Positions 1 through 64,000 of a stretch of DNA of 64,000 nt are shown one piece after another. The DNA is from an uncultured Chloroflexia bacterium. GTDB lineage: Bacteria; Chloroflexota; Limnocylindria; Limnocylindrales; CSP1-4. Within the stretch, counting starts at the first letter, position 1. Every line of letters begins with the position of its first letter. The translations under genes were made by a program, and so were the position numbers. The DNA is taken from positions 95,103 to 159,102 of the forward strand of contig CAVRBO010000004.1 in NCBI GenBank assembly GCA_963719285.1. The letters are read 5' to 3'. Below the pieces are notes generated by a model. The model saw only the letters and a program-made list of their open reading frames with translations. It did not search any database and was not told where the DNA came from.

Positions 1-501
1 GGTGGCCAGCACGTTCTGGGCGAACCCGCCCGGGTGGACGAGCGTCTCGACGACCGATTCCATCGGCAGTTCGGTGACCGGCACGTAGACGCTCGACCGT
101 CCGGGCAGGTCCGGATCGTCCAGGCCGACGACCTTGCGCCGGACCGGTCGTTCGGTGCCGAGGTGGTGGCGGCCGGAGTAGGTCCGGACCGTCTCGCCGT
201 CGGAGATCCAGACCTCGTAATCGGCCGAGACGGGGCCTTCGGGGTCGGTCGAGATGACCTTGGCGTCGCCAGGGTGGCGGAGGCTCACTTCGTGTACCGC
301 CCGCCGTTCACCGCCCACCGCGACGTTCGTCTCCTCGACCCGCAGCCGCAGGGTCTGGAAGCGGAGCTCCGCGTCGCGCATGAAGGTGAACAGGGTGGCC
401 ACGTCGGGCAGGCCGGGGGCCAGGACGAGGATCTCCGCGTGCCGCCGCCCGTCGACCGGCACGAGCGTCCGCGAGGCACGATCCCAGGGGCTGGTGGACA
501 T
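1..501 (-). CDS. Hypothetical protein, possible LolA/RseB-like fold (runs off window edge)
   Basis: Not in the ORF track. Manual translation from ATG 501 stays open to base 1 (MSTSPWDRASRTLVPVDG...YEVWISDGETVRTYSG...). TACGAT -10 lies 7 nt upstream. VWISDGETVRTY resembles the LolA-family xxSDGxxxWxY motif. Confidence 0.6.
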   Translation of the reverse strand, partial: MSTSPWDRASRTLVPVDGRRHAEILVLAPGLPDVATLFTFMRDAELRFQTLRLRVEETNVAVGGERRAVHEVSLRHPGDAKVISTDPEGPVSADYEVWISDGETVRTYSGRHHLGTERPVRRKVVGLDDPDLPGRSSVYVPVTELPMESVVETLVHPGGFAQNVLAT

Positions 502-535
502 CGATCCGATCGTATCAGAGCCGCCGACGCGCGGG

Positions 536-1949
536 TCAGCCGCCTCCGCCGGCGCCCTCGAAGCCGGGTGCCGTCATCCGGGCCGGGTCGAGCAACCGGT
601 CGAGCTCGTCGGCGGCGATGCCCCGCTCCAGGGCGAGGTCGCGGATCGAGCGGCCGCTCTTCAGGGCCTCCTTGGCCAGGCCGGCCGCGGCGTCGTAGCC
701 GATGACCGGGGCGAGCGCCGTCGCGAGCATGAGGCCCCGTTCCACGAGCTGCGGACCGCGCTCGGTGGCCTGGAGGCCCGCGACGCACCGGTCGGCGAAG
801 TTGCGAGCCGACGCCCCGAGGAGGCCGATCGATTCGAGGATCGCCAGGGCCGTGACCGGGAGCATCACGTTGAGTTCGAGGAGGCTCCCGGTCTGGCTGA
901 ACGCGATCGTCGCGTCGTTGCCGACGACGCGTGCGACGACCATCGTCAGGCTCTCGACGATGACCGGGTTCACCTTGCCGGGCATGATCGACGAACCAGG
1001 TTGCGTCTCGGGCAGGGCGAGCTCGCCGAGTCCCGGCCCGCGGGCCCGTGCCCATGAGCCGGATGTCGCTGCCGATCTTCCACAGGCTGAGGGCGATGGT
1101 CCGGAGCGCCCCATGGGCGGCGATCGCGGCGTCGATGGTCGCCTGGGCGTGGAAGTGGTTGTCGGTCTCGCGGACCGGCAGGCCGATCAGCTCCGAGAGG
1201 CGAGCGGTGGTCCGGGCCGGATAGTCCGGGTGGGTGTTGATCCCCGTCCCGACCGCCGTCCCGCCGAGCGGGACGGAAAGCAGCTCGGCCTGGGCGGCCT
1301 TCGCCCGGCGGATGCTCTCCGTGACCTGGCCCGCGTAGCCTTCGAACTCCTGGCCGAGCCGGATGGGCGTGGCGTCCTGGAGGTGGGTCCGGCCGGTCTT
1401 GACCACCCCGTGGAACTCGACCGCCTTCGCGGCCAGTGCGTCGTGGAGCGCCTGGAGCCCGGGCAGGAGGTCCTCCTCGATCGCGACGGCGGCGGCCAGC
1501 TGGAGCGCGGTCGGGATGTTGTCGTTCGAGGACTGGCCGGCGTTGACGTGGTCGTTCTGGTGGACCCTGGAGCCCAGCTTGTCGGACGCGAGGTGGGCGA
1601 TGACCTCGTTCGCGTTCATGTTCGTCGAGGTGCCCGAGCCGGTCTGGTAGACATCGATCGGGAAGTGCGCGTCGTGCTGGCCGTCGGCGACCTCGTCGGC
1701 GGCCGCGACGATGGCCGCGGCGATGTCGGCCGGCAGCACGCCCAGTTCCGCGTTCGTCTCGGCGGCGGCCTGCTTGATGAGCGCGAGGGCACGGATGAAC
1801 CCGCGCGGCATCCGCTGGCCGCTGATCGGGAAGTTCAGGACGGCCCGCTGGGTCGAGGCGCCGTAGAGGGCGTCGGCCGGGACGGCCATCTCGCCCATCG
1901 AGTCGCGTTCGACGCGCGTCGCGGGAGCCGAGCCGGCTGGATCCGTCAT
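536..1949 (-). CDS. fumC: Class II fumarate hydratase (frameshift near 1033)
   Basis: TRVERDSMGE, QTGSGTSTNMNANEV and KTGRTHLQDATP are in one frame; signature GSSIMPGKVNP is in the 536..1114 frame. One extra base in a G run joins them. Confidence 0.93.
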
Positions 1950-2014
1950 GCCGGCGATTGTAGGCCGCCCCGCCTTCGCGGGACCTCTCCTACCCTGCGT
2001 CCTACACTGCGCCG

Positions 2015-2542
2015 ATGGAGTTCAGCTCGGATACGTTCCGCCTCGTCATGGGCCACTTCGCGACCGGCGTGACCATCGTGACCGTGTTCGATGGCGATGC
2101 CCCGGACGGCATCACGGTCAACGCGCTCAGCTCCGTGAGCCTCGAGCCGCCGCTCGTCATGGTCGCCCTCGACCGGCGCCGCCACATCGTCCCGGCCGTC
2201 CGGGCCGCCGGCAGGTATGCGGTGAACATCCTGGGCGAGGGGCAGCAGCACCTGTCCGACTGCTTCGCCGGGGCCGACCTGGAGCCGGGTCGCGACCTCT
2301 TCTGCGGCGCCACGTGGCGACCCGGCGAGACCGGCCTGCCGCTGATCGACGGGTCGATCGCCACGCTCGAATGCACGATCGTCCAGACCGTGTCGGTCGG
2401 CGACCACGACCTCTTCATCGGCCGGGTCGATGCGCTCGCGAGCGCCGACGACCAGCCGAGCCCGCTGCTCTACTTCCGGCGCCGCTACCTGCGGGTCGAG
2501 AAGGCCCGGGCCGTCGTGCCCCAGGGCCGCCCGCAGCCCTAG
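2015..2542 (+). CDS. Flavin reductase family protein (HpaC/RutF-like)
   Basis: FRLVMGHFATGVTIVT, SVSLEPPLV and GDHDLFIG motifs. Confidence 0.92.
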   Translation: MEFSSDTFRLVMGHFATGVTIVTVFDGDAPDGITVNALSSVSLEPPLVMVALDRRRHIVPAVRAAGRYAVNILGEGQQHLSDCFAGADLEPGRDLFCGATWRPGETGLPLIDGSIATLECTIVQTVSVGDHDLFIGRVDALASADDQPSPLLYFRRRYLRVEKARAVVPQGRPQP

Positions 2543-2554
2543 GCGACCGAGCTC

Positions 2555-3328
2555 ATGCCCACGGTCCGCGCCAACGGCCTCGACGTGGGGTACGACCTCG
2601 ACGAGCCGGCCGCTGCCGACGCGGCAACGCCGACGCTGATCCTGCTCCACGGCGCGACCTCGATCGGGGCCGACGACTGGGCCGCTCAGCGGCCGCTCCT
2701 CGCCCGGACCTTCCGGGTCTACCTGCCCGACGCACGCGGGCACGGCCGGACCCGCTGGGACGCGATCGACGGCTGGACCCACGGCCGGCTCGTGGACGAT
2801 CTCGAAGCGTTCGTGGACGTCCTTGGCATCGAGCGGTTCCATCTCGCCGGCTTCTCGATGGGCGCGATGACCGCGCTGACCTACGGGGTGCGCCATCCGG
2901 AGCGCCTGCGCACGCTGCTCGTCGCCTCGATCACGACCCAGCGGGAGCCGCGGGCGAGCGTCGCCCGGCGGCTGATGGACCCGGCCCGCGTCGACGCCGA
3001 TCCGGCCTGGCGGGCCGCGCTCGCTCGCCGTCACGACGAGGGGCAGGGGGTCGACGCCTGGCGGCGACTCCTGCCGGCCATCGCGGCGGACGTCGTCGTG
3101 CACCCGCTCCTCACGCCCGGCGAGATGCGCAAGGTGGAGGTCCCGACGCTGCTGTGCGTCGGCGACCGCGATCCGTTCGCGCCGGTGGACCACGTCTGGG
3201 GGATGAAGCGCCAACTGCCCGACGCGCAGCTGTTCGTCGCCCCGAACTGCGGCCACGAGGTCATGGCCCGCCGGCCGGCGCTGTTCAACGAGGCGATGAT
3301 GGCGTTCTACCGCGCCGCCAGGGGCTGA
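2555..3328 (+). CDS. Alpha/beta fold hydrolase
   Basis: LLHG, DARGHGRT, GFSMGA nucleophile elbow, GDRD, CGH. Confidence 0.92.
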   Translation: MPTVRANGLDVGYDLDEPAAADAATPTLILLHGATSIGADDWAAQRPLLARTFRVYLPDARGHGRTRWDAIDGWTHGRLVDDLEAFVDVLGIERFHLAGFSMGAMTALTYGVRHPERLRTLLVASITTQREPRASVARRLMDPARVDADPAWRAALARRHDEGQGVDAWRRLLPAIAADVVVHPLLTPGEMRKVEVPTLLCVGDRDPFAPVDHVWGMKRQLPDAQLFVAPNCGHEVMARRPALFNEAMMAFYRAARG

Positions 3329-3437
3329 GGCGCGCAGGTCTGCCGGTCCCGGCCGGTCCCGGCCCGGTCGAGGGCCTTCACGGGGCGTGGATACTGTCAG
3401 CAGCCACGCCGGCGGATCCACCAGCACCGAGGAGCCC

Positions 3438-4304
3438 GTGACCGACGCGCCAGCCGCCACCGCCGCGCCGCGTCCGGATGCCCAGGGACCGGGCGTCCTT
3501 CGGGTCGACTTCCCGGCGCCGGCGCTCGACGGACGGCCCACTGGAGTCGAGGACCCGGCCCGCCACGTGGCGCTCGTGACCCTCGATCGTCCGGCCCAGC
3601 TCAACGCCCTGAACGACGCGCTGCTCATGGCCCTCGCGTCCGCGCTGGAACGCCTCGACACCGATCCCGACTGCCGCTGCGTCGTCATCACCGGGGCCGG
3701 CGAGCGGGCGTTCGCGGCCGGTGCGGACATCAAGGAGCTGATCGACCAGACGACGGAGTCGCTCGTCGAAGGCGGCTCGTTCGATGCGTGGGATCGCGTC
3801 CGGCGCGTGCGCAAACCGCTCATCGCGGCCGTGCGCGGCTACGCCCTCGGCGGCGGCTGCGAGCTGGCGATGGCGTGCGACATGATCGTGGCCGGCGATG
3901 ACGCCCAGTTCGGCCAGCCGGAGATCAAGATCGGCGTCATCCCCGGCGCGGGTGGCACCCAGCGCCTGACCCGGGCGGTCGGCAAGGCCAGGGCGATGGA
4001 GCTCATCCTGACCGGTCGGCCGATCGACGCCCGTGAGGCGGATGCCCTGGGCCTGCTGACGAGCGTCGTGCCGGCCGAGGCGACGCTGGCCGCCGCGCTG
4101 GCGCTGGCCGGTCGGATCGCCGCGATGCCACCGCTCGCCGTGATCGCCGCCAAGGAGGCGGTCCGGGCCGCGTTCGAGGGCAGCCTGACGACCGGGCTCG
4201 AATCCGAGCGGCGCCTCTTCTTCGGGCTGTTCGGGAGCGACGATCAACGCGAGGGCATGGCCGCGTTCATCGAAAAACGTACGCCGCGCTGGAGCGGCCG
4301 CTAG
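3438..4304 (+). CDS. paaF: Enoyl-CoA hydratase (PaaF-like)
   Basis: AFAAGADIKE, GYALGGGCELAMACD, FGQPEIKIGVIPGAGGTQRL; GTG start after GAGGAG; paa context. Confidence 0.85.
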   Translation: MTDAPAATAAPRPDAQGPGVLRVDFPAPALDGRPTGVEDPARHVALVTLDRPAQLNALNDALLMALASALERLDTDPDCRCVVITGAGERAFAAGADIKELIDQTTESLVEGGSFDAWDRVRRVRKPLIAAVRGYALGGGCELAMACDMIVAGDDAQFGQPEIKIGVIPGAGGTQRLTRAVGKARAMELILTGRPIDAREADALGLLTSVVPAEATLAAALALAGRIAAMPPLAVIAAKEAVRAAFEGSLTTGLESERRLFFGLFGSDDQREGMAAFIEKRTPRWSGR

Positions 4305-4370
4305 GCTGGAGGGACCGGCACCTCGATCGCCGGCAGGCCGGAGCGATCCGGCAGGAGGGCAGGGCAGGGC

Positions 4371-5183
4371 ATGGACGACGACGGACGCGGAGGACCCGGA
4401 GAGCCGGGCGCGAGGCCACGCGGCCCCGAGGGCAGCGACTATGGCCGGACGTTCGACGAGGATCGGAGCGGCGCCCTGCGCGATGCGCCACCGTCGATCC
4501 TGGAGCCGATCGCCGCGGACGCACCGGTCAGCGGTCATCGCCCGGGTCCCGAACAGCCCGTCGCCCTCGCGGCCGACGCGCCCGAGCACGACTTCGGGGC
4601 GGCCAGGGGCATCATCGTGCCGGCCCTCCGACCGGTCGGGACCCAGGGCCGGCCGATCTCGACCCTCCACGGCGGCGCCGCGGAAGGTCCGGCCTCCCAC
4701 GCCCAGCCGCTGCTCGACGAGGGGCCGTGCGGCCTCCCGGTCGTCTACACCATGCCGGCGACGGGCTTCGACGTCGTCGTGAACGGCGATCACCTCGCGT
4801 CGTGGGGCGTGGCGATCGATGCCGTGCAGGACGCCGCGATCGTCAATCTCCGCGCCTGGTCGGCGGGGGCGCCCTGGACCGACGAGGTCTCCGGCGACCG
4901 GCGACTGCTCTCGTCGGACACCGGCGAGGGCAGCGACGCGGCCCGGATCCTCCTCCCGGAGGTGCGCGAGCATCTCGTCCATGAGCTCGGCTCGACCGGT
5001 CGGGTCCTCGTCGGCCTGCCTGAGCGGCACCTGCTCGTGGCGGGCACGCTGCGACCGGACGACACGGCGTTCGCGGCGCTCTTCGCCGAGTTCGTCCTCG
5101 AGCAGTCCGGCGGGGCGGACGAGCCGATCGACCGGCGGGTGTTCGAACTGGTCGACGGCCAGCTCGTCGACTTCGCGGGTTGA
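4371..5183 (+). CDS. Uncharacterised protein, DUF1444/YtpQ-like
   Basis: GSDAARILLP, VLVGLPERHLLV and PIDRRVFEL recall DUF1444 motifs. Its stop overlaps the TTG start of the next gene. Confidence 0.6.
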   Translation: MDDDGRGGPGEPGARPRGPEGSDYGRTFDEDRSGALRDAPPSILEPIAADAPVSGHRPGPEQPVALAADAPEHDFGAARGIIVPALRPVGTQGRPISTLHGGAAEGPASHAQPLLDEGPCGLPVVYTMPATGFDVVVNGDHLASWGVAIDAVQDAAIVNLRAWSAGAPWTDEVSGDRRLLSSDTGEGSDAARILLPEVREHLVHELGSTGRVLVGLPERHLLVAGTLRPDDTAFAALFAEFVLEQSGGADEPIDRRVFELVDGQLVDFAG

Positions 5184-5969
5184 CCGAGGGCGCCGAGACC
5201 GTCCGGGTCGAGGTCGGCGACGGCCTCGCGACCGTCACCCTGGCCCGGCCGGAGGCGCTCAACGCGCTGGACCGGCCGATGAAGACGGCACTCCTTGGCC
5301 GCATTGAGGCGGGTCGGGCGCGACCGGGAGATCCGGGCCGTGATCCTGACCGGTGAAGGCCGGGCGTTCTGCGCCGGCCAGGACCTCAAGGAGCCTTTCG
5401 GTGGCGACGACCCGTCGCTGGAGGAGGAGATCCGCGACCGCTACAACCCGCTGATCCTGGCCCTCCGACGACTGCCGAAGCCGGTGATCGGTGCGATCAA
5501 CGGCGTCGCGGCCGGAGCGGGGTGTTCGCTCGCCCTTGCGTGCGACCTGCGGATCGCGTCCGAGGGCGCGTCGTTCGTGCTGGCCTTCACGCGGGTTGGC
5601 CTGGTGCCGGACAGCGGCGCGTCCTGGTTCCTGCCCCGGCTGGTCGGGAGTGCCCGGGCCGCGGAACTGGCGCTGCTCGGCGACCCGCTGAACGCCACGG
5701 ACGCAGAACGGATCGGGCTCGTGAGCCGGGTCGTGGCCCTGGATCTGCTGATGACCGAGGCGCGGGCGCTCGCGGTCCGCCTGGCGACGGGCGCCCCGAG
5801 CGCGCTCGCCCTTACCAAGCGCGCCCTGGCCTTCGCCGAGACCTCGACCCTCGAAGCGGCGCTCGACCACGAGGCGTACCTCCAGGGTATCGCCGGTGGC
5901 ACCGCCGACTTCGCCGAGGGCAGCGCCGCCTTCCGGGAGAAGCGGCCCCCACGGTTCACCGGGGAGTAG
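5180..5969 (+). CDS. paaG: Enoyl-CoA hydratase/isomerase, PaaG-like (frameshift near 5295)
   Basis: TTG 5180 gives MTEGAETVRVEVGDGLATVTLARPEALNAL; after +1 shift it reads RAFCAGQDL, GVAAGAGCSLALACD, GLVPDSGASWFLPRLVG. Confidence 0.82.
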
Positions 5970-6024
5970 CTCCTCGCTATGCCCAGCGTGCCGCGGCCGA
6001 TCGCGGCCCGTCACCCGACGCCGG

Positions 6025-6053
6025 TTGACGCACCGGCCGGGGCCGCGTAGCGT
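6025..6053 (+). promoter_or_regulatory. Sigma70-type leaderless promoter for paaA
   Basis: TTGACG (6025-6030), 17-nt spacer, TAGCGT (6048-6053), then 6 nt to ATG 6060 with no SD. Confidence 0.65.
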
Positions 6054-6059
6054 CAGGCC

Positions 6060-7055
6060 ATGACCGACCCGCTGTCGCTCGATCCAGTCCTGCCGGTCAC
6101 CGAGCGCTCGTCCGGGCGGCTCGAGTTCCAGCCCGGCATGTCGGACGACGAGCGGTTCGCCCGGTTCGAGGCCCACGTCCACGGTGGCGGCAAGGTCGAG
6201 GCGACCGACTGGATGCCCGACGAGTACCGCGTCGGCGTGCTGCGCTTCGTCGAGATGCATGCGAACAGCGAACTGATGGGCGTCCTGCCCGAGCGCGAAT
6301 GGATCCTCCGCGCGCCGACGCTCCGCCGCAAGCTCGCCCTGACCTCGAAGGTCCAGGACGAGGTGGGCCACGCCCAATTGCTCTATCGCGTCGCCGAGGA
6401 CCTCGGCAAGCCGCGCGAGCGGATGGTCCAGGACCTGCTCGACGGGAAGACGAAGTTCCACAACGTCTTCCACTACCCGACGCGCTCGTGGGCCGACATC
6501 GGGATCATCGCCTGGCTCGTCGACGCGGCAGCGATCGTGGCCCAGCAGGCACTGCGCGACTCGAGCTACGCGCCTTACGCCCGGACGATGCGCAAGATCT
6601 GCTGGGAGGAGTCCGTCCACATCATGCACGGCCGCGACGTGGTCGTGACCATGGTCAACGGCACCGCCATGCAGCGCGACATGATCCAGGAGGCGCTCGA
6701 CCGGTGGTGGGGTCCGCTCATGCAGATGCACGGCCCGCGGACCCCGCGCGAGAAGGACCGCGACATCTACTGGCGGGTGAAGGCCAAGACTTCCGAGGAG
6801 CTGCGCCAGGAGTTCCTGACGATCTACGTGCCGCGGTTGCTCGAGCTCGGGCTGACGATCCCCGATCCGGAGCTCCGCTATAGCGCCACGGACGCGGCGT
6901 GGCACTACACCGAGCCGGATTGGAACGAGCTCCGGACCGTCGTCACGAACCACGGCCCGAAGTCGCAGGAGCGGCTCGACTTCCGACGCCTCAACTGGGC
7001 CTCCACGGCCTGGGTCCGCGAGACGATCCTCGCGGCACCGGTCGCGGCCGCCTGA
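6060..7055 (+). CDS. paaA: 1,2-phenylacetyl-CoA epoxidase subunit A
   Basis: KVEATDWMPDEYR, RAPTLRRK, KVQDEVGH, SSYAPYAR, ICWEESVH diiron motifs. Confidence 0.93.
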   Translation: MTDPLSLDPVLPVTERSSGRLEFQPGMSDDERFARFEAHVHGGGKVEATDWMPDEYRVGVLRFVEMHANSELMGVLPEREWILRAPTLRRKLALTSKVQDEVGHAQLLYRVAEDLGKPRERMVQDLLDGKTKFHNVFHYPTRSWADIGIIAWLVDAAAIVAQQALRDSSYAPYARTMRKICWEESVHIMHGRDVVVTMVNGTAMQRDMIQEALDRWWGPLMQMHGPRTPREKDRDIYWRVKAKTSEELRQEFLTIYVPRLLELGLTIPDPELRYSATDAAWHYTEPDWNELRTVVTNHGPKSQERLDFRRLNWASTAWVRETILAAPVAAA

Positions 7056-7063
7056 CCGGCGCC

Positions 7064-7417
7064 ATGCCGAAGCGGGCCGACCGCACGGAGCCACCTGCCC
7101 CCGAACGCCGACTCGAACCCTGGGAAGTCTTCCGGCGCGAGCGCCCGGGCGACCCGATGGTCCACGGCGGATCGGTCATGGCACCCGATGCCGAGCTGGC
7201 GCGCCACTACGCCCGCGAGATGTTCGGCCGTCGGCAGGAGAGCGAACGCCTGTGGATCGTCCGGCGGTCAGATATCGGCGATCTCCACGACATGGACCTG
7301 CTCCATCCGCCGCTCGATCGCTCGTACAAGAAGCCCGGTGGCTACGTGATGCGCGACAAGCTCGCCGCAGCGAGGGCTCGGACCGGGCAGGCGAAGCCGA
7401 AGGCGCGCGAGGGATGA
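7064..7417 (+). CDS. paaB: Phenylacetyl-CoA epoxidase subunit B
   Basis: PWEVFRR...HGGSVMAPDAELA...ARE.FGRR.E..LWIV; located between paaA and paaC. Confidence 0.85.
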   Translation: MPKRADRTEPPAPERRLEPWEVFRRERPGDPMVHGGSVMAPDAELARHYAREMFGRRQESERLWIVRRSDIGDLHDMDLLHPPLDRSYKKPGGYVMRDKLAAARARTGQAKPKAREG

Positions 7418-8196
7418 CGGCCGGGGGCAAGCTCACCGCAGCGGCGCGCGAGGCGCTCGGTGGGTTGCTTCTCGCGCTCGCCGACGACGAACTCATCATC
7501 GGCTACTGGGACAGCGAGTGGACCGGGATCGCGCCGCAGCTCGAGGAGGACGTGGCGATGTCCTCGCTCGCCACGGACGAACTCGGCCACGCCCGGGCGT
7601 TCTACACACTCCTGGGGGACCTGACCGGTCGGGACCCGGACGCGATCGCCTACGACCGTCCGGCCGAGGCGTTCCGGCACGCCCGGATCGTGGACCACCC
7701 ACGGACCGACTGGGCATTCTCCATCGCCCGCCGCTGGCTCTACGACACGGCCGACGCCGTCCGCCTGGAGGCGCTGGCCGAATCTGCGTACGAGCCGCTC
7801 GCCGAGCTCGTGGCGAAGGTCCGGCGCGAGGAGCGCTACCACGTGATGCACGCCGATGCGTGGCTGCGCCGCCTGGCCGGCGGCGACCCGGTCGCGCGCC
7901 GTCACCTCGAGCGGGGATGGGCGGCCCTCGTCGACGACGGCACGAGCGTCTTCGCGCCACTCCCCGGGGAGGCGGCACTCGTCGCGGCCCGGATCCTGCC
8001 CGTTCGCCTCGACCTGCTCGCCGAGCGCTGGACCGCCCAAGCCGACGCCGTCGCCGCGGAGCTCGGCCTCGCCCGCCCGGCGCCGACCGCTGCCTCATCG
8101 CAGGCGCGCGGCCGCCTCGACCACTCGGCCGATTTCGCGTGGCTGTGGTCGGAGATCACGTCCGTCCGCCGGCTCGACCCGGCGGCCACCTGGTGA
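7414..8196 (+). CDS. paaC: Phenylacetyl-CoA epoxidase subunit C
   Basis: LALADDELIIG, APQLEEDVA, DELGHAR, REERYH; ATGA overlap with paaB. Confidence 0.92.
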   Translation: MTAGGKLTAAAREALGGLLLALADDELIIGYWDSEWTGIAPQLEEDVAMSSLATDELGHARAFYTLLGDLTGRDPDAIAYDRPAEAFRHARIVDHPRTDWAFSIARRWLYDTADAVRLEALAESAYEPLAELVAKVRREERYHVMHADAWLRRLAGGDPVARRHLERGWAALVDDGTSVFAPLPGEAALVAARILPVRLDLLAERWTAQADAVAAELGLARPAPTAASSQARGRLDHSADFAWLWSEITSVRRLDPAATW

Positions 8197-8243
8197 CCCC
8201 GAGGCCTGACCGAGAGTCCATCGGTCCGGGGTAGGATTGCCCG

Positions 8244-8757
8244 ATGCACGCCCCAGCGATGCTCGCTCCTACGGACGTCGAAACCGTCTGGGCCGCCCTC
8301 GCGGAGATCCCGGACCCCGAGATCCCGACGATCTCGATCGTCGACCTCGGCGTCGTCCGGTCCGTGGATCTCTGCGACGACGGGGTTACGGTCGAACTGC
8401 TGCCGACGTTCGTCGGGCTGCCCGGCGCTCGAGGTCATCCGCGTGGCCGTGGAGGAGCGGCTGGCCGGTGTCCGCGAGCGGGTCGATGTCGTGTTCAGCT
8501 TCGCGGAACCGTGGACGACCGAGCGGATCAACGACCGTGGCCGGCTCGGGCTGATCGCCGGTGGGTTCGCGCCGCCGGCGCGCGACGGCGCGACGCGCGG
8601 TTCGGCGCCGATCGTGCCGCTCGACGTCCAGGTCGCGTGCCCGATGTGCGGTTCGCGCCGGACCCGCCTCGATAACGTCTTCGGTCCGACGCTGTGCCGG
8701 TCGATCCGCTACTGCCTCGACTGTCGCCAGCCCTTCGAAGGGTTCAAGGTGGTGTAA
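8244..8757 (+). CDS. paaD: Phenylacetyl-CoA epoxidase subunit D (frameshift near 8416)
   Basis: IPDPEIPTISIVDLGVVR, PTFVG/CPALEVI across a GGG run, CPMCGS...FGPTLCRSIRYCLDCRQPFEGFK. Confidence 0.9.
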
Positions 8758-8759
8758 CG

Positions 8760-10940
8760 ATGGCCGACGAGAAGACGGGCACCCCGCCGACCCCACCCGC
8801 CGCACCGGCCGAGCCGCCAGCCGCGCCTGCTTCGGCCGCGCCTGCGCCGGCCGCGCCAGCGCCGGCGGCACCGGCCCAGCCGGCGGCCGCTCCTCCGCCC
8901 GGGAGCGCGACGCTGCCCCCCGGGCCACCTGCGACGCCCGCTGCACCTCCCGCGGGTCCGCCACCCAACCAGGCACCCGATGACCCGCGCTGGCCGGCCG
9001 GTCTCGAGTGGCCCGTGACGCCACCGCCCCCGCCGCGCCCCGGCGCGCCCGCGGGACCGCCTCCCCAGGGCGCACCTCGACCGGCTGCCCCGCCCGCCCC
9101 GCCGGCCGGTGGCCCCCCTCCGGCACCACCGCCCGCGAGTGCCCCGCCCGCGAGTGCCGCGCCCGCGGCTGCCCCGCCCGCCCCGCCGGCCGGTGGCCCC
9201 CCTCCGGCACCACCGGCTCAGCCGCCGGCTGCCCCAGCCGCCCCGCCGGCCGGTGGCCCCCCTCCGGCACCGCCGGCCGCGCCGGCTCAACCGCAGGCCG
9301 GACCTCCGCCGGCGCCTCCCGGCCCGCCCCCCACCGCTCCACCCAACGATCCGCGCTGGCCCGCCGGCTTCGAGTGGCCGGTGACTCCGCCGCCGCCGCC
9401 GCGACCGGGCGCACCGGCAGGTCCGCCACCGGCGGCTCGCCCAGCCGGCCCGCCCCCGGCCGCCCCAGCCGGGCCGCCGCCGGCCGCCCCGCCGCCGCCC
9501 GCCGCACCCCCGGCGCAGGCACAACCTGCGCCGGCTCCTCCGCCCCCGGCTGCCGCGCCAACCGCGGCCCCGGCCCCGCCGCCGGCCGTAGACGCGCCAC
9601 CGGTGGCCCCACCCCCGCCAGCCGCGGCCCCGGCGCCTGAAGCACCCCCCGCTGCCTCGGCCCCTGCGCCGGCCGCCCCGGTCCCGGCCGCCCCGGTCCC
9701 GGCCGCCCCGGCTCCGCCGCCAGCCCCTGCCGCACCGCCCGCCGCCCCGGGCCCGCCGCCAAAGCCGGCTCCGTTCACGGTGGCGATCATCGGAGCCGGA
9801 ACCATGGGTACCGGCATCGCCCAGGTCGCGCTTCTCAATGGGCATCCCGTGCGCCTGGTCGACACCGATCCGGCCGCGTTCGACCGGGCGCGCCAGCACA
9901 TCGGTCAGGCCGTCGCGGGCATCGCCACCAAGCGTGGCCTCTCCGGCGACCAGCTGAACGGGGCCGTCAACAACGTCCTCTCTCGCCTCACAACGGCGGC
10001 CGATCCGGCAACCGCGATCGAGGGTGCCGCCCTGGCCATCGAGGCCGTGGCCGAGGACCTTGCCTCCAAGCAGGCCGTCTTCCAGGCGCTGGCAGCCGCG
10101 TCGCCGAACGCGATCCTCGCCACCAACACGAGCGCTCTGTCGGTCGCGGCGATCGCGAGCGTCGCCGAGAAGCCGGGCCGGGTCGTCGGTCTCCACTTCT
10201 TCAACCCGGTTCCGGCGATGGCGCTCGTGGAGGTCGTGGCGGCCGCCACGACGGATCCGGCCGCTGCCGCGAACGTCGCGCGCGTCGTCACGGGCTGGGG
10301 CAAGACACCCGTCCGGAGTACCGATTCACCGGGCTTCATCGTCAACCGGATCAACCGTCCGTTCACGATCGAAGCGTTGCGGATGATCGACGAGAAGCTG
10401 ACGACCGCCACGCGGATCGACCAGGCGATGAAGACCATCGGCTTCCCGATGGGCCCATTCGAACTCATGGACCTGATAGGGCTCGACATCAACCTGGCCT
10501 CCACGCGTGCCATCTACGACGGGTTCGGCCAGGCGCCACGCTTCCTGCCGTCGCCCACCCTGGAGCGCCTCGTCGCCGAGGGGACCCTGGGCCGGAAGAC
10601 CGGATCCGGGTTCTACAACTACGACGCGGCCGGCAAGAAGGCCGACCTCGTCACGGGCCTGCCCGGGGGCGACGTTCCCGAGTTCGGCATGGGCAGCGTC
10701 ACCGAGCGGATCCTCCACGGCATCGTCAACGAAGCCTACCGGGCGCTCGGCGATGGAGTCGCCAGCGAGGCCGACATCGACACCGCGCTCAAGCTCGGCG
10801 CAGGGCATCCACTCGGGCCGTTCGAGCGCGCCGCCCGCCTCGGCGGACCGGCGTCGGTCGTGTCCGCCCTGAACCGTCTCAGTGCGGCGTACGGTCCGGC
10901 CTTTGAGCCTGCGCCACAGCTCCTCAAGACCATCGGCTAG
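8760..10940 (+). CDS. paaH: 3-hydroxyacyl-CoA dehydrogenase (PaaH-like) with long Pro/Ala-rich N-terminal extension
   Basis: IIGAGTMGTGIAQ, EAVAEDL, ATNTSALS, GLHFFNPVP, PGFIVNR, PMGPFELMDLIGLD; catalytic part starts near 9770. Confidence 0.85.
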   Translation: MADEKTGTPPTPPAAPAEPPAAPASAAPAPAAPAPAAPAQPAAAPPPGSATLPPGPPATPAAPPAGPPPNQAPDDPRWPAGLEWPVTPPPPPRPGAPAGPPPQGAPRPAAPPAPPAGGPPPAPPPASAPPASAAPAAAPPAPPAGGPPPAPPAQPPAAPAAPPAGGPPPAPPAAPAQPQAGPPPAPPGPPPTAPPNDPRWPAGFEWPVTPPPPPRPGAPAGPPPAARPAGPPPAAPAGPPPAAPPPPAAPPAQAQPAPAPPPPAAAPTAAPAPPPAVDAPPVAPPPPAAAPAPEAPPAASAPAPAAPVPAAPVPAAPAPPPAPAAPPAAPGPPPKPAPFTVAIIGAGTMGTGIAQVALLNGHPVRLVDTDPAAFDRARQHIGQAVAGIATKRGLSGDQLNGAVNNVLSRLTTAADPATAIEGAALAIEAVAEDLASKQAVFQALAAASPNAILATNTSALSVAAIASVAEKPGRVVGLHFFNPVPAMALVEVVAAATTDPAAAANVARVVTGWGKTPVRSTDSPGFIVNRINRPFTIEALRMIDEKLTTATRIDQAMKTIGFPMGPFELMDLIGLDINLASTRAIYDGFGQAPRFLPSPTLERLVAEGTLGRKTGSGFYNYDAAGKKADLVTGLPGGDVPEFGMGSVTERILHGIVNEAYRALGDGVASEADIDTALKLGAGHPLGPFERAARLGGPASVVSALNRLSAAYGPAFEPAPQLLKTIG
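8982..9432 (+). repeat. Coding repeats in the PaaH extension: 2x DPRWPAG(L/F)EWPVTPPPPPRPGAPAGPPP and 3x A(P/A)PPAGGPPPAPP
   Basis: Copies start near 8982 and 9348; gccccgccggccggtggcccccctccggcacc occurs three times between about 9095 and 9272. Confidence 0.85.
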
Positions 10941-11036
10941 CATCCGCTAGCATTGACCGCCAGGGTGCGGCGGGCCGGTCCGCCGTGCGCAGGGATGTCC
11001 CACCGCATGATGCGTCCCAGGGCTCGAGGAGGAACC

Positions 11037-11696
11037 ATGACCCGAACAGCGCGGCCTGTATTAGGTTCGATCGTCAGCGCGATCATGCTGGTGGTCCTGA
11101 TCGTGGCCTGCGGGAGCAGCGCCACGCCGGCGCCGCCCAGCCAGGCTCCCGGCGCGACGGCTCCCGCCAGCGGCGCTCCGAACGCGTCCGACCCACTCGG
11201 CGGCCTCGGAGGCCTGTTCGGCTCCCTTGGCCTGGGAGGGTCCTTCGGACTCGGCAATCTCCTGCATGGGGCTCCGGACCTGGAGGCCGTCCTGCCGGCC
11301 GAGCTGTGCGGGGCCCCCACGCTCAAGTTCAGCTTCGGCGGGGCGAGCTTCGGAGCAGCGGCCGGCCAGATCCCGGCCTTCTACGGCGACTTCGTCGGGG
11401 CGACCGGCAAGTCCATGGCCGACGTCTCGTTCGCGTCCGCGTCGTCGACCTCAAGCGACACGTGCCCGGACATCACCGCGTTCAAGGTCAACGGCCTCGA
11501 TGAGAACGCGCTCAAGGGCTTCTACACGACGATGGAGACGAGCGACGGCAACTCGCCGACCGATGCGTCCATCGGCGGCAAGAACGTCGTCAAGACGACC
11601 GATGACAGCTACGCCTACTTCAAGGGCGACACGGTCTTCGTGGTCGACGCCAGCTCGGACGATGAGGCCGCGGTGGGGCTCCAGGCTCTTCCGTAA
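11037..11696 (+). CDS. Putative lipoprotein
   Basis: GAGGAGG SD, hydrophobic signal, lipobox IVAC followed by an S/P/A-rich linker. Confidence 0.8.
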   Translation: MTRTARPVLGSIVSAIMLVVLIVACGSSATPAPPSQAPGATAPASGAPNASDPLGGLGGLFGSLGLGGSFGLGNLLHGAPDLEAVLPAELCGAPTLKFSFGGASFGAAAGQIPAFYGDFVGATGKSMADVSFASASSTSSDTCPDITAFKVNGLDENALKGFYTTMETSDGNSPTDASIGGKNVVKTTDDSYAYFKGDTVFVVDASSDDEAAVGLQALP

Positions 11697-11717
11697 GCTC
11701 GAACCCGCGACTCCGAT

Positions 11718-11747
11718 CGACGACCCCGGCTTCGGCCGGGGTCGTCG
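11718..11747 (+). terminator. GC-rich hairpin, probable terminator
   Basis: cgacgaccccggc-ttcg-gccggggtcgtcg, perfect 13-bp stem. Confidence 0.7.
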
Positions 11748-11792
11748 GCGTTCACGCCCGTACAATCCATCCGTGACTCGAGACCTCGACCC

Positions 11793-13022
<1,230 letters not shown>

Positions 13023-13044
13023 GGCGCGACCCAGGGGCCTCGCT

Positions 13045-13386
13045 GCACGCTCAGCGTGCCAACCAGCGAACGAGGGCCGTCCGAGGGCCGCCGGGCCTGC
13101 GTTTCGCACGCCAGGCGTGCTAGGAGCGAGGTTGCAGACCGTTTCCAAGGCCGCCCGATCTCCGGTTGGCACGCTCGCCGTGCGAGGGCGATCGGCTCCG
13201 GCCCGCCCCTCGCCGTCTTGTGCACCCGGCGTGCGATCCGATCGAAAGGCCGGGAGTCCGACCCGGAAATGTGCGCCTGGCGTGCAGAACGACCGCCCGC
13301 GGCCTGATTCGTGCTCAGGATGCGCACCCAGGGTGCAAGCTGATCGCTGAACCGAGCCCGCCCCGGTCGTAGTGCACGTCCGGTGC
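13045..13386. repeat. Periodic array of short palindromes GCAC-N5/N7-GTGC
   Basis: Starts at 13045, 13106, 13169 (N7) and 13222, 13273 (GCGC variant), 13324, 13374 (N5). Confidence 0.7.
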
Positions 13387-13429
13387 ACAAAGGAGCCGCC
13401 GCCCACCCTCCCGGGGACTGGTGGCGCCT

Positions 13430-13643
13430 TCAGATCTCGCCCAGGACCTCCGGGGCCGCGTCGGGGTTGCGCTTTCCGGCGAAGGGAGGCTCGTCGACCA
13501 GGTCGTCCTCTTCCCAGGCCGGCTCGACGGTGTCATGGTGGCGTTCCCGGCCTGCCTCGCGGCGGTCGTGACGCGGAGGTTCTCGATCGGCAGGATCCGC
13601 CGCCCACGGGAGCGCTCGTTTGATCCTTGGCCAGGATGGACAT
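13430..13643 (-). CDS. Small hypothetical protein (probable +1 frameshift near 13626)
   Basis: GAGGAG SD before ATG 13643; MSILAK/IKRALPWAADP...EVLGEI joins the 13430 frame by removing one base. Confidence 0.45.
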
Positions 13644-13811
13644 CGGGTCTCCTCGGCGGTCGATGCCTGCCGGAACAGCGGGCTCAAAGCGAACGCTAGT
13701 CTTGGAACGGTCATGGCCCGGTCAATGGCTGTGAGGATGTCGACGCATCAGGACAGTCACGCCTCACGCGGCCGCCCCAGAACCGCGTGGGCGCTCGGGG
13801 AGCCGTGGTCG

Positions 13812-15176
13812 TCAGGGCGCGATGGCGGTGCCGAGCTGCATCTGGATGACCGCGAACCCCTCGGGCGACTCCGCGGTGTAGCCAAGGATCAGCCCTCGCT
13901 CGGTGACCCACATCCTCGTGTCGTACACGGAACTCGTCGACGCCTCGTGCACGGACAGGGGGAGTAACAGGTATTCCGGCGCCCGTAGGCTCCCGGTGAT
14001 CGACACCGGCCGCCAACCCCGGCCGTCAGTGGAGATCCACATCGTCGTGCCGTTCTGCAGCGCCACCAGGTCGGTCCCATTCGATCCGAGCATGGCTGCC
14101 TGTGGCACGAGGCTCTGGAGGGTGCCGACCTTCTGCCATGACCGCCCATCGATCGAGGTCCAGGCGCCCACCGCATCGATCTCTTCGTACGAGGCCGTGA
14201 CCGCCACGTCGTTGCCGATCGCGAAGAGGCCACCGGCCGCGGGGAGCACCCGAGTGAGCACTCCACCCTTCACGGCAGTGGGCGCGACCTTCGTCTCGCT
14301 CCATGTCAGCCCGTCGGCTGAGAACCAGGCCGCCGGGGATCCAACACCGGGCCGGACGTTCGCGTAGGACTCATCCGGCCGGCCATCCCGGCCGACGATC
14401 ACGAACCCATGGCCGTAGGCCGTGGCATCCCAGACGATGGCCATGTCGCGGGCGGGAAGCGAGATCGGGGTCCACTCGCGACCGTTCGGAGAGAACGCGA
14501 CGATGGACTCGAAGGTGTTGGCCGGTCGCCCGATCACCACGATGCCGCTCGGGCCAGCGGTCACGGCGACCAACTCCTCAGCCCCGGATGGCCCCCACAG
14601 GGAGCGCAGGCTCGTACTGTCGACCTCCGTCCAGGCGATGCCGTCCTCCGAACGCCAGATCCGCTCCTGGCCGAGCGCCACGAGGTCATTGCCGACCCGG
14701 GCAACGAACTGCGGGCACATGGTCGGCGTCCGGTCATCGCCCGACGGGGCCGTGAAGGCGACATCCCAGTGCAGGCCGTCCGCCGACCTGAAGAACCCCG
14801 CTTCTGCGCACGGAAGGCCGCGGTCGATCGTTCCGACCCCGACGTAGCCGCCGTTCCACTGGGCGATGTCGTTGATCGTGACCGTCGTGCCGAACGGGCC
14901 GGCATCGGCCGCGGGCTGATAGGGGAATGGCGTGATTGGATCGGACCAGTTGAGGTCCGTCCACGACGGCGGCACCGGCGTCGGCCGGACGATCGGGGCC
15001 TCGGACGGAGAAGGCGTGCCGCTCGGCGACACCGACGCGGTGTGCGATGGGCTCGGCTCCAGGCTGTGGATCGATCCGCTCGGGATCGGCGTGGGGCTCG
15101 GCACCGAGCCCCCGGTCCCACACGCCACGAGGGCGAAGGCCAGCGCCGCGATGATCGCCACCGTGGCGTTGGCCAT
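13812..15176 (-). CDS. Lipoprotein with BNR/Asp-box repeats (beta-propeller)
   Basis: Lipobox LVAC, P/S linker, six SxDGxxW-type repeats (SADGLHW, SEDGIAW, SPNGREW, SADGLTW, SIDGRSW, STDGRGW); start uncertain. Confidence 0.8.
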   Translation of the reverse strand: MANATVAIIAALAFALVACGTGGSVPSPTPIPSGSIHSLEPSPSHTASVSPSGTPSPSEAPIVRPTPVPPSWTDLNWSDPITPFPYQPAADAGPFGTTVTINDIAQWNGGYVGVGTIDRGLPCAEAGFFRSADGLHWDVAFTAPSGDDRTPTMCPQFVARVGNDLVALGQERIWRSEDGIAWTEVDSTSLRSLWGPSGAEELVAVTAGPSGIVVIGRPANTFESIVAFSPNGREWTPISLPARDMAIVWDATAYGHGFVIVGRDGRPDESYANVRPGVGSPAAWFSADGLTWSETKVAPTAVKGGVLTRVLPAAGGLFAIGNDVAVTASYEEIDAVGAWTSIDGRSWQKVGTLQSLVPQAAMLGSNGTDLVALQNGTTMWISTDGRGWRPVSITGSLRAPEYLLLPLSVHEASTSSVYDTRMWVTERGLILGYTAESPEGFAVIQMQLGTAIAP

Positions 15177-15620
15177 GGGCTTTGGTGGCGAGGACCGGAG
15201 GCGGCGGACGCGCTGCAGGTCGGAGGTGCGGACGCCAGCCTGCACCAACCTGCCGGCCTGCATCCTGTTCTGCTGCACGTTTGAGGGCCTCGACGTGTGC
15301 GTGGGTGCCGAGCTCACGTTGCCCGTCCAGCGTGCGCACCCGCCGCGATACCGGCAAGTGCCGAACGTCGCGTTCCGGCGCTCCCGCTGCTCTTGACCTG
15401 ACGCCTCCACAAGGGTGCGATCGTGATGTCCTCGGAGGTGGCATCCTCATGCACCCTTCACAGCGCTCGGTCGGGGTTTCGGCGCCCGTGCTTGCCGAAA
15501 CTGCTTGTCGTGCGTACGATTGGCCCATCGACGGCGAACCCGAGCTCCGGGTAGCCTCTCATCAGGACACCCGGTCGCCTCGCCCGCGATCATTCGCCTC
15601 CCGAGGAGGATGCAGAACCG

Positions 15621-16002
15621 ATGCTCGAAGTCCAGCCGACCACCGTCAGCCTGACCGATGCCGCCGCGCTCAAGCTTCGTGAGCTGACCGCGGAAGAGAC
15701 GAACCCGGCCGTCGGGCTGCGCGTCTACGTCTACTCGGGCGGCTGCTCCGGATTCCGCTACGGGATGATGATCGAGGACAGCCCGACCGAAGAGGACAAC
15801 ACCCTCGAGGCGAACGGCGTGAAGGTCTACGTCGACGGCAAGAGCATCGACCTCCTTCGCGGCAGCCAGATCGACTACGTCGACACGCTCATGGGCGCCG
15901 GGCTTCACGGTGAACAACCCGAACGCCGTCGCGGCCTGTGGCTGCGGCTCGAGCTTCCGCACCGCCGATGATGCCGGCAGCGCGAAGGGCTGCTCGCACT
16001 AG
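15621..16002 (+). CDS. iscA: Fe-S cluster insertion protein IscA/ErpA (HesB family; frameshift near 15901)
   Basis: GGCSGFRY, then after +1 shift GFTVNNPNAVAACGCGSSF; GAGGAGG SD; stop TAG at 16002. Confidence 0.9.
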
Positions 16003-16046
16003 AGCCCGCGAACGCCGGCGTCGAGCCGGCGCCGGATCACCACACA

Positions 16047-16080
16047 AGGCCGTCGGTCTCGCCACCGGCGGCCTCTTCGT
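16047..16080 (+). terminator. Probable intrinsic terminator
   Basis: aggccgtcggt/accggcggcct stem followed by cttcgtt. Confidence 0.55.
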
Positions 16081-16104
16081 TGCCGGACGTAGACTGCGAT
16101 CCGG

Positions 16105-16854
16105 ATGGACCTGCCGCTGTTCCCACTCCACACGGTCCTGTGCCCCGGAGTCGTCCTCCCGCTCCACATCTTCGAGCCGCGCTATCGCGAGATGGTCGGG
16201 CGCTGCCTGGCCGACGATGCGCCGTTCGGGGTGGTCCTCATCCGCGAGGGCCGGGAGGTCGGGCCGAGCATCCCGGACCTGGCCGGGGTCGGGACGCTGG
16301 CCGAGATCCGCGAGGCCAACGAGTACGAGGACGGTCGCTACGACCTCGTGACGGTCGGGACGACCCGCTTCACGATCGAGTCGATCTCGGCCGGCCGCGA
16401 GCCGTACCTCGTCGGCGACGTCCGCTCGCTGCCCGAGACGGTGGAGGACGCCGACCGGGCGCGGGCCATGGCGGATCGGATCAGCGAGCGCTTCCTGGAC
16501 TACCTGCGGCTGCTCCGACCGGCCGACGGCGAGAACGCGTCCGGGATGGACGTCCAGGTCGAGGTCGAAGTGCGCGAGGTGCCACCGTCGGCGGACGCCG
16601 AAGCGGGATCCGACGGCCCGCCCGGGCCCACCCGCGAACCCAGGATCCCGGACGACCCGACGGCACTGTCCTACCTGCTGAGCGGGATCATCCAGGTCGA
16701 GCTGCCGCGCCGGCAGGCCCTGCTCGAAGCCGAGACGACCGAGGCGCGCCTTGCCGACCTGGACCGCCTGCTCGACCGGGAGCTGCCGCTCCTCTCCCGC
16801 CGCCTGCGCGTCTGGTCGGCCGACCCGCGGATGCTGGCGATCCGCCGCAACTGA
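16105..16854 (+). CDS. LON peptidase substrate-binding domain protein
   Basis: LPLFPLHTVLCPGVVLPLHIFEPRYREMV, RQALLE. Confidence 0.9.
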   Translation: MDLPLFPLHTVLCPGVVLPLHIFEPRYREMVGRCLADDAPFGVVLIREGREVGPSIPDLAGVGTLAEIREANEYEDGRYDLVTVGTTRFTIESISAGREPYLVGDVRSLPETVEDADRARAMADRISERFLDYLRLLRPADGENASGMDVQVEVEVREVPPSADAEAGSDGPPGPTREPRIPDDPTALSYLLSGIIQVELPRRQALLEAETTEARLADLDRLLDRELPLLSRRLRVWSADPRMLAIRRN

Positions 16855-16918
16855 GCCGCGACCGAACCCGCCGCCCCCGCGCCCTGCCCGTCCCGCGCCG
16901 CACGGTCCGCGGCGTCTC

Positions 16919-17067
16919 GTTGCGTCTACCACTGGGCGTGGTGCTCGCCACGATCTCTGGCCGGCGATGGTCGGCCTTCACGCACGACGCAACTCCGGGA
17001 GGCCGATGCCTATGCCCTCCGGGGCATCACTCACGCGCCTACGACCACTGGGGGTGGTAAACGCGAC
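16919..17067. repeat. REP/MITE-like palindromic element between convergent genes
   Basis: 14-bp imperfect terminal IR (gttgcgtctaccac / gtggtaaacgcgac); ACCAC-N5-GTGGT at 16928 and 17044; central atgccctccggggcat. Confidence 0.6.
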
Positions 17068-17108
17068 CCGGGCACGCGCCAGATGAACCGCGACCGGCGC
17101 CGCTACGG

Positions 17109-17711
17109 CTACTCGCTGTAGCGCTCTTCCTTCCACGGGTCGGCGTCGTTGTTGTAGCCGTACCGCTCCCAGAACCCGAGGATGTCGTGGTCGAGGAACT
17201 CGAGGCCGCGGATCCACTTGGCGCTCTTCCAGAAGTAGCGCTTCGGGACGAGGAGGCGAAGCGGCCAGCCGTGCTCCTTCTCGAGCTCGGCGCCGTCGAA
17301 CGTGTCCGCCAGCAGGACATCGTCGTCGTCGAGCACCGTCAGCGGCATGTTCGCCGTGTAGCCCTGCTCGGAATGGGCGAGCACGTGGGTGGCGGACTTG
17401 CGCACGCCGGCCAGGCGCAGGATCTCCTGGATCGGGACGCCCTCCCAGGTCGTGTCGAGCTTCGTCCAGCGGGTCACGCAGTGGATGTCCGTGGCGACCG
17501 TCTTGCGCGGCAGCTCCTTGAACTGCTGCCAGGTGAGGGTGAAGGGGCTGTCGACCTCGCCCCAGACCTTGAAGTCCCACGTCGCGAGGTCCGTGTGGGG
17601 GACCGACCCGTAGTGGAGGACCGGGAACTTCGTGGTGCGGTACTGGCCGGGCGGGATCCGGTCGGCCATCGCCGCGTCCTGCTCACGGTTCCCGAACAGT
17701 CGCTCGAACAT
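17109..17711 (-). CDS. Sulfite oxidase-like molybdopterin oxidoreductase (YuiH-like)
   Basis: RIPPGQY, DIHCVTRW, HGWPLRLLVP, YFWKSAKW, GFWERYGY. Confidence 0.92.
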   Translation of the reverse strand: MFERLFGNREQDAAMADRIPPGQYRTTKFPVLHYGSVPHTDLATWDFKVWGEVDSPFTLTWQQFKELPRKTVATDIHCVTRWTKLDTTWEGVPIQEILRLAGVRKSATHVLAHSEQGYTANMPLTVLDDDDVLLADTFDGAELEKEHGWPLRLLVPKRYFWKSAKWIRGLEFLDHDILGFWERYGYNNDADPWKEERYSE

Positions 17712-17797
17712 CGCTTGTCTCCGTGCTGGGCTTGACGCATCGTCGCACAGGCGCGGCCCGACGGCACGGCCGTGCGCGGGGGCGTTACGCTTCCGCC

Positions 17798-18712
17798 GTG
17801 ACTTCGCCCGAGACCCCGGAACGGATGCCCAAACCGAGCGCGCCCGCGAAGCGGCCTTCGAAGCGCCCGCCGAAGCGGCCGACCGAGGCGACCGCGACGG
17901 CCGATCCCGGGGCCGAGCGAACGGCCGGTACGGGCACTCCACCACCGGCGACGCGGACCGGCCCGCCCAAGGTCGTCATCGTCATGCCCGCCTACAACGC
18001 GGCCCGGACGCTCGAGCGGACCTACGCCGACATCCCCCATGACATCGTCGACCGGATCATCCTCGTCGACGATGTGTCCAAGGACGAGACCGTGGACGTC
18101 GCCCGCCAGCTCGGGCTCGACGTGATCATCCACCAGCAGAACAAGGGCTACGGCGGGAACCAGAAGACCTGCTACGACGCGGCGCTCCAGGCGGGCGCCG
18201 ACATCGTGGTCATGCTCCACCCCGACTACCAGTACGACGCGACGAGGATCCCGGCCCTCATCGCCCCGATCGTGGGCGGTGAGCGCGACCTCATGCTCGG
18301 CAGCCGGTTCCTGGGCGACCCGCTGGCCGGCGGGATGCCGCGCTGGAAGTACATCAGCAACCGGTTCCTCACGATCGTGGAGAACCGGGCCTTCGGGCTG
18401 CATCTGTCCGAGTACCACACCGGTCTGCGGGCCTACAGCCGGGGCCTGCTCGAGACGATCCCGTACGGGCTCAACAGCGACGACTTCGTGTTCGACCAGG
18501 AGCTCATCGCCCAGGTCGTTGCGGCCCGGATGGGCGGCCGGATCGGCGAGATCGGCGTGCCGACGCGCTACTTCGAGGAGGCGAGCTCGGTCGGCTTCAA
18601 GCGCAGCGTCGTGTACGGCCTGTCGACGATGCGGGTCGTCCTCCGCTTCCTGCTCCATCGACTCAGGATCCGCCGCTCGCCCAAGCTGAAGGCGCGGAGG
18701 CCGGCCCGCTGA
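17798..18712 (+). CDS. Glycosyltransferase family 2 (DPM synthase-like)
   Basis: VMPAYNAARTL, ILVDDVSKD, NKGYGGNQK, HPDYQY, GSRF. Confidence 0.92.
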   Translation: MTSPETPERMPKPSAPAKRPSKRPPKRPTEATATADPGAERTAGTGTPPPATRTGPPKVVIVMPAYNAARTLERTYADIPHDIVDRIILVDDVSKDETVDVARQLGLDVIIHQQNKGYGGNQKTCYDAALQAGADIVVMLHPDYQYDATRIPALIAPIVGGERDLMLGSRFLGDPLAGGMPRWKYISNRFLTIVENRAFGLHLSEYHTGLRAYSRGLLETIPYGLNSDDFVFDQELIAQVVAARMGGRIGEIGVPTRYFEEASSVGFKRSVVYGLSTMRVVLRFLLHRLRIRRSPKLKARRPAR

Positions 18713-18722
18713 GCACGTCGCG

Positions 18723-19707
18723 ATGAGCCGCGGCGGAGCGTTCCGCGCGCTGGTCGGGATCGCCATCTCGGCGATCACCCTGTTCGTCATCCTCCACGGG
18801 GTCGACCTCGCCGAGGTCGGCGACATCCTGCGGACCGCCTCCCCCGGCTGGCTCGCGCTCATGCTCGGGGGGATCGTCGTGGACCTGATGATCCGCGGCC
18901 TGCGCTGGCAGCGTCTGCTGGCCCCGATCCACCCGGTGCCGTATCGGCGGGCGCTCGGCTATCTCCTCATCGGCTACCTCGCCAACAATCTCCTGCCGGC
19001 GCGCCTGGGCGAGCTGGTGCGGGCCCACTACCTCGGCGATCGCGAGGGCGTGAGCCGGACGTCGACCCTCGGGACGATCGTGGTGGAGCGGGTCATCGAC
19101 ACGGTCGTCGTCGTCGCCATCGCGGCGTTCGCGATCGTCATCCTGGGCGTGCGAGGGCTCGTCGCCAACGCCGTCATCGTCGGCCTGGCCATGACCGCGC
19201 TTCTCGTCGTGATGCTCACGGTGCTGGTGGCGGCCCGCCGACTGCCGGGTGCGGAGCGGGTCATCGCGTACGCCGCCCGCTGGCCGCGCGTCTCGGACGT
19301 GGCGAGCAAGCTCCACGGGGGCCTGGCCGTGGCCGGCAAGCCACGCACGCTCGCGGAGGCGATCGTCCTGAGCTGCCTCGCCTGGGGCGCGACGATCATC
19401 GCGTTCGCGGCGGCCGGACAAGCCCTGGGGGTCGAGCTCACGACCGCGCAGGCCGCGCTCCTCGCTTCGGGCGTCGCGCTCGCGACGGCCATCCCGGCCG
19501 GACCGGGCAATCTCGGCACGTTCGATCTCGCGGCCACCGATCATCGCCGGCACGTTCGGATTGAGCAAGGAGACGGCGGTCGCGCTGGCGATCGCCGGCC
19601 ATGCCGCGGTCCTCATCGTGACGTCCGTCGGCGGCGCGGCGGCGCTGCTCCGACTCGGCTGGGCTCGCCGCGCGCCGGCGCCGATATCCGAGGTCGAGCT
19701 CGATTGA
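18723..19707 (+). CDS. Lysylphosphatidylglycerol synthase TM / flippase-like protein (frameshift near 19538)
   Basis: RGLRWQRLL, NNLLPARLGELVRA, TIVVERVID, IPAGPGNLGTFD; the shifted frame restores a last TM helix ending TGA 19707. Confidence 0.85.
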
Positions 19708-20369
19708 GCAGGTCCGGACCGCGCGGCCCGACCGACGACGCGGAGAACCACCACCCTCTGGTCGAGGCGGTCGTCTTCGACCTCGGCGGCGTCTGCATCG
19801 ACTGGGACCCGCGCTACCTGTACCGGACGATGTTCGATGGCGACGACGAGGCGATGGAGCATTTCCTGGCCGAGGTCGCGACCCAGGACTGGAACGCCCA
19901 GATGGACGGGGGCATGCCCTGGGCGACCGCGATCGAGGCGCTGAGCCGCGAGCACCCGGAGTGGCGCCGTCACATCGAGGCGTTCCGGGGTCGGTGGGAG
20001 GAGATGCTCGGCGAGGCGATCCACGGGACCGTCGCGATCGTCGAGCGGCTCGCCACCGCGGGCATACCGATCTTCGCGCTGAGCAACTGGTCGGCCGATA
20101 CCTTCCCGCTCGCGGAGCCGCGCTACCCGTTCCTCCGGCTGTTCGACGGGATCGTCATCTCGGGGCGTGAGGGCGTGCGCAAGCCCGAGCCGCGGATCTT
20201 CCGGCTGCTCCTCGATCGCCACGCCCTCCGCGCCCGGACGACCGTGTTCGTCGACGATGTCGAGGACAACGTCATCGCCGCACGGTCGCTCGGGATGATC
20301 GCGCTCCGGTTCACCGACGCCGACGCTCTCCGGCACGATCTCGTGCGACTGGGACTGCCGGCCGGCTGA
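19704..20369 (+). CDS. HAD-family phosphatase
   Basis: VVFDLGGV, LSNW, KPEPRIF, FVDD...N; TTG start overlapping the upstream stop. Confidence 0.88.
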   Translation: MSRSGPRGPTDDAENHHPLVEAVVFDLGGVCIDWDPRYLYRTMFDGDDEAMEHFLAEVATQDWNAQMDGGMPWATAIEALSREHPEWRRHIEAFRGRWEEMLGEAIHGTVAIVERLATAGIPIFALSNWSADTFPLAEPRYPFLRLFDGIVISGREGVRKPEPRIFRLLLDRHALRARTTVFVDDVEDNVIAARSLGMIALRFTDADALRHDLVRLGLPAG

Positions 20370-20505
20370 CCCGGGGCACCGAAGCCCGGGGCGATGGTGC
20401 CGGGCATCCAGCCCGACCGCCGATACGGCACCTGGCTCATGGCGGGCGCCCGGGGCCGCTGCTAGACTCGCCCGGCTGACAGGGCACGCAGCTGGGACGC
20501 AGGGA

Positions 20506-21879
20506 GTGACTGGCGAGACACCTGGCCTGAGCGGGGGGATCGGGAGCGTCGTCGAGCCCGGCGGGGGATCGGCGGCCGGTGGCGTCGGAGCCGGTGGGAC
20601 GAGCGCGGGCGGCGCGGGTGCCGGCAGTGCGGGTGGAGCGGCCGGCGGCGTCGGAGCCGGTGCCGGGGGCACGGGCGGGCTCGGCGGTCTGCTCAGCAGC
20701 CCGATGGCGCCGGTCCTCATCGCGGGCGGCCTGAGCGGCATCATCGCCATGGGCGCACTCATCGCGCTCAACGTCGTGCCCGTCCACTCGAGCGGTTCGG
20801 GCGCCTCGCCGCGAGGGCTCGTCCTCGTCGCGTGCCCGGCCTCCGGGCCCGTGCTCGCCGTGGTCGACCCCGGCCAGAAGCTCCTCGTGACCGGTCGCTC
20901 GAGCGACGGCGCGTGGCTCCAGGTGTACCTGCCCGGCCCGGCCCTGCCGTACGCATGGGCCCCGGCGTCGGAGCTCCAGCCGAGTGGCGACACCGGCACG
21001 CTCCCGGTCGCGAGCTGCGAGGTCGCGGCGGCGAGCCCGTCCGGCACGCCGATCGTCGCCGTCGTGAGCCCGAGCCCGAGCCCGACGCCGACGCCGACGC
21101 CTGCGCCCACCCCCACCCCGGACGCGGGCCCGAAGCTCTCCGATCTCGGCCGCACCTCGGACACGATCTACCTGCCCAAGGCCGGTTGCACCCAGACCCC
21201 GGGATCGATCGCGATCTCGGTTTCGGCCTCGGATCCCGACGGGGTCTCGTCGGTCGACCTGTACTGGAGGCTACCCGGTCACCCATATGCCAAACGCGCG
21301 ATGACCCACGGATCGGGATCGACCTGGGCGGTACAGCTCTTCGCCAGGACCGACATCAAGGCGACCGGCACGGTGTCGTACTACGTCAAGGCTGCCGACG
21401 CGAGCTCGGGCAAGGTCACCCGCCGCACGCCGTCGACCGACGCGACGTTCGTGGTCAGGAACTGCGACATCCCGCCGACGGTCACCGGCTCGCTGATAAG
21501 TCAGAGCCAATACGGCAACTTCCTGTATGTACCGCTCAAGGCGTCTGCAATAGGCATCCCGATCTGCAGTCAGCTGAAGCCCGCAATCAATCAATTCGTG
21601 ATCCAGGCCAACGTGAGCGACCCGGACGACACGATCACCAGGGTCGTGTTCTCGTACACGCCGTACAAGGGCGCGGCGCACGCATTGGAATTGAGCCACG
21701 TCTCTGGCACCCTCTATCGGGGCATCCTCACGAACGCGAAATTCGCGAAACTTGCCACCATCGGCCCTTTCCGATTCTCTGGATTCTTCGTGGCGACGGA
21801 TGCGGCGGGCCGGACGTCTCCGCACAGACTTCCCGCCGTCGGCGCTCCTCTGAACGAGCAGGGTTGCTCGCCCTCATGA
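20506..21879 (+). CDS. Membrane-anchored protein with SH3-like and Ig-like domains
   Basis: Gly-rich N-terminus, TM helix, GPVLAVVDPGQKLLVTGRSSDGAWLQV...AWAP (SH3b-like), PT linker, two xxDPD-containing beta domains. Confidence 0.7.
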   Translation: MTGETPGLSGGIGSVVEPGGGSAAGGVGAGGTSAGGAGAGSAGGAAGGVGAGAGGTGGLGGLLSSPMAPVLIAGGLSGIIAMGALIALNVVPVHSSGSGASPRGLVLVACPASGPVLAVVDPGQKLLVTGRSSDGAWLQVYLPGPALPYAWAPASELQPSGDTGTLPVASCEVAAASPSGTPIVAVVSPSPSPTPTPTPAPTPTPDAGPKLSDLGRTSDTIYLPKAGCTQTPGSIAISVSASDPDGVSSVDLYWRLPGHPYAKRAMTHGSGSTWAVQLFARTDIKATGTVSYYVKAADASSGKVTRRTPSTDATFVVRNCDIPPTVTGSLISQSQYGNFLYVPLKASAIGIPICSQLKPAINQFVIQANVSDPDDTITRVVFSYTPYKGAAHALELSHVSGTLYRGILTNAKFAKLATIGPFRFSGFFVATDAAGRTSPHRLPAVGAPLNEQGCSPS

Positions 21880-23316
21880 CCATCACGATCCCGAGCTTCA
21901 CGCTCAAGAATTTCGGGCTCTATGCCGTCACGGGCATCCTGACCGCGGTCCTCACGTTCGGCCTCGCCTGGGTCGTCCTGCCCACGCCCGCGCCAACGCC
22001 GGTCGTGCCCGTTGGCGCGACGCCGCGCGAAGGAGCCCTGGGGTTCGGTCTCGTGCCCGACCCGAACACCGTCCCGAAGGCGCTCCCGGTCGTGCCCGGC
22101 GACGCCGTCATCACGCTCGTAACGTTCCACAAGGACAAGCCGCCGGCGCCCGGCGAGCGGGCCGGCTGGTGGACCTCGAGCGGCACGCCGCGCGTGCCAC
22201 AGATCACCCAGTTCGACGGCGGCCCGCTGCAGGGCGTGAACTGCACCATGGCCGCCGGGGCGATGCTCGCCCGGCTCGGCTACGGGATCGTCACGACCGG
22301 CACCCAGCTCCGCTCGTTCCAGTCCGACCAGGAAGGCGGCACGTCGCTGGCCAGCCTGAACGAGGCGATGGTGGCCGGCTGGGATGTCCACTTCGCCCGT
22401 GGCTGGATCACGCCCGACGGAACTGCGCGCGCTGCTATGGGCGGGCGCGGGCGCGGAGATCCAGCTCATCTACGGCGACGTGCCGGTCGCCCGGCGCCTC
22501 CAGGCCACGTTCACCGGCGCGCATTCGATCTACATCGACGCGTTCCGGCCGGCCGGTCCGGATGGCGAGGCGGCCTACTACGTGATGGACCCGATCGGCC
22601 GGCCGGACCGGGGCTACAACGGCGGCTGGTGGCCGGCGAGCGTGGTCGAGACCGCGGCGATGGACTTCGGCGGCGGCAGGATCATCACGGCCTGGGCCTT
22701 TGCCGGAGGGATCGCCCCCAACGGCCCGTATCCGTCCCTCCCGCCCGACGCCTACCCCACCCCCGAGCCGGGCGAGAGCGCTTCGCCGTCGCCGCTCACG
22801 TCGCTGCCGCCGGCCGACCCGTCGCCGCCCGACTACGCGAGCGGCGACCTCGTCCAGATCCCGGCGGACCTGCTCGACCTGTTCAGTGCCGGAGCGTTCG
22901 GCGGCGGCTCCACGCTCATCCCGGCACTCGGGATCTGCATCGGTCCGTCGCCGCCGGCGTCGTGTCCGGTCGGGATACCGGCGCTCTACCCGATCACGGG
23001 GAGCCCCCCGCCCACCGCTCCGCCGATCGCCCTGCCCCTGACCCTCGAGCTCCTGTACGCCGATTCACCCCAGCCCGGGATCGAGCGGGCGATCTTCAGC
23101 GCGCCCGACGGGATCGTCCCGACGCTCCAGTTCTGGCCGTCGAGCGGCACCGGGATCGTCGGGTCGGCCGACGTCCAGCAGGTGCTCCTGGACGGGACGT
23201 CCGTCTGGCTCGCGACGTTCCCGGTGCAGCAGGGTGGCTACCACTTCGTCGCCACCGGTGTGGGGGCCGGTGGGGCGGGGATCAGCCCGATCGGGACGGT
23301 GACGATCGGCCCGTAG
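21876..23316 (+). CDS. Membrane-anchored papain-like / C39-like cysteine peptidase (frameshift near 22417)
   Basis: N-terminal TM; QFDGGPLQGVNC, GAHSIYID and YVMDP give Q/C/H/D catalytic order; ATGA overlap with upstream gene. Confidence 0.7.
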
Positions 23317-23384
23317 CCGGAAACCGCACAGAGCGGGCTCGAGCCGCCGCGTGGGTGGCACCGCCGCAGGCGGGCGACGGGATG

Positions 23385-23528
23385 CTACCGGCGGGCGACG
23401 AGCAGGCTGACGATCCCGAGCGCTGCGATCGGCAGGAGGAGCAGGCCGAAGCCGCCCGGCACGAGGTCATGGAAGAACTGGAAGAAGTTGTGGGCCACGC
23501 TGCCGACGGTGTTGAAGAACTGGTCCAT
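23385..23528 (-). CDS. Small membrane protein (47 aa)
   Basis: MDQFFNTVGSVAHNFFQFFHDLVPGGFGLLLLPIAALGIVSLLVARR; AGGGA SD; typical codon usage. Confidence 0.65.
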   Translation of the reverse strand: MDQFFNTVGSVAHNFFQFFHDLVPGGFGLLLLPIAALGIVSLLVARR

Positions 23529-23659
23529 CGCGAAGTCCCTGCGTCGGACACTCGTTGGGGCTCCGCCGCGCGTCGAGTATCGCCCGCTCGACGCGCCCGA
23601 TACAAGGGGCCTCACGCTCGCGTGTCGCCTGGACGCGCCAGCCGTTGGTCAGGGCGGGG

Positions 23660-24136
23660 CTATGACAGCCGGTGCGGGTCGGGCTCCGGCGGACGGTCGT
23701 ACGGCTCGAACTCGAACGACCCGCCCGCCTGCTTGCGGACCCGGTAGAACTCGAGCCGATAGGACGCGTACATCTCGCTGACGATCGCGCTCGCCAGGGC
23801 ATGGGCAGGACGGCCGGCCGCGGCGCGCGCGTGCGCACGGTCGTCCCACAGGCAGAACGAGAGGCATTCGCCGCCCTCCGTCGTCGCGCCCTTGTAGTAG
23901 TGGACGAAGCCGGGAGCGGTGCTGGCCTCGAGGTGGGCCGCGTCGTCGAGCGTCTCGAGGAGGTGCTCGTCGGCATCCGGCTGGCGGACGGAGCGGAAGC
24001 AGACCAGGTACCACTCGCCCGCGTCGATCGTGTCGGCGAGCGCGGCCCAATCGAACGCCTCGCCGATCGGTTTGGTCGCGTAGATGCCCGGGGTGGGGGC
24101 AAGCCGCTCGAACGCGGGGCGCGACACGAGGTCCAT
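23660..24136 (-). CDS. Uncharacterised ABM-like protein (UPF0643-like)
   Basis: WYLVCFRS, LDDAAHLEA, GFVHYYKG, CLSFCLW, PAH...EMYASY; family assignment is from recall. Confidence 0.65.
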   Translation of the reverse strand: MDLVSRPAFERLAPTPGIYATKPIGEAFDWAALADTIDAGEWYLVCFRSVRQPDADEHLLETLDDAAHLEASTAPGFVHYYKGATTEGGECLSFCLWDDRAHARAAAGRPAHALASAIVSEMYASYRLEFYRVRKQAGGSFEFEPYDRPPEPDPHRLS

Positions 24137-24167
24137 GTCAGCGCACGGTAACAGGAAACGCGCGCGA

Positions 24168-24207
24168 TTTCCATATGGCGGGATACGTCGATTCTACTAA
24201 TTGGAAT
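24168..24207. promoter_or_regulatory. Tandem candidate IclR-type operators
   Basis: TTTCCA-N5-CGGGAT (24168-24184) and ATTCTA-N5-TGGAAT (24191-24207); AT-rich patch upstream of a minus-strand TACCGT -10 (24145-24150). Confidence 0.5.
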
Positions 24208-24216
24208 CGGCGGAGG

Positions 24217-24996
24217 TCAGGGTGCGGTGTCGTCCTGAAGGGCCGCCACGATCGTCTCTGCCGCCGACCCGAGCAGTCGGCGCGTGCGTGCTTGCCAATC
24301 GAGGCCACACCGTGATGACGGACCGGTCACGGCCAGCGCGGCGACGATGCCGTCTTCCCGGACGATGGGAACGGCGATAGCCACCGAGCCGGCGATGAAC
24401 TCGCCCTCGCTCGTCGCGAAGCCCGTCCGGACGATCCGCGCCAGGCCGTCCCGCAGGACGGCTTCGGTCGGGGTGTCCGGGGTCAGCGGCTGGATCCCGC
24501 CCAGGACGACCTCTTCGAGGATCTCCGGCGGGGCGAACGCGAGCAGCACCCGCGCCGGCGCTCCCGCGTAGAGCGGGGCCATGGAGCCCGGCTCGATCGA
24601 GACGCGGAGCGGCTCACGCGCCTCGACCTGATGGAGGCAGACGGCGGACAGGGCCGCGCGGCGCATGACGATCGCGGACTCGCCGGTCTCTTCGGCGAGG
24701 AGGCGCAGGACAGGGTCGGCGATCCGGACCAGGCGCTGGCTCGTGACCTTGGAACCCGTCCCGATGGACAGCCGCGCTCCGAGCCGGTAGCGACCGTCCC
24801 GTCGATCGATGAAGCCGAACTCGGTGAGCGTCCGGAGGTACCGGTAGACCGTCGAGAGGGGCATCTCCAGGACGCCGCTCAACTCGTCGGCGCGCAGCTC
24901 GCCCCGATCCGCCACGGTCAGGATGAGGCGCAGGCCGCGAGCGAAGGACGTATCCTCCGACGCCTCCTCGGGTGGGCGCTCGAGTGCGGTCGTCAT
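24217..24996 (-). CDS. IclR family transcriptional regulator
   Basis: SFARGLRLI, STVYRYLRTL HTH, LAEETGES, PLYAGAPARVLLAF, IAVPI. Confidence 0.92.
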   Translation of the reverse strand: MTTALERPPEEASEDTSFARGLRLILTVADRGELRADELSGVLEMPLSTVYRYLRTLTEFGFIDRRDGRYRLGARLSIGTGSKVTSQRLVRIADPVLRLLAEETGESAIVMRRAALSAVCLHQVEAREPLRVSIEPGSMAPLYAGAPARVLLAFAPPEILEEVVLGGIQPLTPDTPTEAVLRDGLARIVRTGFATSEGEFIAGSVAIAVPIVREDGIVAALAVTGPSSRCGLDWQARTRRLLGSAAETIVAALQDDTAP

Positions 24997-25083
24997 GGTC
25001 GTTGATCCTCCCCGGTTCCCGATCAAGGGTACGGCCTCAAGCCCGATCCGGTTCATCTGGATCGGCCGGGCCGCGGCCCGCGG

Positions 25084-26271
25084 TCAGCCGGCGACGGACG
25101 CCAGGAGGGCGGCGGCTTCGGCCTCGGTCGGCATCCGGGGCGTGTTGTTGATGGCCGGATCGTCGAGCGCGTCACGGACGATGACCGGGAGCAGGCCGGC
25201 ATCGATGCCGAGCTCACGCAGGGTCCGGCGCTGGTCGACGGAGCGGAGGAGGGCGAGCACTCCGGCGACGGCGGCGCGGGCCGCGGATGCAGGTCGGTCC
25301 GCGGGCGCGGCGACCCCGAGGGCGATGCCGGCGAGGGCGAGCTCACGCGGCCGGACGTCGAGGTCGAAGGCGAGGACCTCCGGCAGGACCGTCGCGAGGG
25401 CCGTCCCGTGGGGGAGCCGGCCGCGCGCCCCGATCGAATGACCGAGCGCATGGACGAGGCCCACGCCCGTGCCGCTGGCCTGTCCCAGGCCGGCCAGGTG
25501 GGACGCCACCAGGAGCTGGCTGCGCGCCTCGATGTCCGAGCCGTCCGCGACCGCCCGCGGAAGCCATTCGCCGACGGTCCGGATCACGGCCAGGGCGATC
25601 GCCTCGGCGAACGGGTTCGGGTTGCGCGACAGGAGCGACTCGAGCGAGTGGGTGAGCGCGTCGACGCCGGTCGCGCCGGTGATGGCCGGCGGCAGCCCGA
25701 GGGTGAGCTCCGGGTCGAGGATGCACGCTCGGGGCATGACGCTCCGGTGGCCGATGTATGTCTTGCGCCCGCTCGACTCGTCCGTGATGACGCCGTAGAT
25801 GTTCGTCTCGGCCCCGGTCCCGGCGGTCGTGGGAACGGCGAGGATCGGCCGGCCCGGTGCGACGTCGTCGTTCTCGTAGCCGAGGTCCGCCACCCCCATG
25901 TCATTGGTGGCGTAGAGCGACAGCACCTTGGCCGTGTCCATCGACGAGCCACCGCCGACCGCGACGACGATGACGTCATCCAGGCCGAAAGCCCGGAGCG
26001 CGGCGCCGCCGCGCTCGACCACGCCCAGCCCCGGGTTCGGCTCGACGTCGCCGAACACCGCCGTCTCCATGCCGTCCTCGGCCAGGATCCCGGCCACGGT
26101 GGCCGTGACGCCGGACTCGACGACACCCGGATCGGACACGATGAAAGCCCGCGCGTCGGGACCGCCACCGATCTCCCGGACCACCGCGGCCAGGTCGTCG
26201 ATCGCGCCGACGCCGAACCGGGTGCGGTCGCGCACGAGCAGGTTGATCGTCCGGTCCGAGAGCGCGGTCAT
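25084..26271 (-). CDS. Iron-containing alcohol dehydrogenase
   Basis: VEPNP, GGGSSMDTAK, PTTAGTGAE, DALTHSLE, VHALGH, HG. Confidence 0.92.
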   Translation of the reverse strand: MTALSDRTINLLVRDRTRFGVGAIDDLAAVVREIGGGPDARAFIVSDPGVVESGVTATVAGILAEDGMETAVFGDVEPNPGLGVVERGGAALRAFGLDDVIVVAVGGGSSMDTAKVLSLYATNDMGVADLGYENDDVAPGRPILAVPTTAGTGAETNIYGVITDESSGRKTYIGHRSVMPRACILDPELTLGLPPAITGATGVDALTHSLESLLSRNPNPFAEAIALAVIRTVGEWLPRAVADGSDIEARSQLLVASHLAGLGQASGTGVGLVHALGHSIGARGRLPHGTALATVLPEVLAFDLDVRPRELALAGIALGVAAPADRPASAARAAVAGVLALLRSVDQRRTLRELGIDAGLLPVIVRDALDDPAINNTPRMPTEAEAAALLASVAG

Positions 26272-26504
26272 GCGACGACTGTATCCGTCGTCGTGTCCCG
26301 CCGGATGGTCAGCCAGCGCCGGCAGCCGGCGCTGTGGAACCAGCGTTCCGTCGTGACCCCGTCCGGGTTCTCGAACATCCAGACCTCGTCGAGGTTGCGG
26401 GCGTCGTCACCTTCGATCCAGTCGGGGACCGGACGGCGTTCGCCGCCGAAGGCGAACTCGTCGATGGGTCGCCGGCCGCAGCGGGGGCAGTCGAGCCACA
26501 GCAT
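26268..26504 (-). CDS. soxD: Sarcosine oxidase subunit delta
   Basis: CPRCGRRPIDEF, ERWFHSAGCRRW, RDT. Confidence 0.9.
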   Translation of the reverse strand: MLWLDCPRCGRRPIDEFAFGGERRPVPDWIEGDDARNLDEVWMFENPDGVTTERWFHSAGCRRWLTIRRDTTTDTVVA

Positions 26505-27712
26505 CAGCGCGTCCCCGTCGAGCCCTGATCGGCCAGGACGTGGTCACGCGCGAACCGGTCCAGCCCGAACGGGGCGATGAGCGCCGGTGGTCGCCCGGTC
26601 GCGATGAGCTCGGCCATCGCCTCGCCGCCGGCCGGGATGGCCTTGAAGCCCCACGTCCCCCAGCCGGTCGTGACCAGGAACCCCGGGACGCCGGTCTCGC
26701 CCATGATCGGGCTGAAGTCGGCCGAGATGTCGCAGATGCCGGTCCACGACCGCAGGATCCGCAGGTCGCGCAGGAACGGCAGGAGGTGGGTCACCTTGTA
26801 CGAGAAGCTGCGCAGGGCGTCGAACGACGACCGCCGCGAGTACGAGGGCTGGCTGTCGAACTCGGCGCCGATGAGCATCTGGCCGCGTTCGGTCTGGGAC
26901 ACGTAACAGAACAGCTCCGTGTCGCTGACGATCGGCGCGAACCCCTGCGTGTAGTTGTTGGTCACGAACGCCTGCAGCGGATGGGTGCGGATCGGGAGCC
27001 GGACGCCCGCGTGGGCGGCCATCTGGGTGACCCGGCCGCCGGTGGCGCTGAGGACCACGCCGGCGGCGATCGGGCCGCGCGCCGTCTGGACTCCGACGAC
27101 CCGATCGCCGGTGCGGACGAGGCCGGTCACGGGCGTGTGCTGGACGACGTGCACGCCCCGCGCCATCGCGCCCGAGGCGAACGCCCAGGCGACCCGGTCG
27201 TGCCGGGCCGTGGCCGCCTTGAGGTGGTGCGAGGCGCCGAGGACCGGGTAGCGGCCGCCGCCGGTCAGGTCGATCTGGGGGCAGAGCGCCTTGATCTCGG
27301 CCGGGGTGACCATCACGGTCTCGGCTCCACAGGCCGTGTTCAGGAGGCAGCGTGCCCGCTCGGCCCGCAGGGCCATCTCGGTGTGGGCCAGCCAGATGAG
27401 GCCCTTGGTCTGGTGGAGGATGTCGGCGCCGGTCTCGTCCTCGAGCGCCGCGTACATCTCCAGGCTGTGCTCATAGAAGCGGATCGCTTCCGGGATGCCG
27501 TAGTTCGCCCGGATGATCGTCGTGTTCCGGCCGGTGTTGCCCGACGCGATGTAGTCGGCCTCGAGCACCGCCACGTTCGTGATCCCGTGGCGGGTCGCCA
27601 GGTAGTAGGCGGTCGCCAGGCCGTGGCCGCCGGCCCCCACGATGACGACGTCGTAGGCGGCCTTCGGCTCGTCCCAGCGGAGCGGGAGCAGGGTGTCGAC
27701 GAGCTCGCTCAC
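26504..27712 (-). CDS. soxB: Sarcosine oxidase subunit beta
   Basis: VGAGGHGLATAYYLA, GNTGRNTTIIRANY, ARHDRVAWAFA, GWGTWGFKA. Confidence 0.9.
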   Translation of the reverse strand: MSELVDTLLPLRWDEPKAAYDVVIVGAGGHGLATAYYLATRHGITNVAVLEADYIASGNTGRNTTIIRANYGIPEAIRFYEHSLEMYAALEDETGADILHQTKGLIWLAHTEMALRAERARCLLNTACGAETVMVTPAEIKALCPQIDLTGGGRYPVLGASHHLKAATARHDRVAWAFASGAMARGVHVVQHTPVTGLVRTGDRVVGVQTARGPIAAGVVLSATGGRVTQMAAHAGVRLPIRTHPLQAFVTNNYTQGFAPIVSDTELFCYVSQTERGQMLIGAEFDSQPSYSRRSSFDALRSFSYKVTHLLPFLRDLRILRSWTGICDISADFSPIMGETGVPGFLVTTGWGTWGFKAIPAGGEAMAELIATGRPPALIAPFGLDRFARDHVLADQGSTGTR

Positions 27713-28089
27713 CGGAGGCGATCCTCCAGCTCGTCGGCGTACGCGGCCAGGGTCAGGAGCAGGGCCCTGTCGTCCTCGATCCAGAGCTTGGCCGGCACGC
27801 CTGCGATCGTGCCCTGGACGAGGACCGGGCGCGCCTCGGGCAGCGGCCACTCCAGGTGCGGCACGACGAGGCGGAACAGCTCCTCGGTGGTCAGCCACGC
27901 GCCGGCGAACCCGGTCTCCGATTCCAGGATCGCGTCGGGATCGACGAACGTTCCGCCGGCCGCGCCGATGGCGAACACCTCGTCCGGAGCGAACCGGAGG
28001 ACGAGCGGGTCGCCCTCCCAGCGGGCCGAATCGAGGGCGGCCGGGTCGGCCACGACCCGTCCTCCGCGGAGGGTCTCAAGCACGGGCAC
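27709..28089 (-). CDS. Sarcosine oxidase gamma-like subunit
   Basis: LRFAPDEVF and AAYADELEDRL motifs; overlaps both neighbours in the sox cluster. Confidence 0.6.
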   Translation of the reverse strand: MPVLETLRGGRVVADPAALDSARWEGDPLVLRFAPDEVFAIGAAGGTFVDPDAILESETGFAGAWLTTEELFRLVVPHLEWPLPEARPVLVQGTIAGVPAKLWIEDDRALLLTLAAYADELEDRLR

Positions 28090-30325
28090 GGAGGCCCTCG
28101 GGGTCGTAGAAGGGCGTCGCGGCGACCGTGGCTTCGCGGCCCTCGATCTCGACCACGTCCGGGAACGGCGTTCGCTTGAGCCAGCCGAGCATCACCGCGT
28201 GACCCAGGAGCGGGGAGGTCCAGCTCCCCGTGACGTGCCCCACGATCTCACCGCCGGACCAGATCGGGCTCCCCTCGGTGGGTGCCGGGCCGGCCATCGT
28301 GAAGCCGGTGAGGCGGCGATGGTCCGGGAGCGGCGCCGTTCGGGCGAGCGACGGCTTGCCGATGAAGTACGGCTTGTCCATCCGGACCGCCCAGTCCATG
28401 CGCAGCCGGCGGGGCGTCGAATCGAGCTCCGTGTCCATGCCCACGATCACGTGGCCCTTCTCGAGCCGCAGGCCGAACAGCGCCTGCAGGCCGTGCGGCT
28501 TGATCCCCAGCTCGGCACCGCGGGCCATGAGCGCCCGCCACAACTCGACGGATCGGTCGAGCGCGTGATGCAGCTCGAACGCGGCCTCGCCGGTGAAGCT
28601 CAGGCGCATGACGTGACAGGGCACGCCGGCCACGTCGGCGTGGACGTGGCCGAGGAAGCGGGGAGGGTCGGCGAGTCCGGCCCGCCGGAGGAGCTCCCCG
28701 GCGAACGGCCCCGTCACGTTGATCGCGGCGAGCGACATCGTCCGGTCGAGCACGTGGACGCGGAGGCCCCAGACCTCGATCCAGTCGCGCACCCACATCT
28801 CGGCGTTGGCCGCGCCGCCCGACGTGAACGTGAGCACGAACCGGGTCTCGGATTCGCGCAGGATCATCCCGTCGTCGATGACGTGCCCGCGCTCGTTGAG
28901 CAGGAGCGCGTAGCGTGACCGGCCGGGCTTGATGTCCGCGACGTTGCAGGGGTAGAGGCGCTCCAGGAACTCCACGACGTCGGGTCCGGACACGATCAGC
29001 TTGCCGAGCGTGCTCACGTCGCCGATCGACACCGCCTCGCGGACCGCCCAGTACTCGGCGATCGGGTCGCCGTAGTGCCACGGCCGCCACCAGCCACCGA
29101 ACCGGTCCATCCGCGCGCCGAGGGCCAGGTGCTCCTCGTGGAGGGGCGTCCGCCGGAATGCGTCGATGTGCGTGTCGGCGGCGGCCTCCGCGAGCGTGAT
29201 CTGGCGCGACGCGGGACGGGCCGTGAACGGGGCGGGGGCCTCGCCCGTCCGTTCGGCGATCCAGGATCGGATGTGGGGCAGGCAGGCGCCGCCCTGACAC
29301 GTGCCGATGCCGGCCAGGCTCGCGCGCTTGAGCAGGTCAAGGTCCTGGAAACCCTTGTCCCAGGACATCCGCAGGTCGGCCACGGTCGTGCCCGAGCACG
29401 GGCAGACGACGCCGTCGGAGGGCGCGGGCGGGAGTGGAGCGTCGATGGCCGCGGATCCGGTGACCGTGACCTCGTCCGGACGACCCATCCGGGCCAGCAG
29501 GTCCCGGGGGGCCCGGCCGAGGCCCAGGATGACCGCTCCGCACGGCGTCGTCGTCTCCGCCCCGGCATCATCGGCCGTCACGACGGCCCGGACGTGCCCG
29601 CGATCGTCGCCCTCGAACCGCACGAGCCGGCCGCCCAGCTGGATGCACGGGACGCCGGCCGGAGGCGTGCCGACGGCCGCCACGGTGTCCGCGGCACCGA
29701 GACGCACGCCGGTGCCGTGCAGCCGCTCCGCGGCGCGCACCGTGAAGAGGCCGGCGAGCCCGTTGCCCGGGCAGACGGGGTGCAGATCCGCCGAGCCCGT
29801 AGCCACGACGATCTCCCCGGCCTGGACGTGGTGCATCCCGGCCGGCGTCCGGACGATGACCGTGCCACCGGGATAGATCGCCACGACCTCGTCGCCGCTG
29901 GCGGCGTCAAGCACGAGCGCGCTGCGACCGGTCGCCTCGGCGGAAGCCCGGGCCTCCAGCCCGCTGGCCCCGCCGCCGACGATCGCGACATCGACCTCGG
30001 TCCGCTGCACGGGGATCGCCCGCCCGCCGGGCGTCACGGTCAGATCGGGCCGGGCGACGACCGGCAGCGTCGGCAGCGCGTCCAGGGAATGGCGGCGGAC
30101 GACGAGGCCCGGCATGGCCGCGGTCTGGCAGGTCCGGACGTACGCGACCCCATCGACCTGGGCGACGCAGTTGCCGCAGTCACCGGCCAGGCACAGCGTT
30201 CCGCCGCGGGCCGGATGCTCGCCCACCCGCAGGAGGGCGATGGCCACCGAGTCGCCGGCCTCGTACGGGACCGGCCGATCGTCGACGACGAACCGCCGGG
30301 CGGTGCCGCTCGCGACCTCGGTCAC
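28076..30325 (-). CDS. Sarcosine oxidase alpha-like protein (2Fe-2S, FAD, BFD-like, aminomethyltransferase domains)
   Basis: CLAGDCGNC, VGGGASG, CPCSG...GTCQGGAC, FTARP, RRTPLHEEH, DVSTLGK, LRLEKGH, PFYDPEG. Confidence 0.85.
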   Translation of the reverse strand: MTEVASGTARRFVVDDRPVPYEAGDSVAIALLRVGEHPARGGTLCLAGDCGNCVAQVDGVAYVRTCQTAAMPGLVVRRHSLDALPTLPVVARPDLTVTPGGRAIPVQRTEVDVAIVGGGASGLEARASAEATGRSALVLDAASGDEVVAIYPGGTVIVRTPAGMHHVQAGEIVVATGSADLHPVCPGNGLAGLFTVRAAERLHGTGVRLGAADTVAAVGTPPAGVPCIQLGGRLVRFEGDDRGHVRAVVTADDAGAETTTPCGAVILGLGRAPRDLLARMGRPDEVTVTGSAAIDAPLPPAPSDGVVCPCSGTTVADLRMSWDKGFQDLDLLKRASLAGIGTCQGGACLPHIRSWIAERTGEAPAPFTARPASRQITLAEAAADTHIDAFRRTPLHEEHLALGARMDRFGGWWRPWHYGDPIAEYWAVREAVSIGDVSTLGKLIVSGPDVVEFLERLYPCNVADIKPGRSRYALLLNERGHVIDDGMILRESETRFVLTFTSGGAANAEMWVRDWIEVWGLRVHVLDRTMSLAAINVTGPFAGELLRRAGLADPPRFLGHVHADVAGVPCHVMRLSFTGEAAFELHHALDRSVELWRALMARGAELGIKPHGLQALFGLRLEKGHVIVGMDTELDSTPRRLRMDWAVRMDKPYFIGKPSLARTAPLPDHRRLTGFTMAGPAPTEGSPIWSGGEIVGHVTGSWTSPLLGHAVMLGWLKRTPFPDVVEIEGREATVAATPFYDPEGLRARA

Positions 30326-32777
30326 TGGCGCATCCTGCTGCCGTCGGGATCGAAGATCGGGGTCGGCTGGATGCGGGCCGGGCGGCGCCGGCCGACGACC
30401 TCGATCTCGAACGCGCCCCGGTCCGCGACGTGGGTCAGGGCCGTCGGCACGTAGCCGAGCGCGAGCGACGCCTTGCTGTAGTGGGCGTACCCGCCGGACG
30501 TGACCCAGCCGACGACCTCGCCGTCGTACCAGATGGGCTCGTCGCCGATCACGTCGGCCGGCTCGTCCGGATCCGGATCGAGGACGAGGGTCACGAGGCG
30601 TCGGGTCGGACCGGTCACCATCTCGGCCTCGTGGGCCTCCCGCCCGATGAACGCATGGTCGAGCCTGATGTAGTGGGTGACCCCGGCCTCGACGGGCGTG
30701 TAGATCGGCCGGTACTCCCGGAACCAGGTCCCGAAGCTCTTCTCGAGCCTGAGTGACATCAGCGCGCGGAAGCCGAACAGCCGGATCCCGAACTCCTCGC
30801 CGGCGGCCATCAGCAGGTCGAACAGCGTCCGCTCGTACTCGGGGGCGACCCAGATCTCGTAGCCCAGGTCCCCCGAGTAGGTGAGCCGGCCGACCCGGGC
30901 CGGGATCATCCCGACGTCGATCTGGCGGAAGTCCATGAACCGGAACGCGCTCGTCGCGAGGTCCGTGTCGGTCACCTTCTGGAGGACGTCGCGCGCGTGC
31001 GGCCCGGCGAGCGAGAGGCCGACGAGGCTCAGCCCCAGGGTCTCGAAGCGCACGCTCCCGTCGGCCGGCAGGTGGTGGAGGAACCAGCGGCTGTGGTGGG
31101 TCTCGGCCGCCTGCGACCCGAACAGGAAGAACTCCTCCTCCCCGGCCCGGGCCACCGTGAACTCCCCGACGATCCGGCCCTGGTCGTTGAGCATCGCGGT
31201 CAGGACGATCCGCCCGATCGCCGGCATCCGGTTCGTGAGCAGGCTGAGCAGCCAGGCGGCGGCGCCCGGCCCGGTGACCCGGTACTTGGCGAAGTTCGCG
31301 ATCTCGGTCAGGCCCACCCGCTCGCGGACCGCCAGGCACTCCGCGGCGACCTGGTCCCATGCGTTCGAGCGGTGGAACGTCACCTCCTCGATCGGCTCCT
31401 TGCCCGGCTCCTGGAACCACAGCGCGTGCTCCAGGCCGTAGGACGCACCCCAGACCGCGTTCGCCGCCGTCAGGCGGTCGTAGATCGGGGTCGTGTGGAG
31501 CGGCCGGGCGGCCGGCAGCTCCTCGTTCGGGAACGTGATCCGGAAGCGGCGCGAGTAGTTCTCGCGGACCTTGGCGTTCGTGTAGGCGAGGGTGGCGTAG
31601 TCGCCGTAGCGGGCCACGTCCATCGCCCAGATATCCATGCCCGAATCGCCGTGGTCGCCCTGGGTCATCCACGTCGCGAGCGCGAGACCGACGCCGCCGC
31701 CCTGCGACAGGCCGGCCATGACCGCGCAGGCGACCCAGTAGTTCCGGATCCCGCGGACCGGACCGACGAGCGGATTCCCATCGGGTGAGAAGGTGAACGG
31801 GCCGTTGACGGTCCGCCGGATGCCGATGTCGCCCATCGCCGGGAAGTGCTTGTAGGCGACCTGGAGCTCGGGCGCGATCCGCTCGACGTCGGGCTTGAGG
31901 AGCTGGGCCCCGAAGTCCCACGGGGTCTCCTTCGGGGACCACGGCACGGGCTTCTGCTCGTACGTGCCCAGGAGCATCCCGCCGCCCTCCTGGCGGATGT
32001 AGATCTCGCCGGCGAAGTCGAGCGCCATCGGCATCTCCTTGCCGGTCCGAGCGCGGTTCGCGGCGACCTCGGGCATGTCGTCGGTCACGAGGTAGTGGTG
32101 CTCCATCGCGAGGACCGGGAGCTCGATGCCGACCATCCGGCCGACCTCGCGGGCCCACAGGCCGCCCGCGTTGACGACGTGCTCGGCGTGGACGGTCGCG
32201 CCGCCCTCGATCTCGACGGTCCACGTGCCGTCCGGGCGCTGGCTGAGCCCCGTGACCCAGGTGTTGCGATGGACCTCCGCGCCGGCCTTGCGGGCACAGA
32301 TGACGTAGGCCTGGGTGACGCCGGACGGGTCCACGTGCCCCTCGACCGGGTCGTACAACGCGCCGACGAAGTAGCTGACGGGTCGAGGAGGGGGAAGAGG
32401 TCCTGGGCTTCTTTCGGACTGATCAGCTCCAGTTCCATCCCGAGATAGCGTCCGCGCGCCTGGGCCATCCGCAGGAAATCCATCCGCACGTTCGTGTCGG
32501 CGAGCATCAGGCCGCCGGGCAGGTGGATCGAACAATCCTGGCCGGAGACCCGCTCGATCTCCTCGTACAGCTGGATCGTGTACTGCTGGAGCTTGGAGAC
32601 GTTGGGGTCGCCGTTGAGGGTGTGCATCCCGCCGGCCGCGTGCCAGGTCGAGCCGGAGCTGAGCTCGCGCCGCTCGAGCAGCATGACGTCCGTCCAGCCG
32701 GCCTTCGTGAGGTGGTAGAGCACGCTGGCCCCGACCACGCCCCCACCGATGACCACGACCTGGGCGGACGACTTCAC
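30322..32777 (-). CDS. GcvT-family FAD oxidoreductase, dimethylglycine dehydrogenase-like (frameshift near 32378)
   Basis: VIGGGVVG, GSTWHAAG, NGPFTFSPDG, LRLEK, PIFDPDG; the two ORFs join at PLLDP/SYFVG. Confidence 0.88.
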
Positions 32778-32864
32778 AGGGCTTCCTCGCGCATCATCTG
32801 TGCCACTTCTGCGTCGTCCGCCAGTCTACGGGCGGAGCGCCGGGGACCGCCGGGAACGAGCCGC

Positions 32865-32952
32865 GGCCGGGTGCCCGCCCCGCCGCAGCCAGGTGCCCGC
32901 CCCGCCGCGGCCAGGTGCCCGCCCCGCCGCAGCCAGGTGCCCGCCCCGCCGC
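32865..32952. repeat. Tandem repeat 4 x 22 bp
   Basis: (g/a)gcc(a/g)ggtgcccgccccgccgc four times head to tail. Confidence 0.9.
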
Positions 32953-33217
32953 GCATCGGGCCATCAACTGCCCTCGAAACGGCCAGATTCAAGCCACGCG
33001 ATCTTGAGGCAGGTTTGCGCGGCCCGACAGCCCGTCGTCGACACCCGTCCACGCACGATCCGTGCTCGAAGGAGCCTGCCTGGCACCCGATCCGGTCCCG
33101 GGAGACGGCCCCGAGCTCTCCTGAGTTGCAACTGGCCATCTGGCGGCGGCAGCCCCGCCGCCGCTGGCGTGGCTCGCGCTTTGTGCGATGGGGCTGCCCG
33201 CAGCCGGCCGGACGCAG

Positions 33218-33319
33218 GTCGCGCAGCTCCCCCCGGCGCATCCGCCCGCCCGGCGCGTGCGCCCGCCCGTCGCGCAGCTCCCCCCGGCGCATCCGCCCGC
33301 CCGGTGCGTGCACCCGCCC
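33218..33319. repeat. Tandem repeat 2 x 51 bp
   Basis: gtcgcgcagctccccccggcgcatccgcccgcccgg(c/t)gcgtgc(g/a)cccgccc twice. Confidence 0.9.
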
Positions 33320-33347
33320 GGCGCCCGCGCCCGCGCGCTCGCTGCCC

Positions 33348-34911
33348 TCAGTAGTCCGTCGGGACCCCGCCCTCGGCCTTGCGCCGGGCGACGAACGCGG
33401 CGAGCTCCTCGGCGACCGTCGGATCGATGGGCGGCGGCTCGTAGGCCGCGAGCAGTTCCTTGTAGATGTGGTTGGCCTTGCCCGCGGCCTCCGGAGACCC
33501 GGCCTCCTGCCACGACTCGTAGTTCCGCCAGTCCGAGATCATCGGCTTGTGGAACGCCGTCCGGAAGCGCGATTGGGTGTGGGCCGCGCCGAAGAAGTGG
33601 CCGCCGGGACCCACCTCGCGCATCGCGTCCAACGCCATGTTCTCGTCGTCCACGACGATCGGGTCGAGGAACGCCGCGACCATCTGGAGCAGCTCGGCGT
33701 CGATGATCATCTTCTCGAACCCGGCGTGGAGGCCGCCCTCCATCCAACCGGCGCCGTGCATCATCAGGTTGACCCCGCCCATCACCGCGCCCCACAGCGC
33801 GAAGACCGACTCGTACGCCGCCTGCGCGTCCAGGGCGTTCGAGGCGTTCACGTTCGACGAGCGGTATGGCAACCCATAGCGCCGGGCGAGCTGGCCGCCG
33901 GCCATCGCCGTGCGCATGTACTCGGGCGTGCCGAACGCCGGCGCCCCGGACTGCATGTCCACGTTCGAGGTGAACCCGCCGTACACGACCGGCGCGCCGG
34001 GCCGGACGACCTGGGTCAGGGTGATCCCCGCGAGCGCCTCGGCGTTCTGCTCCACGAGCGCACCGGCCAGGGTGACCGGGGCCATCGCCCCGGCCAGCGT
34101 GAACGGGGTCATCACGATGACCTGGTTGCGGGCCGAGTAGGCCAGGATCCCCTGGAGCATCGGCAGGTCGAGCCGCAGGGGCGAGCTCGAGTTGATGACC
34201 GTGAAGATCGACGGCTCGCGGTCCAGCGTGGCCTCGTCGATCCCGCGCCGGATCCGGGCCATCTCGAGCGCGTCCAGGTTCCGTTGACGGCCGAGGCTGT
34301 ACGCGTGGAGTGGCTTGTCGGCGAGCGTGAGGATGTCGTAGATCGCGTCCAGGTGGCGGATCGACGGGTGGATGTCGATCGGCTCGACCGGGTAGCCCGA
34401 GAAGAAGTGGACCGCGTTGAGCATGTGTCCAAGACGGATGAAGTTCTGGTAGTCGGCGTGGTTGCCGACCCGTCGGCCGCCGTCCATGTCGAACGAGTTG
34501 GGCGCGCTGGCCACGGACCCGAACGCCATCCAGTCGCCGCCGATCTGGAGATCGTGAGCTGGGTTCGGGGCATGGAGCGTGAACTGCGAGGGCGCGGTCC
34601 TGATCCGTTCCGTGACCATCCCGCGGTCGAACCGGACGCGCTGCGTGCCCGGTTCCACCTTGGCCCCGGCAGCCGGCCAGGACGTCACGTGCCTCCGGGT
34701 CGAGGAAGTCCATCCCGATCTCCTCGAGGACGTCGAGCGACGCCTCGTGGATGGACTCGATCTCGTCGGCCGAGATGACCTCGGTGGGCGTGTAGCGCAT
34801 CCGCGGCTGGGCCCACGGCCGCTGCTGGGGTAGCCGGCTCCGTTCTCCGTCGCCGCGCGGACCGATCGTCCGCCGCCTCGTGTTGCCGCCGCGCTCGGCT
34901 ATCTCGGACAT
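33348..34911 (-). CDS. Trimethylamine methyltransferase family protein, non-pyrrolysine MttB/MtgB-like (frameshift near 34673)
   Basis: IHEASLDVLEEIG, NSSSPLRLD, PFTLAGAMAPVTLAGALVEQNAEALAG, SGAPAFGTPE, HGAGWMEGGL, EVGPGGHF; no in-frame amber codon. Confidence 0.9.
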
Positions 34912-34924
34912 AGGTGGGAGGCGC

Positions 34925-36466
34925 TCACTTTCCCGACAGGTCGATCCAGGTCGTCTTGAGCTGCGTGTAGCCGTCCAGCCCGTGGAGCGACTTGTCGCGC
35001 CCGAATCCCGACTGCTTGAAGCCGCCGAAGGGGACCGTGTGATCGGCGCTGTCGAAGGTGTTCACCCAGACCGTACCAGCCCGGAGCCGCTTGGCGATCC
35101 GATGGGCCCTGTTGATGTCGCGGGTCCACACCGCCGCCGCGAGCCCGTAGGGCGAATCGTTGGCCGCGCGGACGGCCTCGGCCTCGTCGGCGACATCGAT
35201 GACCGTCAGGACCGGCCCGAAGATCTCCTCACGCGCGACGCGCATCTCATTGCGCACGGCGCCCAGGATCGTGGGCTCCACGTAGAAGCCGCCGGTCTCC
35301 TCGCGGACGCGCTCGCCCCCGAGCTCCAGGCGGCCACCTTCCTCCTGGCCGAGGGCGATGTAGCCGAGCACCTTGTCCATCTGGGTCGCGTCCACCATCG
35401 CCCCGAGGCGCGTCTTCGGGTCGAGCGGGTCGCCCGGCGCGAGCTTCCGCCCGAGCGCGCCGATCTTATCGACGAGCTCATCGCGCACGTCGCGGGCCAC
35501 GATGAGGCGCGAACCTGCGTTGCAGGTCTGGCCGCTGTTGTAGAAGATCCCCCAGCCGATGGCCGAGGCCGCCGCGTCGAGGTCGGCGACGTCGGCGAGC
35601 ACGACCTGCGGGCTCTTGCCGCCGAGTTCGAGGCTGATCCCCTTCACGTCGGTCTCGCCGATGTCTCGCAGGAGCGACTTGCCGACCGTCGTGGAGCCGG
35701 TGAACGCGACCTTGTCGACGCCGGGATGGCGGGCGAGCGCCCGCCCGATGACCGAGCCCGGACCGGGCACGACGTTGAGGACGCCGGCGGGGATCCCCGC
35801 CTCGAGGGCGAGCTCGCCCAGGCGGATCGCGGACAGCGGCGACTGCGACGCCGGCTTCAGGACGACCGTGTTGCCGGCCGCCAGGGCCGCCCCGATCTTC
35901 CACGCCGTGATGATGAGCGGGTAGTTCCAGGGCACGATCGTCGCGACGACCCCGATCGGTTCGCGTGTCACGAGCGACAGCGTGTCCGGGCCGGTCGGAC
36001 CCACCTCGCCGTAGAGCTTGTCGATCGCCTCCGCATACCACTGGATGACGTCGGGCGGCTTGGCGGCGTCCACCCGAAGCGTGTCGCGGATGGGCTTGCC
36101 GCAGTCGAGCGCCTCCACCAGGGCCAGGTACTCGAGGTCGCCCCGCATCAGTTCGGCGAATTGGAGGAGCAGCCGCTTGCGATCCGTCGGCACGAGGTCC
36201 GACCAGCGTCCGTCGTCGAAGGCCGTGCGGGCCGCCCCCACCGCCCGGTCGACGTCCTCGTCGTCGCCCTCGGCGACCTGGGCGATCGTCGTGCCGTCGC
36301 GGCCGGTCACATCGGGATAGGTCCGCCCGGAGGCCGACGGCACGGTCCGTCCGTCGATGACAGCCTGGGCGTGCGGGCGAAGGTCGCGAGCGCGGGCCGT
36401 CCAGTCGTCGAGCGTGAAGGCGTGCGGGTCTGCCGTGGCCGCGTCCGCACCCGCGTCCACCGTCAC
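34925..36466 (-). CDS. Aldehyde dehydrogenase (PuuC/betaine-aldehyde-like)
   Basis: IVPWNYP, FTGST, LELGGKSP, NSGQTC, EEIFGPV, PFGGFKQSG. Confidence 0.92.
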   Translation of the reverse strand: MTVDAGADAATADPHAFTLDDWTARARDLRPHAQAVIDGRTVPSASGRTYPDVTGRDGTTIAQVAEGDDEDVDRAVGAARTAFDDGRWSDLVPTDRKRLLLQFAELMRGDLEYLALVEALDCGKPIRDTLRVDAAKPPDVIQWYAEAIDKLYGEVGPTGPDTLSLVTREPIGVVATIVPWNYPLIITAWKIGAALAAGNTVVLKPASQSPLSAIRLGELALEAGIPAGVLNVVPGPGSVIGRALARHPGVDKVAFTGSTTVGKSLLRDIGETDVKGISLELGGKSPQVVLADVADLDAAASAIGWGIFYNSGQTCNAGSRLIVARDVRDELVDKIGALGRKLAPGDPLDPKTRLGAMVDATQMDKVLGYIALGQEEGGRLELGGERVREETGGFYVEPTILGAVRNEMRVAREEIFGPVLTVIDVADEAEAVRAANDSPYGLAAAVWTRDINRAHRIAKRLRAGTVWVNTFDSADHTVPFGGFKQSGFGRDKSLHGLDGYTQLKTTWIDLSGK

Positions 36467-37569
36467 GCCGCGAACCGCTTCACGGCGACTTCGTCGAGCA
36501 CGATCCCGAGGCCCGGCCGGTCCGGCACGCGGAGGATGCCGTCCGGGCCCGGTCGAAGCGGCTCGGCGAGCATGAAGTCGCGTCGCTCGGGCGTCCAGCC
36601 GGGCGGGTCGTATGGGTACTCGAGGAACGGTCCGCCGCCCACGCCTGACGCCACGTGCAGGTTGGCCAGCACGCCGATCCCGTTGGTCCACGTGTGCGGG
36701 GTGAACCACCGGTTGCGGGCGAGGGCGAGCTCAGCGATCGTGCGAGCCCGGAGCATGCCCACGGCCAGCACGACATCGGGCTGGTAGACGTCGAGGGCGT
36801 CCGCATCCAGCGCGGCCAGGAACCCGGCCATCGTGCGGGTCATCTCGCCACCGGCGATGCGTACGCCGGTCGTCCGACGGAGGTCGACCAGGCCGCGCAG
36901 GTCGCCTTCGGCCAGCGGCTCCTCCAGCCACAGGACGTCCAGCTCGCGCAGCTCGGCGGCGATCGATCGCGCTGCGGCCGGATCAAGGCCCGGGGCGATG
37001 TCGCCGGGCATCCGCCAGCCCTGGTTCAGATCGACCATGATGTCCATCGAGGCGCCGATGGCCTCGCGCGTCGCCCGCACCGCGGCCAGCCCCTCGGCGA
37101 GCCGGTTCGGGTCGATCCGTATCTTCAGAGCCCGGAAGCCTTCGTCCCGGAGCCGGACGGCCGACTCCGCCCGGGCCACGGGGGCCCTGAGCTCGCCACA
37201 CGATGCGTACACCGGCAGTCCGTCTGTCGCGCCTCCGAACAGCGACGCCACGGGCAGCCCGGCGACCTGGCCGAAGAGGTCCCACAGCGCGGCCTCGAGC
37301 GGCCAGTAGCGGCCGGCATGGAACGCGATGGTCTCGAGCGACCGGACGTGACGGACGATCGAGAGTGGATCCTGCCCCACGAACAGGTGCTCGTACGCCG
37401 TGAATCCGTCCATCGTGTCGCCCGAACCGATCCCCACCACGCCGGCATCCGTCTCGACCCGGACGATCGTCGCGCCGAACGTGCGCCGGGGCACGGGGTC
37501 CCAGGCGGCCGCGAACGCGGGCTCGAGCGGCAGCGTGAGCCGGTCGAGCCGGATCCCGGTGATGCGCAT
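36463..37569 (-). CDS. Mandelate racemase/muconate lactonizing enzyme family protein
   Basis: VRVETDAGVVG, LKIR, VDLNQ, WLEEP, AGGE, QPD, TPHTW. Confidence 0.9.
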   Translation of the reverse strand: MRITGIRLDRLTLPLEPAFAAAWDPVPRRTFGATIVRVETDAGVVGIGSGDTMDGFTAYEHLFVGQDPLSIVRHVRSLETIAFHAGRYWPLEAALWDLFGQVAGLPVASLFGGATDGLPVYASCGELRAPVARAESAVRLRDEGFRALKIRIDPNRLAEGLAAVRATREAIGASMDIMVDLNQGWRMPGDIAPGLDPAAARSIAAELRELDVLWLEEPLAEGDLRGLVDLRRTTGVRIAGGEMTRTMAGFLAALDADALDVYQPDVVLAVGMLRARTIAELALARNRWFTPHTWTNGIGVLANLHVASGVGGGPFLEYPYDPPGWTPERRDFMLAEPLRPGPDGILRVPDRPGLGIVLDEVAVKRFAA

Positions 37570-37659
37570 GGCCTACATGATGCATCGCGCGTCGGCCGTG
37601 GGGGTTGGACCACCCGCCGATTCCGGCTATCTTTCGCTTTCCGTTCGAGAGGAGCACGG

Positions 37660-38877
37660 ATGACCGCCCAGACGGCCCAGCCCGGCCACGCCGCGACCGT
37701 CGAATACGAACACGTGACGAAGTCGTACGACGCGGCGGCCGTGAAGAAAGGCGCCGGCGCCGTCAACGACCTCTCGCTGGCGATCCCGGCCGGCAAGATC
37801 TGCGTCCTGGTCGGGCCGTCCGGGTGCGGCAAGACGACCTCGCTCAAGATGGTCAACCGGCTCATCGAACCGACCAGCGGACGGATCCTCATCGACGGCG
37901 TCGACGCCGCGAGCAAGGACCCGACCGAGCTTCGGCGGGGGATCGGGTACGTCATCCAGCACGTCGGCCTGTTCCCGCACCAGACGATCGAGCAGAACGT
38001 CGGCACGGTCCCGCGCCTGCTCGGCTGGCCGGAGGCCCGCTGGAAGGCACGGTCCGAGGAGCTGCTCGCGACCGTCGGGCTCGACCCGGCCAAGTACGCC
38101 CGCCGCTTCCCGAGCCAGCTCTCCGGTGGTGAGCGCCAGCGCGTTGGCGTCGCCCGGGCGCTGGCGGCGGACCCGCCGATCATGCTCATGGACGAGCCCT
38201 TCGGGGCCGTCGATCCGATCGTCCGGGAGCGTCTCCAGAACGAGTTCCTGCGCCTCCAGGAGACCCTCGCCAAGACGATCCTGTTCGTGACCCACGACAT
38301 CGACGAGGCGATCAAGATCGGCGACCTCGTCGCGGTCATGCAGGCGGGCGGCAGGGTCGCCCAGTTCGCGCCGCCGGCCGAGATCCTGGCTCACCCCGCG
38401 TCGGAGTTCGTGGCCCGGTTCGTGGGCACGGACCGTGGCCTCAAGCGGCTGTCGCTCTTCCGGGTCGCGAGCCTGGAGCTCGTGTCCCCGACGCTGGCCA
38501 AGGTGGGCGATGATGCCGCCGGGGCACGAGGCCGCGCCGCGGCCGATCCGCTCGCGAGCGCGTTGCTCATCGACGATCAGCGGCGGCCGCTGGGCTGGCT
38601 GCTCGCCTCGGAGATGCCGTCGAGCGGGCCGCTCGGGCCCGAGCATACGGTCCCCGTGTCGCCGCTCCTGGACAGCCGGACGACGCTCAAGGACGCCCTG
38701 TCGCTGCTCCTCGGGAGCGACGTGCAGGCGGGCGTCGTCGTCGACCGGACCGGTGCGGTGCTCGGCCTCGTCACGGTCGCCCAGATCACCGACTGGGTCC
38801 ATGCGTCCGGCGACGCGGTCCCGGACGACCGGATCGATCTGCCTGACTCCGTCGAAGTGCCGGTGGCGACCGGCTGA
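37660..38877 (+). CDS. Osmoprotectant (betaine/choline) ABC transporter ATPase with CBS domains
   Basis: GPSGCGKTT, LRRGIGYVIQ, LSGGERQRVG, MDEPFGAVDP; GAGGAG SD. Confidence 0.92.
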   Translation: MTAQTAQPGHAATVEYEHVTKSYDAAAVKKGAGAVNDLSLAIPAGKICVLVGPSGCGKTTSLKMVNRLIEPTSGRILIDGVDAASKDPTELRRGIGYVIQHVGLFPHQTIEQNVGTVPRLLGWPEARWKARSEELLATVGLDPAKYARRFPSQLSGGERQRVGVARALAADPPIMLMDEPFGAVDPIVRERLQNEFLRLQETLAKTILFVTHDIDEAIKIGDLVAVMQAGGRVAQFAPPAEILAHPASEFVARFVGTDRGLKRLSLFRVASLELVSPTLAKVGDDAAGARGRAAADPLASALLIDDQRRPLGWLLASEMPSSGPLGPEHTVPVSPLLDSRTTLKDALSLLLGSDVQAGVVVDRTGAVLGLVTVAQITDWVHASGDAVPDDRIDLPDSVEVPVATG

Positions 38878-39545
38878 TGAACGGGCAGCCGCTCATCGAC
38901 TTCGGCTGGGTAGGCGGTCACGCCGACCTGATCTGGCAGCGCTTCCTGCAGCACCTCCAGCTGACGGCGATCCCCGTGGTGCTCGGCTTCGTCATCGCCC
39001 TGTTCGTCGCGATCGCCGTCCTGAATCGCCCTCGGATCTATGCCCTCATCATCGGGATCGCCGGCGTCCTGTACACGATCCCGAGTCTGGCCGCGTACCT
39101 GCTCGTCGCCCGGATCACCGGTCTGTCGCTGCTGACCGCGGTCATCCCACTGACCACGTACACGCTGCTCATCCTCGTCCGCGGCATCACGGCCGGACTC
39201 AAGGCCGTCGAGCCCGACGTCCTCGAGGCCGCCGAGGGGATGGGCTACACCCGGACGCAGCGGCTGCTGCGCGTCGAGCTGCCCCTCGCGGTACCGCTGA
39301 TGATCTCGAGCCTCCGTCTGGCGACCGTCACCACGATCGGCCTGGCGACCGTCGCGTCGCTCCTCGGCGACACGTACGGCGGCTTCGGCCAGTTCCTGAC
39401 CGAGGGGATCCAGACGTTCTTCGCCACGAAGATCTACCTGGGGGCCGGCCTGTCGGTCATCTTCGCCATCGTCGCCGACCTGGTCCTGGTCCAGGTCGAG
39501 CGGTTCGCCACGCCGTGGGCGCGCGCCCGCGCCGGAGCCCGCTGA
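38877..39545 (+). CDS. Osmoprotectant ABC permease
   Basis: YTIPSLA, EAAEGMG, VELPLAVP. Confidence 0.9.
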   Translation: MNGQPLIDFGWVGGHADLIWQRFLQHLQLTAIPVVLGFVIALFVAIAVLNRPRIYALIIGIAGVLYTIPSLAAYLLVARITGLSLLTAVIPLTTYTLLILVRGITAGLKAVEPDVLEAAEGMGYTRTQRLLRVELPLAVPLMISSLRLATVTTIGLATVASLLGDTYGGFGQFLTEGIQTFFATKIYLGAGLSVIFAIVADLVLVQVERFATPWARARAGAR

Positions 39546-40303
39546 TGCCCGGGTTCGTCCAGTGGCTCGTCGATCCGATCAACTGGAGCGGTTCGGACGG
39601 CATCCCCACCCGCCTGCTCGAGCATCTCGAGATCTCAGGCTCCGCCGTCCTCGTCGCCCTGCTCATCGGGCTCCCGATCGGCCTCGCGATCGGGCATACC
39701 GGACGCGGGGCCACGATCGCCATCAACATCGCCAACATCGGCCGGGCGATCCCGTCGTATGCCCTGCTTGGCATGATCCTGCCCGTCTCGCTGAGCATCA
39801 ACCCGGAGCTCGGCCTGTACGTCATCCCGACCTTCCTCGCCATGACCGCCCTGGCCATCCCGCCCATCCTCGTGGGCGCCTACGCCGGGCTTCGCGAGGT
39901 CGACCGGGATCTCATCGAGGCGGCCCGCGGGATGGGTCTGCGTGAACGCCAGATCCTCCTCGGGATCGAGGTCCCGCTCGCAGCCGGGGTCATCGTCGGA
40001 GGGATCCGGACCGCGTCGCTGCAGGTCATCGCCACGGCCACGATCGGGTCGATCCTGTCGGGAGGTGGCCTGGGACGGTACATCTTCGACGGGTTGCTCA
40101 ATCAGGACTACGATCGCGTGGTCGCGGGTGCGGTGCTCGTCGCTGCACTTGCGATCGTTGTGGATATCCTGTTGGCCGGCGTCCAACGAGCCATCACTCC
40201 CCGACCGCTCCGGACGGGGGCTCGAACGCCGGAGCCTCCGGACGTCCCCGGAGAACCGCCACCGACCGGAGCGCGGGCACTCGTCCGCGCCGCGGGTGGA
40301 TGA
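39545..40303 (+). CDS. Osmoprotectant ABC permease
   Basis: GRAIPSYAL, EAARGMG, GGGLGRYI; TGATG overlap. Confidence 0.9.
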   Translation: MPGFVQWLVDPINWSGSDGIPTRLLEHLEISGSAVLVALLIGLPIGLAIGHTGRGATIAINIANIGRAIPSYALLGMILPVSLSINPELGLYVIPTFLAMTALAIPPILVGAYAGLREVDRDLIEAARGMGLRERQILLGIEVPLAAGVIVGGIRTASLQVIATATIGSILSGGGLGRYIFDGLLNQDYDRVVAGAVLVAALAIVVDILLAGVQRAITPRPLRTGARTPEPPDVPGEPPPTGARALVRAAGG

Positions 40304-40364
40304 ACCCGACCTGATCAACCGGCCCGACCCACCGACGATCGGTGCGGGGCCACCAGGAGGAGGA

Positions 40365-41363
40365 ATGATGCGGAACAGCCGCCTAGCGATCATCGCAGCG
40401 AGCGTCGTCATGATCATGACGGCCTGCTCGGCTGCGGCCACCCCCAGCCCCGCCCCGACCGCCGCCCCGACGGCGATGGCGAGCGAGGCACCGACCGCCG
40501 CCCCGACTGCGGCCCCGACGGCCGCTCCGTTGCCGAGCGTCCGGATCGGTTCGGACAACTTCTACGAGTCGAAGCTCATGGCCGAGATCTACGCCCAGGT
40601 GCTCGAGCACGCGGGCTACACGGTCGACCGGCATCTCGGGCTCGGTTCGCGCCAGGCCCGCCAGCCGCTCATGGAGCAGGGCCAGGTCGACATCGTCCCG
40701 GAGTACGTCGGGTCCGGCCTGGGCTACTACGACAAGACCCAGATCACCGGTGACGGCGCCAAGAACGCCGCGGCGCTCGCCGCGATCCTCAAGGGCAAGG
40801 GCGGCGGCATCGAGGTCTTCGGCATCACGCCGGCCCAGGACCAGAACGCCTTCGTCGTCCGCGGTGACACTGCGACCGCCCTCAACCTCACGAAGATGAG
40901 CGATCTGGCCGCCGTTCAGGACCAGATCAAGTGGGGCCTGCCGCCCGACTGCGACACGAACCCGATCTGCAAGGGTGCGCTCGTGGCGTACGGCATCACC
41001 TATCCCCCGAAGTCCCGGACCAAGCTGGCCGCGTGCGACGCGCCGATCGCCCAGGCCCTCCAGGCCAAGACGATCGACCTGGCCGAGCTCTGCTCGACCC
41101 AGCCGGCCATCGCCCAGTTCGGGTTCGTCCAGCTGACCGACGACAAGCAGACCCAGCCGGCCGAGAACATCGCGCCGCTCGTCCGCGACGACTTCCTGGC
41201 CAAGGTGCCCGACAAGGCCGCCTTCCAGAAGCTGCTCGACGATGCCTCGGCCAAGATGGACACGGCGACGCTCACCGCGCTCGGCGTCCGCGTCGGCGTG
41301 AACAACGAGGACCTCGCGGTCGTCGCCAAGGATTGGCTCACCACGAACGGCCTCCTGCCGTAA
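40365..41363 (+). CDS. Glycine betaine/choline ABC substrate-binding lipoprotein
   Basis: Lipobox MTAC, IGSDNFYES, PEYVGS, QPAENIAPLV; AGGAGG SD. Confidence 0.9.
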   Translation: MMRNSRLAIIAASVVMIMTACSAAATPSPAPTAAPTAMASEAPTAAPTAAPTAAPLPSVRIGSDNFYESKLMAEIYAQVLEHAGYTVDRHLGLGSRQARQPLMEQGQVDIVPEYVGSGLGYYDKTQITGDGAKNAAALAAILKGKGGGIEVFGITPAQDQNAFVVRGDTATALNLTKMSDLAAVQDQIKWGLPPDCDTNPICKGALVAYGITYPPKSRTKLAACDAPIAQALQAKTIDLAELCSTQPAIAQFGFVQLTDDKQTQPAENIAPLVRDDFLAKVPDKAAFQKLLDDASAKMDTATLTALGVRVGVNNEDLAVVAKDWLTTNGLLP

Positions 41364-41380
41364 GCACCGGATCCTGATCG

Positions 41381-41419
41381 AACGGGCCCTCGGCGACGCC
41401 GAGGGCCCGTTCCTTTTCT
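41381..41419 (+). terminator. Intrinsic terminator
   Basis: aacgggccctcggc-gac-gccgagggcccgtt followed by ccttttct. Confidence 0.85.
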
Positions 41420-41431
41420 GCGAGGGACCCC

Positions 41432-42445
41432 ATGACCGCCACGCCCGGGTTGCGGATCGTCAGCTCCGAGCCCCTCAATGCCGAAGCCCCGCTCGAGGCA
41501 CTCAGCGGGGTCGTGCCACGGAGCGAGCTCCACTTCGTCCGCAGCCACTTCGCGTTCCCCGCGCACCCCGGAACCCTGACCATCGGCGGGGAGGCCCGGC
41601 GACCGATGGTGCTCACCCTGGATGCGCTCCGGGACCGGGCGAGCTCGTCCGTGGCCAACACCCTCGAGTGCGCCGGTAATGGGCGGGCGTTCCTCGACCC
41701 ACCCGCCCCCGGCGAGCCGTGGCGCCTCGGCGCGGTCGGCACAGCGGAGTGGACCGGGGTCATGCTTCGCGATCTGCTCGCGGAGGCGGAGGTCACCGAG
41801 CGTGCGGTCGAGATCCTGTTCCGGGGCGCCGATTCAGGAGAACCGGCCGGCCTCGGCCGGACGATCGCGTTCGAGCGCTCGCTCCGTTTGCCCGTGCCCG
41901 CCGACGTGATCGTCGCCCTCGAGATGAACGGGCGACCGCTGGCGCGCGAGTACGGCGCCCCGTTCCGGCTCATCGTCCCGGGCTGGTACGGGATGGCATC
42001 GGTGAAGTGGCTCACCGAGATCGTCGCGATCGCGACGCCGTTCCGCGGCTTCTACCAGGCCGACCGCTACGTGATCGGCGACGCACCGCTCGACGTGATC
42101 GCGCCACGGGCGTTGATCGTCGCGCCGGCCGACGGCGCCCGGGTCCCGGCCCGGCCCTCGGTCATCCGCGGGTACGCGTGGTCGGGCCGTACGTCCATCG
42201 ACCGGGTCGATGTGAGCACGGACGGCGGGGAGACCTGGGCGGCCGCGGAGCTTGGCAAGGCAGTGGGTCGCGCGTGGCGGACGTGGGAGACGGGGTGGAA
42301 ACCGGTGCCCGGCGTCGCGACGCTCCTCGCTCGCGCCACGAACGCCCGCGGCGAACGCCAGCCGCTCGAACAGGTCCGCAACGCCCTCGGCTACGGCAAC
42401 AACGCCGCTCAGCCGGTGCTCGTCGAGGTCGTCCCGGCCGACTGA
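41432..42445 (+). CDS. Sulfite oxidase family molybdoenzyme with dimerisation domain
   Basis: PLNAE, FVRSH, TLECAGNGR, GAPFRLIVPGWYGMASVKWL, RVDVSTDGG. Confidence 0.9.
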   Translation: MTATPGLRIVSSEPLNAEAPLEALSGVVPRSELHFVRSHFAFPAHPGTLTIGGEARRPMVLTLDALRDRASSSVANTLECAGNGRAFLDPPAPGEPWRLGAVGTAEWTGVMLRDLLAEAEVTERAVEILFRGADSGEPAGLGRTIAFERSLRLPVPADVIVALEMNGRPLAREYGAPFRLIVPGWYGMASVKWLTEIVAIATPFRGFYQADRYVIGDAPLDVIAPRALIVAPADGARVPARPSVIRGYAWSGRTSIDRVDVSTDGGETWAAAELGKAVGRAWRTWETGWKPVPGVATLLARATNARGERQPLEQVRNALGYGNNAAQPVLVEVVPAD

Positions 42446-42654
42446 GCTGAGCGTGCGATCCCGACCCACGGCTTGTTGTCAGATGACCACCGGGCGGGCG
42501 TTCGTCGCGGTTCCGCTGCCCCGGAGGGCATCAGCCTCATCTCGAGACACCCGCCCGTGCGTGGCTCGAGCTTCGCGGATCGCTCACCTGTGACGAGTGA
42601 CCACCTGGGGAGCGCCTGGCAGGTTCTCGGGTCCGTCGGCGCCCGAGCGCGGGC

Positions 42655-43632
42655 TCAGGCGTTGTCGACCAGCGGCTTGACCTCACCGATGAGCCGCTCG
42701 ATCGTCTCGACGTCGTACGGCGCGGGCTGCTCCGAGATCACGGTGTGGAAGCCGAGCTTGACGTACGGGATGAGTCGCTCGGCGAGCTGCTCGGCGGTCC
42801 CGCACCAGAACGTGTCGTCCTCGTCGAGCTCGCTGACGGGCGTCTTGTTGTGCTCCAGCGCCGCGGTCTGGACGCGCCGAGCCTCGGCCTCGGTGTCCCG
42901 GATCAGGGCCTTGATGCCGAGCGTGAACTCGATGTCGGCGATGTCCCGGCCGACGTCGTCGCAGTGACGGCGCAGGACATCGATCTTGCGGGCCATCATG
43001 TCGGGCGGGCCCATCGCGTTCCACATGTCGGCGTACCGGGCGACCGTCCGCAGCGTCTTCTTCTCGCCGGATCCGCCGATCATGATCGGCAGGCGGGTCT
43101 GGACCGGGAGCGGCAGCTGGTGCGCGTTGAGCATCGCGTAGCGCCCGGCCGGCGCCGAGGTCACGAGCTCCCCGTCGAGCAGCCGGCGCTGGAGGCCGAC
43201 GGACTCGTCCAGCCAGTCGAGCCGCTGCCCCGGGCTCGCCCCGAAGGCGATGCCGTGGGCTTCGTGTTCCTTCTCGAACCACGCCGCACCCACGCCGAGG
43301 ATCGCCCGGCCGTTGCTGATGTGGTCGAGCGAGGTGGCGTTCTTGGCCTGGATGCCCGGGTTGCGGAACGTGTTCGCGCCGACGAGGAGGCCGAGCCGGG
43401 TCTGTTCGGTCGCCATCGCGTAGGCGTACAGGAGCGCCCATCCGTCGAGGATCGGCTGATCCCAGTCGCCGAAGATCGCGTTGATGTGATCCCATGCCCA
43501 GAGGTGGGCATAGCCAAGGCGATCGATGAGCTTCGCCGTCGCGAGCTGCTCCGGCCAGGTCGAGCCCTGGTTCCACGGCAGAATGCCGAGCTGCAGGCCG
43601 TCCTTGGGGGAGCCGGAAGTGGTGGCGGGCAT
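42655..43632 (-). CDS. LLM-class (likely F420-dependent) flavin oxidoreductase
   Basis: WAWDH, NTFRNPG, LDHISNGRAILGVGAAW, PIMIGGSGEKKTLR. Confidence 0.9.
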   Translation of the reverse strand: MPATTSGSPKDGLQLGILPWNQGSTWPEQLATAKLIDRLGYAHLWAWDHINAIFGDWDQPILDGWALLYAYAMATEQTRLGLLVGANTFRNPGIQAKNATSLDHISNGRAILGVGAAWFEKEHEAHGIAFGASPGQRLDWLDESVGLQRRLLDGELVTSAPAGRYAMLNAHQLPLPVQTRLPIMIGGSGEKKTLRTVARYADMWNAMGPPDMMARKIDVLRRHCDDVGRDIADIEFTLGIKALIRDTEAEARRVQTAALEHNKTPVSELDEDDTFWCGTAEQLAERLIPYVKLGFHTVISEQPAPYDVETIERLIGEVKPLVDNA

Positions 43633-43713
43633 CGGGGCGGGTTCCTCCTCGTCGTCGTATCCCGTCCAGTCTACGGGCGCCGCCCGACCCAAGTCCGATA
43701 CGGCCCTCCGGGG

Positions 43714-44568
43714 CTACCCCAACGGCAGGGTGGCCAGGTCGCCCTCGATCACCTCGCGGTCCTCGGCTTCGGCGATCGCGTCGCACGCGGCGCGGGCACG
43801 GGCCGCCCACTCGCGAGCCGCCACGAGGTCGCCGCTCACGGCGAGGGCGCGGGCCATGGCCTCGTAGGCGCTCGCGATATCCCAGTCGCGGATCCCGTTC
43901 GCCTCGTTGATGTCCACGCAGCGGCGGGCGTGCCAGAGGGCGGGCTCGGCACGGCCGAGGACGGCGTAGACCCGCGAGCACTGCCACTCCCCGCGGGCGA
44001 GGTTCGCCGCGGTGCCGGCCCTGCCCCAGTGGTAGCGCGAGGCGTGGGCGGTGTGGATCATCTCGTCGATCTGGGCGGGCGTGCGATCGGCGATCTCGAG
44101 CAGCGTCCAGGTGTGGTTGAACAGCTCTGCCCCGAGCCGGCGATGGGCCGCCTCGTCGAGCACGTCGGAGGTGGCGGCGGTGTCGGTCACGATCGGTCCC
44201 TTTCCTTCACTCAGCTGGCCCACGATGTGGAGGATCCGTTGGAGGCGGAACGTCCGCGCCTCCACGCGGCCGCGATGGGTCGCCAGCCAGCGCCGGCGCT
44301 CCGCCGGGTGGTCCGTGGCGAGCAGCTCGCGGATCTCGTCGATCGGCATCTCGAGGTCACGCAGCCGCGCGATCGTCCGCGCGGTGTCGAGCTGCGCTCG
44401 GCGGTAGCGGCGGTAGCCGGTGAACGGGTCCACGTCGGCCGGCCGGAGCAGGTCGAGCTCGTCGTAGTGGCGGAGCGCCCCCACCGACAGCCCGGTCAGC
44501 CGGGCGAAGCGCCCGATCGCCAACAGGTCGGTGTCGGTCTCCATGTGGGGCGTGCCCGGCTCGCTCAT
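43714..44568 (-). CDS. MerR family regulator fused to an uncharacterised helical domain
   Basis: IGRFARLTGLSVGALRHYDELDLLRPADVDPFTGYRRY; C-terminal FNHTWTLLE...HASRYHW...RGEWQCSRVYA. Confidence 0.88.
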   Translation of the reverse strand: MSEPGTPHMETDTDLLAIGRFARLTGLSVGALRHYDELDLLRPADVDPFTGYRRYRRAQLDTARTIARLRDLEMPIDEIRELLATDHPAERRRWLATHRGRVEARTFRLQRILHIVGQLSEGKGPIVTDTAATSDVLDEAAHRRLGAELFNHTWTLLEIADRTPAQIDEMIHTAHASRYHWGRAGTAANLARGEWQCSRVYAVLGRAEPALWHARRCVDINEANGIRDWDIASAYEAMARALAVSGDLVAAREWAARARAACDAIAEAEDREVIEGDLATLPLG

Positions 44569-44574
44569 GACGCG

Positions 44575-44605
44575 ATGGTGGACCCTCGGGCTACCGGAGA
44601 GTCAA
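44575..44605 (-). promoter_or_regulatory. MerR-type promoter with 19-bp spacer and dyad operator
   Basis: Minus strand: TTGACT, 19 nt, CACCAT, 6 nt, ATG; dyad GACTCTC...GAGGGTC overlaps the -35 and spacer. Confidence 0.75.
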
Positions 44606-44627
44606 GCCCCAGTTCACGCGCGGTGAT

Positions 44628-44906
44628 TCAGGCGTTGTCGAGCTCGCGCGAGATCGCCCGGGTGATGAACCGGGCCGCTTCGGCGCTCTTGCCACCCAGG
44701 CGCTGGCCGTCGTCCTGCTCGAGCGCGACCATGAGGTCGCCGAGCATCTGGTCCAGGAGTGGCGTCCGGACGAGCGTCCCGCCGGCGAAGGCCGCCTCCA
44801 ACTCCTCGACCGCCCGGCGGGTGTTCTCGACGGCGTGGCCCTTCTCCTCGATCGTCGCCCGGAACGCCGCTCGGGCGCTCTCGGCGGCGGGGCCGTCAGA
44901 CGCCAT
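44628..44906 (-). CDS. Hypothetical protein (92 aa, helical)
   Basis: Clean ORF with typical codon usage downstream of the GNAT gene. Confidence 0.75.
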   Translation of the reverse strand: MASDGPAAESARAAFRATIEEKGHAVENTRRAVEELEAAFAGGTLVRTPLLDQMLGDLMVALEQDDGQRLGGKSAEAARFITRAISRELDNA

Positions 44907-44921
44907 GGTCGTCGCGCGCCA

Positions 44922-45563
44922 TCAGTGACCGCCCGAGCCGGTCGCCGCCGACGACTCCGTCTCCGCTCCGGCACTCGCCGTCGACACGTCCCGGGCCGTC
45001 GGCGCCTGGGTCGCCCGCCACTCCGATTCGAGCATGCTCATGTCGATCTCGTCCCAGTAGCGCCCGTCTCGGTAGATCGCGTCGCGCGCCCGGCCCTCGA
45101 CCACGAAACCCACCTTCTCGTACGACCGGATCGCCCGCTCGTTGAACGCGAACACGGCCAGGCTGACCCGGTGGAGACCCATGCTCGTGAACGCGTGGGC
45201 GAGCATGAGCCGGGTCGCCTCGGTGCCGTACCCGTGGCCCCACAGGTCCTTCTCGCCGATCGTGATATGGAACAGTGCCGAGCCGTTGTCGGCGTCGAGC
45301 TGGCTGAACGCGCACGACCCGATGAGCCGGTCCTTGGCCCGGAGGTGGACCGCGAGCGTCAGCGAGTCGATGCCGAGCACCCGGGCGGTGAAGAAGCGGT
45401 CGATCTCGTCGGGACGCATCGGGCCGTCGCGATAACGGGTCAGGCGGGCCACTTCGGCGTCGCTGTACCAGCGCCGGAACGCGGCGAGGTTCTCGGGCCG
45501 GTGACGCCGGAGGACGATCGTTTCGCCGACGAGTGCCTCGGGGAACGTCGACTGCACAGGCAT
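44922..45563 (-). CDS. GNAT N-acetyltransferase (RimJ/RimL family)
   Basis: IGEKDLWGHGYGTEA, LHRVSL, NERAIRSYEKVGF. Confidence 0.92.
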   Translation of the reverse strand: MPVQSTFPEALVGETIVLRRHRPENLAAFRRWYSDAEVARLTRYRDGPMRPDEIDRFFTARVLGIDSLTLAVHLRAKDRLIGSCAFSQLDADNGSALFHITIGEKDLWGHGYGTEATRLMLAHAFTSMGLHRVSLAVFAFNERAIRSYEKVGFVVEGRARDAIYRDGRYWDEIDMSMLESEWRATQAPTARDVSTASAGAETESSAATGSGGH

Positions 45564-45587
45564 GGGTCAGACGATACCATCCGGCCC

Positions 45588-47297
45588 ATGCGCCGCTGGA
45601 GCGAGGTGGCCGAGCGTGTCAGCGCGACCACCCGGACCTCGGAGAAGACCCGTCTGCTGGCCGACGAGTTCCGCGAACTCAGCGCCGACGAACTTCCGGT
45701 CGCGGCCATCTTCTGGACCGGCCGGCCGTTCCCGGAAGCCGATGGCCGCTCCCCAGGGCTCGGTTGGGCGTCGATCGCCGCCGCGGTGACGAGGGTCGCG
45801 GGAGTGCCGCGTGAGGCCCTCGGCGAGGCGTACGACCGCCACTCCGACCTGGGCCTGGCGGTCGCCGACGTGCTGGCCGCCCAGCCCGGCCGCGTCGACG
45901 CGGCCGCGGAGCCGACGCTGAGCGAGGTGGCCGAGGCGTTCGCGGAGGTGGAACGGGCGTCCGGTCCGGCCGCGAAGGCCGCCCGGTTCGAGGCGCTCCT
46001 GCGGCGGTGCGACCCGCTCACCGCCAAGTACGTCGTCAAGGTGCTCGGCGGCGATCTCCGCATCGGCCTGCGCGAGGGCCTCCTCGAGGCGGCCCTGGCC
46101 GAGGCGTTCGGGCGGCCGCTCGTCGACGTCAAGCGGGCCGGCCAGCTGGTCGGCGACGTGGGCATCGTCGCGCGGCTGGCCCACGACGACCGGCTGGCCG
46201 AGGCCTCGCCACGGCTGTTCCATCCCCTCAAGTTCATGCTCGCGTCCCCGGCCGAGGACGCCGCCGAGATCCTGGGCCGCCTCGGCCCCACCGTCTGGGT
46301 GGAGGACAAGTACGACGGCATCCGGGCCCAGCTCCACCGGCGAGGAACGGAGGTCCGCCTCTACAGCCGCGACCTCAACGAGATCGGGGATGGCTACCCG
46401 GAGGTCGTCGCGGGGGCGCGTGGCCTCGATTGGGACGGGATCCTCGACGGCGAGCTGCTCGCGTTCCGGCCGGATGGCGCGAAGGGGGGCACGGTGCTGC
46501 CGTTCCTCGCGCTCCAGGGTCGGATCGGCCGGAAGCGCCCGAGCGCGGCGATCCTCGCCTCGGTCCCGGTCATCTTCGTGGCGTGGGACGCGCTCGTGCT
46601 CGGGCCCCGGGACGGGGAGCTCGAGCCGCTCCTGGAGCGGCCACTCGAGGAGCGCCGGGCACGCCTCGAGGCGCTCGACCTGCCGCTCGCCGCCGATGGC
46701 GGCGCCTTCGGCCTGTCGCACCTCGTGACGGTCGGTTCGGTCGATGAGCTGGAGGCCGAGTTCGCGGCCGCGCGCGCTCGCCGCAACGAGGGCCTGATGG
46801 TCAAGGACCCGACGAGCGCGTACACGCCGGGCCGCCGCGGCCTGGGTTGGCTGAAGATGAAGAAGGCGCTCGCCACGATCGACTGCGTCGTCGTGGGCGT
46901 CGAGCTGGGCCATGGCAAGCGCCACGGCGTCCTGTCGGACTACACGTTCGCCGTCCGCGACGAGGCGAACGACCGGCTCGTGAACATCGGCAAGGCGTAC
47001 TCGGGCCTGACCGACGCCGAGATCGCCGAGATGACCGCCTGGTTCGAGGACCACACGATCGCCCGGTTCGGGCGGTATCGGCAGGTCGAGCCGAGCGTCG
47101 TCGTCGAGGTCGCATTCGACGTGATCATGCGCTCGACCCGCCACCAGAGCGGCTTCGCGCTCCGCTTCCCGCGCATCGCCAACCTCCGGCGCGACAAGCC
47201 GGCGACCGAGATCGACACCCTGGCGACCGTGGAGCGGCTCTTCGAGGGCCTCCAATCCGGGGCCGAGCACCTGGTGACCGCGAGCGCCAGACGATAG
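45588..47297 (+). CDS. ATP-dependent DNA ligase (LigB/archaeal type)
   Basis: GDLRIG, EDKYDGIRAQ, ILDGE, EGLMVK, PGRRG..WLK, ALRFPRI..LRRDK. Confidence 0.93.
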   Translation: MRRWSEVAERVSATTRTSEKTRLLADEFRELSADELPVAAIFWTGRPFPEADGRSPGLGWASIAAAVTRVAGVPREALGEAYDRHSDLGLAVADVLAAQPGRVDAAAEPTLSEVAEAFAEVERASGPAAKAARFEALLRRCDPLTAKYVVKVLGGDLRIGLREGLLEAALAEAFGRPLVDVKRAGQLVGDVGIVARLAHDDRLAEASPRLFHPLKFMLASPAEDAAEILGRLGPTVWVEDKYDGIRAQLHRRGTEVRLYSRDLNEIGDGYPEVVAGARGLDWDGILDGELLAFRPDGAKGGTVLPFLALQGRIGRKRPSAAILASVPVIFVAWDALVLGPRDGELEPLLERPLEERRARLEALDLPLAADGGAFGLSHLVTVGSVDELEAEFAAARARRNEGLMVKDPTSAYTPGRRGLGWLKMKKALATIDCVVVGVELGHGKRHGVLSDYTFAVRDEANDRLVNIGKAYSGLTDAEIAEMTAWFEDHTIARFGRYRQVEPSVVVEVAFDVIMRSTRHQSGFALRFPRIANLRRDKPATEIDTLATVERLFEGLQSGAEHLVTASARR

Positions 47298-47354
47298 TCA
47301 GGCAGCCCGTTCGGCGGGTGTCCGGACCCGAAGGTCACGCGTATCCTGTGCGCC

Positions 47355-48248
47355 ATGTTCGCCCAGATCGCAGAGCAACCAGTCGGCGTGACCCTGTACA
47401 CGGACTCGTACGTCGTCCGCGGCTACGTCGCGAGCCGCCATCGGCGGGTCACCGATATCCTCAACACGGCGGTCGAGGCGTTCATCGTCCTGTCCGACGT
47501 GACGATGGACGAGTGGGGTTCGACGGCGACTCCCGTCCGGGCCGACTTCGCCCAGGTGAACCTCGCCTCCGTCCTGTTCGCGGTGGCCGATGAGGCGGTC
47601 GAGCCGACGCCCGAGCTGCGGATGCCCAAGATCACCGAGCAGGCGTTCATCACGGTGCCGCCGTTCCGGGTGGTGGGCACGATCCACCTGCCGCCCGAGC
47701 AGAACATGCGCCTGGCGCTCAACGAGCTGACCGGGCGGTTCCTGCCGGTCACCGACGCCACCTTCTGGTCCGACACCGTCGGCGAGGGCAAGCAGAGCGC
47801 GGTCATGGTCGCGGTGAACCACTCCCGTGCCCAGATCCTCGCGCCCCACACGGACGTCGATCCGTGGGTCGGGCTCGACCGGTCCAACCACCTGGGGGAT
47901 GAGGCAGGGAAGGGGTTCCCACCGGGCGCGACGCTCGCGCCGGAACCTGCGCCCGCGGCGCCGTCCCCAGGCCCGAGTGCAGCCACGCCGGAGGCCCCAA
48001 GGCGCGATGCCTGGGGCGTGCCGCTCGCTCCCGGAAGCGTGGATCCATGGGGGTCCGCCGCCGGCCAGGACGCGTGGGCGACGGCGGCCGCTCCGGCCCA
48101 ACCGGCCGTACCGGGACCGCCGTCCGTGCCGCCGTCGCGCACCGGCCTGCTGGGCCGCGTCCACGGGACCGGCGGGACGGGCGCCTCGATGGACCTGCCC
48201 CGGCCGGTGGACGACGCACCCGACCCCGCTCTCGCCGACCGGGACTGA
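47355..48248 (+). CDS. Hypothetical protein (tandem small beta domains, DUF6812-like) with Pro-rich tail
   Basis: RVTDILN, FIVLSDVT, VVGTIHLP, FLPVTDA; TATCCT -10 is 7 nt upstream. Confidence 0.65.
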   Translation: MFAQIAEQPVGVTLYTDSYVVRGYVASRHRRVTDILNTAVEAFIVLSDVTMDEWGSTATPVRADFAQVNLASVLFAVADEAVEPTPELRMPKITEQAFITVPPFRVVGTIHLPPEQNMRLALNELTGRFLPVTDATFWSDTVGEGKQSAVMVAVNHSRAQILAPHTDVDPWVGLDRSNHLGDEAGKGFPPGATLAPEPAPAAPSPGPSAATPEAPRRDAWGVPLAPGSVDPWGSAAGQDAWATAAAPAQPAVPGPPSVPPSRTGLLGRVHGTGGTGASMDLPRPVDDAPDPALADRD

Positions 48249-48298
48249 CCGGGTCCTACTCGCAACACGGGGCCTCCGGCGATGGCTCAGCCGAAGGC

Positions 48299-49189
48299 CT
48301 ACCGGTCGACGGGCAGGTCCAGGCGATCGCCCCACTCGGCCCAGCCGCCGTCGTAGAGCGAGACGTCGTCGTAGCCGAGGAGCGTGAGCACGAACGCGAG
48401 CTTGGCCGCCGCGACGCCGGAGCCGTCGTAGCAGACGAGGCGCCGACCGCGGCTCACGCCGCCCTTGACCAACGACGCGCGGAGGATGTCGGCGGGGCGG
48501 AAGCGGCCGGTGCCGGGCTCGGTCATGGTCGCCACGGGGACGTTGATCGCACCCGGGATGTGGCCGAGGCGTCGGGCGTTGCCTTCCTGGCCGCGGAACT
48601 CGGCCGGGGCGCGACCGTCGAGGAGCATCACGTCCGGCGATCCGATGAGCCCCCGGACATCGGCCGTGGTGAGGCGCAGGCGAGCCGCCGCTCGCGGCGT
48701 GAACACGACGTGGCGGGGTACGGGCTGGGCGTTCGAGATCGGCCGATCCTCGTTCGCCCACGCACCGTAGCCGCCGTCGAGGATCCGGACCGACTCGTGG
48801 CCGTACACCCGCAGGCTCCACCAAACCCGCGACGCGATGAGCGACGCCGTGTCGTCGTAGAGCACGACCGTCGTGCCATCGCCGACGCCGACCCGGGTCA
48901 TGGCCGCGGCCACCTGCTCCGGGCCGGCGAGCAGGTACGGCCGTCCGTCGTCATCGGGATCGGCGAGGTCCGACGACCAGTCGACGTGGAACGCGCCCGG
49001 CACGTGGCCCGCGGCATGGGCCGCGAGCCCGGTCCCATCGGGCCGCCAGCGGACGTCGAGGATCCGCACCTCGGGTCGGTCGAGATTGGCCGCCAGCCAG
49101 TCGGTCGACGCGAGGAGTTCCGGGCGGGGGTAGCCGCTCGTCGAACCGGCCGTGGCGGGGACGCGCAGACGGCGGGGGGCGGATGGCAT
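48299..49189 (-). CDS. Sulfurtransferase (tandem rhodanese, SseA-like)
   Basis: LASTDWL, GHVPGA, LDGG, GHIPGA, LYDGGWAEW. Confidence 0.9.
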   Translation of the reverse strand: MPSAPRRLRVPATAGSTSGYPRPELLASTDWLAANLDRPEVRILDVRWRPDGTGLAAHAAGHVPGAFHVDWSSDLADPDDDGRPYLLAGPEQVAAAMTRVGVGDGTTVVLYDDTASLIASRVWWSLRVYGHESVRILDGGYGAWANEDRPISNAQPVPRHVVFTPRAAARLRLTTADVRGLIGSPDVMLLDGRAPAEFRGQEGNARRLGHIPGAINVPVATMTEPGTGRFRPADILRASLVKGGVSRGRRLVCYDGSGVAAAKLAFVLTLLGYDDVSLYDGGWAEWGDRLDLPVDR

Positions 49190-49209
49190 CGTCGATATCA
49201 TACGGAGCC

Positions 49210-50448
49210 GTGGTCTCCCCCTTCCTGCCGGACGACGCGCTGCTCTCGGCGGTGCGCGAAGCGCTGCCCGCGACCGGCGCCGGGATCTACCTCAACACCG
49301 GCACATCCGGTCCGCTTCCACGAGAGACCGCGCGGGCGATGGCCGACCTGGCCGAGATCGAGCTGACCCGCGGTCGCGCCTCATACGACGACTACATCGC
49401 GACGGTCCAGCGGATGGACGAGGCGCGTGCGGCCGTGGCCGCGATCCTCACGGCGGACGTGGACACGGTCGCCCTCACCTACTCGACGACCGACGGGATG
49501 AACATCGCCGCGCTCGGGCTCGACTGGCAGCCGGGTGACCGCGTCGTGACCTCATCGCTCGAGCATGTCGGCGGGCTCGCACCGCTCCAGATCCTGCGTG
49601 ATCGGCGGGGCGTGGACGTGTCGCTGGTCGAGATCGGCCGGGGCGGCGACGACGAGCGGACGCTGGCGGCGTTCGATTCGGCGATCACGCCGGGGACCCG
49701 GCTCGTGGCGATCTCCCATGTCGCCTGGTCCACCGGCGCGTGCCTGCCGGTCCGGGCGATCGCCGACCTGGCCCATGCCCGTGGCGCACTCGTTCTCGTG
49801 GACGGCGCTCAGGCCGCGGGAACCATCCCGGTCGATGTCACGGCGCTCGGTGCGGACGCCTACGCGATCCCCGCTCAGAAGTGGCTGCTCGGCCCGGAGG
49901 GGATGGGCGCCCTGTGGGTCGCCGCGTCGGCGATGGACCGGATCGCGCCCACGGTGGCCGGCTATTTCGCGTTCGATGCGCCCGGTATCCGGCCCCCGTT
50001 CCGCCTCTTCCCGGATGCCCGCCGGTTCGAGGCGGGCAGCCGTCACCAGCCGTCCGTGCTCGGGTTCGCGCGGAGCTGCGGCTGGCTCGCGATGCACGTC
50101 GGGCTCGAGTTCGTGTACCGGCGCGCGTCGGCGCTGTCGGCGCACCTCGCGGACGCGCTCGCCGCGACTCCCGGAGTCGAGCTCGTCACGCCACGCGATC
50201 ACCTCGCGACCCTGGTCACGTTCCGGATCGAGGGGTGGCCTGCCGAGGACGCCCTCGACGAGCTCGGCCGGCGGACATTCACGATCGCCCGGGTCATCCC
50301 GGAGACGGACTGGCTCCGCTGCAGCGTGGGGTTCTTCAATACCGAGGCCGAGCTGGACCGGATCGTCGCGACGGTCGCCGAGCTGGCGCGCCACACGCCG
50401 GAGACCCTGCCGCGTCGCCCGGCCATCGCGATCCTCGGCGAAGGCTGA
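49210..50448 (+). CDS. Aminotransferase class V PLP enzyme (cysteine desulfurase/lyase-like)
   Basis: YLNTGTSGP, EH, SHVAWSTG, VDGAQAAG, QKWLLGPEG, FFNTEAE. Confidence 0.9.
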   Translation: MVSPFLPDDALLSAVREALPATGAGIYLNTGTSGPLPRETARAMADLAEIELTRGRASYDDYIATVQRMDEARAAVAAILTADVDTVALTYSTTDGMNIAALGLDWQPGDRVVTSSLEHVGGLAPLQILRDRRGVDVSLVEIGRGGDDERTLAAFDSAITPGTRLVAISHVAWSTGACLPVRAIADLAHARGALVLVDGAQAAGTIPVDVTALGADAYAIPAQKWLLGPEGMGALWVAASAMDRIAPTVAGYFAFDAPGIRPPFRLFPDARRFEAGSRHQPSVLGFARSCGWLAMHVGLEFVYRRASALSAHLADALAATPGVELVTPRDHLATLVTFRIEGWPAEDALDELGRRTFTIARVIPETDWLRCSVGFFNTEAELDRIVATVAELARHTPETLPRRPAIAILGEG

Positions 50449-50458
50449 CCGGGCCGCG

Positions 50459-50884
50459 ATGACCGATCCCGCGCGGCCGACCGACCCGACCGGTCGTCGT
50501 CCCGTGCCCCCACGCCGTTCGTGGCTGGCCGTCCGGTGGCGCCAGTTCCGCAACGCGCCCCGACCCGTGGTCCGGGCAGTGGTCTCGAGCCTGACCGTCG
50601 CGGTCGTGCTCGGTGTCGCGTACCTCGCGTACGACGTGGCGATCAGCCGGGGCGCCCGGCTGCCGGGCGGCGACCTGCGGACGCTCGCGGTCGCGCTCTT
50701 CGTCGCGGTCGTGCTCGCGGCCGGCAGCCTCGTCACGTATCTCGTCGTGCCACTCCCCGTAGGCGCGAGCACGCGCACGATCCGTACCCCGTGGAGTGCC
50801 GCCCTCGGCCTGCTCGCGGCCGCGCCGATCGCCTACCTCGCGCTCGTCGTCGAGGCCCAGCTCCTCAAGCCGCTGTTCGTCTGA
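50459..50884 (+). CDS. Small membrane protein (3 TM)
   Basis: Three hydrophobic segments; starts 10 nt after the upstream stop. Confidence 0.7.
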   Translation: MTDPARPTDPTGRRPVPPRRSWLAVRWRQFRNAPRPVVRAVVSSLTVAVVLGVAYLAYDVAISRGARLPGGDLRTLAVALFVAVVLAAGSLVTYLVVPLPVGASTRTIRTPWSAALGLLAAAPIAYLALVVEAQLLKPLFV

Positions 50885-51075
50885 CAGCCGCCGGCTCCGG
50901 GAGCGGGCGCCGACAGCGGGATATCCCGCCACGGAAGGGCACCGGCGCACCACGGGCAACTCGGCCCTTCCCTTGTCGGGGACCCACTAGTACCATTCCC
51001 GGGTACCCTCATGGGGTTATCATGCGTCGGCGGCACGGTCGTCCGCCGTCTCGTCACTTGGCCGGAGGTCTCCTG

Positions 51076-51360
51076 GTGCCCCAGGAAGTCCACCACGTCG
51101 CTCTTCCGAAGCTGTACGGGCAGCCCGCCTACGCGAGGCCGCCCCGCCCGGTCGAGGACACCCCGCGCCCGTTCGATCCGGACGAGCTGCCGCTGACGGT
51201 CGAGATGACCGAGGAAGAGCGGATGGAGGCCGAGGCCCTGCCCGGCCAGCGCTACACGACCGGCGGCGCCGAGCCCCCGATCAACGGCCACGACGGCTCG
51301 CTCAGCCCGCGCCCGCTCCGCCTCAAGAAGATCGCCGCGCGCCTGCTCAAGGGCGAGTAG
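51076..51360 (+). CDS. Hypothetical protein
   Basis: GGAGG SD before GTG 51076; HVALPKLYGQPAYARPPR...PFDPDELPL. Confidence 0.65.
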   Translation: MPQEVHHVALPKLYGQPAYARPPRPVEDTPRPFDPDELPLTVEMTEEERMEAEALPGQRYTTGGAEPPINGHDGSLSPRPLRLKKIAARLLKGE

Positions 51361-51430
51361 CTCCCACCCCTCCACGGACATCGGCCTCGGCAGGTTGTGC
51401 GCGCACGCCCGGCTCGCGGGAGCCGGAGGA

Positions 51431-51508
51431 TGGTAGGGGAGGGTGGACTCGAACCACCGACTTCCGAGGTATAAGCTCGGCGCCTCTGACCGACTGGGCT
51501 ACTCCCCC
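51431..51508 (-). tRNA. tRNA-Ile (anticodon UAU)
   Basis: GGGGGAG/CTCCCCT acceptor stem, A73, encoded CCA, anticodon arm CCGAG-CTTATAC-CTCGG, T arm GGTGG-TTCGAGT-CCACC. Confidence 0.9.
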
Positions 51509-51561
51509 ATCCGACGGTCAGTGTATGCCTGCCCTCCACCCGTTCGCCCGAAGGAGGCGCC

Positions 51562-51855
51562 GTGGGCCCGCCCGTTGCCGCCGGGATCGCCACGCTCGCG
51601 GCGGCCGTCGGCCTGCTGGTCGCGTGGCACGCGGCCACCCATGGCGGCACCGCGTTCCGGGATCGGCGTGAGTGGCTCGTGGGCGGGCCGATGGTCTTCA
51701 GCGGCGTCGGGTTCATCGTCGTGGGCGCGATCGTCCTGCCGGGCGTCCCGATCGCCGGCGTGCTGATCGCCGGCTGGGGACTCATCGAGATCGCGATGGT
51801 CGCGATCCTTGCGATGCGGTCCCGGCGCTCCGATCGGTCGAAGCCGGGGCGCTGA
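51562..51855 (+). CDS. Small membrane protein
   Basis: AAGGAGG SD before GTG; three hydrophobic segments. Confidence 0.7.
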   Translation: MGPPVAAGIATLAAAVGLLVAWHAATHGGTAFRDRREWLVGGPMVFSGVGFIVVGAIVLPGVPIAGVLIAGWGLIEIAMVAILAMRSRRSDRSKPGR

Positions 51856-51877
51856 CCGACCCGTCCCGCGATGGCGC

Positions 51878-52681
51878 TCAGGCCGGCGTGAGTCGATGCC
51901 AGCGCCAGGTCATCTCGGCGATCAGGGGGTGGTCGGGCGCGACGATCGTGGGGGAGCGGTTGAGCGAATCCGGGGCGGCCGTCTCGGGCTCCACGCAGAT
52001 CGCGCCCACCGGCTCGTCGTAGACGACCCAGGCAGGCGCGTCCGACTCGACCGTCAACTCCAGAAAGCCCGGCCAGCGCAGGACCGGAGGCCGGCGGACG
52101 TCGGCGAAGCAGTCGTCCCACGGGCGCGGTCGCGGAGGCACGAGGCGCCCGGTCGGGATGCCGTCGGCGTCGCGCTCGTACATCGCGCCGGCCTCGAAGT
52201 CGAGTTCCAGATCGCCGGCCGGTGGCGCGCCCGGGAGGACCGCGGCCGGTCGTCGCGCGAACCACGGATGCCAGCCGAGCGCGGCGGGCATCGATTCATC
52301 GGCGTGGAGCTCGAGCCGGAAGGTGAGGCGGCCGGGAGCGAGGTCGAACCTGTGCACGACCCGGCCGGCGAACGGCCATGGATCGCCGAGCTCGGCCTCG
52401 ATCGTCCGGTCGTCGACCCGCCGCCAGGTCCGGTCGTAGAGCACGCCGTGCATCGCGTGGGGCGGCTCGTTGAGCGGCAATTGCCACGTCCTGCCGTCAT
52501 ATTCGAAGCGGCCGCTCCTGAGACGACCGGCGAACGGGGCCATGACATACGACCCCCAGCGGAAGCCGTTCGGGTCGCTCGTGACGAGGAGCTCGCGCCC
52601 GTCGACGACGAATGAGGCGAGGCGTCCACCCACGACAAGGTCGATGTCCGCGCGGGCACCCGTGGTCTCGAGACGCAACAT
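51878..52681 (-). CDS. Aldose 1-epimerase family protein
   Basis: PFAGRL, HAMHG, GWHPWF, DDCF, ICVEP. Confidence 0.9.
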   Translation of the reverse strand: MLRLETTGARADIDLVVGGRLASFVVDGRELLVTSDPNGFRWGSYVMAPFAGRLRSGRFEYDGRTWQLPLNEPPHAMHGVLYDRTWRRVDDRTIEAELGDPWPFAGRVVHRFDLAPGRLTFRLELHADESMPAALGWHPWFARRPAAVLPGAPPAGDLELDFEAGAMYERDADGIPTGRLVPPRPRPWDDCFADVRRPPVLRWPGFLELTVESDAPAWVVYDEPVGAICVEPETAAPDSLNRSPTIVAPDHPLIAEMTWRWHRLTPA

Positions 52682-52912
52682 GTCTTCCGATGCTACCGGG
52701 ACGGGACGCCTGTGCGCTTGCCCGCTGAGCGTGCGGGCACCGGGACGTGAAGGAACCTCGCCCGAACAAGCGACCGGGCGGAGGTCGCCATTCAGGTGGC
52801 TCTAAGACAAGATGGCGACACTGAGGCCGCGGCTCCGCCAGGCGCATCGTCGCGATGCGCGCTGGACGTGTTCGGACGGACCCGCGATCGCAACATCCAC
52901 GCCGAAGGATCG

Positions 52913-54286
52913 ATGACGGCAAGTCCGGGATCCACTGCCAGCCGCGTCCCGCTGCCCCGCGTGTGGGGCCTCCGCGCGAGCGACGTCTATGCGCTCGTGG
53001 GCGGCAACGCGCTGGTCATCGCCGCGATGTGGCTGCGGCATGGCGGCACCGACCAGTTCGCCACCGTGTCCGGCACGGTGACCGCCGTCGGCCAGCTCAC
53101 GGCGCTCCTGGGTACCTACGGCGCGCTGCTCCAGCTCGTGCTCATGTCCCGGAGCCCCTGGCTCGACCAGGTCTTCGGCATGGATCGGCTCGCCGTCGCG
53201 CATCGCTGGCTCGGGTTTGCGACCGTCTGGTTGCTCCTCGGCCACACCCTGGGCACCACCGTGGGCTACGCCCTCGGCGACGGGAGCTCCGTCCTCGACG
53301 AGGGCTGGACGCTCGTCACGACCTACCCGTACATGCTGATGGCGACCGTCGCGATGGGCCTCTTCGTCGTGATCGGGGTCTCGTCCATCCGGTTCGCCCG
53401 GCGGGCGATCTCCTACGAGACGTGGCACGGCATCCATCTCTACGCCTACCTGGCGATCGCGCTCGCGTTCATGCACGCGCTGGTCGTCGGCACGGACTTC
53501 AGGGACGATCGGGTCGCCAAGGTGTACTGGATCGGCCTGTACGTCATCGCCGGGGGGCTCATCGTCGCCTTCCGGTTCGGCGCTCCGCTGCGACTCAACT
53601 GGCGCCACCGGATGCGGATCGCGAACGTCATCCAGGAGACACCCGGCACGGTGTCGGTCTACATCACCGGGCGCGACCTCGATCGCCTGTCGGTCCGGGC
53701 GGGCCAGTACTTCCAGTGGCGGTTCCTCGTCCGCGACGGCTGGTGGCGAGCGCACCCCTACTCAATCTCATCGGCACCGAACGGAAAGTGGTTGCGCATC
53801 ACGATCAAGGACCTCGGGACCGACTCGAGCACCGCGAGCCAGCTCGCGATCGGGACACGGGTGTTCGCCGAGGGGCCGTACGGGGCGTTCACCGGGGCGA
53901 GGCGAGCTCACCGGAAGGTCCTCCTCGTCGCCGGCGGGATCGGCGTCACCCCGCTCCGCGCGCTGCTGGAAGAACTGCCCGGCCGGAAGGGCGACATCGG
54001 CCTGATCTACCGGGCCAGGAACAACGCCGAGCTGGTGTTCCGGGACGAGCTCGACGCCCTCGCCGCCCTGCGCGGGGTGAGCGTGCGATATCTCGTCGGC
54101 CGGTCCGGCCGGGAGGTGCCCAGTGAGCCGCTGAGCGCCGGCTGGCTGCGACGCTACGCCCCCGACATCCGCGAGCGTGACGTCTACGTCTGCGGCCCGG
54201 AACCCATGATGGCGACGGTCATCGCGAGCCTCCGGGACCTCGGCCTGCCCGCGTCGCAGATCCACCGCGAATCGTTCTCCTACTGA
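52913..54286 (+). CDS. Ferric reductase-like transmembrane protein with FAD/NAD-binding domain
   Basis: HRWLG, YETWHGIHLYAY, AHPYSISS, EGPYG, AGGIGVTP, YVCGP, IHRESF. Confidence 0.92.
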   Translation: MTASPGSTASRVPLPRVWGLRASDVYALVGGNALVIAAMWLRHGGTDQFATVSGTVTAVGQLTALLGTYGALLQLVLMSRSPWLDQVFGMDRLAVAHRWLGFATVWLLLGHTLGTTVGYALGDGSSVLDEGWTLVTTYPYMLMATVAMGLFVVIGVSSIRFARRAISYETWHGIHLYAYLAIALAFMHALVVGTDFRDDRVAKVYWIGLYVIAGGLIVAFRFGAPLRLNWRHRMRIANVIQETPGTVSVYITGRDLDRLSVRAGQYFQWRFLVRDGWWRAHPYSISSAPNGKWLRITIKDLGTDSSTASQLAIGTRVFAEGPYGAFTGARRAHRKVLLVAGGIGVTPLRALLEELPGRKGDIGLIYRARNNAELVFRDELDALAALRGVSVRYLVGRSGREVPSEPLSAGWLRRYAPDIRERDVYVCGPEPMMATVIASLRDLGLPASQIHRESFSY

Positions 54287-54299
54287 GCCCGATATGGTG

Positions 54300-54785
54300 A
54301 TGCCACGGTTCCCCAAGCGCGCTCTGGCCGCCATCTTCTCGACGGCGCTCGGGCTCGCCTTCATCTTCAGCTTCAAGACGCCCGACGGGCCCCCGCTCGC
54401 CCTGTCGGGTCCGCGGGCGACCGCGACGCCACGGCCGCCGGGTTCGGGCACGCGCGGACCGGTCGCGACGCCACGGCCGGCCGATCCCGGCTTGGCCGGC
54501 GGGACCCTCCGTGACGGGACGGTCATGGGGCCCGAGATCGACATGCGCTTCGGCCCGGTCCAGGTCCAGGTGACGATCACCGGCGGCCGGATCGTCGATG
54601 TGACGCCGCTCGAACTCCCGAGCGGCGGCCGGTCCGGCCGGATCTCGTCGTACGCGGAGCCGACGCTCCGGAGCGAGGCGCTCCGGGCGCAGAGCGCCCA
54701 GATCGATCTCGTCTCGGGGGCGACCTACACGAGCGCGGCGTACTCCCAGTCGCTCCAGTCGGCCCTCGATCAGGCACATGGCTGA
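54300..54785 (+). CDS. FMN-binding (flavinylated) exported protein
   Basis: N-terminal TM/signal, FGPVQVQVT, IDLVSGATYTS flavinylation motif. Confidence 0.9.
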   Translation: MPRFPKRALAAIFSTALGLAFIFSFKTPDGPPLALSGPRATATPRPPGSGTRGPVATPRPADPGLAGGTLRDGTVMGPEIDMRFGPVQVQVTITGGRIVDVTPLELPSGGRSGRISSYAEPTLRSEALRAQSAQIDLVSGATYTSAAYSQSLQSALDQAHG

Positions 54786-55614
54786 GCTCCGCTCCGTGGC
54801 CGGCCCGCGCTCGACCCGCGCCTCACGGCGGGACCTCCACGGCGTCGCGGACATCATGGGCACCGTCATCAGCGTCGACATCCGCGACGCGGCCCAGCCG
54901 ACCATCCTCGAGGCGGTGTTCGGTTCGCTGCGCGAGGTCGATCGGCGGTTCAGCCCGTTCAGGCGGGACAGCGAGGTCAGCCGGCTGATGCGTGGGGAAC
55001 TGGACGACGGCGCCGCGAGTCCGGAGCTGCGCGCCGTCCTCGAGCTGTGCGAGACCATGCGCCGCTCGACCCACGGCTACTTCGACGCCCGCCGGCACCG
55101 ACCGGACGCCAGGCTCGATCCGACCGGGGTCGTCAAGGGCTGGTCGATCGAGCGGGCCGCCCGGCTCCTCGATGCCGACGGCGCTCGGAACTACGCGATC
55201 AATGCCGGGGGCGACATCGTGGCCCGGGGGGAGTGCGAGCCCGGCCGCGGCTGGCGCGTCGGGATCCAGCACCCTCGCGTCGCGGATCAGGTCGCCGCGG
55301 TCCTTGTCATCCGCGACGGGGCGGTCGCCACGTCCGGGGCCTACGAGCGGGGGGCCCATATCGTGGACCCGCACACCGGTCGGCCCGCCGAGGGACTCCT
55401 CAGCGTCACGGTCTACGGGCCGGACCTCGCGATCGCGGATGCGTACGCGACCGCCGCGTTCGCGATGGGCGCGGAGGGACCCGCCTGGGTGGCCGACCAG
55501 CCCGGCTATGGGGCGCTGGCGATCACAACCGACGACCGGGTCGTATGGACGCCCCTGATCGACCCGCTGCTCAGGACCCGGGATCGGACCCAGGAACCGG
55601 GTCGCCCGACCTGA
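54778..55614 (+). CDS. apbE: FAD:protein FMN transferase
   Basis: IMGT, FSPFRRDSEVS, LDPTGVVKG, NAGGD, VATSG, HIVDPHTG, ADAYATA. Confidence 0.92.
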   Translation: MAELRSVAGPRSTRASRRDLHGVADIMGTVISVDIRDAAQPTILEAVFGSLREVDRRFSPFRRDSEVSRLMRGELDDGAASPELRAVLELCETMRRSTHGYFDARRHRPDARLDPTGVVKGWSIERAARLLDADGARNYAINAGGDIVARGECEPGRGWRVGIQHPRVADQVAAVLVIRDGAVATSGAYERGAHIVDPHTGRPAEGLLSVTVYGPDLAIADAYATAAFAMGAEGPAWVADQPGYGALAITTDDRVVWTPLIDPLLRTRDRTQEPGRPT

Positions 55615-55617
55615 GGC

Positions 55618-56550
55618 TCAGCAGCCGGGGTCGTCGGGGAGCATCGGCAGGAGCACGAGGGTGTAGTCCTTCCCGCCCGACCGCCAGCCCGTGATCGAGC
55701 TCGCCCGGGGGAACAGGGGGCGAAGGGTCTCGAGGTCCGCTCCGGTCACGACGGCGCACCGGAAGCCGGTCGCGACACCGGTGCCGGGCGCCCCGAACGT
55801 CGCGAGCGGGGTCGGGAGCGGCCAGGCGATCGGCGGTCGGGCGAGTGCCGGGTCGCCCGGCTGGGGAGCGCCATCCGAGACGAGGATACGGAGGGAGCTG
55901 TACATGTACGGGGCATCCGGCCCCACCACGCCCGCTCCGAGGGACCCGCGGAGGTCGCCGAGCACCTGGGTGAAGGAACGCAGCCGGGTCCGGGCGGCGA
56001 CGTTCCCGGCCCCGCCCTCCATCGACGGATCCGAGAAGCCGAGCGCATACGCGGCGATGTGGTGGGTCGAACCGGCGGCGACGACCGTGAACTCGGCCGT
56101 CGTGGCGTCGGCGATGCCGGTCGCGTCGTAGTGGGCGTCCGGCCCTAGGAGGCCGGCGGCCGCGGCGATGGCGAGGAGCTGCTGCAGGCCCCCCTCGGTG
56201 AGCTTCGTCACGACGAGGTTCGGCAGTGCCGGGCCGGGGAAGATCGCCGGCACAGGCCCCTGGGTGATGACCGAGCCGTCACCGTACAGCACGGACGACG
56301 GGTACCGCCCCAGGTCGGCACGAGGTCCGGCGAACCCTCCGGTCTCGGCGTAGCGGAGGACGAGCTCGCGAGCGCCGGTCGGGTGGACGATGTTGAGCCC
56401 GCCGGGGCTGTCCCCCGGACCGCCCGACGACGATGGCGACGCCGCCGATCCGCAGGCTCCGATCAGGCCGGCGAGCAGGCCACCGGCGATGAGCGCCCGG
56501 AGGCGAGGACTGGCGGATCGCGGCGCGGGATATCGGCGGGTCGGATGCAC
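55618..56550 (-). CDS. Putative lipoprotein
   Basis: Lipobox IGAC, S/P linker, TGGF, LYGDG, ADATT, PMLPD; start uncertain. Confidence 0.75.
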   Translation of the reverse strand: MHPTRRYPAPRSASPRLRALIAGGLLAGLIGACGSAASPSSSGGPGDSPGGLNIVHPTGARELVLRYAETGGFAGPRADLGRYPSSVLYGDGSVITQGPVPAIFPGPALPNLVVTKLTEGGLQQLLAIAAAAGLLGPDAHYDATGIADATTAEFTVVAAGSTHHIAAYALGFSDPSMEGGAGNVAARTRLRSFTQVLGDLRGSLGAGVVGPDAPYMYSSLRILVSDGAPQPGDPALARPPIAWPLPTPLATFGAPGTGVATGFRCAVVTGADLETLRPLFPRASSITGWRSGGKDYTLVLLPMLPDDPGC

Positions 56551-56704
56551 GCGAGCGGGTCCTCGTGATTCATGCGGCGGTCGCCCCGGTCGGCCCGGAG
56601 GAGACGCCGCCATCGCGGGTGTGGTTCCGGACCGGTCCGCAGGGTATCGCCCCGGATGCCTCCCCGGCCGGGACCGGCCGCTGCGTTCGCGCAGGGACCG
56701 GAGC

Positions 56705-57460
56705 TCAGGCGCCGGTGATCTGTTCGAGGACCTGCTCGAGCCGGCCCGGGGTGAGGCTGCGCTGCGGCGGCAGCGATGCCACCCAGTCGGCGACCTGTTC
56801 GCGCGTGATGACCGCGCAATTGGGCGTCCGGGCCAGGCCCTCCTCGGTCGTGATGAGCGCCCCGTAGACCTTGACCAGGAAGTCCCGATCGTCGTGGGTG
56901 AGCCAGCGGCGCACCCGGTCCGTGTCCCGGCCGACCCGCTCGATCGGGCTCTCGAGCGGCGTCCACCGTCCGTTGTCGAGGTGGATCTCCCAGCGGCTGT
57001 CCGTGTGGCGGGTGTAGCGGGCGGGCGGCGCGACCTCCAGGACGGCGACGCCATGCGGACCCACGACGATCTCGGGCACGGACCGTCCGTCCGGCAGGAC
57101 GACGTCGGTCGCGACGTGGTAGTCGTTGCCGAGCGCCTTCTTGTACCTTGCGAGCATGGGCGTCCGGGGCTTGAGCCGTGCGAGCGCCTTTGTCGTCGTG
57201 TCCAGGCGGAGCAGGCCGACGATGAGGCACGCGGCCGGCAGGATGAGGGCGATCATCCAGGCGGCGATCCCGACGATCGTCTGACCGGCGGTCGCGCGGA
57301 GCGGGGCCTGGAAGCTGCCGAGGACCGGGGTGCCGAAGACGAGCCACCCGAGGACCACGCCGGTGACGATCAGGATCGCCCCGACGACGCCTCCGCCGAG
57401 GACGGAGACCAGGGCGGCCGGGCTGACCCGGCGACCGCGACGGGAGCTGATGACCTGCAT
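56705..57460 (-). CDS. Membrane protein with NERD-like nuclease-related domain
   Basis: Two TM helices, then LGNDYHVATDVVL, IVVGPHGVAVLEV, SPIERV. Confidence 0.7.
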   Translation of the reverse strand: MQVISSRRGRRVSPAALVSVLGGGVVGAILIVTGVVLGWLVFGTPVLGSFQAPLRATAGQTIVGIAAWMIALILPAACLIVGLLRLDTTTKALARLKPRTPMLARYKKALGNDYHVATDVVLPDGRSVPEIVVGPHGVAVLEVAPPARYTRHTDSRWEIHLDNGRWTPLESPIERVGRDTDRVRRWLTHDDRDFLVKVYGALITTEEGLARTPNCAVITREQVADWVASLPPQRSLTPGRLEQVLEQITGA

Positions 57461-57679
57461 CGCCCAAGACTGCGGCATCGGGCACGCCCTGACCATGGCC
57501 ACTTCGGGGTAGACCGGGCCAGCCGAAGGAACTGCCCGACCCCAATTCCGGCGCGTCCAGGCAACTCCCCGGACCGCTGGAGGGCCTCGATAGACAGCCG
57601 TACCATTGCCCATCCCCGCCCGAGCGAGCATCCTCCGTTCGTGTCCGGGAGAGCCCGCCCGGTCCAGAGGACTTATCTC

Positions 57680-59422
57680 GTGTCATTCGTTCATCGGTCG
57701 GGACTGGGCCCCCGCGTGTTTGCCGCGCTTGCGGCTGCCGTCCTCCTCCTGGCGCTTATCGCCGGATCGGTCGCGGCATCCGACAGTCACGGCGCTCTTC
57801 GCGACTCGTTTGTCGCACCGCGCTACGGCACGCCCGCGACGGTCATCCGGTTCTCGGTCACGTTCCAGGGTCAAGGCGAACGCTCCCACGCGCATGTCGA
57901 CGTCCTTGTCGACGGCGTCGCTCACGCGATGGCGCGCTCGGGAATGCCACTGCTCACGGGCGTGCGCTTCAGCCTGTTCACCACCCTCGGCCTCGGCACG
58001 CACGGGATCGCGTTCCGCGGCGCCGACGGGCAGTCGAGCGCCACGCTGCCGGCCGGGTCTGTCACGATCGCGGCCGATCCGGGCGGCGATCCGAGCGCTG
58101 GCGGGAGCGGCGGCGGTACCGGTCCGGGCGGCCAGCCGCGCCCCACGGCGACCCCGCCCGTGGCGACCCCACCTTTGGCGAATCCGACGCCGCCCGCGGC
58201 GACCCGGCCGCCGCCCGCTCCCACGCCGAAGCCGAAGCCGACGCCCACGACGGCTCCCGCGGCGACCACGGCCCCGGCGGCACCCACGGCTCCGGCGACG
58301 CCCGGCGCCACGCCCACCCCCGGCGATGGGGGAACACATGACGGCGTCGGGCCTTCGCCCGGCTCCTCCACCGGCGGTGCCCAGGCGACCTCGCTCGATG
58401 TGCCTGGCGCCGCCGACCACACAAGCGGTCCTGGCGGTGGTCCGGCGACCGGCGGCTCATCCGCCGGCGCCCCGCCGACCGCGGGTCGGGAGTACGACTC
58501 CGCCGGCGCGATCGTCTCGTCCCCGACCCCCTCGCCGGAGGGCCTCGCTCTTGGCCTGACCGGCATGCCCGAAGCCGGAGGCGGCGGCGCGGGCGGTTCG
58601 GGAGGGTCCGGTCCGACAGGTGGCAACCTCGACGACCGGACCCTCAGCCTCCTCACCGGCACCGTCGGCGACATCCCGCCCGCGACGCGGATGCTCGTGG
58701 CCGCCATCTCGACCACGACCGCGACGACCGCCGCGGCCGCGTTCTTCCTGTTCGGCAAGCGCCGTCGCGACGGTGAGCCGCCGGAGCCGGACGAGGTCCT
58801 GGCCGCCAACGCCGCGCGCCTGTCCGACCGACCCTCGTCGTCCCTGGTCCCGGTGGACGCGCCCGGCAGCGGCGCTCGTAACGCCGATGAGAATGCGATC
58901 CCACGCTGGCGCCGACCCTCGCTGATCGAGGCTCGCAAGGCCGATCCCCGTTACTCGGCCACCGCCCCCCACGGACGGCAGTCCTTCAATCACGGCGGCG
59001 ACCCGGACACGGCCGGCGCGGAACGCCGGCGGATCCGCTATCGCGCGGTCAGCCTGCTCGATGCACCGGACCCCCTCCGATCCGCCGCGATCGGCGACCT
59101 TGACGAGGGCGACGAGGTCCAGCTGCTCGAGCGTTCGGGCGGCTACTGGCTCGTGCTCTGCCCGGACGGCTTGCAGGGCTGGGTGCACCGGATGACCCTC
59201 GGCGACGTCGTCGAGTACGAAGGTGGTTCGAGTGCGTTCAACACCGCCCGTCGCTCGTTCGCGACCCGTGTCGCGGATCCGGCCGAGACGGTGCGAGAGG
59301 GCGAGGCGGTCGACCCGAGCGCGACCGGCGCCACCCCTGCCGACCGGTCGATGGCCGAGGATGGCACCGACCTCCTGAGCGCCTACATCGCCCGCCGCCA
59401 CGCGACGTTCGGCAAGGGCTGA
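57680..59422 (+). CDS. Single-pass membrane protein with Pro/Thr/Gly linker and C-terminal SH3-like domain
   Basis: Signal peptide, beta domain, low-complexity linker, AAAFFLFGKRRR, then IGDLDEGDEVQLLERSGGYWLVLCPDGLQGWVH. Confidence 0.75.
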   Translation: MSFVHRSGLGPRVFAALAAAVLLLALIAGSVAASDSHGALRDSFVAPRYGTPATVIRFSVTFQGQGERSHAHVDVLVDGVAHAMARSGMPLLTGVRFSLFTTLGLGTHGIAFRGADGQSSATLPAGSVTIAADPGGDPSAGGSGGGTGPGGQPRPTATPPVATPPLANPTPPAATRPPPAPTPKPKPTPTTAPAATTAPAAPTAPATPGATPTPGDGGTHDGVGPSPGSSTGGAQATSLDVPGAADHTSGPGGGPATGGSSAGAPPTAGREYDSAGAIVSSPTPSPEGLALGLTGMPEAGGGGAGGSGGSGPTGGNLDDRTLSLLTGTVGDIPPATRMLVAAISTTTATTAAAAFFLFGKRRRDGEPPEPDEVLAANAARLSDRPSSSLVPVDAPGSGARNADENAIPRWRRPSLIEARKADPRYSATAPHGRQSFNHGGDPDTAGAERRRIRYRAVSLLDAPDPLRSAAIGDLDEGDEVQLLERSGGYWLVLCPDGLQGWVHRMTLGDVVEYEGGSSAFNTARRSFATRVADPAETVREGEAVDPSATGATPADRSMAEDGTDLLSAYIARRHATFGKG

Positions 59423-59471
59423 GCCAGGTTCCCACGAGTCGCGGCCGGCGCGACGTCCCGGCCGGCTTGTG

Positions 59472-60416
59472 TCAGCCGCGCGCGGCCCGGCGGCGCGGTC
59501 CCGCCCGATCGTCGCGCTTGAGCACGAGGATGTGCTGGTGGGCGATGTTCGGCACGAATGTCGTCGGATAGCCGTATGGCCGCAGGCGCGTCCCCGCCTG
59601 GTACCAGATGAGGTCTCCCTTGGGCACGAGGCCGACCGTCGCCGCTCGCTCCGCGAGATCGGCGCCGGTGAACCAGTACCGGCCGTCCTGGTATGCGTCA
59701 CGGACGATCACGCAGGCGTACCCGCCCGTGCGCAGGACCCGGCGCAGCTCGCCCAGCGCCAGGGTCATCCGGTCGAGGAAGGCCGGGTAGTCGGCGCTGT
59801 TGGCGAAGTCGGCCGGGTCCTGGGTGACCATCGCGTAGTCGGTCCGGCGGTTGGCGTGGGTCTTCGAGAGCGGTCCGCCCGCCATCGTCTGGGCGAGCTG
59901 GACGTTGTAGGGCGGGTCCGTGGCGACGAAGTCGACCGAGCCGGGCGGCAGCGTCGGCAGGACGGCCAGCGCGTCGCCGACGCGCATCTCGCAGCCGCTC
60001 GGATCGAAGGTCCGGACGCCGGCCGGATCCACGGGTCCCAGGTCGGCGAGGAGCGGCCCGGCGCCGTCCCGCTCGGCCAGCAGGTCCCGGACGACGTCGG
60101 CGTAGATGTCCGCCCAGCGCGGCTCGAGCTCGATCCCGAGCGCGCGGCGCGGACCCTGGGCGATGGCCGCTCCCAGGAGCGTGCCGCCGACCCCGGCGAA
60201 CGGGTCCAGGACGAGCTCGCCGGTCCGGCTGAAGAACTCGATGAGCCGGGCCATGAGCCGGGGCGGCTTGTTCGCTCCATGGCGCTTGCGCTGGGCGTGC
60301 CCCAATTCGGACGGATAGGCCGTCCCCCAGACGGACTTCGTGAAGTAGAGCCACTCCTCGCCGGGCAGCTCGTTGAGCGTGTTGCCGGCGTGGGGTGCGC
60401 GGCGCGGGACGGTCAT
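59472..60416 (-). CDS. N4/N6 DNA (or RNA) methyltransferase, orphan
   Basis: HGANKP, VLDPFAGVGGT (motif I), TDPPY (motif IV), RVLRTGG. Confidence 0.85.
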   Translation of the reverse strand: MTVPRRAPHAGNTLNELPGEEWLYFTKSVWGTAYPSELGHAQRKRHGANKPPRLMARLIEFFSRTGELVLDPFAGVGGTLLGAAIAQGPRRALGIELEPRWADIYADVVRDLLAERDGAGPLLADLGPVDPAGVRTFDPSGCEMRVGDALAVLPTLPPGSVDFVATDPPYNVQLAQTMAGGPLSKTHANRRTDYAMVTQDPADFANSADYPAFLDRMTLALGELRRVLRTGGYACVIVRDAYQDGRYWFTGADLAERAATVGLVPKGDLIWYQAGTRLRPYGYPTTFVPNIAHQHILVLKRDDRAGPRRRAARG

Positions 60417-60651
60417 CGCGTCCAAGCCTAAGCCCCCGACCCGAGCGCCGTGGGCGGGAGTGCCCGCACGGGGCACGCCTCGCCGCGCCGTCCGACGGAC
60501 GTCAACGGACCCCCGGTGAGGGTTACCGGGGGTCCGTTTCGGGAAAGGCTCGAGCGGCCCGAAGTGCCAGGGCCCTGCCTTCCTGTACGCCGGCGTGGAA
60601 CCATCGGATGGATCGCGGCCGGCCACGCTCCCCCGCGGCCTAGAATGGCCC

Positions 60652-63600
60652 ATGGCCGTGAGGTTCACGAGCGCGCGGTTCGTGGGGCGGGAACGCGAAC
60701 TGGCGCGGTTGGCCGTCGCGCTCGATCAGGCGTCGGGGGGCCGCTCGACGACCCTGCTCATCGGTGGCAGCGGCGGGCTTGGAGCGTCACGCCTCCTGAC
60801 CGAGACCGAGCGCCGCCTCGCGTCGCTGCCCGGATCGTTCACGGTGATCCGCGGCCACCCCACCGCCGCGCAGTCGGCGGATCCCTATGCCCCGATCGTC
60901 GCGGGTCTCGACCCCGTCCTCGCGGCCATCCCCGATGCCGAGCTCGGGGCCGTCCTCGGTCCGGGCGCGGCGGACCTCGCGAGCCTCTTCCCGGCGCTCG
61001 GGGCCCGCATCGAGCGGCTCGGTATCGCGTCGGGCAGGCCTTCGATCACCCTGCCCGAACGCCGCCAGGCGCGGCTCATGGAACGGCTCCTCGGCGTGTT
61101 CGCGGCCCTCGGCGCGCGCCAGCCCGTGCTGCTCGTCGTGGAGGACCTCCATCGGGCCGATGCGGCGACCCGGGCCGTCGTCACGTTCCTGGCCCGGATC
61201 AGCCGTCCCTACCGGCTCGCGCTCGTGGCGACGTTCCAGCTGGACGAGGTGACGAGGAGTCACGCGCTGCACGCTGACATCGCGGCGATGGCCGACACGC
61301 CCCGGCCGCCCGAGCGGATCGACCTCGCCCCGTTCGGGCGGGACGAGCTGGCCGACCTCGTGGAGGGGATCGAGGGGGAGCGGCCATCCGCGTCCGTCCT
61401 GCTCCTCGTGGCGGAACGGTCGCTCGGCAATCCGCTCGTCGCCGAGGAGCTGCTGGCCGCGCGGCGCGAACACGGGGGCGCGCTCGTCAGCGGATCCCTC
61501 GCGGAGCTGGTCGTGGGTCGGGTGGGCCGACGCTCCCCCGAGTGCCGCCGCGCCCTCCGGCTCCTGGCCGCGGTGGACGGTCCCGTCACCCGCCCCCAGC
61601 TCGGGCGCATCGTCGAGGTCCTCGAGTCGAGCGCGACCCGCCCCGCGCCACGCTCCACCTCGCTGCCACGTCGTGGCGGCGGCGCGCTCGAGGCGGACCT
61701 CCTGGCCGGCCTCGACGAGGCGGTCCAGCACGGATACATCGTGATCGAGGTCGACGCCGCGGGCGTGGACACGATCCGCTTCCGCCATGAGCTCATCTCT
61801 CGCGCGGTCGCGGCCGACCTGCTCCCGGTCACCCGCCGTCGCCACATCGCAGCTGTCGCCAGCGCGTTCCGGGACGCGCCCGCGGCGGCGGCACGCGCGT
61901 GGATCGCGGCCTATGACGTGGGCCGGGCGCGGGCCGCATCGCTCGCCGCCGCGGAACGGGCCGAGGCCGTCGAGGCGGCCGAGGACGCCTTCGAACATCT
62001 CGAGCTCGCACTCGAACTGGCCGATCCGGTGGGCACCGCCGTGGACCTTGCGACGCGGGCGACCGCCGCCGAGGGCCTGCCGGGGCTCCAGGCCCGTGCC
62101 GCCGAGGCCGCGTTCGTGGCCGGCCGTCCGCTGCTCGCCGCCGCATTCGCCGAGTCGGCCATCGCCCGGCTCGACGAGCGGCGCGAACGGGTCCGTCTCG
62201 GGCTCCTCAGTGAGCGACTGGGACGCTACCGCAGGGCCGCGGGGGATCCCGACGGGGCGCTGGTGGCGCACCGCCGCGCCGTGGAGCTCATGCCTCCCGA
62301 GCCGAGCCGCGAACGGGCCCTGGTCCTGGCCTCGCTCGCCCAGGTGAAGATGCTCGAGGGCACGTTCTCCGAGGCCGAGCGCTATGGCGAGGAGGCGGTC
62401 GGAGTCGCCCGGGCCGTCGGCGACGATGCCCGGGACACCGAGGCCCACGCGCTCACGACGCTCGGTGTGACGCGCGGCTGGGGCGACGATCCCGAGTCGG
62501 CACTCGAGTTGCTCCACCGGGCGCGGGTGATCTCCAACGAGCTCGGCCTGCTCGACGAGTACTTCCGCGCGACCGCGAACCTCACCACGGTCCTGGACCT
62601 GCTGGGCCGGCGGGCCGAGGCGGTCGACATCGCGTACGAGGGCATCGCGGAGGCGGCGCGGGTCGGGCTCGAGGCCGTCTACGGCAACTTCCTCGGCGGC
62701 AACGCCGCCGATTCGCTCTTCCAGCTCGGTCGATGGAACGAGTGCCGGGACCTGAGTCTGCGCGCCCTCGAGTGGGCGCCGGGCGGCGTGAACTTCGTCA
62801 ATGCGGTCGTGAACCTGGCCATCGTCGAGATCGAATCGGACGGCGGCGAGCTGGCCGGGCGCCTGCTCGGCCAGATCCTCCTGGAGGTCGAGGCTGTCGC
62901 CGATTCCCAGTTCACGGTCCCGGTCTATCAGGCCGCCGCCTCCTACGCGCTCTGGCATGCCGACCTGGCCGACGCACGGCGGGCGGTGGACAGGGGCTGG
63001 GCCGCCGCCGTCAAGACCGAGGACTGGGTCCTCGTGGCGAGGATGGCCGCGACGGCGCTCGAGGTGGATGCCGCGATCGCGATCGACGCGCGCGAGCGAC
63101 GCGACCTGGCGGTCCTCGCAGCGGCCCGTCAGCGGTCGGGCGAGGTGCTCGCCCGGGCCGAAGCCGCGGTCGCCGCGTCCGGCGTCGCGCCGACGGTGGG
63201 CACCCGGCGGGGAGCCGACGCGGCTCTTGCGGCCGCCCGCGCCTACCGCGCCCGTCTGGATGGCCACGATGACGGCAAGGCGTGGGACGTCGTCGCGGGC
63301 CTGTGGGCCGGGTTCGGCGATCGCTACCAGTCGGCGCGGGCCCGCTGGCGTCAGGCGGAGGCGCTCCTCGTGGCGAACGTCGACGCCAGGGCCGGACGGG
63401 CCGAGGCGAAGGGCCCGCTGAACCAGGCGGTGGAGATCGCCCGCGAGCTCGGCGCGCGGCCGCTCCTCGGGGAGCTCCGGGAGCTCGCCGGCCGCGCGCT
63501 CATCCGCCTGGCCGACGATCTCGATGACGAAGCCGGCGTGGGCGCGTCACCGGTCGGGGTCACATCGGGCAGTGCCGTGGCGGCCGCCGCGCAGCGTCAG

Positions 63601-63984
63601 GACGCGGCAGGCGCAGCGGCCCGGAGCGCGGAGGCAGCCTGGCACGCCGCCGGGAACGGGCGCCGGCGCGGGGCCGGCCGGTCGAAGGGAGCGGATCCCG
63701 GCGTCGACGATGGCGCCACCGGCCCCGGGTCGGAGCTCCTCCGCGGGTTCGTCGGCGAGCCGGCTCCGCGGCGCGGGGACGCGTTCGGGCTCAGCCCGCG
63801 CGAGCACGAGGTCCTCGGGCTCATCGCCCAGGGCCGCACGAACCGCGAGATCGGCGAACGGCTCTTCATCAGCCAGAAGACCGTGGGCGTCCACGTCGGG
63901 AACATCCTGTCGAAGCTCGACGTGTCCGGCCGCGTCGAGGCCGCCGCCGTCGCGATCCGCCTCGGACTCACCGAACGCCGCTGA
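60652..63984 (+). CDS. AAA-ATPase/TPR/LuxR-HTH transcriptional regulator
   Basis: FVGREREL, LLVVEDLHRAD, GNPL..EE, TPR-like middle, LSPREHEVLGLIAQGRTNREIGERLFISQKTV. Confidence 0.92.
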   Translation: MAVRFTSARFVGRERELARLAVALDQASGGRSTTLLIGGSGGLGASRLLTETERRLASLPGSFTVIRGHPTAAQSADPYAPIVAGLDPVLAAIPDAELGAVLGPGAADLASLFPALGARIERLGIASGRPSITLPERRQARLMERLLGVFAALGARQPVLLVVEDLHRADAATRAVVTFLARISRPYRLALVATFQLDEVTRSHALHADIAAMADTPRPPERIDLAPFGRDELADLVEGIEGERPSASVLLLVAERSLGNPLVAEELLAARREHGGALVSGSLAELVVGRVGRRSPECRRALRLLAAVDGPVTRPQLGRIVEVLESSATRPAPRSTSLPRRGGGALEADLLAGLDEAVQHGYIVIEVDAAGVDTIRFRHELISRAVAADLLPVTRRRHIAAVASAFRDAPAAAARAWIAAYDVGRARAASLAAAERAEAVEAAEDAFEHLELALELADPVGTAVDLATRATAAEGLPGLQARAAEAAFVAGRPLLAAAFAESAIARLDERRERVRLGLLSERLGRYRRAAGDPDGALVAHRRAVELMPPEPSRERALVLASLAQVKMLEGTFSEAERYGEEAVGVARAVGDDARDTEAHALTTLGVTRGWGDDPESALELLHRARVISNELGLLDEYFRATANLTTVLDLLGRRAEAVDIAYEGIAEAARVGLEAVYGNFLGGNAADSLFQLGRWNECRDLSLRALEWAPGGVNFVNAVVNLAIVEIESDGGELAGRLLGQILLEVEAVADSQFTVPVYQAAASYALWHADLADARRAVDRGWAAAVKTEDWVLVARMAATALEVDAAIAIDARERRDLAVLAAARQRSGEVLARAEAAVAASGVAPTVGTRRGADAALAAARAYRARLDGHDDGKAWDVVAGLWAGFGDRYQSARARWRQAEALLVANVDARAGRAEAKGPLNQAVEIARELGARPLLGELRELAGRALIRLADDLDDEAGVGASPVGVTSGSAVAAAAQRQDAAGAAARSAEAAWHAAGNGRRRGAGRSKGADPGVDDGATGPGSELLRGFVGEPAPRRGDAFGLSPREHEVLGLIAQGRTNREIGERLFISQKTVGVHVGNILSKLDVSGRVEAAAVAIRLGLTERR

Positions 63985-64000
63985 GCCCAGCGAACGCCGC

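Follow-up and report, generated by a model that had tools for sequence, protein, structure and literature searches.

Sticker-and-spacer scaffolds, such as the Rubisco-binding motif proteins of pyrenoids and carboxysomes, carry conserved aromatic and basic islands, in repeat, among low-complexity spacers that evolve fast. The Ala/Pro-rich linkers of the 2-oxo-acid dehydrogenase E2 and the PAS-type Pro/Ala/Ser polypeptides are uncharged, extended, soluble and flexible tethers, and the E2 linkers, of about 20–40 residues, join folded domains. In eukaryotes, PxxPxR is the class II SH3-ligand pattern. Among enzymes that carry disordered extensions themselves, the family 2 encapsulin cargo enzymes are described, in the available part of the source, as having N-terminal Pro/Gly/Ala-rich disordered domains of about 120 to more than 200 aa, with repeated short motifs, that load the enzymes into the encapsulins (PMC11550324). 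Escherichia coli PaaH lacks a Pro/Ala arm and, in its roughly 500 aa, includes a second Rossmann domain in reduced form; the E. coli co-expression reported there yielded only a PaaF–PaaG complex and placed PaaH in no stable Paa complex (PMC4498308).

Here we describe a dehydrogenase gene in the window, the 64,000-nt stretch of DNA from an uncultured Chloroflexota bacterium that was analysed. Its product shares the fold family of E. coli PaaH, the 3-hydroxyadipyl-CoA dehydrogenase (PDB 3MOG), and its place in the pathway, next to paaD and a 3-oxoadipyl-CoA thiolase, but its catalytic part has 391 aa and scores under the equivalog cut-off. It begins with a long Pro/Ala arm. Like the extensions of the family 2 cargo enzymes 2-methylisoborneol synthase and cysteine desulfurase, as far as the source presents them, the arm is N-terminal, disordered and Pro/Gly/Ala-rich, has repeated short motifs and sits on a metabolic enzyme; in contrast to them, it has a Trp-based core instead of GPxGLGT, and no shell gene was detected in the genome. 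A β-oxidation-type dehydrogenase is not among the cargo classes named in the part of PMC11550324 that was available. The arm also differs from the E2 linkers in being 335 residues long, terminal and furnished with conserved motifs, from the sticker-and-spacer scaffolds in having only two stickers per chain, borne by the enzyme itself and not by a dedicated scaffold, and from the class II SH3 ligands in that the invariant part of its motif is a Trp core, which the SH3 pattern leaves unexplained. Bacterial housekeeping and catabolic enzymes seldom carry long disordered regions with selected linear motifs, and the explained cases, such as encapsulin cargo loading, revealed subcellular organisation.

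The dehydrogenase gene and its Pro/Ala arm

The open reading frame at 8760–10940 (+) is free of stops throughout and encodes 726 aa, with a 335-aa arm in-frame with a 3-hydroxyacyl-CoA dehydrogenase (Table 1). The boundary was set at aa 335, because Pfam places 3HCDH_N at aa 340–522 and 3HCDH at aa 525–621. Both domains exceed their gathering scores (174.9 bits against a cut-off of 22, and 143.5 bits against 22.1). The best NCBIfam matches of the catalytic part, PRK08268 and TIGR02279, are both under their cut-offs; TIGR02279, the PaaH equivalog, reached 329.1 bits against 669.4, its best stretch covering profile positions 7–292 of 503. The surrounding genes belong to a paa cluster, with PaaA at 6060–7055, PaaC at 7252–8196, PaaD up to 8757 and an enoyl-CoA hydratase at 3387–4304. 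By gene context the dehydrogenase is PaaH-like. The preliminary description, which was made from this DNA alone, had named it PaaH; the domains and the paa context agree with that name, while the equivalog score does not.

Table 1. Features of the paaD–dehydrogenase region and the downstream thiolase gene (window positions)
Feature	Position (nt)	Strand	Basis
paaD, C-terminal part (zinc-ribbon)	8443–8757	+	Pfam Zn_ribbon_PaaD 3.1e-20; TIGR02159 PaaD 2.8e-23
Shine-Dalgarno-like GGTGG, 7 nt 5' of ATG 8760	8748–8752	+	Read from sequence
Pro/Ala arm, aa 1–335	8760–9764	+	Composition; AlphaFold2 (fully disordered); no stops in + frame
Conserved N-terminal cap MADEKTGTPPTPPA, aa 1–14	8760–8801	+	Comparison with L042 and G002
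Trp motif copy 1, aa 75–102, DPRWPAGLEWPVTPPPPPRPGAPAGPPP	8982–9065; conserved block 8943–9071	+	Six-copy alignment
Spacer 2, three near-identical units (R/P)(P/A)AAP(P/A)APPAGGPPPAP	9078–9129, 9162–9213, 9222–9273 (span 9078–9273)	+	Repeat search
Trp motif copy 2, aa 197–224, DPRWPAGFEWPVTPPPPPRPGAPAGPPP	9348–9431; conserved block 9309–9437	+	Six-copy alignment
Spacer 3, Pro/Ala tandem repeats, periods 15–24 nt	9432–9764	+	Tandem Repeats Finder rows 9399–9503, 9660–9760
Catalytic 3-hydroxyacyl-CoA dehydrogenase, Rossmann and C-terminal domain	9765–10940	+	Pfam 3HCDH_N 1.9e-51, 3HCDH 3e-42
3-Oxoadipyl-CoA thiolase (PaaJ/PcaF-like), pathway neighbour	11793–13022	+	Pfam Thiolase_N and Thiolase_C; TIGR02430 1.5e-172

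The paaD stop codon, TAA at 8755–8757, is followed 2 nt later by the dehydrogenase ATG at 8760. The N-terminal half of paaD lies in a different frame, since, by comparison with the metagenome contig L042 described below, 1 nt is inserted near 8415. No Shine-Dalgarno-like site precedes any of the internal in-frame GTG codons (9015, 9381, 9603 and 9780). On inspection, the N-terminus MADEKTGTPPTPP contains no hydrophobic stretch, in keeping with the earlier remark that a signal peptide is absent.

Proline (152), alanine (105) and glycine (22) dominate the 335 residues of the arm, which is 45% Pro and 31% Ala, and all four Trp, the sole Phe and both Leu fall within the two motif copies. There are 20 runs of at least three prolines, and 27 overlapping PPP triplets. 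The GC content along the arm is 85–89%, against 71% for the genome, and GC3 is 0.75, as compared to 0.88 in the catalytic part. No other Pro/Ala tract in the 3.4-Mb genome comes close in length: this one measures 359 aa and the runner-up 126 aa. In spacer 2, the repeat families D2, D4 and D5 share 87–96% nucleotide identity, and the units are recent DNA-level duplications; therefore, the arm grows by duplication.

Conservation of the two Trp motif copies

Two further assemblies repeat the order of paaD stop, MADEK... start, motif 1 and motif 2: the genome of a congener (G002) and an independent contig from a metagenome (L042), whose arm frame runs unbroken to the contig end. The long Pro/Ala arm given in the preliminary description is thus borne out, both in the dehydrogenase reading frame and at the same place in the two orthologues. 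The G002 copy is frameshifted. Because one of its frameshifts falls inside the Rossmann domain, they point to assembly indels as the probable cause, with gene decay in that genome as the alternative. The N-terminal cap, also found in G002, has nine identical, four synonymous and one non-synonymous codon in comparison with L042.

The two motif copies start 366 nt apart, in phase. Over 28 codons (84 nt) they differ at 16 nucleotides, 15 of which are at codon position 3 and all synonymous, while the remaining one, at codon position 1, exchanges Leu for Phe; our recount is identical to the 15 synonymous and one non-synonymous differences counted earlier. As peptides the copies agree at 27/28 residues, even though third positions differ at 15 of the 26 codons able to vary synonymously. 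When the 16 substitutions were placed at random, at most one amino-acid change resulted in 0 of 20,000 trials.

Between this genome (G000) and L042, the ratio of synonymous to non-synonymous differences is 21:4 in copy 1 and 19:3 in copy 2, as compared to 37:30 with 12 gaps in spacer 2 and 17:9 with 15 gaps in spacer 1. When all six motif copies are aligned, 29 of the 43 columns are invariant, whereas the spacers drift and take indels, and the motif spacing is 366, 379 and 396 nt in the three lineages. These data, drawn from three arm-bearing sequences of few and related lineages, demonstrate purifying selection on the motif, and uphold the proposal that the peptide is selected and that the identity of the copies does not stem from DNA slippage. 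Each copy forms a conserved island amid fast-evolving disordered sequence, as befits a short linear motif, and the suggested sticker-and-spacer layout is recovered in both the comparison and the AlphaFold2 model.

The orthologues pair copy by copy, with NxAP in one and TAPP in the other ahead of the core, and L/I as opposed to F inside it. Since copy-1 orthologues pair together, and copy-2 orthologues likewise, the duplication of the motif is older than the split of the lineages, and all three have kept it. The invariant block passes from the Trp core directly into PPPPP and continues through GAPAGPP. The pattern PxxPxR is matched by PPPPPR in four of the six copies, with K instead of R in the other two. 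Apart from the Arg that precedes the first Trp, each Arg and Lys of the motifs has Pro as its next residue.

In one antisense frame the wobble positions fall on those of the + frame, and there too only 1–2 residues change between the copies. This frame has stops at 9220 and 9289 here and one stop in the metagenome contig, whereas the + frame has none; stops are scarce in all frames at 87% GC, and the + frame is the only wobble-consistent one that lacks them. Given the same position of the arm in G002 and L042, the unbroken frame of the latter, the invariant columns and the drifting spacers, we conclude that the arm is translated and that its motif is under selection at the peptide level. A translated disordered region with a selected motif is accordingly a description in which we place high confidence.

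Distribution among relatives and in sequence collections

The arm is present in 2 of the 401 family genomes, and the motif is absent from the other 399; it has no further occurrence in its own genome. At all 11 other family loci the arm is missing, and the homologue P0001, with 75% catalytic identity, is armless, as is the congener G001. From the 399 genomes, the 11 loci and P0001 it follows that the enzyme works without the arm in most relatives. In four of these, the dehydrogenase comes straight after paaD, and the N-termini of the relatives are very short. The earlier suggestion of a conserved motif therefore holds for the orthologues in G002 and L042, and does not extend beyond one small clade. 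The arm is a clean and young case, a single gain in this clade with an internal duplication that is old and has been retained by all three lineages.

A profile search of 1.84 billion protein representatives gave no match to the motif. With the same profile, the protein itself is found at E = 4.7e-28 at that database size, and the negative result is thus meaningful for the proteins in the library: a selected peptide of 28–37 residues has no relatives among them. A word-indexed protein search with the motif region, at near and shorter lengths, returned nothing at E ≤ 0.01, a result of doubtful sensitivity for such a biased segment, as the search also missed the protein itself. No paper among those listed in the literature search was seen to describe a PaaH with a Pro/Ala arm.

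Several candidate matches were set aside. Fourteen weak family matches to the motif query were rejected, as none has the Trp core. Apparent long N-terminal matches in other genera, from query residue 8–245 onwards, proved to be paaD read-through or wrong-frame GC-rich sequence and not arms.

DPRWPEGLEWP and DPRWPVGVEWP, in two membrane proteins of proteobacterial metagenome-assembled genomes, were further matches to the degenerate DNA pattern of the motif. These two proteins resemble each other, and in both the match lies directly ahead of a hydrophobic helix.

Among the sequencing runs listed, five DNA runs contain small word shares of the region (0.07–0.14) and no RNA run contains it. Assembly of four of the DNA runs produced short, low-depth contigs, mostly of the catalytic part, with the motif copies uncovered.

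Predicted structure, candidate partners and rival explanations

In the AlphaFold2 model the arm has pLDDT values of 29–53 (10-residue blocks) up to residue 310 and of 60 and 69 in the final two blocks ahead of the fold; the first secondary structure does not appear before residue 341, and the catalytic part is mostly above 90. Nowhere in the model is pLDDT lower than in the motif blocks (29–31, residues 71–90), so no folded or self-docked state of the motif is predicted. A Trp-cage-like fold-back, with Trp packing on polyproline, was rejected, as the model shows neither structure nor a confidence peak at the motifs. Complex prediction with the motif (six-copy alignment), the catalytic domain and the PaaJ-like thiolase gave a score of 0.00, which speaks neither for nor against such a complex.

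We propose, tentatively and at somewhat less than even confidence, that the arm is an inert Pro/Ala tether with a bivalent docking motif for a folded partner; that the motif binds, and what it binds, we infer. The arm itself is a translated, intrinsically disordered N-terminal region that is specific to this lineage of the paa-cluster dehydrogenase, and it probably arose in an ancestor shared by a small clade of uncultured soil Chloroflexota. There, a short N-terminal tail, from the start codon to the first Rossmann strand, would have expanded via duplication and slippage of GC-rich Pro/Ala codons. Some 250 residues would form a Pro/Ala tether that is extended, soluble and almost uncharged, and the two islands of about 37 residues, GPPP..P.DPRWPAG(L/F/I)EWP.TPPPPP(R/K)PGAPAGPP, would be the short linear motifs that dock. 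Within each island the Trp pair, six residues apart, would point to one and the same side if the chain adopted a polyproline-II conformation, and the two motifs per chain could tie the oligomeric enzyme bivalently to its putative folded partner. The 43-residue peptide and the well-folding enzyme make a small, expressible test object for the evolution of new docking motifs in bacteria from low-complexity sequence driven by GC. Should the motif have no binding partner, the lesson would be that strong conservation of a peptide within a low-complexity arm need not mean scaffolding.

Two partners suggested in the preliminary description found no support. An SH3-type reader is not supported by the genome, 90% complete, in which SH3_1 and WW of the eukaryotic type have no match (the WW model is silent in control genomes too) and only the bacterial SH3_3 occurs, in three places; the class II ligand core, present in four of the six copies, thus has no SH3_1 or WW reader there. 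A scaffold for the Paa enzymes finds no support either; E. coli PaaH was part of no stable Paa complex (PMC4498308). The condensate role suggested there likewise has no result in its favour.

An unlikely explanation, to which we nevertheless give some weight, holds that mostly passive, GC-driven slippage inflated the N-terminal tail, leaving an inert bristle, either tolerated or of slight use for solubility or spacing, whose motif was kept for a reason other than docking, for example as a remnant of an ancestral N-terminal segment. In bacterial low-complexity regions the strongest enrichment is that of Pro, Gly and Ala, and CCG is prevalent (PMC6821194). The 71% GC of the genome, the near-identical recent spacer repeats, the variable motif spacing and the absence of the arm in most relatives fit this explanation, and the lower GC3 of the arm may reflect relaxed codon selection. 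However, it does not account for the near-complete peptide identity of copies that have changed at over half of their free third positions, nor for the persistence of both in three lineages, and the arm is a single extreme Pro/Ala tract in the genome, not one among many.

The bivalent tether is also to be weighed against a translational throttle, which we consider improbable. Polyproline stalls ribosomes, and Trp matters in known arrest peptides. Slow synthesis dependent on elongation factor P would set the enzyme level against the translationally coupled upstream genes, with the Trp segment acting in the ribosome tunnel; the many proline runs, the PPPPP(R/K)PG of each motif, its direct junction with the Trp core and the start codon abutting the paaD stop would suit such an element. 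Yet a throttle requires neither 335 residues nor two copies, and the conserved block extends past the prolines into GAPAGPP.

It is likewise improbable that the arm is a targeting domain, with the DPRWPAGxEWP–polyproline island as an address label that would send a β-oxidation-type, aromatic-catabolism enzyme to a proteinaceous compartment, scaffold or condensate of an unrecognised kind in Chloroflexota, with no detectable encapsulin or microcompartment (BMC) shell. Cargo loading into a protein compartment or condensate, whether family 2 encapsulin-like, microcompartment-like or of an unrecognised kind, is a slim prospect. The arm has the architecture of the family 2 cargo-loading domains (PMC11550324) in its N-terminal position, disorder, Pro/Gly/Ala-rich composition and recurring short motifs, but a shell gene, which usually shares the operon of the cargo, was not found in the 90%-complete genome: Linocin_M18 (PF04454), Phage_capsid (PF05065) and BMC shell (PF00936) have no match, and the family 2B model NF041163 matched only with its cNMP-binding part (positions 65–205 of 450), at five places. 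The family 2A model NF041162 has no match either, a weak negative since it is silent in control genomes too. Neither GPxGLGT nor LPGPP, the encapsulin cargo motifs, is found in the arm sequence, and residues 1–340 have no predicted helix, whereas a BMC encapsulation peptide is an N-terminal amphipathic one.

Trp and Arg favour membrane interfaces, and an Arg/Trp/Leu/Trp core at the lipid–water interface could keep the enzyme near the membrane. The position of DPRWPEGLEWP and DPRWPVGVEWP ahead of a hydrophobic helix would accord with such an anchor, for which we see little chance: the same pattern had served to find the two matches, which may be fortuitous, the core has Asp, Glu and prolines on its flanks, and no amphipathic helix is predicted.

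Finally, it is very improbable that the arm is untranslated, with GTG 9780 as the start of the enzyme and the 1-kb GC-rich stretch non-coding or part of an antisense gene, because, although this start would yield M-AIIGAGTMG and match the short N-termini of the relatives, and although the wobble-aligned antisense frame keeps its peptide in DNA where stops are rare in every frame, GTG 9780 lacks a Shine-Dalgarno-like site, the antisense frame is interrupted twice, a 1-kb spacer would be odd in a tightly packed operon whose dehydrogenase directly follows paaD in four relatives, and three assemblies preserve the + frame peptide at the cap, at the two motifs and at the junction.

Gene context and translation of the arm

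The window contains a paa (phenylacetate) catabolic cluster, and the Pro/Ala-rich arm (residues 1-335) forms the N-terminus of its dehydrogenase. The dehydrogenase domains span residues 340-621 of the 726-aa ORF (Pfam). A short-form 3-hydroxyacyl-CoA dehydrogenase makes up the catalytic part; it scores 329 bits, below the PaaH equivalog cut-off of 669, and the name 'PaaH' for this ORF rests on gene context. The 247-aa ORF that follows has no Pfam or NCBIfam match. Similar-sized gaps in two relatives (G002 and G007) suggest that it is kept in some relatives, while it is absent from a third (G024).

Coordinates of the paa cluster and of the motif copies in the window
Feature	Position (nt)	Strand	Remarks
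Enoyl-CoA hydratase	3387-4304		
PaaA	6060-7055		
PaaC	7252-8196		
PaaD	end at 8757		
Arm-bearing ORF	8760-10940		726 aa
Motif copy 1	start at 8982		28 codons
Motif copy 2	start at 9348		28 codons
247-aa ORF	10953-11696	+	between dehydrogenase and thiolase; lipoprotein-like N-terminus (hydrophobic stretch with ...VACG at its end)
3-oxoadipyl-CoA thiolase	11793-13022		

The ATG at 8760 lies 2 nt past the paaD stop and 7 nt past a GGTGG sequence. No GGTGG-like site precedes the internal in-frame GTGs, including that at 9780 just upstream of the Rossmann strand. The order seen in the window, with the cap MADEKT.TPPTPP, motif 1 and motif 2 after the paaD stop, recurs in G002, a congeneric genome of another species, and in L042, an independent contig from a metagenome. 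The junction into the Rossmann strand is also the same in G002, and in L042 the frame is open through both motifs up to the contig end. These comparative data are the strongest evidence that the arm is translated. The G002 orthologue (L002, G002:C3, 1501-3620) contains at least four frame changes, three in the arm and one inside the conserved Rossmann domain. Since the G002 assembly comprises 8 contigs and is 65% complete, the changes are read as assembly indels, as the data suggest, rather than as marks of a pseudogene, although gene decay could still account for them. They are comparable to an indel in the window's own paaD (8244-8757), which is split between two frames by one extra G, relative to L042, in a GGG run near 8415; its DUF59-like N-terminal half shares the frame of 8244 and its zinc-ribbon half that of 8443. 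This insertion is probably a homopolymer assembly error and possibly a real frameshift.

Composition of the arm and selection on its motifs

Pro makes up 45% of residues 1-335, Ala 31% and Gly 7%, the coding DNA is 85-89% GC, and the two motif islands together hold every aromatic residue of the arm. It is by far the longest Pro/Ala tract of the 3.4-Mb genome (359 aa, as compared to 126 aa for the next). The second-longest proline-rich tract, a 126-aa open frame outside the window (G000:C4:22660, +), consists of near-perfect (PPPPL)n repeats, WPPPWPPPLPPPPLPPPPL.... GC3 is 0.75 in the arm (8760-9764) and 0.88 in the catalytic part (9765-10937), so the wobble position is the least GC-rich position of the arm, the opposite of the usual high-GC pattern. 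CCA, CCT, GCA and GCT are each used at 11-13% in the arm, as compared to about 4% each for CCT, GCA and GCT, and 15% for CCA, in the catalytic part. In an AlphaFold2 model built on a 42-row alignment, pLDDT exceeded 90 over most of the catalytic part. In the arm it was 29-53 up to residue 310 and climbed to 60 and then 69 in the two final blocks ahead of the fold, and no secondary structure was predicted. The motif blocks had the lowest values, and the model gave no sign of the motif folding by itself or docking onto its own enzyme.

The two motif copies, spaced 366 nt apart, differ at 16 nucleotides: 15 synonymous third positions and one first-position Leu/Phe change, exactly the count in the preliminary description. 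When 16 substitutions were placed at random, none of 20,000 trials yielded one or no amino-acid change. As 15 of the 26 synonymously variable codons differ, the duplication is old and not recent slippage. In contrast, three units in the inter-motif spacer, with 87-96% DNA identity, are recent duplications. Between the window and L042, motif 1 shows 21 synonymous and 4 non-synonymous differences with 1 gap, and motif 2 shows 19 and 3 with none; the corresponding values are 17, 9 and 15 gaps for spacer 1, and 37, 30 and 12 gaps for spacer 2. The preliminary observation thus holds in all its particulars, and the ratios of 15:1, 21:4 and 19:3 bear out the earlier proposal of selection on the peptide rather than DNA slippage. 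One caveat, beyond the reach of the preliminary description, is that in the antisense frame that shares the wobble positions the peptide is also kept between copies (1-2 differences); this frame has stops at 9220 and 9289 in the window and one in the related contig, and the + frame has zero stops across the entire arm.

The six available copies give the consensus GPPP(N/T).(A/P)P.DPRWPAG(L/F/I)EWP.TPPPPP(R/K)PGAPAGPP, with 29 of 43 columns invariant. Across lineages, the copies pair by their order in the arm, first with first and second with second, indicating that the duplication is older than the lineage split and that both copies have been retained since. The arm is very probably a translated, disordered and nearly uncharged segment with two selected islands.

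Possible roles of the arm

Short linear binding motifs have a characteristic signature, namely short conserved islands within disordered sequence that drifts. For the function, we tentatively infer a tether in which the two islands would form a bivalent docking motif, whose two Trp, six residues apart, would putatively share a face of a polyproline-II helix. The earlier suggestion of an SH3 ligand found no support: no SH3_1 or WW domain was found in the 90%-complete genome, and bacterial SH3_3 occurs at three places. One of these is in the window (59078-59197, +; G000:C4:154180-154299), within a 1022-aa open frame, at 26.3 bits, just below the cut-off. Nor was a scaffold for the Paa enzymes supported; it is without precedent, because in E. 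coli no stable Paa complex was found to contain PaaH (PMC4498308).

The closest known architecture is the family 2 encapsulin cargo-loading domain, which is N-terminal, disordered, Pro/Gly/Ala-rich, sometimes longer than 200 aa, and carries a repeated GPxGLGT (PMC11550324). Searches of the genome for encapsulin shells (families 1, 2A and 2B), BMC shells and HK97-type capsid proteins found none. As both the shell and the GPxGLGT motif are missing, the arm is not classed as such a domain.

It is rather unlikely that the arm is a largely passive, GC-driven expansion, although Pro, Gly and Ala are typical of bacterial low-complexity regions (PMC6821194). A polyproline translational throttle, to which the 20 runs of at least three Pro might point, is improbable. 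An anchor at the membrane interface is improbable as well, its sole hint being two pattern matches in mutually similar membrane proteins of an alphaproteobacterial and a Pseudomonadota MAG (L040 818-849, −; L041 2671-2702, −). There, DPRWPEGLEWP and DPRWPVGVEWP immediately precede a hydrophobic helix, a likely coincidence given that the search pattern was built from the motif. That the arm is not translated is very unlikely given G002 and L042.

Distribution and history

The motif is confined to this one gene in the 3.4-Mb genome and occurs in two of 401 sampled family genomes, the window's own and G002; 14 other weak family matches were rejected, as they lack the Trp core. Across 185,579 species, one genome per species, a degenerate DNA pattern recovered the G002 record and the two unrelated membrane proteins, and in a metagenome collection L042 only. 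A six-copy profile found no match among 1.84 billion protein representatives, although the window protein, as positive control, scored E = 4.7e-28 at that database size. The search of related genomes, set beforehand as a check, thus located the motif in few carriers.

None of 11 other family loci has a Pro/Ala arm, and in four of these armless loci paaD directly adjoins the dehydrogenase. An armless homologue (P0001; 75% catalytic identity) grouped outside the window enzyme, its G002 orthologue and a metagenome homologue (P0002). Parsimony points to a single gain, in a recent ancestor. The arm is a very narrowly distributed case of a known type, an enzyme's disordered tail with linear motifs, and its interest is as a young, clean example. 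P0002, a 507-aa protein that groups with the two arm-bearing genomes, starts with VPFTVAIIGAGTMG, near-identical to the window's arm/Rossmann junction, and its C-terminal half, unlike the window enzyme, resembles the long E. coli-type PaaH. Its contig may carry the arm upstream of the called start.

Follow-up and report, generated by a model that had tools for sequence, protein, structure and literature searches.

A putatively self-regulated MerR-family gene of an uncultured Chloroflexota bacterium with a predicted TPR-like sensor domain and a conserved internal start at the domain junction

The window, a 64,000-nucleotide stretch of DNA, comes from a MAG (5 contigs, 3.4 Mb, 90% complete) whose nearest relatives carry the label Candidatus Limnocylindrales, phylum Chloroflexota. 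On its minus strand lies an ORF of 284 aa (43714..44568, -), the coding sequence of a 31.7-kDa MerR-type protein. All coordinates assigned to this gene by a sequence-only reading of the same DNA were verified on the sequence. The same strand carries, in order, a GNAT acetyltransferase gene, a gene for a 92-aa protein without a family, the MerR gene, and a gene for an F420-type luciferase-like oxidoreductase (42655..43632, -; PF00296, E 1.2e-43; TIGR03560-like, below the cut-off). An ATP-dependent DNA ligase, named by likeness, is encoded upstream on the opposite strand. No terminator-like site was found in the 80-nt gap between the MerR gene and the oxidoreductase gene, and it is possible, if uncertain, that the two are co-transcribed.

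The N-terminal part of the protein contains a MerR winged helix-turn-helix (HTH; residues 18-84; 44317..44517, -), which is matched by Pfam MerR_1 PF13411 (E 1.2e-13; 51.4 bits versus a cut-off of 21.6) and by PF00376 (35.4 bits versus 28.2). In the AF2 full-length model (mean pLDDT 93.1), the HTH is followed by a long helix, the predicted dimerisation coiled coil (residues 88-120; 44209..44307, -), and PF09278 MerR-DNA-bind is matched marginally (25.5 bits versus 25.4). Residues 121-138 form a coil linker of lowered confidence, beyond which a predicted TPR-like sensor domain of seven helices occupies residues 139-279 (43732..44154, -). The gene belongs to the MerR family: the HTH, the long dimerisation helix, and a promoter with a 19-bp spacer and a dyad are all present. 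Regulators of this family bind a dyad operator inside a 19-20 bp spacer and activate transcription by distorting the DNA.

To place these features in an evolutionary context, homologous loci were drawn from the genomes of relatives, from metagenome contigs, and from one genome per species. Queried with this one protein, the metagenomes gave only 6 loci; the genome search, with an alignment as query, contributed the best 80 of 586 stretches confirmed by tblastn (594 matched). After duplicates were removed and a contiguous full-length match was required, 84 distinct fused loci were retained. Left out were one frameshifted genome, present in triplicate (L008, L015, L103), three matches that were split or only partial (L067, L093, L096), and two fragments, contig-end or stand-alone (L022, L023). 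The 84 loci span Chloroflexota and Actinomycetota at 50-100% protein identity; they are related, and mostly of one Chloroflexota order, so that counts over them overstate independence and carry no formal probability.

The promoter can be read directly from the sequence. A -35 element, TTGACT (44600..44605, -), is followed after 19 bp by a -10 element, CACCAT (44575..44580, -), and an imperfect dyad operator lies over the spacer (44581..44603, -; consensus GACtCTCg-N7-cGAGgGTC, with its centre 14 nt into the 31-mer). This layout of a TTGAC-type -35 element, exactly 19 bp, and a -10 element of the form.A...T recurs in 81 of the 84 loci. Alignment of these 81 promoters yields the consensus TTGACTCTCg..c.gcccGAGggTcCAcgaT, in which TTGAC is invariant. 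Paired positions of the dyad arms are complementary in 57-80 of the 81 loci, and some of them have changed in a compensatory manner: pair 10/18 is G.C in 46 loci and C.G in 15, and pair 7/21 is C.G in 74 and T.A in 5. Such compensatory pairs are what is predicted for the site of a dimeric protein. The ATG of the long form (44568) lies 6 nt past the -10 element, and among the homologues the first in-frame start after this element is found at 6 nt in 45 loci, at 7 nt in 27, and at 8 nt in 6 (78/84). From this spacing of 6-8 nt, the mRNA can be inferred to be leaderless or nearly so. A leaderless MerR-type promoter with a dyad had been claimed from the single sequence, and the comparison bears it out.

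Elsewhere in the 3.4 Mb of the gene's own genome, the dyad pattern does not occur at 0 or 1 mismatch. When the operator pattern was anchored to the promoter, this locus was the site with 0 mismatches, and 1 other site was found at 1 mismatch, against 1 for the control. With no further operator beyond the control level in this genome, the regulon is likely to be the gene's own transcription unit.

A second start signal lies within the gene, at the junction between the coiled coil and the C-terminal domain. Here an in-frame GTG (codon 127; 44188..44190, -), the proposed start of a short isoform, is preceded at a distance of 6 nt by a Shine-Dalgarno-like (SD) stretch, GAAGGAAAGGGA (44197..44208, -). 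The end of the organism's own 16S rRNA carries the canonical anti-SD CACCTCCTTTCT, with which GAAGGAAAGGGA is calculated to pair with a dG of -7.5 kcal/mol; nowhere else in the gene does a window of that size match this value. With its GGGA core, this SD is weaker than that of most homologues. Initiation at the GTG would give a protein of 158 aa and 17.3 kDa (43714..44190, -), and stand-alone genes with the same junction start codon (L011 and L023, discussed later) are consistent with this assignment.

The sequence-only reading had named conservation of the internal SD and GTG in homologues as a check on its proposal, and the proposal passes it, as the conservation is extensive. An in-frame start codon is present at the junction in 84/84 loci (ATG in 41, GTG in 41, and TTG in 2), each with an SD-like stretch 5-10 nt upstream. 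The dG of pairing with the anti-SD at the junction is -7 kcal/mol or lower in 81/84 loci (median -9.5), a value that is reached by 6.9% of the 709 other in-frame ATG, GTG, and TTG codons of the same genes. The junction window is unbeaten by any equal-sized window of its own gene in 69/84 loci, with a worst case of 13%. Across the loci, the junction comprises 63 distinct 18-mers, and the SD takes several forms (GGAAAGGAG, AAGGAG, GGAGGA, and GAGGAG), indicating that the signal is not one inherited string. It is also borne by L022, L067, L093, and L096, which lie outside the 84, and by the frameshifted gene, upstream of its frameshift.

Codon usage at the junction gives a further line of evidence. 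Valine at the junction is encoded by GTG in 41/41 cases, versus 31% of the 1204 valine codons elsewhere, and leucine by TTG in 2/2 cases, versus 3.2% of leucine codons elsewhere. In the codons just upstream, GGA encodes 29 of the 35 glycines at codon -5, as against 8% of glycines elsewhere in these genes, and AGG encodes all 4 of the arginines at codon -4, as against 3% elsewhere. Thus, codon choice at the junction is specific to start codons, and the upstream synonymous sites favour purines. At the protein level, an alignment of 128 fused homologues has M or V in the junction column in 115, next to a linker that varies freely in both length and sequence. In the AF2 full-length model, the junction residue sits in coil (pLDDT ~74), so that folding does not explain its conservation. 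Together, these observations argue that the internal in-frame start very probably also yields the sensor domain alone.

The same junction scan was applied, as a positive control, to MerR genes with a TipAS domain (PF07739) sampled from 201 Chloroflexota genomes. Of 30 loci fetched, 28 were analysed, two short open frames (L128, L132) having been dropped. An SD and start were found at the junction in 19/28 of these genes and in 16/18 of those with the strongest TipAS matches; in 11 of these 16, an ATG lies exactly 17 codons ahead of the Pfam domain. The scan therefore recovers the signature in a family whose founding member is known from experiment to make two isoforms.

No Pfam or NCBIfam family reaches its threshold on the C-terminal 158 residues. 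Searched against 1.84 billion representative proteins, these residues returned 2111 matches at E <= 1e-3, 1126 of them at <= 1e-10. Among the best 150 representative clusters, 84 are stand-alone proteins of at most 180 aa without MerR, 17 are MerR fusions, and 49 are of other lengths. Members of the family, which include Limnocylindrales-labelled MAGs and two Asgard archaeal MAGs, are named only "hypothetical protein" in the sources, and the same holds for the ESM Atlas clusters.

Since short database proteins may be fused genes that were called from the internal SD, stand-alone status was checked on the DNA for 7 genes, six from relatives' genomes (L009-L014) and one from a metagenome contig (L023). 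Three of the six have a stop codon just upstream of their start, and the upstream frame of the other three is open without similarity to MerR. L009, L011, and L023 share the same neighbourhood, each lying directly after the conserved 92-aa gene. L011 begins GTG-ACC-GAC, as does the internal start here; L023 retains GGAAAGGAG-N6-GTG; and L009 begins at a GTG of its own with a shorter, unrelated leader. These stand-alone genes have the appearance of natural deletions or fusions whose only start would be the one at the junction. When a tree of the domain was built, the six stand-alone forms from genomes fell at scattered places among the fused ones; a single clade for them is rejected (delta lnL 104, p-AU 4e-6) by a test whose group was set by architecture and which was run after the first tree had been seen. 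Branch supports are moderate, and the direction of each fusion or deletion event is accordingly left unclaimed.

The AF2 model of the domain is of high confidence (pLDDT 97.1, pTM 0.90) and contains seven helices. Foldseek with this model returns only TPR proteins, at E values of at least 1e-3. By VIA-align, the model superimposes on the TPR domains 2hr2, 3gw4, 4yvq (FLU-TPR), and 1elw (Hop TPR1) with Z scores of 13-16, a range common to any TPR or helical repeat, and rmsd values of 1.8-3.6; it also aligns with PlcR (2qfc; Z 14.5, rmsd 3.6 over 140 residues). At the level of sequence profiles, Pfam TPR_12 matches 14/60 family members, the domain here falls below the cut-offs of TPR profiles (E 0.11-0.43), and a profile of the domain run against the sequences of solved structures finds weak TPR matches alone (best E 0.02). 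The predicted architecture, a right-handed array of helix pairs with a capping helix, is that of a TPR-like domain. The TPR fold class binds peptides or proteins more often than drugs.

Several residues of the C-terminal part are strongly conserved. In the fused set, N151, W154, E158, R162, H175, S177, W181, W195, R199, H213, E236, and R240 are invariant or nearly so. The histidine, tryptophan, and cysteine residues of two motifs, HASRYHW and GEWQCSR, had been singled out as conserved-looking from the single sequence. For the histidine and the tryptophans this impression stands: H180 of HASRYHW is invariant in the 60-sequence alignment of the C-terminal domain and present in at least 90% of the fused set, W181 of the same motif is invariant, and in GEWQCSR W195 does not vary among the fused sequences. 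For cysteine it does not, as neither the 60 stand-alone nor the 47 fused sequences contain an invariant or near-invariant Cys. Sensing by cysteine was rejected as a candidate, the Cys of GEWQCSR being variable across homologues, and without a conserved Cys a covalent trap like that of TipA is unlikely. The description of the domain as self-contained and uncharacterised agrees with the confidence of its model, the 84 stand-alone clusters among the best 150, and the lack of a Pfam or NCBIfam family; its conserved cysteine has to be given up.

The neighbouring genes were counted over 90 loci, comprising the 84 fused and the 6 stand-alone ones. The oxidoreductase gene lies downstream on the same strand in 45/90 loci, in 28 of them adjacent, and the 92-aa gene lies upstream in 59/90. 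At all actinobacterial loci searched, both the 92-aa gene and the oxidoreductase gene are absent. The GNAT protein, the 92-aa protein, the oxidoreductase, and the DNA ligase were considered as functional partners and rejected, as they are missing at the actinobacterial loci; this absence leads to the reading that the conserved neighbourhood is probably lineage synteny. A predicted complex of the C-terminal domain with the 92-aa protein scored 0.02 (mark 0.32), a result that weighs neither way.

The closest functional parallels are TipA and AlbA. In TipA of Streptomyces lividans, the effector domain is also made by itself from an internal start in frame, and this is the predominant form (PMC11098121, PMC7762955). 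AlbA of Klebsiella oxytoca is a MerR factor that upregulates itself and whose gene also gives, in frame, a second product made up of just the ligand-binding domain; this domain, of 221 aa, is built of two all-helical domains in tandem with a 40-Å tunnel (bioRxiv 10.64898/2026.09.21.753095). These sources confirm the statement of the sequence-only reading that both systems use a long/short design (PMC11098121, PMC7762955, bioRxiv 10.64898/2026.09.21.753095).

The gene studied here shares with TipA an N-terminal MerR HTH and coiled coil, a C-terminal effector domain, and a long-spacer MerR-type promoter of its own, and it shares with the TipA family, by the same scan, the SD and start signature at the junction. 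It differs in that the fold is predicted to be TPR-like rather than that of TipAS, that there is no conserved Cys for covalent capture, and that the long isoform appears to be leaderless. PF07739 (TipAS) has no match at E <= 1 in either the whole protein or the C-terminal domain, and no TipAS domain was found in the organism's own genome. This result, together with the TPR proteins returned by Foldseek, upholds the earlier suggestion that the binding domain is a different one. Lacking the TipAS domain by which the TipA class is defined, the protein falls outside that class; it may work like TipA, but it is not a TipA. With AlbA it would share a MerR gene driven by its own long-spacer promoter, with an internal in-frame start for the effector domain. 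In contrast to the AlbA tandem with its tunnel, the domain here is modelled as a single TPR-like domain of 3.5 repeats and ~140 aa. AlbAS is absent among the structural matches listed, which is still compatible with a distant relation.

A joining of a DNA-binding HTH to a TPR sensor is also found in the RRNPP regulators (PlcR, Rap, NprR, PrgX), which have an XRE-type HTH, a longer TPR array, and a cognate secreted peptide. The HTH here is instead of the MerR type, with a 19-bp-spacer promoter, which places the protein outside the RRNPP group, and no gene for a signalling peptide was noticed. Another MerR-type gene, nolA of Bradyrhizobium japonicum, reportedly gives several proteins from in-frame starts; the C-terminal part of NolA is not known to be related to the TPR-like domain discussed here. 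Among the papers on MerR regulators that were listed in a literature search, none contained the word tetratricopeptide; a further search was swamped by the botanical author abbreviation "Merr."

Taken together, the comparative evidence strongly supports a two-isoform design like that of TipA and AlbA, and we consider it likely that one self-regulated gene of the MerR family gives rise to two proteins, of which the short form would buffer the signal. Transcription would start from the MerR-type promoter with its over-long 19-bp spacer, whose dyad would be bound by the gene's own long product. The 31.7-kDa long isoform, composed of HTH, coiled coil, linker, and TPR-like domain, would be initiated without a ribosome-binding site, as follows from a leaderless mRNA. 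From the SD in the linker and the GTG at codon 127, the 17.3-kDa short isoform, the TPR-like domain alone, would be made, as the comparison of loci suggests. An SD is present for the short form, whereas the long form would have to start without one; the short form is therefore probably made in larger amounts. The TPR-like domain would be the signal-binding part; a signal bound to the long isoform would turn the promoter on, and free short isoform, binding the same signal, would buffer or sequester it and so damp the positive feedback, as TipAS and AlbAS do. This last role of the short isoform is assigned by analogy.

The design itself could be misread if the gene makes a single product, in which case the internal SD and start would be either a relic of an old fusion or a ribosome pause site that aids N-terminal folding or dimerisation. 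The domain has clearly existed as a gene in its own right, equipped with an SD, so that a fusion would bring the SD along, and SD-like sequences inside genes are known to occur. A relic, however, should decay, yet the signal is kept at every one of the loci down to 50% identity, in varied SD forms and at shifted positions. A pause site needs no start codon, yet the junction codons for valine and leucine are without exception GTG and TTG, and the lean of the synonymous sites to purines likewise speaks against one product. A single product thus appears quite improbable. A short form could also be made via an internal promoter rather than by internal initiation, and the comparative data fit either route.

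Two further explanations accept both isoforms and concern the nature of the signal. A drug sponge, the version put forward by the sequence-only reading, in which the short isoform mops up an antibiotic or electrophile that the long isoform senses, would fit the gene design, which is as in TipA and AlbA, whose short forms sequester antibiotics. A single occurrence of the operator in the genome makes this a minimal, self-contained unit, and the GNAT two genes upstream has a weak, below-cut-off likeness to antibiotic acetyltransferases. Against resistance stand the predicted TPR-like fold, which appears to be neither that of TipAS nor that of AlbAS, the absence of a conserved Cys, and the absence of any linked transporter or known resistance gene among neighbours that form a syntenic block of one lineage; moreover, a very broad stand-alone family that includes archaeal MAGs fits a housekeeping ligand better than one antibiotic. 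A drug sponge is therefore considered unlikely. Given the TPR-like fold, a peptide or protein signal is at least as plausible as a drug. A sensor whose groove binds a peptide or partner protein, with the short isoform as a decoy receptor or anti-activator, departs from the preferred two-isoform explanation in the kind of signal alone. Structurally, the domain is matched best by TPR modules that bind peptides (Hop/Sti1, SGT, LGN, FLU-TPR); PlcR, an HTH-TPR regulator that senses a peptide, also matches within the Z range of 13-16, and a defined binding surface is suggested by the invariant residues, which are polar or aromatic (N, R, H, W, E). Z scores of this size, however, are commonly seen with any TPR or helical repeat, and at actinobacterial loci the fused gene lacks the 92-aa neighbour. 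A peptide or protein sensor is accordingly held as a minority possibility. The bolder proposal, that a sensor with a free decoy arose independently on the basis of an unrelated domain, TPR-like and with a peptide or protein in place of a drug as its ligand, is rather doubtful.

If the preferred reading of one gene with two proteins is confirmed, the pairing of a regulator with its own free sensor domain in excess would not be tied to one effector fold, and a design of the TipA/AlbA type would have been reached again by selection with an unrelated domain. If the signal should prove to be a peptide or protein, the gene would encode the first regulator of the MerR type with such a signal, its short isoform serving as a decoy receptor, and the system would occur widely among uncultured Chloroflexota and Actinomycetota of soils. 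The method, in which start-codon choice, purine bias at synonymous sites, and the strength of the SD are examined together where two domains meet, is transferable, and the junction signature could reveal hidden internal starts in other multidomain regulators. Gene callers, for their part, may split or truncate leaderless genes of this type at the strong internal SD. For the family itself, which is large (2111 clusters) and wholly uncharacterised, the regulator would provide a first functional handle in these abundant uncultured soil bacteria.

A gene immediately 5' of the fused MerR-TPR-like gene, or of its C-domain encoded as a stand-alone gene, encodes a 92-residue protein (window 44628-44906, minus strand) without a Pfam or NCBIfam family; it occupies this position at 59 of 90 loci. 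An alignment of 45 sequences reveals that this protein is very strongly conserved, with a mean column identity of 80%, an invariant GGKSAEAARFI core, and a C-terminus ending in RELDNA. On the other side, just beyond the downstream F420-type oxidoreductase and on the opposite strand, lies a sulfite-oxidase-like molybdopterin oxidoreductase (window 41432-42445, plus strand; PF00174 and PF03404). Its presence beside the fused gene is not conserved, being seen at 1 of the 84 distinct fused loci.

Within the same genus, one genome (sampled three times, as L008, L015, and L103) carries an orthologue of the fused gene with a frameshift about 9 codons 3' of the internal GTG, which interrupts the long reading frame as well as that of the domain. 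The frameshift may reflect an indel introduced during assembly; otherwise, the orthologue is a pseudogene.

Several contig records (loci L033, L043, L083, and L068) are labelled Saccharimonadales, Eisenbacteria, or Steroidobacteraceae. Their sequences group inside those of Limnocylindrales, and their promoter and neighbours are the same as in Limnocylindrales loci; these are probably mis-binned contigs rather than cases of gene transfer. Stand-alone homologues of the C-domain (protein clusters P0161 and P0171) are also present in MAGs labelled Promethearchaeota and Heimdallarchaeota, and provided that those bins are clean, the domain family extends beyond Bacteria.

In the true TipA-class genes of Chloroflexota, MerR genes with a TipAS domain (L110-L127), a GGAG-type Shine-Dalgarno sequence and an ATG are conserved, the ATG lying exactly 17 codons ahead of the Pfam TipAS domain in 11 of the 18 loci. 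Judged from these sequences, the two-isoform design thus seems to be general across the TipA class, not just in Streptomyces.

Follow-up and report, generated by a model that had tools for sequence, protein, structure and literature searches.

How does a bacterium read the isoleucine codon AUA with a tRNA whose anticodon is UAU, and how does it then avoid misreading AUG? The enzyme TilS is regarded as essential and almost universal among bacteria. The gene that raises this question lies in the window, the whole 64-kb stretch of DNA analysed here (G000:C4:95103-159102), which is part of a 3.4-Mb assembly from the order Limnocylindrales (71% GC, 90% complete). A first-pass annotation had noticed a tRNA-Ile(UAU) gene in it and proposed that this may be a lineage-level alternative for AUA decoding.

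Genomes and sources

Over the part compared, the 16S gene of G000 shares 96% identity with two records labelled Ca. Limnocylindrales and 88-90% with records labelled Ca. Limnocylindrus. The order comprises family f1, to which G000 belongs, and family f2, whose genomes measure 1.0-1.4 Mb; families f3 to f5 belong to other orders of the class, called sisters below. The class sample contains 121 genomes, 42 from the order and 79 from other orders. All are incomplete assemblies and kin are not independent, and because of this incompleteness the absence of tilS and of tRNA-Ile2 is argued from numbers and from synteny. Modification enzymes were looked for in five genomes drawn from both groups (G000, G012, G025, G042 and G043). 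Coverage was 1.2 of 2.24 Mb for the sister G047 and about 0.4 of 1.2 Mb for the f2 genome G025. The unpublished G118 is among the 79 sisters, G436 is among the five f3 16S genes and G383 provides one match in the phylum; no conclusion hinges on any of them.

The tRNA-Ile(UAU) gene

ARAGORN calls a tRNA-Ile(TAT) at 51431-51508 on the minus strand, a strand that the first-pass annotation had not given. It is the sole Rfam match within the window (RF00005, 61.3 bits, E 7.6e-11, against a gathering score of 29). With a cloverleaf above the gathering score and an encoded CCA end (51433-51431, next to discriminator A73 at 51434), the gene belongs to the tRNA family, and the earlier description of an intact tRNA with encoded CCA stands. 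So does the loop, which had been given as CT-TAT-AC with the anticodon at 51471-51473 and which reads C32 U33 U34 A35 U36 A37 C38 on the minus strand (Table 1). A second ARAGORN call, a tRNA-Leu(GAG) at 49596-49691 (+), lies inside the ORF of a C-S lyase, has neither CCA nor an Rfam match, and was rejected as a GC-rich false positive.

Table 1. Coordinates of the features discussed, in window positions
Feature	Coordinates	Strand	Basis
tRNA-Ile(UAU) gene, 78 nt, encoded CCA; likely sole AUA reader here	51431..51508	-	ARAGORN, Rfam 61.3 bits, whole-genome tRNA census
Anticodon U34-A35-U36	51471..51473	-	sequence; same in two soil-run contigs
C38, replacing the A38 needed for t6A37	51469	-	C/U in 42/42 UAU matches of the order; PMC13276492
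5' acceptor strand G1-G7 (G1.U72 wobble, G3-C70, G4-C69)	51502..51508	-	with 3' strand 51441-51435
D-arm variant: C12 and one extra base; D stem 3-bp or bulged	51482..51499	-	minority of relatives
TACACT, -10-like hexamer without consensus -35; position kept across family f1	51520..51525	-	sequence, sigma-70 scan
C-DES-like PLP C-S lyase, adjoins tRNA in family f1; weak lead only	49183..50448	+	locus comparison, structure match

Comparison with relatives supports the fold. In an alignment of 13 tRNAs, namely 12 UAU tRNAs and the elongator tRNA-Met of G000 (kin, hence not independent), 98.1% of cells pair and 11 of the 20 pairs show compensatory change. The minimum free energy of tRNA-Ile(UAU) is no better than that of shuffled sequences (z -1.02), and the D arm is unformed in the predicted structure. 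Among 37 distinct UAU sequences, three show the 78-nt D-arm variant of the window copy. For several of the order's UAU tRNAs (L011, L066-L075, L026), the top pair of the anticodon stem is mismatched, which leaves a 4-bp stem.

The gene had also been credited with a -10 element of its own, TACACT. The hexamer (51525-51520) is indeed present, stops 11 nt 5' of the mature tRNA end and is positionally kept in family f1, where a TAnnnT hexamer ends 5-13 nt upstream at 26 of 38 distinct loci against a background of 1.3%; at the same spot it occurs at none of 12 loci of f2, the other family of the order. A sigma-70 scan of 51300-51700 found no complete promoter, so TACACT is better described as a -10-like hexamer without a consensus -35.

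The anticodon is unchanged in two soil-run contigs, both assembled contigs and not reads, from runs of one study that possibly includes the source sample. X2 record 9 (51178-51529) has the same anticodon and a single differing letter, at 51412, and X3 record 13 (51441-51592) covers the anticodon without any difference. The reported lack of mobile context is borne out as well: the neighbours are chromosomally conserved across f1, and no mobile gene was seen among the five neighbours scanned.

Probable replacement of the TilS route

The tRNA census of G000 comprises one Ile(GAU), one Ile(UAU) and two tRNAs with CAU, one of initiator and the other of elongator type, and this 1:1:2 ratio is the tilS-minus signature of Table S1 in Taniguchi et al. 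(2013, PMC3575796). A search for tilS in G000 gave four weak matches, one of them mnmA and none above 16.8 bits, where the cut-off is 93.6; a sister TilS used as tblastn query found nothing there (best E 0.73). Among 41 genomes of the order, none exceeded the tilS cut-off, and 18 gave weak PP-loop matches of up to 24.4 bits. In the class sample the two groups are mirror images of each other: tilS is found in 0/42 genomes of the order and 77/79 of other orders, and the UAU tRNA pattern in 41/42 and 0/79 of the same genomes, respectively. The two sisters without tilS are apparently G118 and G119, both also without UAU.

The old AUA reader was looked for in the same way. Genomes of the order carry two CAU tRNAs in 35 cases out of 42, one in 2 and three in 5; where there are three, the extra match, judged by its sequence, is a second initiator, has a Thr-like body or is not a tRNA, and in no case is it of Ile2 type. 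An Ile2-type CAU tRNA, defined by G3-C70, C4-G69 and C5-G68 (PMC1635315), is present in 11/12 sister genomes versus 0/12 of the order. One CAU match (G126:C72:4229-4257) has a body resembling tRNA-Thr(CGU) and may be an error, a remnant or an anticodon switch.

Synteny was compared around both genes. In sisters, tRNA-Met, tilS and ftsH follow one another at all eight mapped loci. In the order, ftsH comes directly after tRNA-Met at 17 of 19 loci; one locus gave no match, and in G000 a HerA-like gene is inserted between the two. The ancestral position of tilS, between tRNA-Met and ftsH, has lost the gene. Family f4 has Ile2 between parA and a carboxyl transferase gene, and in G000 these two genes are direct neighbours and the Ile2 slot holds no tRNA. 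The UAU gene lies elsewhere, among neighbours conserved across f1. Since kin are not independent, the exchange of tilS for the UAU tRNA counts as probably a single event at the root of the order.

The proposal of a lineage-level alternative is thus supported for the whole order, in which tilS and tRNA-Ile2(CAU) were not found. The genomic marks of a TilS-independent tRNA-Ile(UAU) system are found together: a TAT anticodon, no detectable tilS or Ile2(CAU), and AUA aligning as isoleucine (see below). When 301 genomes of the phylum were sampled, the short UAU pattern was matched in 52 from outside the order, approximately the rate of reversed controls. ARAGORN, run on 30 of the out-of-order loci, recognised one real Ile(UAU); about six other tRNA-like matches lay outside these 30. 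The real one, at L172 (G360:C60), is a separate Ile(UAU) that stands beside Ile(GAU) in a nine-tRNA array, typical of a mobile tRNA array.

The window copy is very unlikely to be an assembly error, a pseudogene or a redundant mobile tRNA in a genome whose tilS was simply left out of an incomplete bin: G000 is only 90% complete and redundant UAU tRNAs beside tilS are known (PMC3575796), but the soil-run contigs show TAT, 41/42 genomes of the order carry the UAU tRNA with compensatory stem changes, and tilS is missing from an otherwise intact locus.

The meaning of AUA

Of the Ile elements of E. coli, C4-G69 and A38 are missing from the UAU tRNA, and U12-A23 and C29-G41 are additionally missing from the window copy (table in PMC9976931). 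Because these elements are missing, reassignment of AUA to methionine was tested, with AUA masked before alignment. The AUA sites of G000 align with a sister genome (n=16) as I7 V7 L1 D1 M0, with a log10 likelihood ratio of 10.6 for Ile over Met, and those of relatives align with G000 (n=24) as I16 V6 L1 T1 M0, with a ratio of 21.8 for Ile. A less filtered first run on part of the same data (n=21) gave I11 V5 L2 M1 R1 T1. For comparison, AUG falls on Met in about 60% of cases. On these alignments AUA still reads as isoleucine. A code like that of animal mitochondria, in which AUA means methionine and MetRS would charge a tRNA with a Met body, is the least credible of the readings and was rejected: a Met-like acceptor stem and the missing E. 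coli elements speak for it, but AUA aligns like AUC and not like AUG, with Met in 0/16, 0/24 and, less filtered, 1/21 sites, and G3-C70 is described as excluding tRNA-Met (PMC1635315).

AUA is rare in G000, with 127 occurrences among the 523,896 codons of 1,050 long ORFs. In genes matched between G000 and G047, it occurs 28 versus 52 times, or 0.43% versus 0.82% of Ile codons. Judged from comparative sequence analysis, tRNA-Ile(UAU) is very probably the sole Ile-specific AUA reader, replacing the TilS route.

Isoleucyl-tRNA synthetase and charging

In the order and in sister orders alike, IleRS is of type 2 (eukaryote/archaea-type), with DUF5915 and with type-2 structures as best matches. Its C-terminal motif aligns position by position with Gln996, Arg999 and Leu1004 of the yeast enzyme, and the equivalent of Arg999, the arginine that recognises a carbonyl at the wobble position, is kept in the order as in sisters. 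The motif is present in 9/10 aligned frames from both groups, the frame of G011 ending before it, and among these frames no order-specific change was found at the motif. The C terminus is of type 2 and no zinc-binding domain appears among the Pfam matches. As the enzyme is of type 2, the Arg865 site of the Mycoplasma mobile enzyme does not exist here, and an adaptation of that kind was set aside as not applicable.

The presence of a type-2 IleRS with its wobble motif in sisters implies that the enzyme was likely ready for U34 before TilS was lost. We propose that this pre-existing IleRS takes U34 but not C34 and works without t6A37. A tRNA that acquired U34 would thus have become an isoleucine tRNA at once, and TilS would have become dispensable.

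Compared with sisters, the IleRS of the order (G000 L130:883-4365 and relatives) carries two insertions, one of about 39 residues after the WMDWN motif and one of 17 residues before the YQIM segment. The KMSKS motif of the class is degenerate (MHKS-type).

Origin of the UAU tRNA

The acceptor stem of 35 out of 37 distinct UAU sequences is nearest to that of elongator tRNA-Met, and G1.U72 is common to the UAU tRNA and that tRNA-Met in 33/37. In G000, the stem equals that of the genome's own elongator tRNA-Met except at pair 3:70, the Met/Ile discriminator. The resemblance does not extend beyond the acceptor stem: the remaining body is nearest to Met in 16 sequences, Ile2 in 13 and Val in 8. It seems rather likely from these comparisons that the UAU tRNA derived from elongator tRNA-Met, or received its acceptor stem from it, with C3-G70 flipped to the Ile-type G3-C70. 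A remodelled Ile2 is a less likely source, and a recombinant origin is possible. Mutation of Ile2 in place finds no support in the gene position: the neighbours of the UAU gene and those of sister Ile2 genes differ, with the exception of three proteins of one genome that match at 27-36% identity. A tRNA tree built from 57 sites had too little signal to locate the origin.

Position 38 and possible means of avoiding AUG

Position 38, which was left free in the UAU search pattern, is C in 28, U in 14 and A in none of the 42 matches of the order. Of the 13 tRNAs with an NNU anticodon in G000, all but the UAU tRNA have A38, and sister Ile2 tRNAs have A38 in 12/12 distinct sequences. tsaD is present in the five genomes examined, G000 included. 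Bacterial TsaBD has a strict A38 requirement for t6A37 (PMC13276492), and the sequence 36-UAA-38 is reportedly fully conserved in about 3,630 bacterial t6A-substrate tRNAs. Since TsaBD needs A38 and the position is C or U here, t6A37 is predicted to be absent from the UAU tRNA.

The set of wobble modifications is lean and was so before the loss of tilS: mnmG and also TmcA and TmcAL (ac4C34 of tRNA-Met) were each found in none of the five class genomes, which come from both groups, and mnmA and tsaD are present. Because mnmG was not found, U34 probably stays unmodified and xm5U34 is unlikely. In G000, and also in G047, the tRNAs for CGN codons are Arg(GCG), Arg(UCG) and Arg(CCG); Arg(ACG) is missing, and inosine-34 thus seems unused too. 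A PF14437-family deaminase occurs in only two of the five class genomes, G000 included.

Two published observations bear on what such a loop would do. In yeast, t6A37 stabilises wobble-position mismatches, those studied being other than U34.G3 (PMC6212777), and on B. subtilis ribosomes a tRNA-Ile with unmodified U34 prefers AUA and binds AUG weakly (PMC3919564). The codon-anticodon helix of the order may have been deliberately weakened to avoid AUG, a tentative proposal to which we give somewhat less than an even chance. In the proposed sequence of events, elongator tRNA-Met or its acceptor stem would have supplied the UAU tRNA, pair C3-G70 changing to G3-C70; U34 would be unmodified, and C38 would block t6A37. 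Without t6A37, AUA would be read by Watson-Crick pairing, and the U34.G3 wobble on AUG could be weak enough to be outcompeted by tRNA-Met, a step held as tentatively as the weakening itself. That the order solved the AUA/AUG problem wholly within the tRNA, by converting a copy of tRNA-Met (C34U and the 3:70 flip) and abolishing t6A37 through A38, is doubtful as a complete account. If true, it would constitute a modification-free third route beside lysidine and the ribosome of M. mobile, portable to other hosts.

C38 is also present in the elongator tRNA-Met of several Clostridia, an ANN reader, and C32/C38 loops are normal in the Val(UAC) and Leu(UAA) tRNAs of G000; C38 could therefore be inherited or neutral. 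Moreover, Peribacteria keep A38 in 10/12 UAU tRNAs and M. mobile keeps t6A37 and A38, which means that the loss of A38 is not needed for a UAU solution. These facts lend some weight to the alternative that misreading of AUG is simply tolerated: U34 would be intrinsically poor on G, the tRNA scarce and tRNA-Met the better competitor, with C38 as a passenger. This is possible, though we consider it unlikely. B. subtilis survives with a plain G34U mutant of tRNA-Ile1 and low misreading (PMC3919564), AUA is very rare in G000, at about half the frequency of one sister genome in matched genes, and the other UAU systems keep A38. Against tolerance, position 38 is never A in 42/42 matches and yet switches between C and U, which looks like selection against A and not like a frozen base.

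A contribution of the ribosome, as proposed for M. mobile, is less probable still. The candidate is the 16S pair 952:1229 (E. coli numbering), which we take to be a helix-30 pair and which is G-C in the order. Helix 30 contacts tRNA; a literature search on contact between the 952:1229 helix and tRNA found nothing. Position 952 is G in 22/22 genes of the order, with C1229 as compensatory partner, C in 5/5 of f3 and U in 25/26 of f4. The lone f4 exception (G090, L355, G090:C5:71900-73230) is a chimeric 16S, sister-like over the first 400 nt and order-like over the rest, and is an assembly artefact at a contig end. A GTDB-wide scan for G952-C1229 returned at least 115 stretches, 7 of them not 16S, and 23 of 80 titled loci were tested. 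The pair recurs in Peribacteria of the Patescibacteria (L241, L242, L246 and others), where tilS is found in 0/14 genomes tested and a UAU tRNA in 12/14, but also in a third group of nine genomes, mostly labelled Clostridia, with tilS in 9/9 and UAU in 0/9. Furthermore, it is one of 15 order-diagnostic 16S columns in a comparison of eight sequences against eight, and S12 has no order-specific change near the decoding loops among 28 sequences. As tilS-bearing genomes share it, G952-C1229 is not specific and was demoted to a lead.

The neighbouring C-S lyase offered another lead, namely that this C-DES-like enzyme supplies sulfur for thiolation or another modification of U34 that would restrict wobble; we regard this as quite improbable. 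The lyase gene is found at 38/60 UAU loci examined and flanks the tRNA at most f1 loci. At E<=1e-50 it occurs in 40/42 genomes of the order, the 1.1-Mb ones included, versus 0/79 sisters, although a single-query cut-off favours close kin. Its closest structure match is the C-DES of Synechocystis, and the best lyase matches in two sister genomes are orthologs of another paralog. mnmA is present. However, MnmA needs U35, another class-V aminotransferase homolog lies directly upstream of mnmA, the rhodanese adjoining the lyase is present in sister orders too, and a tilS-bearing sister has a 35% homolog whose best match in G000 is this very lyase. In the f2 genome G025, the lyase lies away from the tRNA (contig C3 versus C2) and still beside the DNA ligase gene, so its link to the tRNA may be ordinary synteny. 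The G025 position and the homolog in the tilS-bearing sister led us to demote the enzyme as sulfur donor. A rough base rate comes from 54% of one sister genome, in which 91 of 179 genes were found and about 96 would be expected if all were shared; this suggests that few genes common to both families are missing in that genome.

The lyase (49183-50448, +) forms a divergent pair with a two-domain rhodanese (48299-49201, -). Read with the motif that we take to mark the SufS-type catalytic loop, the lyase has no cysteine there, and the rhodanese has YDGSG in its active-site loop, where a cysteine is presumably expected. The lyase is largely confined to the order and retained even in its 1.1-Mb genomes.

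Relation to known systems

The first-pass annotation had pointed to a minority of bacteria with UAU anticodons, for example M. mobile without tilS. The solution is the same, but the closest known system is that of Bifidobacterium and Neorickettsia, with a type-2 IleRS, and not that of M. mobile. The tilS-less group with tRNA-Ile(UAU) described by Taniguchi et al. (PMC3575796) consists of nine strains of Mycoplasma, Bifidobacterium and Neorickettsia, and Ktedonobacter, the only Chloroflexi entry in the available part of that source, keeps tilS. Like the order, Bifidobacterium adolescentis and angulatum and Neorickettsia have no tilS, one GAU, one UAU and two CAU tRNAs, and a type-2 IleRS. Where those are a few host-associated species, the carriers described here make up an entire sampled order, free-living in soil and freshwater, and their genomes measure 1 to 4 Mb. 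Their IleRS is treated as unusual in the same source; that of the order predates the switch and is also found in tilS-bearing sisters.

In M. mobile, as in the order, a UAU tRNA replaces TilS and Ile2(CAU) and AUA means isoleucine (PMC3575796; PMC1635315). The M. mobile ribosome is described as excluding AUG. M. mobile differs in having a type-1 IleRS with Arg865 in the zinc-binding domain (the Trp905/Arg865 site), a domain that the order lacks; in keeping t6A37 and A38, where the order has C or U at position 38 and A38 in 0/42; and in a tRNA described as closest to Ile(GAU), in contrast to the Met-like acceptor stem found here. The suppressor of a tilS deletion in B. subtilis, tRNA-Ile1 G34U, reads AUA strongly and AUG weakly and has partly lost t6A37 (Kohrer et al. 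2014, PMC3919564). It is a laboratory mutant of tRNA-Ile1, whereas the gene considered here is natural and fixed and its body is not derived from Ile1. Peribacteria share the tilS-less state, the UAU tRNA and the rare 16S pair with the order, but their retention of A38 and their acceptor ends resembling the Ile type differ, and we infer that their UAU system is of independent origin.

No paper tying the order to tilS or to a UAU tRNA was found among the part of the matching literature that was covered; PMC10608941 treats the class without these topics in the part available, and the available parts of PMC13092985 and PMC13752280 are also silent. The system is a variant of the known tilS-less UAU solution, here fixed in a free-living order. 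The basic phenomenon is already known and the surprise is moderate. Nonetheless, published exceptions to TilS are a handful, mostly host-associated, and here the loss is fixed across the sampled order of soil and lake bacteria. The sister orders, which keep the old system, provide a natural before-and-after comparison for the question posed in 2013 of how an unmodified UAU anticodon deals with AUG. The invariant lack of A38 is a lineage-wide exception to the 36-UAA-38 rule and can be probed by changing a single base. For sense-codon reassignment, too, an AUA reader that works without TilS is relevant.

Other tRNA genes of G000

G000 has further duplicated tRNA genes: two near-identical tRNA-Leu(UAA) genes 8 kb apart (C1:681112-689292), two different tRNA-Gln(CUG) genes (C1:53940-55935) and a second tRNA-Cys gene, whose loop has an unusual G38 (C4:416814). 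These additional tRNA-Leu, tRNA-Gln and tRNA-Cys genes could be integration sites or extra copies.
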